Origin: Verrucomicrobiota bacterium
GTDB taxonomy: Bacteria > Verrucomicrobiota > Verrucomicrobiia > Limisphaerales > AV2
Direction: 5' to 3'
DNA length: 33,406 nucleotides
NCBI GenBank assembly: GCA_003219675.1
Contig: QHPW01000170.1
Span: 1-33,406, forward strand
Under the pieces are notes generated by a model, which was given only the letters and a program-made list of their open reading frames with translations, searched no databases and was not told the DNA's origin. Both the position numbers and the translations under genes were made by a program. Of this stretch, positions 1-33,406 are shown one piece after another. How positions within the stretch are numbered: position 1 is the stretch's first letter; every line of letters begins with the position of its first letter.

Positions 1-444
1 CAGGCGATCCAGATGCTTCAGACGCATGTTTCAGTCGGTTCGCAGGTTTTTTTGGGAGTTCTGGCAATCGTGGTCGCTCCGGTCACGGAAGAAATCCTGT
101 TCCGCGGCATCCTTTATCCCTTCGTGAAACAGCGGGGGTATCCAAAGGCGGCTCTGATCGGGTCGTCCATTTTGTTCGGCGCATTGCATTTGAATCTGAT
201 GACGTTCATGCCATTGACATTTCTGGGATTGATTCTGGCGTGGCTCTACGACGCGACCGATAACCTGGCGGCGCCCATCTTCGCCCACAGCCTGTTCAAC
301 TTCGATAATTTCCTGCAAGCGATTGTGAAAACTTCGAATTGGAATTGGATTCTTATTGATTGCGCCACTTTTGCCGCGGGCGGCTGTCTGGTGGGCCTGG
401 TGATTTTCTTCCGGCAGCACGGCGGGGAGAAATGGCGGAATTGA
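1..444 (+). CDS. CPBP-family intramembrane metalloprotease (CAAX protease-like), C-terminal part; the frame is open to the left window edge
   Basis: The frame of ORF 13..444 continues without a stop to nt 1. EEILFRG (EExxxR), FGALH (FxxxH) and HSLFNF (HxxxN) lie in hydrophobic segments and are the three CPBP signature motifs. Confidence 0.8.
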   Translation, partial: QAIQMLQTHVSVGSQVFLGVLAIVVAPVTEEILFRGILYPFVKQRGYPKAALIGSSILFGALHLNLMTFMPLTFLGLILAWLYDATDNLAAPIFAHSLFNFDNFLQAIVKTSNWNWILIDCATFAAGGCLVGLVIFFRQHGGEKWRN

Positions 445-451
445 CCGCCCG

Positions 452-1393
452 ATGATGACCGAATTCGAGTTGATCGCCCGCCTGACCCGGTCGCTTCCCA
501 CCAACACCAGCACGGTGGTCGGCGCCGGGGATGACTGCGCGTTGATCGATCTGGGACTTGCGGACCGGCTGGTGTTGTTCAAAACCGACGCTATTACAGA
601 GGGCATTCATTTCACAAAAACCGCCCCGCCGGAAAAAATCGGCCGCAAAGCCCTGGCCCGCAGCCTGAGTGACGTCGCGGCCATGGCCGGCACGCCGACG
701 CACGCGCTGGTCACGCTGGCGTTGCCGGACAATTTTGATTCCGGCTTTGTCGAGCGTATTTACGCCGGCCTGAGGGCGTTGGCCGATCAGCAGGGTATCG
801 CCATCGTCGGCGGTGAAACGACGAGGAATCCGGAGCGCATGCTCCTTTCGGTCTCAGTCCTGGGCACGGTGGAGAAGGGCAAATCCCCGTTGCGTTCCGG
901 CTCAACGCCCGGCGACGCCATCTTCGTCACCGGCGAACTGGGCGGGTCCTTGTCCGGCAAGCACCTCGATTTCGAGCCGAGACTGGCCGAAGCGCGATGG
1001 CTGGCGTCGCATTTTTCGATTCACGCGATGATTGACATCAGCGATGGTCTTGCCGGCGACCTGCGGCACATTCTGAAGGCGAGCCAGGTCGGGGCGGAGT
1101 TGCTCTCCGACGCAATTCCGATCAGCCGGGCTGCAGGATCAGCGGCGCGCGGGGCTTCCTCAGCCAGACCGCCTCTCCTGGCGGCGTTGACCGACGGCGA
1201 GGATTATGAGTTGTTGTTCGCCGTCGCCGCTCGTGAGGCCGCACCGTTGCTCGACGCTTGGAGAAAGCAATTTCCTGAACTGCGGCTGAGTTGCATCGGC
1301 AGGATCACCGCCGAACCCGGCCTGACCATTCGCGATAAGAAGGGAGTCCAGCCGCTTTCTGCTCATGGTTACGTACATTTCCAAAAGCCCTGA
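452..1393 (+). CDS. thiL: thiamine-monophosphate kinase
   Basis: 313-aa ORF with FELIARL..., GAGDDCALI, KTDAITEGIHF, VGGETT and DISDGLAGDL motifs, typical of the AIR-synthase-fold ThiL family. It starts 8 nt after the previous stop. Confidence 0.88.
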   Translation: MMTEFELIARLTRSLPTNTSTVVGAGDDCALIDLGLADRLVLFKTDAITEGIHFTKTAPPEKIGRKALARSLSDVAAMAGTPTHALVTLALPDNFDSGFVERIYAGLRALADQQGIAIVGGETTRNPERMLLSVSVLGTVEKGKSPLRSGSTPGDAIFVTGELGGSLSGKHLDFEPRLAEARWLASHFSIHAMIDISDGLAGDLRHILKASQVGAELLSDAIPISRAAGSAARGASSARPPLLAALTDGEDYELLFAVAAREAAPLLDAWRKQFPELRLSCIGRITAEPGLTIRDKKGVQPLSAHGYVHFQKP

Positions 1394-1802
1394 AGAAACC
1401 CTGGCACTCGGCGAGCAGTGGGGGCGGGAGGCGGAACCCGGCTGGGTCATCGGATTGACCGGCGATCTGGGCGCGGGAAAAACACAACTGGCCAAGGCCG
1501 TCGCCCGGGGTCTCGGGGTGACCGATTGCGTGCGCTCACCCACGTTCGCGCTGGTCAACGAATACCACAGCGGCCGCCTGCCGCTCTTTCACCTGGATCT
1601 GTTTCGGCTCGACTCTCGCGAGCAGATGGCCAGGGCAGGCCTTGAACCGTACTTCAATCCCTCGCCGGGCGTGGCGGTCATCGAATGGGCGGAAAGGTGG
1701 TTTGGCGAAGGATCGAATTTTCCGGCGCGTTATCGCCGTGTCAGCATGGAAACTCTGGGCGAAACCGAACGCCGCATTAGGTATGAAGATTTTGGCCCTT
1801 GA
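1365..1802 (+). CDS. tsaE: tRNA t6A37 threonylcarbamoyladenosine biosynthesis ATPase TsaE
   Basis: 145 aa with Walker A GDLGAGKT followed by SPTFALVNEY and HLDLFRL, the classical TsaE/YjeE pattern. It overlaps the thiL 3' end by 29 nt. Confidence 0.9.
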   Translation: MVTYISKSPEETLALGEQWGREAEPGWVIGLTGDLGAGKTQLAKAVARGLGVTDCVRSPTFALVNEYHSGRLPLFHLDLFRLDSREQMARAGLEPYFNPSPGVAVIEWAERWFGEGSNFPARYRRVSMETLGETERRIRYEDFGP

Positions 1803-2442
1803 ATTCTCTTCAGACCAAAGGAGCGTGGCCGTCGTTGACGAGGGCCGTCTCCGGGGACGGGCGCAGGAGACTGGCGCGCGCGCGAATCGGACGCTGAGTC
1901 TGGTTCAGACGGCATTGGGCGAAGCCCGGCTGGAGCGCGAGCAGATCGAGTGTTTGGCCATTGGATTGGGGCCGGGCTCTTACACCGGGATCCGCTCCGC
2001 AATCGCGCTGGCGCAAGGCTGGCAGTTGGCGCTCGGAACAAAAATGATCGGCGTCAACAGCTTCGAATGCCTGGCCGCCGGCGCGCAGCTGGACAATCTC
2101 CGGGGCCGCGTGAATCTCGTGATCGACGCGCAACGCGACGAATTCTACCTCGCCCGCTACAATGTGGAGGCGGCTGGTTATCAGCAGATAGAGCCGGTGC
2201 ACTTGGCCGGGATGAAAGAAGTGCTGGCCCACGCCGCTGCCGGCGAATGGATTGCCGGGCCGCAGGCAATCCACGGGCTCCCGCACGCCCGCATCCTCTT
2301 TCCCGATGCCGCGACGCTCGGTAAATTGGCCGCAACACGGAACGATTTCATCCCCGGTGAAATGCTGGAACCGATTTATCTGCGCGAACCCCGTTTCGTC
2401 AAAGCCACACCGCCGCGCATCGCTCTCCGTGAAGACCGATGA
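1783..2442 (+). CDS. tsaB: tRNA t6A37 threonylcarbamoyltransferase complex subunit TsaB
   Basis: The internal ATG at 1783 gives MKILALEFSSDQRSVAV... and contains GLGPGSYTGIRSAIALAQG, the TsaB/YeaZ motif. The longer ORF from 1642 would run through tsaE in another frame, so the 1783 start (20-nt overlap with tsaE) is preferred. Confidence 0.85.
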   Translation: MKILALEFSSDQRSVAVVDEGRLRGRAQETGARANRTLSLVQTALGEARLEREQIECLAIGLGPGSYTGIRSAIALAQGWQLALGTKMIGVNSFECLAAGAQLDNLRGRVNLVIDAQRDEFYLARYNVEAAGYQQIEPVHLAGMKEVLAHAAAGEWIAGPQAIHGLPHARILFPDAATLGKLAATRNDFIPGEMLEPIYLREPRFVKATPPRIALREDR

Positions 2443-2737
2443 TTGGGCCTTCGACAGTTGTGTGAAAGGCGAATCGTTTGTCCCGGCAGCCCAGCAATTG
2501 GACAGGTCCTGCCTACACTTCGCGCATGGGTTGCAGGTCATCAGCGGTGCGGGACTGTCCTCAAATCCCCCATGGCCCTCCTCAAACCACTTGAGTTACA
2601 AAAAGGCTCGCTTCAGGCCTCCAGAGCAGGTCATTTCGGGCTAATGGTGCGGACGGTCCAGCGACCGTGGCGGCGAAGCGGATGATTGTGCGCGCCGGGT
2701 CCCTATTGGCAGACCGTCTGCTACCTCTGTTTGACAC

Positions 2738-3223
2738 ATGTCGTTATGCCGTAAAAGTCGTTTAGGGGAGGTGAGGTTGGCGGGCCCGAACCGCCATGGA
2801 CCCTCCAGGACCGAATCAGCCTTCACAGTGGTTGAAGTGGTGATTGCGATTGCCATTGTGACGTTGGGTTTTGCCGGGATTCTTTCCTGTTATACCATTT
2901 CCGCACAACGGGCGGAATGGACCGGACAGTCCTTCGCCGCGCAATCGCTCGCTTCTCAAGGAGCCGAACAGGTGCGCGCCGCGAAGTGGGATCCTCAAGC
3001 ATGGCCGGTGGTCGATGAACTGCCTCCGACGAATTTTTCCACAGTCGAGCAAATGGATATCCCGCGTTCGGGCCGGCCGGTTTATGCGACGAATTACATC
3101 GCCATCACCGACATCTCGACGAACCCTCCATTGCGCCAGATCCGAGTCGATTGCGCCTGGATGTTTGCTTCGCGAAGGCCCTTTACAAACACCATGATCA
3201 CTTTTCGCGCTCCTGACCAATGA
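2738..3223 (+). CDS. prepilin-type N-terminal cleavage/methylation domain protein (pseudopilin/minor pilin); start uncertain
   Basis: N-terminal SAFTVVEVVIAIAIVTLGFAGIL resembles the G/FTLIE plus hydrophobic-helix class III signal but is non-canonical. GTG 2771 and TTG 2777, just after an AGGGGAG stretch, are alternative starts. First gene of a three-gene cluster. Confidence 0.65.
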   Translation: MSLCRKSRLGEVRLAGPNRHGPSRTESAFTVVEVVIAIAIVTLGFAGILSCYTISAQRAEWTGQSFAAQSLASQGAEQVRAAKWDPQAWPVVDELPPTNFSTVEQMDIPRSGRPVYATNYIAITDISTNPPLRQIRVDCAWMFASRRPFTNTMITFRAPDQ

Positions 3224-3828
3224 GATTTTTCGTTTTCAACTCTTCCGGAAGCGGCCCCGCCACGCGGGTTCGAGCCGGCTTCACTCTGCCGGAGATCATG
3301 GTTGCCATGGCGCTGTTTTCCCTGGTGGTCATCGGCGCCGTTTACACCCACCTCTTTGGCATGCGTCTGTATCGCATCACCGAGTCGAAATTGTCCTCTA
3401 CCGACAACGCGCGCTCCGCGGTGAATCGCGTAAGCGACGAAATCCGCGCCGCGAAAATGGTTGAAATCGGCAACGGCAACAGCGCCTCCTTCTCCGTGAT
3501 CGCCGACAATCTCCCGCAAATCGGCAACGCGCTGCAGGTTTATGCGAGCACAAACACGAACAGTTTTGTGCGCTACTTCATGGACCCGAAAGAAAGCGCC
3601 CTTAAGAGTATGCCCAGCGGCTCGAGCGCAGCCACTGTGGTCGCCAGTTTTGTGACCAATGCTCTGGTGTTTCGCGCGGAGGATTTTCTCGGGAATGTCC
3701 TGACCAACAACCAGGATAACCGCGTGATCAAAATGACCCTCGAGTTCTACCAGTTGCAATATCCCATCGTCCGGATCGGGCCGGGCTATCTGTACGATTA
3801 TTACATTACGCGGCGGGCCATTGAGTAA
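3220..3828 (+). CDS. prepilin-type N-terminal cleavage/methylation domain protein (GspJ/PulJ-like pseudopilin)
   Basis: Canonical RAGFTLPEIMVAMALFSLVVIGAV motif. The start ATG overlaps the upstream stop (ATGA at 3220-3223), indicating translational coupling. Confidence 0.75.
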   Translation: MRFFVFNSSGSGPATRVRAGFTLPEIMVAMALFSLVVIGAVYTHLFGMRLYRITESKLSSTDNARSAVNRVSDEIRAAKMVEIGNGNSASFSVIADNLPQIGNALQVYASTNTNSFVRYFMDPKESALKSMPSGSSAATVVASFVTNALVFRAEDFLGNVLTNNQDNRVIKMTLEFYQLQYPIVRIGPGYLYDYYITRRAIE

Positions 3829-3843
3829 AGAAAGAAAGACGCT

Positions 3844-5586
3844 ATGAAAATCCTTCCCTGTTCCTCGAACCGGCCCTCGTCCGGTTATGCGCTGGTGTTG
3901 GTCCTGACATTCCTGGGAATCAGCCTCGTGATTCTGAGCGGGGCATTGAAGTGGACTTCCACCTCCGCGCTGGTGACACAACGCCGCAACCAATACAGCA
4001 GCAGCCTCGCCGTGGCCGAGGCGGCCACCGAGACGGTCATCGCCCGGATGGTCCGCGACTTTCAGTACCAGGGCGTGAATACGAATCTGAGCGTGTACAG
4101 GGTTCTGACACCCGGCGCGTTCGTGACCAATGGTTGGGCGGGTAATTATGAATTCACCGACGCCCAGGGCAACGCGAATCAGACTTTCGTGACGAGCACC
4201 GGGCCCTCGGCCATGACCAATTTGAACTCCCAATTCGCCGGATTGTACGGCCTGGTCTCGCCCTATCGGGTCGTTTCCAACGCCAGGGAAAAAAACACGC
4301 CTTACGACATTGTAGCCGCCGTTAAGCAGGACTTTCAGCTGGCATTGATCCCCATTTTTCAATTCGCAATTTTTTATTCAATCGACCTCGAAATCTGCCC
4401 CGGCCCGGTGATGACCGTGACCGGCAAAGTTCACGGAAACGCGGACCTGTATGTGGCGCCGGTGAACGGCCTTCAGTTCAACGATGCAGTCACCGCGGTT
4501 AGCAACATTTACACTCATCGCGATCCGGATGATCCACAGGCCGCTTTCGCGACCTCGGTGCCGCCGGTTTACCAGGCGCAGCACAAAGCGCACGTCAGCG
4601 CCCTGACCTTGCCGATCGGCACCAACAACAGTCCGACCGAAGTCCGGCGCATCCTCGACGTGCCGCCGGCGGGTGAAGACCCAAGGTCGCCGATGGGTAA
4701 GCAACGCTACTTCAACAAGACGGATTTGATTGTCCAGGTCAGCGACTCCGGCGTCGCGGTCAGGACCGGCCAGTGGAACACCTTTGTGCTCGTTCCCTAC
4801 AACAGCACCAACGGCTATTCTTTCGTCCGAACCAACATCTCCTTCTTTGATACGCGGGAGAACAAATGGACGTTGGGCACAGAACTGGATGTCGCCGCCT
4901 TGAGGCTATGGATGAGTTCGGCCGGCGCGTCGTTCAATGCCCAGGCGGTTTCAAAAATGGGCCATCAACTCAATTCGGTCTATGTCGATGATGGGCGTTC
5001 CCGCGCGGGCAAGCTCACCGTCGTTCGCGTGGTCAACGGCCAGATATTGCCTCCTTCAGGTCTGACCGTCGCCACGAAACTGCCGCTCTATGTCAAAGGC
5101 CATTTCAATGCTCCCAACACCACTCCCGGTTTGACCGACACCTCTGCCACGCGTCCTTCTTCGCTGGTCGGCGATGCCATCACCGTGCTTTCCCCGAACT
5201 GGTCTGACGCGAACAGCAACAAGTCCCTGAACCAGCGCGGCGCAGCCAGCGGAACGGTCAATGCCGCCTTTCTCAGCGGCATTGTTCAAAGCACCCATGT
5301 CGGCGCGCAAAAATATTACAGTGGCGGCGTGGAAAATTTTCCGCGCTTTCTGGAGGACTGGGACGGAAAAACGCTGACCTACAACGGGTCAATGGTCGTC
5401 ATGTTCGAAAGCCAATACGGGAAGACTTTCTGGCAGCAGCCCGGAAACTACTACAACCCGCCGGTTCGTAAATGGGCTTTCGATCTGAACTTCCTGGATC
5501 CCCGTAAACTTCCTCCCGGCACTCCTCAGGTTGAAAAACTGGTCCGCGGTCAGTGGGAAGTCGTTGCCGCGAACACGGTCAACTGA
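3844..5586 (+). CDS. large PilX-N-like pilus or pseudopilus-associated protein
   Basis: 580 aa. The N-terminal SGYALVLVLTFLGISLVILSGAL followed by QRRNQYSSSLAVAEAATE resembles the PilX N-terminal domain pattern. It lies 15 nt after the second pseudopilin gene. The remainder is Asn/Thr-rich and looks secreted. Confidence 0.6.
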   Translation: MKILPCSSNRPSSGYALVLVLTFLGISLVILSGALKWTSTSALVTQRRNQYSSSLAVAEAATETVIARMVRDFQYQGVNTNLSVYRVLTPGAFVTNGWAGNYEFTDAQGNANQTFVTSTGPSAMTNLNSQFAGLYGLVSPYRVVSNAREKNTPYDIVAAVKQDFQLALIPIFQFAIFYSIDLEICPGPVMTVTGKVHGNADLYVAPVNGLQFNDAVTAVSNIYTHRDPDDPQAAFATSVPPVYQAQHKAHVSALTLPIGTNNSPTEVRRILDVPPAGEDPRSPMGKQRYFNKTDLIVQVSDSGVAVRTGQWNTFVLVPYNSTNGYSFVRTNISFFDTRENKWTLGTELDVAALRLWMSSAGASFNAQAVSKMGHQLNSVYVDDGRSRAGKLTVVRVVNGQILPPSGLTVATKLPLYVKGHFNAPNTTPGLTDTSATRPSSLVGDAITVLSPNWSDANSNKSLNQRGAASGTVNAAFLSGIVQSTHVGAQKYYSGGVENFPRFLEDWDGKTLTYNGSMVVMFESQYGKTFWQQPGNYYNPPVRKWAFDLNFLDPRKLPPGTPQVEKLVRGQWEVVAANTVN

Positions 5587-5640
5587 ACGCGTGCGTCTTG
5601 GCGGAAGCGGCACGCCCATCGGTTTTGACGTGAGTTGGGA

Positions 5641-5732
5641 CCATGAACGGTGGGGCGAGACTCCGTCGAGCCCTGATCTCCCAAGAACATAGATTAGGGC
5701 TCGACGGAGTCTCGCCCCACCTCGTTTCATGG
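5641..5732. repeat. palindromic repeat family R1 (core GGTGGGGCGAGACTCCGTCGAGCCCTGAT), copy 1
   Basis: Near-perfect inverted arms at 5641-5678 and 5692-5732, bracketed by CCATGAA/TTCATGG. The same element recurs at 8900-8990 and 10758-10842, with a degenerate copy at 20097-20164. Confidence 0.9.
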
Positions 5733-5797
5733 CATTCGGCTTGGCTCTTTTCATCTTTCCCGTTGCGGTTTCCAACCGGGGCATGTGAAATCAATCC

Positions 5798-6940
5798 GTG
5801 AAACACTGCTTCCGTTGCTGGGCCGAGGTTGATCTCGACGCATTGCGCGGGAACCTCGCCTGGATACGTCATCGCGTCGGCCCGCAAGTGAAGATCATGA
5901 CCGTGGTCAAAGCCGACGCCTACGGTCACGGATTGAAACAGATCGCCGCGCTCCTGATGCAAAACGGCACCGACCTCTTCGGTGTGGCGAACCTGGCCGA
6001 GGCGCGTGCCATTCACAGCGTCGGCCAGGGCTGGCCGGTCCTCATGCTGGGCGCCTGCTTGCCGGACGAGGCCGAGCTGACGGTTCTGGATGGCGTGATC
6101 CCGACGATTTCCACGTTGCAAGAGGCCAAACGATTTTCACAAGCGGCGAGCCGATTAAACAGACCGACGCGCGTTCACATCAAGGTGGACACCGGCATGG
6201 GAAGGCTCGGTGTGTCCGTGAGAAAGGCGCGCGAACTCATTGTCCAGGTGAATCGTTTGCCGGGCCTGAAGCTCGAAGGGATTTACACCCATTATGCATC
6301 GGTTGAAGACGACCTCGAATTCTCGCGCGCGCAACGAAAGCGGTTTCAAACGCTTCTCGACCGGCTCGAAGTCGAAGGCATGGCCATCCCCATGATTCAC
6401 GCCAACAACAGCGGCGCGTTGCTGCACGAACCCGGCACCTTGTTCAATCTGGTGCGGCCGGGTCTGCTGGTTTACGGGGTCGCGCCGCCCGGCAAACGGC
6501 GCCTGGCCTCCACCTTGCAAAAACATCTCCACGCCGCCCTGGCGCTCAAGTGCCGCGTCAGTCTGGTGAAGGAAATCCCGCGTGGCACGCCGTTGAGTTA
6601 TGGCCGCATGTTTGTCGCGCGGACAAAAATGCGTGTCGCGACGCTGACGGCCGGCTACGGCGACGGCTACCTGCGCGCGTGCAGCAATCGGGCCCGGGTT
6701 TTGATCGACGGGAAACGCTGCCCCGTGTTGGGTCGTGTGACGATGGATCAAATGATTGCGGACGTTTCACGAGTGCCAGGCGTCAAGCCCGGGGACGAGG
6801 TGGTGTTGATTGGCCGACAGCGTGGCGACGAAATCTCGGTCAACGAACTGGCTGGGTGGTGCGACACCATTCCGTGGGAAGTGCTCACCAGCATTTCGTA
6901 CCGCGTGCCGCGGATTTATCGGGGAAGCCAGGCGGCGTAG
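5798..6940 (+). CDS. alr: alanine racemase
   Basis: 380 aa with a GTG start. It has the VVKADAYGHG PLP-lysine motif, plus ANNSGA, GYGDGY and VTMDQ motifs that are characteristic of Alr. Confidence 0.92.
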   Translation: MKHCFRCWAEVDLDALRGNLAWIRHRVGPQVKIMTVVKADAYGHGLKQIAALLMQNGTDLFGVANLAEARAIHSVGQGWPVLMLGACLPDEAELTVLDGVIPTISTLQEAKRFSQAASRLNRPTRVHIKVDTGMGRLGVSVRKARELIVQVNRLPGLKLEGIYTHYASVEDDLEFSRAQRKRFQTLLDRLEVEGMAIPMIHANNSGALLHEPGTLFNLVRPGLLVYGVAPPGKRRLASTLQKHLHAALALKCRVSLVKEIPRGTPLSYGRMFVARTKMRVATLTAGYGDGYLRACSNRARVLIDGKRCPVLGRVTMDQMIADVSRVPGVKPGDEVVLIGRQRGDEISVNELAGWCDTIPWEVLTSISYRVPRIYRGSQAA

Positions 6941-7022
6941 CAGCGAATGACGGTGTCAGAGTGGCGGGCGACCATTTGCGGCCGAGCCGTGTTGTGCCGC
7001 GGCGGAAGTGGACCGCTCTTTT

Positions 7023-7123
7023 GGGGAGCGCACGCGGCTCGCGTGCGCCGCGAATCGGCTCGATTCGCGCAGATTTCGGCGAACGAGCCGCCCGCCAAAG
7101 CACGCCGGCGACGTGCGCTCCCC
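7023..7123. terminator. nested GC-rich hairpins in the convergent alr / small-membrane-protein intergenic region (possible bidirectional terminator)
   Basis: Two adjacent perfect hairpins share a GCT loop: GCGCACGCG-GCT-CGCGTGCGC (7028-7048) and GCGAATCG-GCT-CGATTCGC (7050-7068). A 12-nt long-range complement GGGGAGCGCACG (7023-7034) / CGTGCGCTCCCC (7112-7123) encloses them. No U-tract follows. Confidence 0.3.
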
Positions 7124-7139
7124 ATTTGCGAGACTGGTT

Positions 7140-7367
7140 CTAATCTCCCCAACCTTGATTGTTCTCGTCTGTCCAGCCCGGTTTCTCGGGCGGCTCCTCG
7201 GTGATCAAACCGTAGAGCATAAGTCCCAGAATTGGCACCAGCAAAACTGCCGACCAACAGAGCCGTGAGGCCAGGCTCGTGCGCGAACTTGTTCGCCACA
7301 GTTTGGCGATTACCACCAAAGCCACCAATTCAAGAGCCGCCAAAATGGTGATCGCTGCCACTTTCAT
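7140..7367 (-). CDS. small two-TM membrane protein (PLD-nuclease N-terminal-like)
   Basis: The internal ATG at 7367 gives a 75-aa protein, MKVAAITILAALELVALVVIAKLW...SAVLLVPILGLMLYGLI. The upstream part of ORF 7140..7724 is Arg/Pro-rich and runs through repeat R2, so it is treated as non-coding. Confidence 0.55.
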   Translation of the reverse strand: MKVAAITILAALELVALVVIAKLWRTSSRTSLASRLCWSAVLLVPILGLMLYGLITEEPPEKPGWTDENNQGWGD

Positions 7368-7486
7368 GAGTTTAGCCGCGTAATGTCGCCGAACCGGTGA
7401 CCCACATCGTTTTGCACGGAGAATCATATCGCGGCGTTGGAGTCCGGTCAACGCGAAGGGCTGTCGCTCGCGAAAGCCAGGGCGCA

Positions 7487-7610
7487 TCTTGACACTCCAC
7501 CGGAGCGCCGGCCTCCGGTCCGGCAGCATTGCCCGATCCTGCGCCGGAACCGCCGGATCGGAGACCGGCGCTCCGCCTGCGGGTGCCCACGTTGGCGGCA
7601 GTGTCAAGAT
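7487..7610. repeat. ~125-bp inverted-repeat element family R2 (termini TCTTGACACTSC...GGCAGTGTCAAGA), copy A
   Basis: The reverse complement of 7487-7610 aligns almost base for base with 9726-9850. The termini are inverted repeats containing TTGACA, and the interior has GGAGCGCCGG / CCGGCGCTCC complementary blocks. Confidence 0.9.
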
Positions 7611-7662
7611 ACGCCCATCGAGCGGACTGAAACCTCTGGCGTGTCGAGTCCTGCGCCAATGA

Positions 7663-7685
7663 GCTGGACGCGGGGCGCGTCCAGC
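7663..7685. repeat. short hairpin repeat R4 (GCTGGACGCG-GGG-CGCGTCCAGC)
   Basis: Perfect 10-bp stem. The same hairpin, with an upstream CGCCAATG box, recurs at 11655-11677. Confidence 0.8.
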
Positions 7686-7766
7686 AACGCCCCGGCCAGC
7701 CGTGCTCTGCCCCGAACGTTGCAATCGACATTGAATGCTTCGCAGCGCATCCGCTAACGTGGGGGA

Positions 7767-8870
7767 GTGAAAGCCGCCATTCTACACGGCAAGGAGCAAA
7801 TCAAAATCGAGGAGTTAACCCCGCGTTCCCTCGAACCTGGCGAGGTGCGAATCGATATTCAGGCGGCGCTCACCTGCGGGACGGATTTGAAGGTCTTCAA
7901 ACGCGGTTACCACGCGAAAATGATCGCGCCTCCCGCGGTCTTCGGCCACGAACTGGCCGGTGTCATCAGCGAAGTTGGTGCGCCCCTCACTCCGTCCCTC
8001 TCCCCATCGGATGGGGAGAGGGTGGCTGCTCAACCGGGTGAGCGGTTGTCGGTCGGACCGGGCGAGTGGCACGTCGGCGACCGTGTCGCGGTTGCCAATT
8101 CCGCGCCGTGCGGCGATTGCTTTTTTTGCGGACAAAACCAGGAGAATCTGTGCGATGACCTGCTTTTTCTCAATGGAGCTTATGCGGAGTCCATCGTCGT
8201 GCCGGCGCGGCTGGCGCAAAAAAATCTGTTGCGCCTCAAACCCGGAACGGATTTTCGCGACGCCGCGCTGACCGAACCGCTCGGATGCGTCGTGCAAGGG
8301 ATCGAGGATTTGAAACTGCGCGCCGGCCAACGCCTGCTCGTCATCGGTTCCGGGCCGATTGGCTTGATGTTTGTTGCGGTGGCGAAACATCTGGGCTGCA
8401 CGGTCTCTTTGGCCGGGCGCGGTGACAATCGCCTGAAAAAAGCCCGCCAACTTGGCGCAGCCACGGTCATTGATGCGGCCAACCCATCCGACCTGGCCGA
8501 AGCGGTCCTGAAAGAATCCAGGGCGAGCTTCGACGTTGTCATCGAAGCCGTGGGCAAGCCGGAGACGTGGGAAGCCGCGGTGCAATGGGTCCGCAAAGGA
8601 GGTGCAGTGAATTTCTTTGGCGGCTGTCCCTCCGGTTCCACGGTTTCACTCGACACCGCGCGCATCCACTATTCCGGCCTCACGTTGCTCGCGAGCTTCC
8701 ATCATACACCACGAACGATTCGCCGCGCGCTGGAGTTGATTGAGTCGGGCATTATCAAAGCGGCCGATTTCGTGGACGGCGAATGCCCGTTGAGCGAACT
8801 GCCGCAGTTGTTTCAGTCCATGGCCGCAGGCAACCGCGCCGTGAAGACGCTGGTTCGCGTTCATGAATGA
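7767..8870 (+). CDS. zinc-dependent alcohol/polyol dehydrogenase (MDR family)
   Basis: 367 aa with a GTG start after GGGGGAG. It has CGTDLKV and GHELAGVISEVG catalytic-Zn motifs, the CGDCFFCGQNQENLC structural-Zn lobe and a GSGPIGL Rossmann motif. It carries an in-frame repeat-derived insert at about 7980-8066. Confidence 0.85.
   Translation: MKAAILHGKEQIKIEELTPRSLEPGEVRIDIQAALTCGTDLKVFKRGYHAKMIAPPAVFGHELAGVISEVGAPLTPSLSPSDGERVAAQPGERLSVGPGEWHVGDRVAVANSAPCGDCFFCGQNQENLCDDLLFLNGAYAESIVVPARLAQKNLLRLKPGTDFRDAALTEPLGCVVQGIEDLKLRAGQRLLVIGSGPIGLMFVAVAKHLGCTVSLAGRGDNRLKKARQLGAATVIDAANPSDLAEAVLKESRASFDVVIEAVGKPETWEAAVQWVRKGGAVNFFGGCPSGSTVSLDTARIHYSGLTLLASFHHTPRTIRRALELIESGIIKAADFVDGECPLSELPQLFQSMAAGNRAVKTLVRVHE
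7996..8022. repeat. palindromic repeat R5 (CCCTCTCCCC-ATCGGAT-GGGGAGAGGG) inside the dehydrogenase CDS
   Basis: Perfect 10-bp arms that translate as LSPSDGER. A degenerate relative lies at about 13905-13950 inside the LuxE-like CDS. Confidence 0.75.
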
Positions 8871-8899
8871 TGATCTTCGGAATCGGCAGCGCCGCGGGG

Positions 8900-8990
8900 C
8901 CATGAATGGTGGGGCGAGACTCCGTCGAGCCCTGATCCTGGAACGAAAGAAATCAGGGCTCGACGGAGTCTCGCCCCACCCGGCTCAAGG
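8900..8990. repeat. palindromic repeat family R1, copy 2
   Basis: CCATGAATGGTGGGGCGAGACTCCGTCGAGCCCTGATC ... GATCAGGGCTCGACGGAGTCTCGCCCCACC. Begins 30 nt after the dehydrogenase stop. Confidence 0.9.
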
Positions 8991-9013
8991 GAATGGAAAA
9001 GCATCCGGGCGAA

Positions 9014-9649
9014 TCAATTCGACGTTTGGTTATCCTTCTTGCCCTCTTTCATGTGGCGGTGGACGAAAAAGTAGTAGATGCCGCCGAGTAATACCACAGC
9101 TCCGGCGAGCCAGAGCGTGATTTGATGCAACTCGCCGCGCATGAGCTTCTCATCCTGGCCGGCTTTGACGCCGACCCAGCAAAGCACCCCGCACCACAGC
9201 GCGGAACCCAAGAGGGTGCAGAGCGAAAACCATTTGTAGTTCATCCGAACGATGCCGGCAGGAATGCCGATCAAATGCCGCACGACCGGCAGCAGGCGCG
9301 AAATGAAAATGCCCATGGAACCAAACCGCGCCGCCCACCGTTCCGCGCCTTCGATTTTCTCCGGAGTGATGAGCGCCATCCTCCCGTAACGCATCATCAG
9401 CGGGCGTCCGGCGAGGCGTGACGCCCAATACATCGCCGTGGCGCCGAGCCACGAGCCGAGGGTTCCGGCGATGATGATTCCCGTCATGCTTAAATTCCCT
9501 TTGGTGTGAGCCAGATGCGCCGCGGGCGGGATCACCAGTTCGCTGGGCAGCGGCAGGATGGAACTTTCGATTGCCATCAGCAAGACGACGAGCGGATAGC
9601 CGCCTGATTCCAGGGATTGCAGATACCAATCAATAAGGCCCTTGAACAT
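9014..9649 (-). CDS. DedA-family inner membrane protein
   Basis: 211 aa. GYPLVVLLMAIESSILPLPSELVIPPAA plus downstream LLPVVRHLIGIPAGI match the DedA/SNARE-associated pattern. Multi-pass hydrophobic profile. Confidence 0.85.
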   Translation of the reverse strand: MFKGLIDWYLQSLESGGYPLVVLLMAIESSILPLPSELVIPPAAHLAHTKGNLSMTGIIIAGTLGSWLGATAMYWASRLAGRPLMMRYGRMALITPEKIEGAERWAARFGSMGIFISRLLPVVRHLIGIPAGIVRMNYKWFSLCTLLGSALWCGVLCWVGVKAGQDEKLMRGELHQITLWLAGAVVLLGGIYYFFVHRHMKEGKKDNQTSN

Positions 9650-9725
9650 GATCGCGCTGCTTATAGCGGAAAGCGTCCGGCGTGCAAGCCTCGTGTGCCT
9701 GTCGGCCGCCGTGTGCCGCGGGCGC

Positions 9726-9850
9726 CTCTTGACACTGCCACCAACGGCATGCCCGGCGGGCGGAGCGCCCGTCTCCGACCCGGCGTTTTAGGCGCTGGAT
9801 CGGGCAATGACGCCGTGCCGGAGGCCGGCGCTCCGGCGGCAGTGTCAAGA
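9726..9850. repeat. ~125-bp inverted-repeat element family R2, copy B (opposite orientation to copy A)
   Basis: CTCTTGACACTGCCACC...GGCGGCAGTGTCAAGAT. Aligns with the reverse complement of 7487-7610. Confidence 0.9.
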
Positions 9851-9996
9851 TGTGCCTGTGTGCCGCGAGACGCACACTTTACAAATGCGCACCCGGATGG
9901 TGAGATGGTTGACAGTAAAAGAGTCAACCGGGCTGCCACCCGCTTTATCAACATGTGAACCACCGCCTGTCATGGTTTTGTTCAAGGAGCAATCGC

Positions 9997-10722
9997 TTGC
10001 GCGCGTTCACCCTCATCGAGCTGCTTGTGGTCATTGCCATCATTGCGATTCTGGCGGCGTTGCTGTTGCCCGCGCTGGCGAGCGCGAAGGAACGAGCCAG
10101 GCGCACGACCTGTAAAAATAACATTCGACAGTTCATACTGGCGGCGCACCTGTATGGCGGCGATTACACCGAGAAGCTGCCGAGCGGTCTGTCCCAGCTC
10201 GGCAACGGAGCCGACGAACATATTCCCATCATTTCCACCGCGACGCGCAACGCGGTCCTCAAATACGTGGTCACGCCGAAAATTCTGCACTGTCCAGGGC
10301 TGGGCAAACCTTTCAATCCCATCGACGGGTGGTTCGAGTCGGGTTACGGCTTTGTGATCGGCTACAACTATCTTGGCGGTCACACCAACACGCCCTGGCC
10401 GCAGTTGGTTTCCGGTTTCCTCGCATGGACTTCACCGCAGACTCTCACTGCGGACAACTCGCTTCCCCTGGTGACGGACATGAACGACTGGTCGCCGGGT
10501 TACAAGAAAAGTTTTGCCCCTCATGGCGCGCGCGGACCGATTCTGCGCGAAGGTGATTTCTCCAACTCCGGCGCAAACGGGGCGTCGCCAAGGGAGATCG
10601 GAGCCGTCGGCGGCAACGTCGGTCTGCTTGACGGTTCGGTCAACTGGAAGCCGATCGCACAGATGAAGAAGTATCAAGGCTCGCACTTGTGGGGGACGAA
10701 TGGCTGCCTCGCGCAGTGGTGA
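9997..10722 (+). CDS. prepilin-type N-terminal cleavage/methylation domain, H-X9-DG (DUF1559-like) protein
   Basis: [44 protein letters not shown] plus C-terminal [15 protein letters not shown] at 9997 sits 7 nt after AAGGAG (9984-9989) and gives the typical short leader M-RAFTLIEL. The longest ORF begins at GTG 9955. Confidence 0.85.
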
Positions 10723-10757
10723 TCCGCCTCTCGACGCGCATTTGAGCGGGAGCAGGC

Positions 10758-10842
10758 ACGGTGGGGCGAGACTCCCTCGAGCCCTGATTTCTTTCCTTTG
10801 TAGATCCGGGCTCGACGGGAGTCTCGCCCCACCGGTTCATGG
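10758..10842. repeat. palindromic repeat family R1, copy 3
   Basis: CACGGTGGGGCGAGACTCCCTCGAGCCCTGAT ... CCGGGCTCGACGGGAGTCTCGCCCCACCGGTTCATGG. Begins 36 nt after the H-X9-DG gene stop. Confidence 0.9.
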
Positions 10843-10888
10843 AGTGGAGGGCCGGGGAGGCGGGCGTCTGAATTCCATTGAATCGTCA

Positions 10889-11176
10889 CGGCTTAGTGGT
10901 CTATTTCATAAATACGCATACGTTCGTTGCCCCCAATTTGGCCCGTGGCGAGGCGCGAGGGAAGGAGTGTATCCGCAGCGATACTCGACCGACCGAGCAA
11001 CGAAGCCACGGGCCAAATTGGGGGCAACCCGCAGGGCGGCATGTCTTTTGGCCGGAGGCGTTGTTGCTCGCTCCTTACAGATCCACTGCGGGATATGCTC
11101 GTCGCTCGCGCCTAGCCTCCGCCCAAAATCCATTGCCGCGAACGTGTGCGTATTTATGAAATAGACCACTTAGCCG
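10889..11176. other. 288-nt nested inverted-repeat element (structured RNA or MITE-like element) abutting and overlapping the queD stop codon
   Basis: The 38-nt AT-rich outer arms 10889-10926 and 11139-11176 are complementary at 36/38 positions. They enclose a perfect 23-bp inner stem, 10927-10949 / 11005-11027, with a 55-nt loop. Further complementary blocks include 11033-11058 with 11114-11123, and 10994-11001 with 11062-11069. Confidence 0.7.
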
Positions 11177-11532
11177 CCTCGATAAACGCACCGCGACGTA
11201 CACGTCTCTGCCACGATGACTTCGGCCAGCAGCGGCAGCCTGGGTTTTAATCCCTGCCAGATCCAGACCGCGATGTTCTCGCTCGTCGGATTCTCCAGCC
11301 CGGGAATTTCGTTGAGGTAGCGGTAATCGAGTTGCTCCCAAAACGGCCGGAACGCTTCGGAAATGTCCGCGTAGTCCATCAGCCAACCGAGTGTCAGGTC
11401 GCATTCCCCGGCAACAACGATTTCAGCTTGAAAACTGTGTCCGTGCAACCGACGGCATTTGTGCGTCACCGGCAGGTTCGGCAGCAAATGCGCCGCTTCA
11501 AATTGAAAGGTTTTCCGCAACTCAACTTTCAT
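11170..11532 (-). CDS. queD: 6-carboxy-5,6,7,8-tetrahydropterin synthase
   Basis: The ATG at 11532 gives 120 aa, MKVELRKTFQFEAAHLLPNLPVTHKCRRLHGHSF...IPGLENPTSENIAVWIW...ETCTSRCVYRGG. This appears nearly colinear with E. coli QueD as recalled from memory, including the CxxxHGH motif. The longer ORF from 11637 adds an Ala/Arg-rich extension and is not favoured. Confidence 0.9.
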   Translation of the reverse strand: MKVELRKTFQFEAAHLLPNLPVTHKCRRLHGHSFQAEIVVAGECDLTLGWLMDYADISEAFRPFWEQLDYRYLNEIPGLENPTSENIAVWIWQGLKPRLPLLAEVIVAETCTSRCVYRGG

Positions 11533-11654
11533 GGCGGCTGGAGGAAAAATTCCGAGGAGCGCGGCCGCCACGGGCGCCCGTTTCCGCGCGCTCGCGGAAA
11601 AACAGCGCGCGGCAGGCAGTTCCAGGCGTTCCGCCAATGCCTGCCCTTGAATCG

Positions 11655-11677
11655 GCTGGACGCGGGGCGCGTCCGGC
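11655..11677. repeat. short hairpin repeat R4, second copy
   Basis: GCTGGACGCGGGGCGCGTCCGGC, preceded by CGCCAATG as at 7650-7685. Confidence 0.75.
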
Positions 11678-11724
11678 AGCCCCCGAGGCGGGCCCGCTCA
11701 CAAGCGCTGCTGAAGGTTGTCGCT

Positions 11725-13068
11725 TCATTGTTCCCAATCGGTCCAGGTCACGAGATCTCCGAGGCTGGGCCGGCCGTCGTGTCGCCAGGTCAACGGCGGA
11801 ACCTGCATCTGCCCGATCGGACAGATCCGCGTGACTCCCCAGCGGGCGAGTTCGGTCGCCAGTGGTTCGGCCCGCGCGGCGGTCGCAGCCAGACCCGCGG
11901 TTGTTTCCGCCGTGTGCAAGGCTTCGCTCAGGCTGGCCGCTGCTTTGACATGAATGAACCGGTTCAGGCACGAGAGCTGGAAGCGCGGGTCGGCTTCGTA
12001 AACCACGGTCCAGGCAGTAGAGCCCTGGCTCTGCCATTGGCGCGTGTCCGAAGAGGCTGCCGCGCGGATGTCATATCCGGCCCGACGTGAAGCGATCGCG
12101 GCGGCATCCGCTGCCGGAATGTTTCCGCGCGGCTCGGTTTGTTCGCGCTTCGCCAATTCACCCGCCAACATCTCCGCAAACAGCTCGGCAGAAACTGCGC
12201 CGCCAGCCTCGACGTAAAACAGATGGGGCGACAGGCAACCCAGTTGGTTCCAGGCAACCACATCGGCGGCGGCGGCGGCGGCGGTTTTTTTCGCGCCGTG
12301 ATTCGACAGAACTTCGCGCGCGATGAAACCGAAGCTGACGCGATGGCCGTAACCGAGGAAGCGCACGTGCGCCGGCAAATGACTTCGGATTTGCGCCAGT
12401 GTTTCGTCGCTGCCGGTGGCCGTGACGCAATCGGCTTCGGCATAAAGGGCCTTCTCCAAATCGAGCCGCCCGCCCTTCCATTCGCCGATTTCAAGACAAG
12501 CGGCCAGCTTCGGGTCGGCCTCGTAAAGGGAATGGGCAAACAAACGCGGCAACAGGGCGGAGCCCGAGGCGCACTTGACGAATTGTCCGGAGCGCGCGAG
12601 CAGACCCAACACCATGCTCATCAGCGTCGGGTTGGGCACATTGCCTGCCGTAATGTGGACCAGTAATCGCGGCCCGGTCGCCAGCGCCACGCGTTGCGTT
12701 TTCTGTTCGCCGCCGGCGGCCACGAACCGTTCGAGCCGATCGACGTGTCCGAGTTCCTGTTGCAGCAAGGCGTGCAAATGGTCCGCCGTCAGTTGACTGA
12801 AAAATGCGTCCAAACCTCTGGCCAGTGTTGCGCTGGAGAAGCCTGTGGCTTCCGGGCCGAGTTTCAAAGCCAGTTGCCTGAATCGGCAATTGGCGTCGAG
12901 CCAATTCCCCGCCAGGTCGTCCAGGAGGGCGATCAAACTCTGCGTCGAGCGGTGCGACAGATAATGATCGCGGTTGCGTTTGAGGGCGTGGCAGGCCTCG
13001 GAAATCATCGATGCGCTCAATGTCGCGCCCGAGGGCAGGTCGGCCAGGAAATAGTTTGGCTCGGTCAT
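11725..13068 (-). CDS. LuxC-like acyl-CoA reductase family protein
   Basis: LLVHITAGNVPNPTLMSMVLGLLARSGQFVKCASG... and GYGHRVSFGFI fit the LuxC-type acyl-CoA reductase (aldehyde-dehydrogenase-like) family. The ATG at 13068 overlaps the LuxE-like stop (ATGA at 13065-13068). The ORF-track start 13086 is also possible. Confidence 0.72.
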   Translation of the reverse strand: MTEPNYFLADLPSGATLSASMISEACHALKRNRDHYLSHRSTQSLIALLDDLAGNWLDANCRFRQLALKLGPEATGFSSATLARGLDAFFSQLTADHLHALLQQELGHVDRLERFVAAGGEQKTQRVALATGPRLLVHITAGNVPNPTLMSMVLGLLARSGQFVKCASGSALLPRLFAHSLYEADPKLAACLEIGEWKGGRLDLEKALYAEADCVTATGSDETLAQIRSHLPAHVRFLGYGHRVSFGFIAREVLSNHGAKKTAAAAAADVVAWNQLGCLSPHLFYVEAGGAVSAELFAEMLAGELAKREQTEPRGNIPAADAAAIASRRAGYDIRAAASSDTRQWQSQGSTAWTVVYEADPRFQLSCLNRFIHVKAAASLSEALHTAETTAGLAATAARAEPLATELARWGVTRICPIGQMQVPPLTWRHDGRPSLGDLVTWTDWEQ

Positions 13069-14381
13069 AAACTCATCAGCGAACAACCGCGCGGTTCAGC
13101 GAAGCTGGCCCGGCCAATCAGTTCAAATCCGTCGCCGCGACGAACGCCCAGGTCTTCGGTTTGAATTGCCAGGACGGAACGAACGTTCGCCAGATCATAA
13201 ACCTGAATCAAACCGGTTTCACCTTCCGCCACTTCGCGGCCGGTTTCCGGGGAAACGATTCTCGCTCGTGCCCAGCGCGGGAAGCGGAACACTCCGCGTT
13301 CGGTCCGCGTTTCGGATTCCGCGTTCCCCACTTGCCAATCATAGGCTTGAGAGCCGAGTTCGCTCATCCCGTATTCGCAAACGATGTGTGAAGCGGGAAT
13401 TCCGAGCCAATCCGTGATGAGCGCATGCAGTTCCGCCCTGGGCAAACTGCGCGAGCGGCCTTTGTAACCGCCGGTTTCCATCGCCCGCGAACCCGGCGGG
13501 AGGTCGAAACGAATATCTTCTGCCATCAGACGATCGAGCAGGTGAACAAACGAAAATGCCGTGCCAAGCAGAGCCACGGGTTGCTCCGCATCAGAGGCTC
13601 TTCGCATGGCGCTGAGTGCGGCCGTGAAATCCAAACTCCACGCCCCATCGTCTCCTGTCCTTTCCATAAACCCTGGCGTAGGGGCGACTCGGCAGAGCGC
13701 CGCTCGCTGTTGTTCCCACGAATCGCGGCGCTCTGCCGGGACGCCGCTACGAGTAAACGGTTCATGGGAGGCCCCCACAAACAAAGAATCCGGAGAACCA
13801 AGCTCGCGAACCACGGTTCCGAACATGTGTGCCAGCGACGAATGCGGCGCAAGGGCAGGGGATGGTGTCAGGACGACAAAGCCGAATTTTTCTTGAACGC
13901 TGCTCGTTTCGCCCCTCTCCCAACCCGGTGGCGACAGGGTGGCCGGAGGACGGGTCAGGGGCACTCCATTTGGGTTGCTGCCTCCCGGCGCCGGATCTGG
14001 CAGTAAATGAACCTTGAACCACGGGATCAACGACGCCTCGTAAATCGCCAGTGATTCCGCGTTGTGATAATGGCGGCCCGGCTGCTGCAGGGTGCTGCCG
14101 CTGGAGTGGAAAACCGTCGTGCGTTCTTCAACCGACAAACTCGTCACCTCGAATTCCTTGAAGGCTGCAGTTGGAATTGCAGGAATTTCAGTCCAGCGAA
14201 TGACTTTGTCCGGGCTAGCGCGGCGCGCCAGACAAAGGCGCCGGTAGGGTTCAACATGAGCAAATTGCAGAGCGAAGAGAGCCAGCGCAAGCTGGTTGAA
14301 CCCGGCGGCGTCCGGATTGGAGGCGTTGATGAACTCGCGGAACCGCGAGTTGTACTCGGCAAATGAACGGAGAGTCGTCAT
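13065..14381 (-). CDS. LuxE-like acyl-protein synthetase / adenylate-forming enzyme
   Basis: The ATG at 14381 (MTTLRSFAEYNSRFREFI...) is preferred over 14504. IPAIPTAAFKEF, VFHSSGST, METGGYKGRS and EYGMSELGSQAY match the LuxE acyl-protein synthetase pattern. The CDS contains two repeat-derived in-frame segments. Confidence 0.72.
   Translation of the reverse strand: MTTLRSFAEYNSRFREFINASNPDAAGFNQLALALFALQFAHVEPYRRLCLARRASPDKVIRWTEIPAIPTAAFKEFEVTSLSVEERTTVFHSSGSTLQQPGRHYHNAESLAIYEASLIPWFKVHLLPDPAPGGSNPNGVPLTRPPATLSPPGWERGETSSVQEKFGFVVLTPSPALAPHSSLAHMFGTVVRELGSPDSLFVGASHEPFTRSGVPAERRDSWEQQRAALCRVAPTPGFMERTGDDGAWSLDFTAALSAMRRASDAEQPVALLGTAFSFVHLLDRLMAEDIRFDLPPGSRAMETGGYKGRSRSLPRAELHALITDWLGIPASHIVCEYGMSELGSQAYDWQVGNAESETRTERGVFRFPRWARARIVSPETGREVAEGETGLIQVYDLANVRSVLAIQTEDLGVRRGDGFELIGRASFAEPRGCSLMSL
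13678..13750. repeat. palindromic repeat family R3 (GTAGSGGCGWCTCGGCAGAGCGCCGC ... GCGGCGCTCTGCCGRGACGCCGCTAC) inside the LuxE-like CDS
   Basis: The arms 13678-13703 and 13725-13750 are complementary. An almost identical element is intergenic at 24437-24510. Confidence 0.85.
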
Positions 14382-14519
14382 GCGGTTTTTCTTTGCGCGC
14401 CAATCATGCAGCGGCTGGTTTTCCGCGACAGCCCACAGAATGTCGGCTGCCGGACGGCAAACTGTCGAGTAAAAATAAATGGGAAGAAGGCGGGTGCGAT
14501 CCAAAGTCGGCCGGCAAAC

Positions 14520-14540
14520 TCGCGGACCGCGGGTCCGCGA
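14520..14540. promoter_or_regulatory. perfect palindrome TCGCGGACC-GCG-GGTCCGCGA in the divergent LuxE-like / phosphoesterase intergenic region (possible operator or hairpin)
   Basis: 9-bp perfect arms with a 3-nt spacer, located between divergent starts at 14381 (-) and 14649 (+). Confidence 0.25.
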
Positions 14541-14648
14541 CCCGCAGCAGTTTCCGCGCTCCTGGCCGCCACTTCCGGATCACGTCTCGACGGAGGATGT
14601 GTCTTTACGGGCGCGCTGAATGCTGCCATAACACGCGCACTCGTGCTT

Positions 14649-17243
14649 ATGAGATACTTGCTGAGATGGCTGGCCGTCCCCGCGCTCTTGACGCTCGCCG
14701 CGTGCGTCTCCAACTCTCCGCGGCAAACGCGCCGCGCGCCTGGCGATTTGCCCGGCCCACGCGCCGATGGCTCCGTCCTTCTGCCCAATCAATGGTCCTT
14801 GCGTCCGGTCGGCAGACAGGTCGTGCTCGGCGATTTTCCGGTGAACATCGCCATGCATCCCGGCGGCCGCTTTGCGGGAGTCCTGCACAGCGGTCACGGG
14901 CGCCACCAGATCACCGTCGTCGATGTTCCAGCGGCCAAAGTCGTGGGCGAATTCCCCGTGGACGAAGCCTTCTACGGGATCGAGTTCGCGCGCGATGGCA
15001 AGGGGCTGTTTTGCAGCGGCGCCGGTGATGAAGTCATCCACGCGTTTGCGTTCAAGGACGGTTACCTGTCCGATCCAAAGGTGTTCCGCGTGCGCGATGT
15101 GAAGGAACGGGGCATCCCCGCGGGACTGGCATTGAGCAGCGACGCCAAACGCCTCTTCGTAGCCAGCGTCTGGGGGCAACACATCTCGCAATTGGACCTG
15201 AGCGATGCCGCCCGGGTGACCGAGATAACGTTGGGCGCGTCAAACCCACCGTCGAAACCGGTTACGCCGACGAACCCGACGGACGAAGACACCGCCGCGG
15301 CGATCAAGCGGGCGCAAGCGGCGTTGGAAACCATATCGGATGAATCGCCGTTTCCTTTCGCCTGCCGGCTCGACGAAAAGCGGCAGCGCCTCTACGCCAG
15401 CCTCTGGGCACAATCTGCCGTGGCGGTCATCGACTTGAAGGCGAACCAGGCCATCGCCCGCTGGCCGACTCAGGAACACCCCTGCGAAATGGTCCTCACG
15501 GCCTCCGGCAAAATCCTGTACGTCGCCAACGCAGCACGAAACAGTGTGACGGTGTTTGATGCCGAAAACGGCAGGACTCTCGAAACTCTGACCGCTTCGC
15601 TCTATCCGGGTTTGCCGCCCGGCTCGACTCCGAACAGCCTGGCCCTTTCACCGGACGAAAAGACGCTGTTCGTGGCCAATGCCGACAACAACAATGTGGC
15701 GGTCTTCGACGTCGGCGTGCCCGGCAAAAGTCGTTCGCTGGGGTTTATTCCGGTGGGTTGGTATCCGACGTCGGTTCGTGTAACACCCGACGGCAGACGT
15801 TTGTTGGTGGCCAACGGAAAGGGGATCATCTCCAAAGCGAATCGCAACGGACCCCAGCCGGGCAGGGAAGCCCCCGTCAGTGTCCGTGAATACATCGGCG
15901 GCCTGTTCCATGGGACACTGGAGATTATCGACCTGCCCACGGGCGATAAGTTCAAGGACCAACTCGCAACCTGGACCGCGCAGGCCTATCGCTGCAGTCC
16001 GGTACAACCGGACCTTCGCGTCTCCGCCAGGCGCGCGCCGGACAACCCGATCCCGGTCAAAGTGGGTGAACCCAGCCCGATCAAATATTGCATTTACGTC
16101 ATCAAGGAGAATCGCACCTACGACCAGGTCTTCGGCGACATGCCCGAGGGCAACGGTGACGCGGGCCTTTGTCTCTTCGGCGAAAAGATCACACCGAACC
16201 ACCACAAGCTCGCGCGCGATTTTGTCCTGCTCGACAACTTCTACGTCGAGAGTGAAGTCAGCGCCGATGGCCACGAGTGGACCATGGGCGCGTACGCAAC
16301 AGATTTTGTCGAGAAATCCTGGCCGATGAGTTACGGCCACAACAAACACGGCAAATATCCCTATCCCAGTGAAGGCAATTTCCTGGTGGCGCGTCCCGCG
16401 GAAGGATATCTCTGGGACCGCGCGCGCGAGGCCGGGGTCAGCTACCGCAGTTACGGCGAATTCATCAACAACGGCAAAACACCGAACGATCCGGGTAAAT
16501 CGCGCGTGACCGCGCTGCAAGATCACTTCGATGAATGGTATCGCGGTTTTGATCTCGATTACTCCGACCAGAAACGGGCGGACCGTTTCATCTCCGAGTT
16601 GAAGCGTTTTGAAGCCGAAGGAGAAATGCCGCGGCTGCAAATCGTGCGTTTGCCGAACGATCACACTTATGGCGCCACGCCCGGCAAACACACGCCGGTG
16701 GCGCTTGTCGCCGACAACGACCTCGCGCTGGGCCGGTTCGTCGAGGCGGTCAGCCATTCGAAATTCTGGCCGCAGACCGCCATTTTCGTCGTGGAAGATG
16801 ATGCGCAGAACGGGCCTGACCACGTGGACGCGCACCGGACGGTCGCCTTCGTCATCAGTCCTTACACCCGGCGCGGCGCGGTGGACGAGACGATGTATTC
16901 CACCAGCAGCATGCTGCGGACCATGGAACTGATTCTGGGCTTGAAACCGATGTCGCAATACGACGCCGCGGCCACGCCGATGTTCAACACGTTCCTGCCG
17001 GACCCGGACCCACGGCCCTACAAGACCCTGGCTGCGAACGTGGATTTGAATGAGCGCAACACCAGGCTCGCCTGGGGCAGTGACCTGTCGCAAAAAATGA
17101 ACTTCGCGAAAGAAGACGCCGCGGACGACCTGCTGCTCAATGAAGTCGTGTGGCGTTCCGTGCGCGGCGCGAAAAATCCGATGCCGGCGCCGGTCCGCGC
17201 CGCGTTCGTGTTCGCGCATGACAAGAAGGATGACGATGATTGA
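14649..17243 (+). CDS. lipoprotein: N-terminal YVTN/YncE-type beta-propeller fused to a phosphoesterase (PLC/AcpA-type) domain
   Basis: The ATG at 14649 gives MRYLLRWLAVPALLTLAAC, a lipobox LAAC. Beta-propeller-like repeats are repeated (LFVASVWG, LYVANAARNSVTVFD, LFVANADNNNVAVFD, LLVANGKG). IKYCIYVIKENRTYDQVFGD and VVEDDAQNGPDHVDAHRT are the phosphoesterase-family motifs. Confidence 0.8.
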   Translation: MRYLLRWLAVPALLTLAACVSNSPRQTRRAPGDLPGPRADGSVLLPNQWSLRPVGRQVVLGDFPVNIAMHPGGRFAGVLHSGHGRHQITVVDVPAAKVVGEFPVDEAFYGIEFARDGKGLFCSGAGDEVIHAFAFKDGYLSDPKVFRVRDVKERGIPAGLALSSDAKRLFVASVWGQHISQLDLSDAARVTEITLGASNPPSKPVTPTNPTDEDTAAAIKRAQAALETISDESPFPFACRLDEKRQRLYASLWAQSAVAVIDLKANQAIARWPTQEHPCEMVLTASGKILYVANAARNSVTVFDAENGRTLETLTASLYPGLPPGSTPNSLALSPDEKTLFVANADNNNVAVFDVGVPGKSRSLGFIPVGWYPTSVRVTPDGRRLLVANGKGIISKANRNGPQPGREAPVSVREYIGGLFHGTLEIIDLPTGDKFKDQLATWTAQAYRCSPVQPDLRVSARRAPDNPIPVKVGEPSPIKYCIYVIKENRTYDQVFGDMPEGNGDAGLCLFGEKITPNHHKLARDFVLLDNFYVESEVSADGHEWTMGAYATDFVEKSWPMSYGHNKHGKYPYPSEGNFLVARPAEGYLWDRAREAGVSYRSYGEFINNGKTPNDPGKSRVTALQDHFDEWYRGFDLDYSDQKRADRFISELKRFEAEGEMPRLQIVRLPNDHTYGATPGKHTPVALVADNDLALGRFVEAVSHSKFWPQTAIFVVEDDAQNGPDHVDAHRTVAFVISPYTRRGAVDETMYSTSSMLRTMELILGLKPMSQYDAAATPMFNTFLPDPDPRPYKTLAANVDLNERNTRLAWGSDLSQKMNFAKEDAADDLLLNEVVWRSVRGAKNPMPAPVRAAFVFAHDKKDDDD

Positions 17244-17274
17244 GCCATGAGCGGTTCGAGGAAGAAGGTTCCTC

Positions 17275-17826
17275 GTGTTCCCGCGGAAAACCCTTCGACA
17301 AAAATACGTCGATTCCCTGGTGCGGTATGAAGGGACAAAATACGTTTGGGACGGCGAAAACCGACTTGGTATCGATTGTTCGGGGCTGGTGAGAAAGGGA
17401 TTGATAGACGCGGCTGTTAGGGCAGGGATCTCAACTTGGAACCCGCGGCTGATCCGTCGTCAAAAGGAAAATCTTCCAGCAACGCGTTCTCCGGCCTTTG
17501 GGCAAACTCCACCCAATCGTGTCTGCACGACTCACACCAAAGAAAAAGCTGCTCTTCAAGAATCCCATGGCTGCTGCCTTGAGAATTGGAGTGAAGCGGA
17601 TCGCCGTTTCTCATCCAGTCGACGTCTCTCGCCGCTGCACTCCAGGTTATCTACATTCCTTTTCTTCGGTCTGACTCTCTCCGAAAACACAGCGGCAGCC
17701 GGCCATGTCACTGCGCACGGGAAATGTAACCGCGAACCACACGAACCACACGAAAAGAAATCTGCCCTCCAACGCGTCCTCCACGATCAAATTAGTGAAC
17801 CGCTAATCTACGCTCATCATCGCTAA
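17275..17826 (+). CDS. NlpC/P60 (C40 peptidase)-like N-terminal motif; the distal two thirds is doubtful and the gene may be degraded
   Basis: YEGTKYVWDGENRLGIDCSGLVRKGLIDA matches the catalytic-Cys region of C40 peptidases. No recognisable His/polar catalytic partners follow. The ORF tail (NREPHEPHEKK...) is read out of repeat family R6. Confidence 0.35.
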   Translation: MFPRKTLRQKYVDSLVRYEGTKYVWDGENRLGIDCSGLVRKGLIDAAVRAGISTWNPRLIRRQKENLPATRSPAFGQTPPNRVCTTHTKEKAALQESHGCCLENWSEADRRFSSSRRLSPLHSRLSTFLFFGLTLSENTAAAGHVTAHGKCNREPHEPHEKKSALQRVLHDQISEPLIYAHHR

Positions 17827-17866
17827 TCTCATCATCGCCGATTAGTGAAGATTACTGGTTAAAAGG
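17728..17866. repeat. low-complexity repeat family R6 (AACCGCGAACCACACGAA...AAAAG module plus TTAGTGAAGATTACTGGTTAAAA tail)
   Basis: Related modules are present at 24618-24680 and 26591-26724. Confidence 0.6.
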
Positions 17867-18044
17867 ATTCGAGTGGGCCCGCGACCGTTCCATCTTCGGG
17901 GGCAGAGGCCCGCGAAATCGGCGCGGGCTTACGCGTTGGTATCGTCACCCCGCGTTCATTGCGCCACAGCGGAGGTATGGTCGTGGACGACTCGCCATCC
18001 GGTGGAGGTGCGGCGGAACAGCAAGGCCACCCTTCATCGCAGTT

Positions 18045-19523
18045 TCAGGCAAGGATGTCCGTGACGATCTCGCCATGCACGTCGGTCAGGCGCCGGTCGG
18101 CGCCGTTGTGTCGGAACGTCAGTTTCTCGTGATCGATCCCCAGCAGATGCAGCACGGTCGCATGAAAGTCGTAAGTCGTCGTGGGATTCTTCGCCGCTCT
18201 CCATGACCACTCGTCGCTTTCGCCGCAGGCCACGCCCGCTTTCACGCCGCCGCCCGCCATCCAGCTGACGAACGTGCCGCCGTTATGGTCGCGTCCCTCG
18301 CTGCCTTGCGAGAACGGCATACGGCCAAATTCCGTGCTCCACAGGACCAGCGTGTCGTCCAACAGGCCTCGAGCCTTCATGTCCGTGAGCAAGGCGGCGA
18401 TAGGTCTGTCGGTCGCCGCGCACATGGGCGGGAGTTCCCGGGTGATGCTTGCGTGGTTGTCCCAATTGTTGGTCGGGCCGCCTGCGCCGCTCCAGATCTG
18501 CACGAAGCGCACGCCCCGCTCGATGAGCCGGCGGCCGAGCAGACAGCGGCGGCCGAAATCCTGCGTCGCGCTTTCTTCGAGACCGTAGAGCCTGCGCGTT
18601 GCCTCGCTTTCGCCGCTGACATCGAACGCTTCCGGCGCGCTGAGCTGCATCTTTGCAGCGAGTTCGTATGCCCGAATGCGGGCCTCAAGACGCGCATCCG
18701 CGTCGTTGGCGACGAAATGCGCGTGGTTGAGCCGCTGTAACAACGCGAGCCCGTCCCGTTCCGCCTCCGCCGTGATGTATTTCTGCGAAGACGGCGCCCG
18801 CAGGTGCGCGACGGGTTCCGGGGCGCCGGTGTTGATGACCGTGCCCTGGTGCGTCACCGGCAGAAAGCCGGAGCTGAAATTGCCTTTTTGGTTGTAAGGC
18901 AGCCCTTTCGGGTCCGGCAGAACCACAAAGGCGGGCAGGTTGTCGGTTTCGCATCCGAGGGCATAACTGATCCACGCGCCGAAACAGGGGAAGCCCGGCA
19001 GCAGAAAGCCCGTGTTCATCAAGTAGCTTCCCGGGCCGTGGACGTTCGTCCTTGACACCATCGCCATGAGGAATGCCAGGTCGTCCACGCGCCCTGCCAG
19101 ATGCGGCAGCAGACTGCTCACCCAGCGGCCGCACTGCCCGTGCTGCTTGAATTCGAAGCCCGGCTTGAGCACCGTGCCGGGCTCGCTCGTGGCCGCCTCG
19201 ACGCGTTCGCCTGTGCCCGGATCGAACTTCTGACCGTGGCGCTTCACCAACTCGGGTTTGTAATCGAACAAATCCATCTGGCTCGCGCCACCGTTCATGA
19301 AAAGCTGAATCACCCGCTTCGCCCGTGCGGGATGATGCGCCCCATTCCGCAAACATCCTCTCAGCGTCGCACCTGGAGGCGCGGAGTTTTCCGGTTCACC
19401 GGCGGCCAGCAGCCCGTGTTCACCGAGCAGATGCGCCAGCGCCACGCCGCCCAGGCCGCCGCCAAAACGCCACAGGAATTCCCGACGCGACAGGAACGGA
19501 ACTGGAGATGGAAACCCGGTCAT
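18045..19523 (-). CDS. DUF1501 domain protein (sulfatase-fold, Tat-signal)
   Basis: The ATG at 19523 gives MTGFPSPVPFLSRREFLWRFGGGLGGVALAHLL, a twin-arginine-like signal. FMNGGASQMDLFDYKP, and FGRMP followed by GRDHN, are typical of DUF1501. It starts 7 nt after the upstream DUF1553 gene. Confidence 0.88.
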   Translation of the reverse strand: MTGFPSPVPFLSRREFLWRFGGGLGGVALAHLLGEHGLLAAGEPENSAPPGATLRGCLRNGAHHPARAKRVIQLFMNGGASQMDLFDYKPELVKRHGQKFDPGTGERVEAATSEPGTVLKPGFEFKQHGQCGRWVSSLLPHLAGRVDDLAFLMAMVSRTNVHGPGSYLMNTGFLLPGFPCFGAWISYALGCETDNLPAFVVLPDPKGLPYNQKGNFSSGFLPVTHQGTVINTGAPEPVAHLRAPSSQKYITAEAERDGLALLQRLNHAHFVANDADARLEARIRAYELAAKMQLSAPEAFDVSGESEATRRLYGLEESATQDFGRRCLLGRRLIERGVRFVQIWSGAGGPTNNWDNHASITRELPPMCAATDRPIAALLTDMKARGLLDDTLVLWSTEFGRMPFSQGSEGRDHNGGTFVSWMAGGGVKAGVACGESDEWSWRAAKNPTTTYDFHATVLHLLGIDHEKLTFRHNGADRRLTDVHGEIVTDILA

Positions 19524-19530
19524 GGATTCT

Positions 19531-22218
19531 TCAGTTGATGAACATGAACTCGTTGCTGTTGAAAATAAGCCGGCAAAGATTGGCAAAACCATGTTTCTCC
19601 GCATAGGCCGTGAAGTCTTCGATTTCCTCACGGCTCGGCGGCCGGTTCAGCGCAAGTTCGCAAGCCAGGGCGATCCGATCCCGGGCGGGTTTGGCGAGTG
19701 ATTCCAGCCGTGCCGCGAACCGTTCCGCGTAATAGGCCACGAAGGCGCTGTTCCACATCGCCAGCGCCTGTTGCACGGTGACGCCGGCGTTGCGCACGGG
19801 CGTGAGCTGATCGCCCGCGGGACAATCGAGCGCGTCCAGGAACGGGTCCGGCAGCGTGCGAAAGAGAAAACGATAGACACTGCGCCGCCGCGCTGCCGGA
19901 CTGGCCACGTCGAATTTTGTGTAGTCCACCTTCGGCGTCACGTGGATGCCGGGTTGCAGGTCGAACTGCATGTCACTCGGGCCGCCCATGCGAAGATCGA
20001 CGCAGCCTGAAATCTGAAGAATGGCGTCACGCACCTGCTCGGCGTCCAGCCGCGTGCGGTTCATCCGCCAGAGCAGACGGTTGTCCTGATCAAAATGGTG
20101 GGGCGAGGCTCCCGACGAGCCCTGTTGCGAAGGAATCCAGGCTCGCGAGGACGCTCGCCCCACCGGCGTTGAAGACTGCCGATAGGTCGCGCTCGTGACG
20201 ATGAGCCGGTGAAGCTGTTTCAACGACCCGCGCGCCTCGTCGCGGAACCACACCGCCAGCCAGTCCAACAGTTCGGGATGCGACGGCCTGCCGCCCATCC
20301 TGCCGAAGTCGTTTGGCGTGTCCACCAGGCCCCGGCCAAAGTGATGGTGCCACACGCGATTCACGATGGAACGCCACGTGAGCGGATTGTCCGGATGCGT
20401 CAACCACCGCGCGAGCGCGGCGCGGCGCATCCCTTCGTCGTTGCCGTCCGCGAGCTCGAACCGCGCCGGCAACGCGCCCACACACGCCAGCGCGCCGGGA
20501 GACGCCGGTCCCAGCGGCTTGTTGATGTCACCGCGTTTGAGCAGGTGCACCGGACGCGGCGCGCCTGCGGGCTTGAGGCCGCCATCGGGCTCGAAATCAG
20601 GCGCGGCGGCGTAAACCAGCGAAGGTTTCGGCAACAGCGCCAGTTCGGCGGCGATTTTCTCTTTCAGGAAAAAGGCGGCCAGCGTCGCCTGTTGACCGTC
20701 GCTGCGCCGCGGCGGTGGCGCCGCCAGAATCCTCTCGATGTCCGCCGGCAGGAGGCGCGCGCGCGCCGGTGGTCGAACGTCGGTCACCGAAAGGCGAGGT
20801 CGGCCGATAAGATGTCCCTCGCCATGGAGTTGTTTCAGCACGAACGTGAGCGTGGCGCCGCTCGGAACCAGGAGCGGGACTTTCAATTCGAACACCGCCT
20901 GATGGGCTTCGCCGACCCGGGGATGGATTCCCCAGGCGGTCTTCTCGTTCCGGTCGAGCGCGTGATCGATGGTCCAGCCGCTCTGGTTGAAGTCCGCGGA
21001 AGGATTCACCAACGGCAGCTCACGCGGTTGCGTTGCGCCCGACTCGAAAAGCAACACCTGAAACTCGCTCAGGTGCAGGTTGCCGTTGTCCTGCCGGCCC
21101 GGACCCTGCCTCGGCAATGAGTCGTTGGTGAGAACTTCCAGCCGCACGGCCGTAAGGGCCGGCAGCGGAGAAGCCGCGGCGCCGCCGACCGACACGAACG
21201 TCTGCGGCTCCAGCGCCTTCCACTCGACTTTGCGTTCCGCAAGCGTGCGCTCCCAATTCGCGACTTCGCGTAATGTATCGGCGGCGAGCAACACCGAACG
21301 GTCCCCGCGCTCGACGCGTTTGTGAAGGCGGAGCAGCGCCTGGCGGCGCGCGTGTTCAGCCGGATTCGCATCGTAAATACGGTTGGCCCGATCCACGCCG
21401 GCGAACACGGCTTGCAGGGCATAGTAATCGGCTTGCGGGATGGGATCGAACTTATGGTCGTGACAACGCGCGCACTGGACCGTGGTGCTGGTGAAGGTCT
21501 GCATGACGGTCGTGACCATGTCGTCGCGATCCAGGTAACGGCCAATCTGACGGTCAATCGTGTCCTCACGTATGTCGCGCAACGAACTCTCGTCCCATGG
21601 CCCCGCGGCAATAAACCCCAGCGCCACCACGGCCTGCGGATCGTCTGGAAACAACGCGTCGCCTGCGATCTGTTCCTGGACGAAGCGCGGGTAGGGTTTG
21701 TCGCTGTTGAACGACGCGATGAGGTAATCCCGATAAGGCCAGGCGTTGGTGCGGATGCGGTCCTGGTCGTGCCCGTGCGTTTCGGCGAAGTGTGCGGCGT
21801 CCATCCAAAGGCGCGCCCAGCGCTCGCCGTAGCGCGGCGACGCAAGCAACCGGTCAACGGCGTGCGGGTAGGCATCGGGCGACCTGTCGGTGAGGAACGC
21901 GCGCATTTCCTCCGGGGCCGGCGGCAGGCCGATGAGATCGAAGTAAACGCGGCGGAGAAGGGTGCGTTTGTCGGCTTCGGGAGCGGGCGCAATGTCATGT
22001 TCGGCCAGCCTGGCGTGAATGAAGGCGTCGAGCGGGTTGAGTGTGGCGTGTTGCGTGCCGGGTGAAGCAGGGATCAGGGGCCGTTTCAGCGGTTGGAAGC
22101 CCCAGTCGTCCGGAAGAACGCGCTCGCGCGCCGGAATGGGTTCCGCGCGTCCGGAGCCGCTCGAGCACAAAACCCCGGCGAGCAGCGAGAGCAACAGAAG
22201 CGGGTGGGGCGGGTTCAT
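19531..22218 (-). CDS. DUF1549 (PSCyt2) / DUF1553 (PSD1) domain protein, long paralog
   Basis: 895 aa with signal peptide MNPPHPLLLLSLLAGVLCSSGSG. It has RRVYFDLIGLPPAPEEMRAFL, QCARCHDHKFDPIPQADYYALQAVFAG and VNRVWHHHFGRGLV motifs. A central module of about 160 aa is absent from the paralog, and a degenerate R1 repeat is inserted in frame. Confidence 0.88.
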   Translation of the reverse strand: MNPPHPLLLLSLLAGVLCSSGSGRAEPIPARERVLPDDWGFQPLKRPLIPASPGTQHATLNPLDAFIHARLAEHDIAPAPEADKRTLLRRVYFDLIGLPPAPEEMRAFLTDRSPDAYPHAVDRLLASPRYGERWARLWMDAAHFAETHGHDQDRIRTNAWPYRDYLIASFNSDKPYPRFVQEQIAGDALFPDDPQAVVALGFIAAGPWDESSLRDIREDTIDRQIGRYLDRDDMVTTVMQTFTSTTVQCARCHDHKFDPIPQADYYALQAVFAGVDRANRIYDANPAEHARRQALLRLHKRVERGDRSVLLAADTLREVANWERTLAERKVEWKALEPQTFVSVGGAAASPLPALTAVRLEVLTNDSLPRQGPGRQDNGNLHLSEFQVLLFESGATQPRELPLVNPSADFNQSGWTIDHALDRNEKTAWGIHPRVGEAHQAVFELKVPLLVPSGATLTFVLKQLHGEGHLIGRPRLSVTDVRPPARARLLPADIERILAAPPPRRSDGQQATLAAFFLKEKIAAELALLPKPSLVYAAAPDFEPDGGLKPAGAPRPVHLLKRGDINKPLGPASPGALACVGALPARFELADGNDEGMRRAALARWLTHPDNPLTWRSIVNRVWHHHFGRGLVDTPNDFGRMGGRPSHPELLDWLAVWFRDEARGSLKQLHRLIVTSATYRQSSTPVGRASSRAWIPSQQGSSGASPHHFDQDNRLLWRMNRTRLDAEQVRDAILQISGCVDLRMGGPSDMQFDLQPGIHVTPKVDYTKFDVASPAARRRSVYRFLFRTLPDPFLDALDCPAGDQLTPVRNAGVTVQQALAMWNSAFVAYYAERFAARLESLAKPARDRIALACELALNRPPSREEIEDFTAYAEKHGFANLCRLIFNSNEFMFIN
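20097..20164. repeat. degenerate R1 palindromic repeat inside the DUF1553 CDS
   Basis: GGTGGGGCGAGGCTCCCGACGAGCCC ... GGCTCGCGAGGACGCTCGCCCCACC. Translated on the minus strand as ...GRASSRAWIPSQQGSSGASPHH... Confidence 0.8.
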
Positions 22219-22221
22219 ATC

Positions 22222-24354
22222 TCAATCGACGAAGACAAACTCACTGCCGTTCAGAAGGACGCGGCAGGCGTTGGTCAGGCCGTGTTTGTTCGCATAAACG
22301 AGCAGGAGGCCGGCTTCGTCCGGACGCGGTGTTCGCGACAGAGCCAGTTGGCAGGCCCGCTCAATCTGCTTCGGCAAATCGGCGCGTTCCCGCTGCAGTC
22401 GCGCGGCGAAATTCTCGTATTGCCGGAGGACGAACGCGTCGTTGAGCGTGGACAAGGCTTGAAGCGCGGTGAGCGTGACGTTGCGTTTGGGCGTGAGCAG
22501 GTTGGCATCCGGGCAATCCAGCGCTTCCATGAACGGGTCCGGCACGCTGCGGACGATGAAACGATAGATGCTGCGCCGGGAGCTGCCGGGTCCGTTCACG
22601 TCAAATTGCGCGTAATCGTAGCCGGGTGAATGGTCGTCTTTGAAGAAAAACTGCCGAACCGAAGGGCCGCCCATCGTCAGGTCGAGTTTGCCGCCCAGGC
22701 ACAGCAGTGTGTCGCGGAAGGCTTCGGCGTCGAGCCGCTGCCGGTTCATGCGCCAGAGAAAACGGTTGTCGCCGTCGAGACGCGCCCGGGCAGGATCATT
22801 TCGCGACGTCTGGCGATAGGTGGCACTGGTGACGATGAGCTTGTGCAATTGCTTCAGTGACTCGCCGTTGTCGAGAAACCAATACGCCAGCCAGTCGAGC
22901 AGTTCCGGATGGGTGGGTGCCGCTCCCATGTGGCCAAAATCGTTGGGCGTTTCGACAATGCCGCGGCCAAAGTGATATTGCCAGACCCGATTCACAATGG
23001 AGCGGCGTGCCGGCATGTTTCGCCGGTCAGTCATCCACAGGGCCAAAGCCGCGCGACGACTGCCTTCGTCGTTCGCGTCAGCGATCTCCAAATGGCCGTC
23101 GCCGCGTTTGAGCAGATGTACCGGGCGCGGAACGCGCGGCGGCACGAAGCTTCCGCTCGGAGCGAAGTCATTCGCCGCCGCATAAACCATCCGGGGTTTC
23201 GGCAGTGCGTCGATTTCCTTGTCCACCACGTAGAGTTGTCGGCGTATTTGCGCCCGTTCGGATTTTGTCGCGGCGTCGAGCTGTTCCTCGACGCGTTGTT
23301 GGCGCTCCTGCTCCAGGGTTGCGCTTTCGGCTTTCAACTGCTTCAGTTCGCTCAACCGTGAATCGATGTGCGCGATTTCCGGGCTGGTGACTTTGGCTGC
23401 CATTTCATCGATCGCCTTTTGTCGCGCCAGGCATTTCGCCCTTTCAGCCGTCAATTGTCTTCTTCGCGCAGCGGTCTTCAGATCGGTGTCGAACGGGCGG
23501 TCCGCGCGGTCCACGCCGGCGAACACCGCTTGCAAACCGTAATATTCCTCCTGCGAAATCGGGTCGAACTTGTGGTCGTGACAGCGGGCGCAATGGACGG
23601 TGAGGCTGAGGAACGTGGACATGGCATTCATGATCATGTCATCGCGATCGTTGTAGCGCGCGATCAGCCCATCGGTCTTGGTCTCGGGCAATTCAACATG
23701 GCCCACGTAGTCCCACGGGCCGGCGGCGAGGAACCCGGTGGCGACCACGCCCTCGGCGCTGTCGGGAAACAACACGTCGCCGGCGAGTTGTTGCTGGACG
23801 AAGAGTGAGTACGGCTCGTCCTCGTTGAAGGCGCGGATGACGAAATCGCGATATGGCCAGGCGTTGGAACGCGGTTTGTCTTTGTCATAACCATGCGTTT
23901 CGCCGTAATGCACGGTGTCCAGCCAATGCCGCGCCCAGCGCTCGCCGTAACGCGGGGAGCCGAGCAGGCGATCCACGAGCTTTTCGTACGCGTCCGGGCT
24001 GGTGTCCGAAGCGAATTGCCGCGCTTCTTCGGGCGTGGGCGGCAAACCGGTGAGATCGAAGCTCAGTCGGCGAATCAGCGTGATGCGGTCGGCTTCCGGT
24101 GAAGGGGCGAGTCTTTCAGCCTCCAATCGCGCCAACACAAAGGCATCAATGGGATTCCTTGCCCACCCCGCATTTTTCACTTTTGGAATGGGCGGACGCA
24201 CTGACTGTTTGAATGCCCAGTGGTCGGCTTTAGGCCTGTCCGTGTCGGGCGCTGCGGCATGCCCGCCAGGCAGGCCAACCGCTAGCATCAGCGTCACGAG
24301 GAGTTGACAAGGCGTCAGCGATCCAGTCCCGCCAATGTATCGCGTTCCAAACAT
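22222..24354 (-). CDS. DUF1549 (PSCyt2) / DUF1553 (PSD1) domain protein, short paralog with a coiled-coil linker
   Basis: It has RRLSFDLTGLPPTPEEARQF, HCARCHDHKFDPISQEEYYGLQAVFAG and VNRVWQYHFGRGIV motifs. The start is uncertain: ATG 24354 is preferred (hydrophobic LLVTLMLAVGL follows), but 24381 and 24426 are also open. The stop lies 3 nt before the next gene's start. Confidence 0.85.
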   Translation of the reverse strand: MFGTRYIGGTGSLTPCQLLVTLMLAVGLPGGHAAAPDTDRPKADHWAFKQSVRPPIPKVKNAGWARNPIDAFVLARLEAERLAPSPEADRITLIRRLSFDLTGLPPTPEEARQFASDTSPDAYEKLVDRLLGSPRYGERWARHWLDTVHYGETHGYDKDKPRSNAWPYRDFVIRAFNEDEPYSLFVQQQLAGDVLFPDSAEGVVATGFLAAGPWDYVGHVELPETKTDGLIARYNDRDDMIMNAMSTFLSLTVHCARCHDHKFDPISQEEYYGLQAVFAGVDRADRPFDTDLKTAARRRQLTAERAKCLARQKAIDEMAAKVTSPEIAHIDSRLSELKQLKAESATLEQERQQRVEEQLDAATKSERAQIRRQLYVVDKEIDALPKPRMVYAAANDFAPSGSFVPPRVPRPVHLLKRGDGHLEIADANDEGSRRAALALWMTDRRNMPARRSIVNRVWQYHFGRGIVETPNDFGHMGAAPTHPELLDWLAYWFLDNGESLKQLHKLIVTSATYRQTSRNDPARARLDGDNRFLWRMNRQRLDAEAFRDTLLCLGGKLDLTMGGPSVRQFFFKDDHSPGYDYAQFDVNGPGSSRRSIYRFIVRSVPDPFMEALDCPDANLLTPKRNVTLTALQALSTLNDAFVLRQYENFAARLQRERADLPKQIERACQLALSRTPRPDEAGLLLVYANKHGLTNACRVLLNGSEFVFVD

Positions 24355-24436
24355 AAGATTCGGGGCTACGTCCCAAATCATAACCGACCCGGCAGAACTG
24401 GAACAAGCATTCCCTGTGGGCAACACCGATCCCCTC

Positions 24437-24510
24437 GTAGCGGCGTCTCGGCAGAGCGCCGCTGGCGTGTTGTTGTCAGGAACTGCGGCGCTCTGCCGAG
24501 ACGCCGCTAC
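24437..24510. repeat. palindromic repeat family R3, intergenic copy, followed by further small hairpin modules up to about 24600
   Basis: GTAGCGGCGTCTCGGCAGAGCGCCGC ... GCGGCGCTCTGCCGAGACGCCGCTAC. It is followed by GGTTCATGG...CCATGAACC and the hairpin ACAGGCA-TCT-TGCCTGT (24581-24597). Confidence 0.88.
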
Positions 24511-24825
24511 GCCCAGGGTTCATGGAGCTGATGTGCGGGTGGAAAACCGTTGGAGCTTCCCATGAACCGCAGAGAGTAGGACAGGCATCTTGCCTGTTCG
24601 GAGCTCGCTGGGAATGCAACCGCGAAACACCAAATACATGAAACAAATCCGCGTATTCCGCGTGGTCCGCGGTCAAGAATCTGTCCTCCAAACTCAACGT
24701 GCTCTCGCTGCCGAACGGAGCTGAGCCACAGCCGGATGAACCGGCGGCTCGAAATAGGAGCCGCGCTAAACCCATGATAGGCAACATTCTGTTCATGTTA
24801 CTTTATTATACCGCATCCAGCAATC

Positions 24826-26155
24826 TCACGGCTGGACAGTACGGTAGAATGCCTGAGCAGGCGGTGGATTTATGTCACTGAATTCGACGAGGCCGGAGAT
24901 TGGTGCTGTATTCGTCGCGAGAATTTCCCAGGGTCCAGTTACGCTGGGGGCGCGTTGGACCTGGTAAGGAACTTCCGGCGCGCCGTTCAAGCGGAGAATG
25001 TATCCGCCGCTGCCGTCCGGCGTCAATGCAAGCCGCGGACCGTTGCCGAGGCCGCGAAAGATGTAGGCCGCACCAGCGTTTGCGGCGCTGTTATCGCTCT
25101 GGTCCGCATCTACACCAACACCGTTGCTGGCTTCGTGAAGCGCGCCAATTACCGCAGCGTCGCCCGACAGCGCCGCCGAGACTCCAAAGAGATCGCCCGC
25201 GTCGGTGTTGGAAGCTTTCAGATAAGCTTGCTGGCTCCAATTCGTCCCGTTTCGCACAAAGACGTACGCCGCTCCGGAGAAAAAAGCATTGTTATTGTTC
25301 TGGTCTCCATTCACGCCTGTGGCATTGCTGTCCTCGTGAATCGCTCCGACCAATAACGTGTCTCCCGATAGAGCCACTGAGTCACCAAAAGATTCGTCGC
25401 GCACGGCGTTGGATGCTTTCAGATATGCTTGCTGGCTCCAGTTCGTTCCTTGACGTGTAAAAACATAAGCTGCACCGGAATTGTTCGCGTTGTTGTTGCT
25501 CTGGTTGCCGTTGACCCCGCGTGCACTGCTGTCTTCTCCGTTTGCCCCAAGTACGATTGTGTCGCCCGACACCGCGGCTGACCAACCAAAAGCGTCATCC
25601 ATTTCACTGTTGGACGCTTTGAGATACGCCTGCTGACTCCAATTGGTGCCGCTACGGACGAACACGTACGCCGCGCCGGCCCCGAAGGCGCTGGTATCGC
25701 TTTGGTTCCCGTTCACGCCGGTGGCACCGCTGTTCTCCAGAGATGTTGTGACAACCGCCGTGTCGCCGGAAATTGTTACCTCGCCGCCGAAGCTGATAAC
25801 TGCTCTGGTGTTCGAAGCTTTCAGATAGGCCTGCTGGCTCCAGTTCGAGCCGCTGCGCACGAAGACGTATGCCGCGCCTGAACCGATGGCGTTGTTGTTG
25901 TTCTGATCGCCGTTCACACCCGTGGCATTGCTGTCTTCGAAAATCGCTCCGACCACGACAGTATCGCCGGACACAGCGACCGAACCGCCAAAAGTGTCAG
26001 CGGCCAAAATAATGATTCGACGCTGTGTTCGAAGCTTTGAGATAAGCACGCTGGACAGGTTGGGCATGACTCGTTTGCATGAGCGCCAACCCGATGCCGC
26101 TGACCAACGTGAACAATTGAAAAACTATTTTGCCTGTGAGCTTGATTGGTTTCAT
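24826..26155 (-). pseudogene. secreted FG-GAP/integrin-like beta-propeller repeat protein, frameshifted near its 5' end
   Basis: About six tandem units of about 62 aa (GAAYVFxRxGxNWSQQAYLKASN...FGxSxAxSGDT...GVNGxQ). The signal peptide and first repeat start (MKPIKLTGKIVFQLFTLVSGIGLALMQTSHAQPVQRAYLKASNTASNHYFGR*) are encoded at 25997-26155 in a different frame from the main ORF 24826-26067. Confidence 0.7.
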
Positions 26156-26590
26156 CGTCAGTCTCGGCTTTCACATTCGCGACAAGCAAGCTGCAGCGCT
26201 CTTAGGCTGCGTTTTTCGATTCTCTAATTCGTGCCGCATAAACCATCCAAAGGACCGGGCCGACGAAAATCACTGGCGCAATGAGAAAGCCACCGATGTG
26301 TTCATCACTCCAAATCTCCGGCCAACTCTTTCACGACCTGACAGTGGCGGCCGGCCCGGCCACTGCGAAGACAAGTAAGTTACGGGATGCCACGGATTGC
26401 GCGGATAAAGAAACATCCGTGGTCAAAAGATTCCCTCCGCTGTCTCGATGCATCGCTTGTCGATGGCTCAGGGCAACCCGCGAGTTCTCGGCAAACCCGG
26501 GACGCTCCCCGGCGTTGGGCTCCACGCTCTGGTTCGGCAATCCAACACTCATCAGTCAAAAAATCTCTGATCCAACTCGCTCCGAACTTT

Positions 26591-26920
26591 AACCGCGAAC
26601 CACGGGAAATACACGAAAAGAAAGCCGCGCTATCCCGTGAACTCCTGTAAAATCAACAGAAGGAGACCAAGGAAACAAAGATGCAAGACCTTCTTCGTTC
26701 TCTTCGTTGACTTTTGTTTAAAACGTCCGAGTGCGTCGCCGAAAGAAAAGCGTGAGCCACGGAAGGCGGCCGGTGCTGACGCTGCTGGGGACCGAAGATC
26801 ATCCCTTGCGCAAATCGCTCTGAAGAACGGCCGGGCGAAACGCAGCTTCCTTACAGGAGGCAACAGGAAACGGAGAATCAAGCAATCCCTCCGTTCTCTT
26901 CGTTACCTTCTGGTGCAGCC
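26591..26920. repeat. cluster of short low-complexity repeat modules (family R6 and relatives) in a non-coding stretch of about 1 kb
   Basis: AACCGCGAACCACGGGAAATACACGAAAAG lies at 26591. The modules at 26660-26724 and 26856-26920 share GGAAAC...CGTTCTCTTCGTT. No credible ORF lies between 26156 and 27106. Confidence 0.6.
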
Positions 26921-27106
26921 TTTGATCTTTGATATGCGAGCGGGTGAGAGTCTCGCCTCGGCAATAGGTGGTCGGGCCGAGTAGTGATAGCAGACCCTGG
27001 TTGGAGGAGACTCTGGCTGGGGCAAGCTCTGCCGTAAACGGCCGGGCCTGTCGGCGTGAGATGTGCAGGCGGGGACTGGTCAGCCGCCCTAGCTAGACGA
27101 ATCAGC

Positions 27107-27703
27107 TCACCGATGGCGGTCCGTCCGTGACTCCCGAATTGCCGGGCAGCGTCGCGGGGCCGTCATTCGGTAGAGCGACGGTGTTCGGCTGGAGTCTCGC
27201 ACCTCGACGCTAGCGGCCCATTGGGGGTCGACAGACGCTCGCCCTCTCAGAGGAAGCATGCTCCGTGTTGCCCACATGATCCGGGCCTTGACTGCCAGAG
27301 CCTCGATGCCCTCCGCTTCTCTACGATACTCGACATTCGCGCGCCATGATTGAGCCGCAGGCCAGTCGACGCTAAACATCCGGTGGGCCCCCGCCTCCAG
27401 AAGCTGCGGGAAGTGCTTCGGTGCTTGCTCAAGAAAGGTCCACACCCGGAACTCCTGCTGCGAGATAGTCCGCCAACCCGCATCCTCCGCGACCTGAACT
27501 TGGACGTCGCCGATCCAGATTGCCTTTCGTGATGCAGTGTTTGTAACGGCGAACACCGCAATCCGATCGACGCCTCGGCCTTTGCTCTCGACGAACCGCA
27601 CGACTGGACAAGGCAGGTCAGCAGAATCCACGCGCATAAGCATCCAAGACAGGATGCCGATGCCGAGCACCGCGCTTAGAATGATGACACTCCTCACGCG
27701 CAT
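27107..27703 (-). CDS. hypothetical membrane-anchored protein
   Basis: 198-aa ORF with an N-terminal TM segment (VIILSAVLGIGILSWML). I recognise no motifs. The C-terminal ~45 aa is Arg/Ser-rich and may be read-through. Confidence 0.45.
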   Translation of the reverse strand: MRVRSVIILSAVLGIGILSWMLMRVDSADLPCPVVRFVESKGRGVDRIAVFAVTNTASRKAIWIGDVQVQVAEDAGWRTISQQEFRVWTFLEQAPKHFPQLLEAGAHRMFSVDWPAAQSWRANVEYRREAEGIEALAVKARIMWATRSMLPLRGRASVDPQWAASVEVRDSSRTPSLYRMTAPRRCPAIRESRTDRHR

Positions 27704-27809
27704 GACCTGGCAAGACGTGGAGCCGAACGCTCCGGCTCAGGCACGACGGGCCAATGATGTCCGCTTGTCAACTGAGGCGCGATCCCGGCGTTGCCTGCAG
27801 CCGGTTTGT

Positions 27810-28444
27810 GTGCGCCTGACATGGGCGTGAACTGATGGGGTGAAAGTCCCCTGTGCGGGAACACCGTCATCCGGTTGGCCTTCATGGGCAGCAGGATGAC
27901 GCAAGCACTAGACCGAAGCAACTGCGGAACCGCGAGGTTCCGTGGGAAGGAAGCCACCGGTCAAACCTGGTGAGCCGACGAATAGAAAGATCATATAAGG
28001 CTGACAGAATGGACAAGCTGGCACCACACAGCAAAATCCAGTGTTCAGTTCCGGAGGTAAATGATCCGGTTGCTCAGGGAGAGTTCACGTTCTTACTCAG
28101 GGAGGCCTGTGCTCCTGGCTCTTCGGCAACGAAGGGCGCGGCGGTTCGAGAGGATCGTCGTGCGGGAACAGGAGTCAGCAGAGGCCATAGTACCGGGAGC
28201 AACGAGCCGGTGATGACACCGGACGGTCTCACAACCCGGGAAGGGCTGAACTTGGCAGGCAGACACGACCATCGGTGGTCTTGTCCCGGAGCGATGAAGC
28301 CGATTGGCTGAGCTGCCGGACAGCGATCACCGTGGCAGAGAAAGAGTGCTGATTGATCCGCAAGGACTGCCAGGAACCGCCGTACGCGGACCCGCATGTA
28401 CGGTGGTGTGGGGGCCGAGGGGTCAATCCCCTCGGCTACCCGAT
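27810..28444 (+). mobile_element. ORF-less group II intron ribozyme (~635 nt)
   Basis: The 5' end GUGCGCCUGACAUGGGCG resembles my recollection of the Ll.LtrB 5' start, GUGCGCCCAGAUAGGGUG. Domain V is at 28377-28406: CCGCCGUAC-GCG-GACC-CGC-AU-GUACGGUGG, with a 9-bp lower helix, a CGC triad and a 2-nt bulge. Domain VI is at 28412-28441 with bulged A 28438, 7 nt from the 3' end ...CCCGAU. The domain IV stem CUUGGCAG / CUGCCAGG encloses only about 125 nt, so no RT ORF is present. Confidence 0.85.
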
Positions 28445-28591
28445 TAGGCCGCGTCATTTGACTCGCATGACAACCTCAGCCTTCTTGGTCCTGCAGCGTC
28501 CATGAGCTCGTTCGTACACGAACTTACGGACAGCGATAAACTCAACGGCAAGGTGAATGTGCGAATACTCATGACGTGTGAAGCGGCCTAA

Positions 28592-28667
28592 CGACTTAAG
28601 TTTTTTGTCGCGGGAGAGAGCTGAGGTTTGGGGGTTGGTGTGGAGCCGCGACAAAAAACTTAAGTCG
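28592..28667. repeat. perfect 22-bp inverted repeat with a 32-nt loop
   Basis: CGACTTAAGTTTTTTGTCGCGG (28592-28613) and CCGCGACAAAAAACTTAAGTCG (28646-28667). It lies about 43 nt downstream of the 131-aa minus-strand gene. No flanking U-tract. Confidence 0.8.
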
Positions 28668-28709
28668 AGTTCCATAAAACTGGTTTCTCAGTTCGGCATC
28701 GTCATGATG

Positions 28710-29105
28710 TCACTGAATCTTCTTGGCGATCTCCGCCGCAATCTCCGCATTGGTGGTCGCGGCTCGCTCAATGCGTGAAATCAGGTTCGTGTCTCCGTTG
28801 GCGTGATAAACTCGATAGTAGCTGCCAACCCAATATGCCAAATGCTTCTTGGCAGCTTGTGCGTCGCCACGATCCAGAATCTCAATGGCTCTCAATGCGA
28901 CCATCGCGACTGACTCGTCCTCACGCTTGATAACTGCCAGACTCTCCGGAAGTTGCTTGACCATCTCTGCATCAGATAGTCCGGTGGTCTTCTGCACGTC
29001 TTGGTAGAGGTGTTGCATCCGCAACGCTGGACGAGTGTACCCAAAATACCAGCCGATGCCGATACCGACTGCCAAACAAACGAGCGATGAGATGAGACGC
29101 TTCAT
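28710..29105 (-). CDS. hypothetical membrane-anchored protein
   Basis: 131-aa ORF with an N-terminal TM helix (LISSLVCLAVGIGIGWYFGY) and a helical, charged remainder. Its GC content is visibly lower than the flanks. No recognisable motif. Confidence 0.55.
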   Translation of the reverse strand: MKRLISSLVCLAVGIGIGWYFGYTRPALRMQHLYQDVQKTTGLSDAEMVKQLPESLAVIKREDESVAMVALRAIEILDRGDAQAAKKHLAYWVGSYYRVYHANGDTNLISRIERAATTNAEIAAEIAKKIQ

Positions 29106-29207
29106 ACCCGAGATGCCGAACGAAACAGGTTAGCCGTCATAAAAATCGTGTCTGCCCTCTTTTGAGAACATGAAAAAACTCATACCAAAGTCCGCCGGTC
29201 GTGTAAT

Positions 29208-32200
29208 TCATCTGGACTGTTTCAAGTAGGCGATCAGGTCGGCCAGGTCTTGCGGTGTCATGTTCTGTTCCAGTCCCTCCGGCATCAGCGAAAGGTTCGA
29301 AGCTTTGATCTCCGTGATGTCGGTCCGCAGAATCTTTTCCTCCAACCCGCCGCCCTGCACCAGGGTGAGACTCGAGGCGGCCTCGGCATTGACCACGCCG
29401 GAAAGGGACCGGCCATCCTTTGTTTCGATCTGGTAATTGATGAAGCGCGGTTCAATCGCGGCGTTCGGATCGAGAATGGCGACGAGAAAATCCTTTGGGC
29501 TCTTGCTGCGAAAGGCCGCCAAATCAGGTCCGACGGCATGTCCCTGGCCGCCGAACGCGTGGCAGGTCGAGCAGACCTTTGCGAACACCGCCTCGCCCCG
29601 GGCCGGGTCTGCGGCCAGATTCAGCGCGCTTTCATACCTGGCCAGCACCTCGCCGCGGTTGCCCGATGGATTGCCGGAGAGCAGCGTGTCCGCCCGCCTT
29701 CGAATCGCTTCGCTTCCGCGCTTGAGCAGGCGCTGGCGGTTCGCCGGCGAAATTTCACTGGCAGCGATGGTTCCTTTTTCAATCGCATCGAGGAGGCGAT
29801 TGATCCACTCATCCCGGGCCGACAAGGTGCCAAGAACGGCATTGCGCAAGGATGGTGAATGATGCGGCCAGTCGGCCAGCAACAGTCCGGGCACTTTCGG
29901 ACTGCGGGTCCGCGCCAGGGCGGCCAGGGCTTCCGTTTGCAAACGAGGCGGCGCTTGCGGCGCGAGAAGCTGCTCCAGCAACTCCAGGTCGGCATCAAGC
30001 TGTCCGGCGTCGTGTCCGAGCAAACCCACGGCTGCAACGCGGGTCGCTTCGTCAACCGACGCCTCCCGAACGGCGCGCCGCGCGTCCGCAACCACCTGTT
30101 CGGCGCGCGCGACCGCCGCGCCGACTTCAACGCTTGAAGCGGAGGAGAGTGAACGCAAGTTCCGCCCGTGTCGATTCAACGCATCCAGCAAACTGCCCAA
30201 CGCCTCGAATTGCCAGAGTTCAGCCGGCTTGCCCTGGGCCGGCGAGAGGGCCGACAGCATCTGTTCCAAAGCCCGCCGGTTGTCAGTGCCGACGGCCGTC
30301 GCAATGAGTTGATCGATCATCCATTTGCGCGCCGGAGAATCGGTCGAATCCGTCAGCAGGCTGCGCAGAATAATCGCCGGGAAACGAGGTGCGGAACTGA
30401 CGACGGCCGTTCGCAGCCAGGGGTCTTCCAGACCGCTTTGAAGCAATTGAGCGAGCGCCTCAGCAGAGCGCGGATCGTTCCACTGGCCGAGGCTCAAGGC
30501 AAGCTGGTAACGAACCGTCGCGTCCGGATCGTGGAGAAGCTGCAGCAACGCGGCGCCCTCAGCAGAGCGCGGATCGTTCCACTGGCCGAGGCTCAAGGCA
30601 AGCTGGTAACGAACCGTCGCGTCCGGATCGTGGAGAAGCTGCAGCAACGCGGCGCCTAGGTGCGAGTCGTGGGGCGCGACTCCTTCGAGTCCCGGCCTTT
30701 TGTTCGCTGACACGGGGCCGGCGGGGACCCCGGCATCACCGGAGAGGAAGGGTTCGCTCAAGCGAATCGCGTGCTGGCGCACGGCCGGATCGGGGTCGTT
30801 GAGCGCGTTTTCCAGCAGCGCCGGTGTCAACGCGTTCAAGCCGTCCAGCACGCACAGCGCCTGAAGCCGAACCGCGGGGTGTCCGCTGGTCCTGGACAAT
30901 GCCGTCAGGGAACCCAGGCCGGTCTTGTCGTTTCGGCGCAGCAGCTCCAGATGAATACGGTCGCGTTCGGTGCCGTTTGGTGTCTCGAGGGCGGCGGCAA
31001 GCTCGATCGCGCTCAGGCGGGACAAATTGCGAATTGGCCGAAGGCTTTTGTGGCGCGGATAGACGCGGTAGATCCTCCCTTTGTCGTCGCCGGCGCGGAC
31101 ATCGAGCCTGGCGAGGCGATCCGGCGGAATCCAGCGCGGATGCTCCACAACGAACCGGTACATATCCACGATCCACAACGCCCCGTCCGGCCCGGTGCGC
31201 GCCTGCACCGGACGAAACCAGTTGTCTTTGGAGGAAAGGAATTCGCTTTGCAGTTCGTCCGGCGCCCGATAACCGCGGAAGGTGACGCCGTTCGGTTTGA
31301 GAATCAGACGATGCACGAGGTTGTGCACCGGTTCGCAGATGAACGCGTTGCCGTAATAATTTGTTCCCGGCAGATCGTCCCGATAAATGCCCAGGCCGCA
31401 AGCGGACGTGGTGCGGCCGGCCGAGCCGGGATCGTTGAAGCGTTCGAGCATGCGGCTGACGGGGAAGAGGTGGTTGGGGTCGGAATCGGCCGGAACGAAC
31501 ACGCGCGGCTCCGGCGACAGCACGTGCGGGTTACGGCGGCCATAGGGGTCGGGCAGGGGATAATGCCAGAGCAATGTGCTGTTGTCGCAGCCGTACCAGT
31601 TGCCCCGGTCGTCGCGCACGCGGCCCTGCTGTGTCAGGCCCGACGCCGGCTCGAATTCGCCCGTGTCGGGATGCATCCGGAAATCACGGCCGCTGATGTC
31701 AATGGGAGGGGAATTGGAGTGTTGGAGTTCTGGAGTGCTGGTTTTGGTCGTCCACTTCCCATGACTCCAATACTCCGTCACTCCAACGCGATGGATTGTG
31801 CCGCCGATCAACCCGTTTGCGCCATAGATCCAATTATCCAGGCCAAGACTCAAACTGTTGACGCGCGCCTGATAATTTTCGGTCGCGAAGCCGGTGAATA
31901 TTTTCTTCACCACATCGGCCTTGCCGTCGCCGTCGGTGTCTTCGGCGTAAAGAATGTCCGGCGCGGCACAGACGAGCACACCTTTGTTCCACGCCATGAC
32001 GCCGGTGGGGAAGGGGAGGCCGTCGAGGAAAACGGTCGCCTGGTCGTATTGGCCGTCTCCATCCAGGTCCTCCAGAAATTTGATGCGCCCGCCCGGCTTC
32101 CAATGGCCGTCCATGCCCATGGGATAATCACGCATTTCGACCACCCACAGTTTGCCGTCCGCGCCCCAATCAATCGCCACCGGGTCAACCACCAGGGGTT

Positions 32201-33329
32201 CGGCGGCGGCCAGTTCCACCGTGAAACCTGTCCGAGTGTGAAAGGCGGCCAACGCTGCTTCGGGCGATTTAGGCGGCGGCAAGCCGGCCTTCTTCGCATC
32301 CACCGCAAAATCCTTCGGCGTCACCTCGTGAACGGCGTCCGCGATCAGGTCCTCGACTTGCGGAGCCAGTCGCGCCGGGCGGTCGTAATACCAGAGCGAT
32401 GTCTCCGCCTCGTAACCGCCCTCCTGCAAAATGCGGCGTGATGGAATGTAGCACGGCACGTCATTGGCATAGGCCGTCACCCACAGGCGATCAGCGTCGA
32501 ACTCGTTCTTCAAACGCGTGGAATAATCCACCACGACTTCGCCGGCGAGAAAGACCATCGCCAGTTGATCGCCGAAGCGTAAGGCAGGGCAGCGGGCAGC
32601 GTTTTGCCGCGATCGAGCCGTTCCAGATTTCGCTTCGCGTGATAACCGACGATGCCGCTCTGCTGCGCGCGTTCCTCCCATTGATCGCGCGTCGGCAGTT
32701 TGTCGAAGGGCAGCTCGAAGCGCTTCATTCGGCAAGTGAGCGGTTGCCGGATCGGTGTCAGGCGTCCATCGAGCATTCGTTTGACTTCGGCGGCCACTTC
32801 CTCGCCGTGCCGTTTCGCCAACTCGAGTGAACCACGCGGAAACGGGTTCGCATCCGCCCCGCAACCGATGGTGATAAAGGCGATGGCGCCTGGAAAATCG
32901 CGTTGAACAGCTTCCTGCGCAAAGCCGGCCCAGTCGCCGCAGGACCACCGCGCGCACCTGGCCGTCCAAACCCGTCGCACAAAGAATCGGCAGCGCCGGG
33001 TCCACCGGTCCGCCCTCTGTGCGACGATTCCGGGCGAACGTGGCGCTGCCTTCGTTCCAGGCCAGGCGCGCCAGCCTGCGGTCGGCGAGGGCCGCCAGCG
33101 CGACCTGTTCCAGTTTATCGGTCAACTCTTTGCTGTAGCGTTCGATGGTCGTCTGCTGGCCGGCTGGAATCGTCGAGGCGAAAATGTTGGGCGCGAAACC
33201 GAGCGTGCACGGACCTGAATGAGTGTGGGAGGAGCAAACCGCGATTCGCTCGCGCGGAATGCCGGTTTTGCTTTTGAGCCGCGCGGCGACTTCGTCAATA
33301 AGGTTCGCGCAAACGCCGCAGTTGTCCAC
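29208..33329 (-). CDS. giant fusion ORF: ceramidase-like N-terminal domain + membrane-bound dehydrogenase/beta-propeller domain + HEAT repeats + C-terminal cytochrome c (PVC-type heme-binding CxxCH protein); the N-terminal domain is disrupted
   Basis: Key motifs are SSHTHSGP (ceramidase-like), VVDPVAIDWGADGKLWVVEM...DLDGDGQYD...DTDGDGKADV (dehydrogenase domain), HDPDATVRYQLALSLG HEAT-like units, and CSTCH at 29559-29573. Between about 32590 and 32935 the conserved sequence lies in another frame (ORF 32510..32980). The frame upstream of the GTG at 33329 stays open and conserved-looking up to a TAG at 33396-33398. Confidence 0.7.
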   Translation of the reverse strand: MDNCGVCANLIDEVAARLKSKTGIPRERIAVCSSHTHSGPCTLGFAPNIFASTIPAGQQTTIERYSKELTDKLEQVALAALADRRLARLAWNEGSATFARNRRTEGGPVDPALPILCATGLDGQVRAVVLRRLGRLCAGSCSTRFSRRHRLYHHRLRGGCEPVSAWFTRVGETARRGSGRRSQTNARWTPDTDPATAHLPNEALRAALRQTADARSMGGTRAAERHRRLSREAKSGTARSRQNAARCPALRFGDQLAMVFLAGEVVVDYSTRLKNEFDADRLWVTAYANDVPCYIPSRRILQEGGYEAETSLWYYDRPARLAPQVEDLIADAVHEVTPKDFAVDAKKAGLPPPKSPEAALAAFHTRTGFTVELAAAEPLVVDPVAIDWGADGKLWVVEMRDYPMGMDGHWKPGGRIKFLEDLDGDGQYDQATVFLDGLPFPTGVMAWNKGVLVCAAPDILYAEDTDGDGKADVVKKIFTGFATENYQARVNSLSLGLDNWIYGANGLIGGTIHRVGVTEYWSHGKWTTKTSTPELQHSNSPPIDISGRDFRMHPDTGEFEPASGLTQQGRVRDDRGNWYGCDNSTLLWHYPLPDPYGRRNPHVLSPEPRVFVPADSDPNHLFPVSRMLERFNDPGSAGRTTSACGLGIYRDDLPGTNYYGNAFICEPVHNLVHRLILKPNGVTFRGYRAPDELQSEFLSSKDNWFRPVQARTGPDGALWIVDMYRFVVEHPRWIPPDRLARLDVRAGDDKGRIYRVYPRHKSLRPIRNLSRLSAIELAAALETPNGTERDRIHLELLRRNDKTGLGSLTALSRTSGHPAVRLQALCVLDGLNALTPALLENALNDPDPAVRQHAIRLSEPFLSGDAGVPAGPVSANKRPGLEGVAPHDSHLGAALLQLLHDPDATVRYQLALSLGQWNDPRSAEGAALLQLLHDPDATVRYQLALSLGQWNDPRSAEALAQLLQSGLEDPWLRTAVVSSAPRFPAIILRSLLTDSTDSPARKWMIDQLIATAVGTDNRRALEQMLSALSPAQGKPAELWQFEALGSLLDALNRHGRNLRSLSSASSVEVGAAVARAEQVVADARRAVREASVDEATRVAAVGLLGHDAGQLDADLELLEQLLAPQAPPRLQTEALAALARTRSPKVPGLLLADWPHHSPSLRNAVLGTLSARDEWINRLLDAIEKGTIAASEISPANRQRLLKRGSEAIRRRADTLLSGNPSGNRGEVLARYESALNLAADPARGEAVFAKVCSTCHAFGGQGHAVGPDLAAFRSKSPKDFLVAILDPNAAIEPRFINYQIETKDGRSLSGVVNAEAASSLTLVQGGGLEEKILRTDITEIKASNLSLMPEGLEQNMTPQDLADLIAYLKQSR
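30458..30655. repeat. perfect tandem duplication, 2 x 99 nt, inside the HEAT-repeat region of the giant ORF
   Basis: 30458-30556 is identical to 30557-30655. It translates as two copies of ALLQLLHDPDATVRYQLALSLGQWNDPRSAE. Confidence 0.95.
31708..31790. repeat. TGGAGT-rich imperfect palindromic repeat (family R7) inside the giant ORF
   Basis: GAATTGGAGTGTTGGAGTTCTGGAGTGCTGG ... CATGACTCCAATACTCCGTCACTCCAACGCG. Translated as VGVTEYWSHGKWTTKTSTPELQHSNSPP within the beta-propeller domain. Confidence 0.7.
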
Positions 33330-33406
33330 GGTGAGCAGAATCGCCGGTCCTTCCGCGTCACCGCCAATGGCCAGCGCCTTGGCCCAAAGCCGTTGCTAGA
33401 CGCCTT

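Follow-up and report, generated by a model that had tools for sequence, protein, structure and literature searches.

The group IIC intron of Oceanobacillus iheyensis shows the minimal IIC fold, with a CGC triad, a 4-nt EBS1 and an EBS3. This intron was reportedly crystallised as a man-made construct from which the ORF had been deleted, and the natural one is said to carry an intron-encoded protein (IEP) and to home behind terminators. Class C introns are recognised by an EBS1-IBS1 pairing of 3-4 bp, by having no EBS2 and by a DNA hairpin located before the target, and those of the IIC-attC group insert at the sequence TTGT/T of the R'' box of attC (PMC7923331). In integrons, the group IIC-attC introns are antisense to the cassettes (PMC3001079; PMC7923331). 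ORF-less bacterial introns were regarded as rare in 2015 (Zimmerly & Semper 2015, PMC4424553), and the ORF-less group II introns of Thermosynechococcus elongatus are spliced and mobilised by sibling IEPs (Mohr et al. 2010, PMC2882425; PMC4424553). The hydrolytic endonucleolytic ribozymes (HYERs; Liu et al., Science 2024) are, in the part of their description available to us, class IIC introns without an ORF whose copies multiply in genomes. The same part of that description stresses a protein-free hydrolytic activity, does not establish how HYERs spread, and reports that HYER1 dimerises through a palindrome in DIII.

The window, which is the whole stretch of 33,406 nt analysed here, contains one complete ORF-less group IIC intron on the + strand (27810-28444, GUGCG...GAU). 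The Rfam scan of the entire window at gathering thresholds shows exactly three matches, all of them collinear, on the + strand and within 27926-28444: group-II-D1D4-3 at 27926-28091 (112.3 bits, E 1.8e-22), group-II-D1D4-1 at 28137-28246 (56.7 bits), and Intron_gpII, the DV-DVI family, at 28375-28444 (43.1 bits for a threshold of 40). Besides these three intron matches, no other Rfam match above the gathering thresholds was found in the window, and the scan gives a single copy of the intron in the 33 kb. Both intron ends, GUGCG at 27810-27814 and ...GAU at 28442-28444, fit the GUGYG / AY rule and are confirmed by an alignment, from the first to the last base, of 26 members (the window copy and 25 relatives). 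This segment is a genuine class C group II intron, naturally ORF-less and 635 nt long. A previous sequence-only reading of the same DNA had proposed a compact group II ribozyme at this position, and the proposal is borne out by the three Rfam matches, in which the group-II-D1D4 and Intron_gpII models are above threshold, and by the covarying fold of the 26 members.

The consensus fold was derived by RNAalifold from an alignment (A1) of the 26 members, window copy included, and it shows the canonical six-domain structure, with 165 pairs in which 97.9% of the cells are standard pairs. Mapped to the window, where all the domains are on the + strand, Domain I extends over 27815-28101, and group-II-D1D4-3 covers its 27926-28091 fragment. 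Domain II (28102-28176) shows hairpins capped by GCAA and GAGA, and its helices 15-18 are rich in compensatory changes. J2/3 (28177-28182) precedes Domain III (28183-28247), at which the group-II-D1D4-1 match (28137-28246) ends; the Domain III pair 28196/28236 shows a G-C/A-U swap, present in the clade and in locus L001. Locus L001 also gives a hint of a second, truncated copy from the same community. Domain IV, without an ORF, occupies 28251-28374, as seen by comparison with the IEP-bearing introns L208, L194 and L130, and its helices 22-25 covary. The DIV closing stem, formed by CUUGGCAG (28251-28258) and CUGCCAGG (28367-28374), encloses 108 nt and leaves a domain too small for an RT/maturase, as the sequence-only reading had maintained. 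Domain V (28376-28407), of about 30 nt, shows in the Rfam Intron_gpII alignment the CGC triad (28378-28380) and the AU bulge (28396-28397), has an upper helix of 3 bp and a GACC loop when read from the sequence, and contains a pair, at alignment columns 635/652, in which U-A is swapped with G-C. Domain VI (28409-28442) shows the bulged A28438, 7 nt before the 3' end, and five pairs of its helix 29 have compensatory changes. All six ribozyme domains are present in the window intron, which is structurally complete, and every landmark described earlier (the 5' GUGCG, the DV triad and bulge, the DVI bulged A28438 and the GAU end) was seen again in the sequence. Two class C marks are found in DV, which has CGC in place of AGC and is 4 nt below the Rfam consensus length in the Rfam alignment. 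Together with a 4-nt EBS1, the triad and the shortened DV uphold the class C character suggested before.

Double changes are found in 47 of the 165 pairs, against 24.4 +/- 2.6 in shuffled alignments (none of 500 reaches 47) and 8-18 when the partners are slid as a control; the fold comes from the same alignment that was used for scoring, which favours the fold, and the counts are still far above both controls. Compensatory changes are located in every domain, the DIV stub included, and the RNA fold of the ORF-less family is under purifying selection. The window copy shows six non-standard pairs, in a clade where the number ranges from 0 to 13, and seven private changes at near-invariant columns, all of which are G>A or C>T: four belong to compensated pairs, two break pairs (28006 and 28036) and one is in the conserved GAACA motif (27983). 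The window copy is largely intact and slightly worn, and it may or may not be active today. On the + strand upstream of the intron, no sigma-70-like promoter for the intron strand was found.

The internal ORF at 27853-28311 has no Pfam match, and tblastn with three RT/maturases of related introns gives nothing at E<=1 in the whole 33-kb window, which agrees with the absence of an IEP that had been noted from the sequence. The intron-internal ORFs were rejected as genes, given that they show no Pfam match, have no such product on record and contain single-base indels in the relatives. In the IEP-bearing introns L208 and L194, the RT ORF begins at GGAGacgATGAAGCCGAC in DIV, and its stop codon, TGA, falls within the 5' strand of DV. 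The window copy shows at 28288-28311 of the + strand a remnant of an IEP translation start, GGAG-cg-ATG AAG CCG ATT GGC TGA, which is aligned with GGAGacgATGAAGCCGACTGGC, the start of the RT ORF in L208. Downstream of this remnant, DIV contains about 40 more nt of the IEP start region, then the GCAA-capped hairpin UCC-GCAA-GGA (28357-28366 of the + strand, alignment columns 608-618), which caps the deletion stub and shows a UUCG loop in some relatives, and then the closing stem. A single DIV deletion junction is common to 26 of the 26 members. Within the clade, the former start codon can have A, T, C or G in first place and, since all four nucleotides occur, translation is not selected. The DIV of the window copy has lost the RT/maturase gene and has kept only the former IEP 5' UTR and start region, closed by the tetraloop hairpin. 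DIV also contains a purine-rich motif of 15 nt, GGCAGAGAAAGAGUG (28334-28348 of the + strand), which is near-invariant in the ORF-less lineage: 23 of the 26 aligned members show it identical and the other three have one A-to-C change at one position. When one free position is allowed, the motif has 30 matches in the complete introns examined, all of them in ORF-less introns and none in IEP-bearing ones. In the Ll.LtrB intron, the SD/start region of the IEP is the IEP-binding DIVa; to our knowledge, IEP binding to DIVa has never been demonstrated for class C introns.

By its exon sequences, the intron is inserted at TTGT/T, within the R'' box on the bottom strand of an attC site. The joined exons read ...GCAGCCGGTTTGT/TAGGCCGCG, in which GGTTTGT/TAGGCC restores GTTAGGC, the complement of the R'' sequence GCCTAAC. 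The 5' exon (27713-27809, + strand) contains most of the bottom strand of this site, attC_B, according to its fold, to the soil contig L131 and to the family consensus; it includes the R' core (27722-27728, GTTCGGC on the minus strand) and the IBS1 UUGU (27806-27809). The start of the 3' exon (28445-28455, + strand) contains the IBS3, U28445, and with 27808-27809 gives GT/TAGGC, as in the TTGT/T rule (PMC7923331). The ligated exons form an imperfect hairpin of about 107 nt (z -2.9), at whose far end is GTTCGGC (27728-27722 of the minus strand), 18 nt ahead of the start codon (ATG) of the minus-strand ORF that follows, and the window 5' exon fits the consensus common to the 5' exons of the family. 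The 5' exon hairpin pointed out by the sequence-only reading is present, but it is not terminator-like and forms part of the attC bottom strand; the non-coding location behind a hairpin stands, as an attC bottom strand antisense to cassette ORFs.

Downstream of attC_B there is a minus-strand cassette ORF of 198 aa (27107-27703) without Pfam match. Soil contig L131 shows an ORF 97% identical to it; the identity ends at the R' core, and the attC located upstream in L131 is a different one. Another site, attC_C (27097-27191, minus strand), has no intron inside and a weak fold (z -1.7), and is homologous to intron-occupied attC sites elsewhere, being 73-90% identical to the stretch directly 5' of the introns in L214, L230, L210, L233, L180, L247 and others. 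On the other side of the intron is cassette B (28456-28591, minus strand), which is short and ORF-less. This cassette starts with TTAGGCCGCTTCA (28591-28579), a sequence complementary to the R'' region of the attC that belongs to it, and the two form an inverted repeat of 13 nt (28444-28456 and 28579-28591, 92%). A candidate attC_A (28586-28690, minus strand) shows a perfect 22-bp stem followed by G/TTAGGC and a fold z of -6.0, and its assignment is tentative because a perfect stem is atypical for attC. Upstream of this array segment, the ORF list and the Pfam scan give a cassette ORF of 131 aa (28710-29105, minus strand) without Pfam match. The intron is on the + strand and both flanking ORFs, 27107-27703 and 28710-29105, are on the minus strand, so that it is opposite to the cassettes. 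Three of these observations speak for a true cassette array: the complementary start of cassette B, the identity with L131 that breaks off at the R' core, and the homology of the empty attC_C to intron-occupied sites. Among the sites, attC_B is well supported, attC_C is backed by homology, and attC_A and two further sites are tentative. No IntI1 homologue at E<=1e-3 was found in the window and there is no integrase among the Pfam-scanned ORFs; IntI homologues are on several related intron loci (L106, L141, L039 and others). The region looks like a CALIN, a cluster of attC sites that lacks an integrase, or else like a portion of a larger integron whose integrase is outside the window. The neighbour genes in the window encode PSCyt2/PSD1, DUF1501, DUF1559 and DUF7133-HEAT-cytochrome c proteins, of types typical of Planctomycetota.

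Comparison of 93 unique insertion sites places the EBS1 in the hairpin loop GCACCACA (28021-28028, + strand), at A28023, C28024, C28025 and A28026. This loop, GCACNACA in the window copy (28021-28028), tracks the exon: EBS1 positions 1, 2 and 4 pair with exon positions -1, -2 and -4, with A opposite -1 U in 90 of the 93 sites, C opposite -2 G in all 93, and A-U at position 4 in 65. Position 3 covaries with exon -3 (53 of 93 sites are Watson-Crick and 34.7 are expected; 0/5000 permutations) and is the sole variable base of the loop in the clade, save an A-to-G change that L132 shows at loop position 3. No consistent exon complementarity is found for loop positions 5-6 over the 93 sites. In the window copy, the EBS1 ACCA is opposite U27809, G27808, U27807 and U27806 and has a C.U mismatch at -3, a combination present in 7 of the 93 sites. 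The segment 28023-28026 is the real EBS1 candidate, with the 3-4 bp expected of class C. The fact that the EBS1 tracks its targets within the ORF-less clade implies that movement continued after the loss of the ORF. The sequence-only reading had placed the EBS1 at UCAAACC (27961-27967, + strand); its complementarity to the exon GGUUUG exists, but this candidate was rejected as an EBS1-IBS1 pairing, given that the Rfam consensus and the aligned members show it as part of a conserved internal-loop CAAA motif, near-invariant and unrelated to the exon, which reads UCAAAGC in 23 of the 26 members whatever the exon.

Relatives were collected in a genome scan with the conserved 5' motif, with one genome per species, which gave at least 120 loci, and in a scan of metagenome contigs with the GUGCG/GCG variant of the motif, which also gave at least 120 loci; the counts of both scans are samples, not totals. 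In the genome scan, 52 introns show both ends among the matches listed: 28 range from 499 to 1049 nt, 22 from 1.83 to 2.2 kb, and two are intermediate; some ORF-less copies among these matches form head-to-tail arrays. Among the matches listed in the metagenome scan there are 26 introns of about 627-660 nt, 25 of which were aligned with the window copy, and 15 long introns (1.79-2.24 kb), the majority of which contain an RT gene. At least 25 relatives are collinear with the window intron and 76-90% identical to it, and are located at different attC-like sites; no sibling more than 90% identical to the window copy was found among the matches listed. When only those cases are taken in which a 2.4-kb element would fit downstream of the 5' motif, the matches listed include 19 ORF-less and 13 IEP-bearing introns in genomes, and 8 and 5, respectively, in metagenomes. 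Among the matches listed, the RT-bearing copies of this lineage do not outnumber the ORF-less ones, and the excess of the latter contrasts with the rarity view of 2015 and agrees with the available part of the 2024 HYER description.

The IEP-bearing relatives are of about 1.88 kb and, according to Pfam, their IEP, that of L130 included, contains RVT_1 and GIIM and no endonuclease domain. They are found in the same kinds of samples as the ORF-less relatives. Their DI is 82-97% identical to that of the ORF-less subclades. Each ORF-less subclade shows a DI which is 88-97% identical to that of one particular IEP-bearing lineage, ORF-less and IEP-bearing introns are intermixed in the DI tree, and one Syntrophales MAG contains an ORF-less and an IEP-bearing copy (L117 and L089) that are 96.6% identical. 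A single origin of the ORF-less clade followed by purely clonal divergence was considered and is at odds with the mixed DI tree, despite the one DIV junction. Since the DI tree is mixed and the DIV junction is common, the history is likely to be mosaic or recombinant, and such a mosaic of DI and DIV is what frequent co-residence and recombination would produce. In the plasmid comparison, the best matches are the introns of class 1 integrons and the intron of a Thiothrix plasmid. The annotated plasmid relatives show the same Rfam families as the window intron and the exon context ...TTGT/intron/TA...; that of L004 contains an LtrA-type gene and is between the dfrA14 and qacEdelta1 cassettes, antisense to both, as is known of group IIC-attC introns (PMC3001079; PMC7923331).

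Taken together, the window element is a structurally complete, ORF-less group IIC intron of the attC-targeting lineage, and probably a non-autonomous one, mobilised in trans. In the most economical model, non-autonomous retromobility, the excised intron RNA would reverse-splice into single-stranded or folded attC DNA, a target that would be recognised through the attC hairpin, the 4-nt EBS1-IBS1 pairing and the EBS3-IBS3 pairing, whose IBS3 is the T that opens the 3' exon. The inserted RNA would then be copied into DNA by the RT/maturase that a co-resident IEP-bearing relative supplies. As the intron runs antisense to the cassettes, its splicing has no role in host gene expression and the selection on its fold must serve its own propagation or a ribozyme activity. 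A trans helper is plausible because IEP-bearing partners match the ORF-less subclades in DI, because both forms reside together in one MAG and because the start region has been kept; of the options left by the sequence-only reading, the comparative data favour trans-mobilisation over simple decay. Against this model are the lack of an RT in the window, the EBS1 mismatch at -3, the private GC>AT changes, the lack of a promoter-like site for the intron strand upstream, and the emphasis of the available HYER description on protein-free hydrolysis. The mismatch with exon -3, the seven private transitions, of which two leave bases unpaired and one falls in a conserved single-stranded motif, and the lack of a promoter-like site upstream would also be expected if the lineage is or once was mobile and the window copy is an inactive fossil that decays in the cassette array, as would the lack of a sibling above 90% identity among the matches listed. 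We regard this as possible though doubtful, given that four of the seven private changes have a compensating partner in their helix, that the six non-standard pairs are inside the 0-13 range of the clade and that every catalytic landmark is intact. It is barely conceivable that the window copy arose recently from a full-length intron through a single internal deletion that damaged its core. Such derivatives exist, as in L002 (554 nt, with DI fused to the IEP C-terminus) and in two copies in L097 (499 and 555 nt), but the window copy keeps DI-DVI, its junction recurs in 25 relatives that have diverged, and covariation extends to the DIV stub. The 45-nt spacing between the two Rfam DI-DIV matches, compared to about 121 nt in L003 and L004, had been considered as a sign of a broken core and was rejected, since the IEP-bearing L089, L047, L113 and L080 are equally short between DI and DII. 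The sequence-only reading had allowed for an RT-bearing copy that would reduce the element to such a deletion; RT-bearing relatives exist, but the ORF-less form is old, diversified and structurally selected.

The RNA alone could also act as a hydrolytic, guided endonuclease on ssDNA or RNA, for instance on attC bottom strands in folded form, and could spread or persist through this HYER-type activity without depending on a cognate IEP. This explanation is compatible with trans-mobilisation, and we consider it rather unlikely. According to the available part of their description, ORF-less IIC introns that multiply and cut ssDNA without protein have already been reported, and HYER1 has 637 nt and a 6-nt target recognition site; the window element, too, is an IIC intron without an ORF, has 635 nt and belongs to an ORF-less lineage that is abundant. 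However, in the loop ACCACA (28023-28028), homologous to the 6-nt recognition site of the HYERs, just four positions track the targets, the 26-member alignment shows no conserved palindrome in the DIII loop, and a reverse transcriptase is still required for DNA copies at new sites. A domesticated regulator, in which the intron would insulate or re-drive the cassettes by blocking read-through or by an outward promoter for the next cassette, is very improbable. In class 1 integrons, the IIC-attC introns stop transcription from Pc and contain promoters directed outward (PMC3001079), and in the window the 198-aa ORF directly follows the intron when read in the direction of the cassettes, but no sigma-70-like site was found inside the intron or close to it on the minus strand, the conservation tracks the ribozyme fold and not one DNA strand, and copies are at many unrelated sites. 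Beyond trans-mobilisation itself, it is an attractive speculation, although an unlikely one in its entirety, that the introns of about 635 nt are a long-lived, SINE-like lineage which parasitises IEP-bearing IIC-attC introns and is specialised on the attC bottom strands of chromosomal cassette arrays of soil bacteria, with an ORF-less DIV-DV module that recombines again and again with the DI of any autonomous partner at hand, with GGCAGAGAAAGAGUG as a new functional element, and possibly with a protein-free nuclease activity on the DNA strand recombined by integron integrases, through which it would influence cassette dynamics.

ORF-less IIC introns and IIC-attC introns are both already published, and the window element is a further member, which adds to the ORF-less class C introns a well-delimited natural example with a 26-member alignment. 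In the part of the literature available to us, these introns have received recent attention as protein-free DNA-cutting ribozymes. The contribution of this locus is the family alignment, the conserved DIV remnant with the motif GGCAGAGAAAGAGUG and the pairing with IEP-bearing partners, which, subclade by subclade, gives a concrete and testable model of spread. The intron also marks a cassette array without an integrase in view. Like the S.ma.I2-type IIC-attC introns, the window intron shows the CGC triad, the TTGT/T insertion at the R'' bottom strand, the antisense orientation to the cassettes and a short EBS1-IBS1 pairing, and the class 1 integron intron L004 shows a segmental nucleotide similarity of 68-85% to it. 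It differs from the S.ma.I2-type introns in having no IEP, in beginning with GUGCG instead of GUACG, in the sizes of DII and DIII, and in its location in a Planctomycetota-like chromosome and not in a proteobacterial resistance integron. Compared by description with the HYERs, and as far as the available part of that description allows, it shares the ORF-less IIC type, the size (635 nt against 637 nt in HYER1) and an abundant ORF-less lineage, and the window lineage shows no sign of the DIII palindrome of HYER1. The T. elongatus introns resemble it in the presence of non-autonomous copies beside IEP-bearing relatives and provide a model for action in trans; they are of the IIB/CL type and close kin in one cyanobacterial genome, whereas the window lineage is IIC, has an attC target and shows 76-90% identity across many environments. 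In the O. iheyensis construct the deletion of the ORF is artificial, whereas the window element is naturally ORF-less.

Among the matches listed (L010-L249), and at sites with room for both forms, ORF-less introns are at least as abundant as RT-bearing ones (19:13 and 8:5). The ORF has been lost repeatedly within this intron lineage: L117 resembles the IEP-bearing intron L089, L040 resembles L062, and L017 resembles L004, the IEP-bearing intron of a class 1 integron. In the alignment of the window intron with 25 ORF-less relatives, all three subclades show one and the same DIV junction, and the DI of each subclade is nearest (88-97%) to a different IEP-bearing lineage (compared with L130, L214, L194 and L208). 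A common DIV junction together with different closest DI partners suggests that recombination or template switching took place between ORF-less and autonomous introns. The DIV of the ORF-less lineage also contains a purine-rich 15-mer, GGCAGAGAAAGAGUG (window 28334-28348), which is mostly unpaired and is unchanged in 23 of the 26 aligned members; it was not found in the RT-bearing relatives among those fetched.

A 1.1-kb contig from another assembly (L001:1-1099), compared with window 28176-29220, is identical to the window over 28237-29220. On the 5' side of this stretch, the DIII that it carries belongs to another member of the clade; there are seven differences, among them a compensatory swap (G-C to A-U), and 56 unrelated bases precede this DIII. 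This contig is either a second, 5'-truncated copy of the intron in the same community, or else an assembly chimera.

The region next to the intron shows an unoccupied attC-like site (27097-27191, minus strand), which overlaps the 3' end of the ORF encoding 198 aa (27107-27703, minus strand) and is 73-90% homologous to intron-carrying sites on many other contigs. The same cassette ORF, 97% identical, is found in the soil contig L131 behind a different attC (L131:576-1533 against window 27184-27810), and this attC, upstream of the ORF, bears just the first 90-110 nt, approximately, of an intron. A shared ORF behind a different attC with a partial intron shows that cassettes have been shuffled and that arrays contain fragments of introns. 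The window contains two perfect inverted repeats: one with 27-nt arms (24436-24462 and 24485-24511), and one with 22-nt arms (28592-28613 and 28646-28667), followed by G|TTAGGC on the minus strand, which may be an atypical attC. Two short hairpins, at 26645-26720 (flanked by GTCAAC and GTTGAT; fold z -1.7) and 26850-26920 (flanked by GGTAAC and GTTGCC; fold z 0.0), have the arm AACGAAGAGAACG in common; they may represent additional attC sites that differ in type, with weak fold support.

ORF-less class C introns are also present in head-to-tail tandem arrays at eight loci (L092, L098, L105, L079, L109, L247, L212 and L135), which come from Endozoicomonas, Pseudohongiella, Chromatiaceae and soil contigs. 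L092:3879-6921 contains four copies of 760 nt and L105 three copies of 597 nt, and in the arrays the start of the next copy directly abuts the GAU of the preceding one. L135 has an IEP-bearing copy with a further intron start 3 nt behind it.

Other derivatives were found as well. L180 and L228 (a 944-nt stretch) show mini-derivatives of about 200 nt, composed of the first 118 or so and the last 80 or so nt of the intron, with two occurrences on one contig. In L167 and L173, an ORF-less-type intron is interrupted between DII and DIII by an insertion of 1.66 kb, which lacks similarity to the intron RTs. In the class 1 integron of a Salmonella IncC plasmid (L002:2991-3544), the integron IIC-attC intron has been reduced by deletion to a derivative of 554 nt. 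Its DI is joined to the sequence coding for the C-terminus of the IEP, followed by DV-DVI, so the core is broken; the derivative recurs, with at least six plasmids of enterobacteria bearing it (hits H6-H11).
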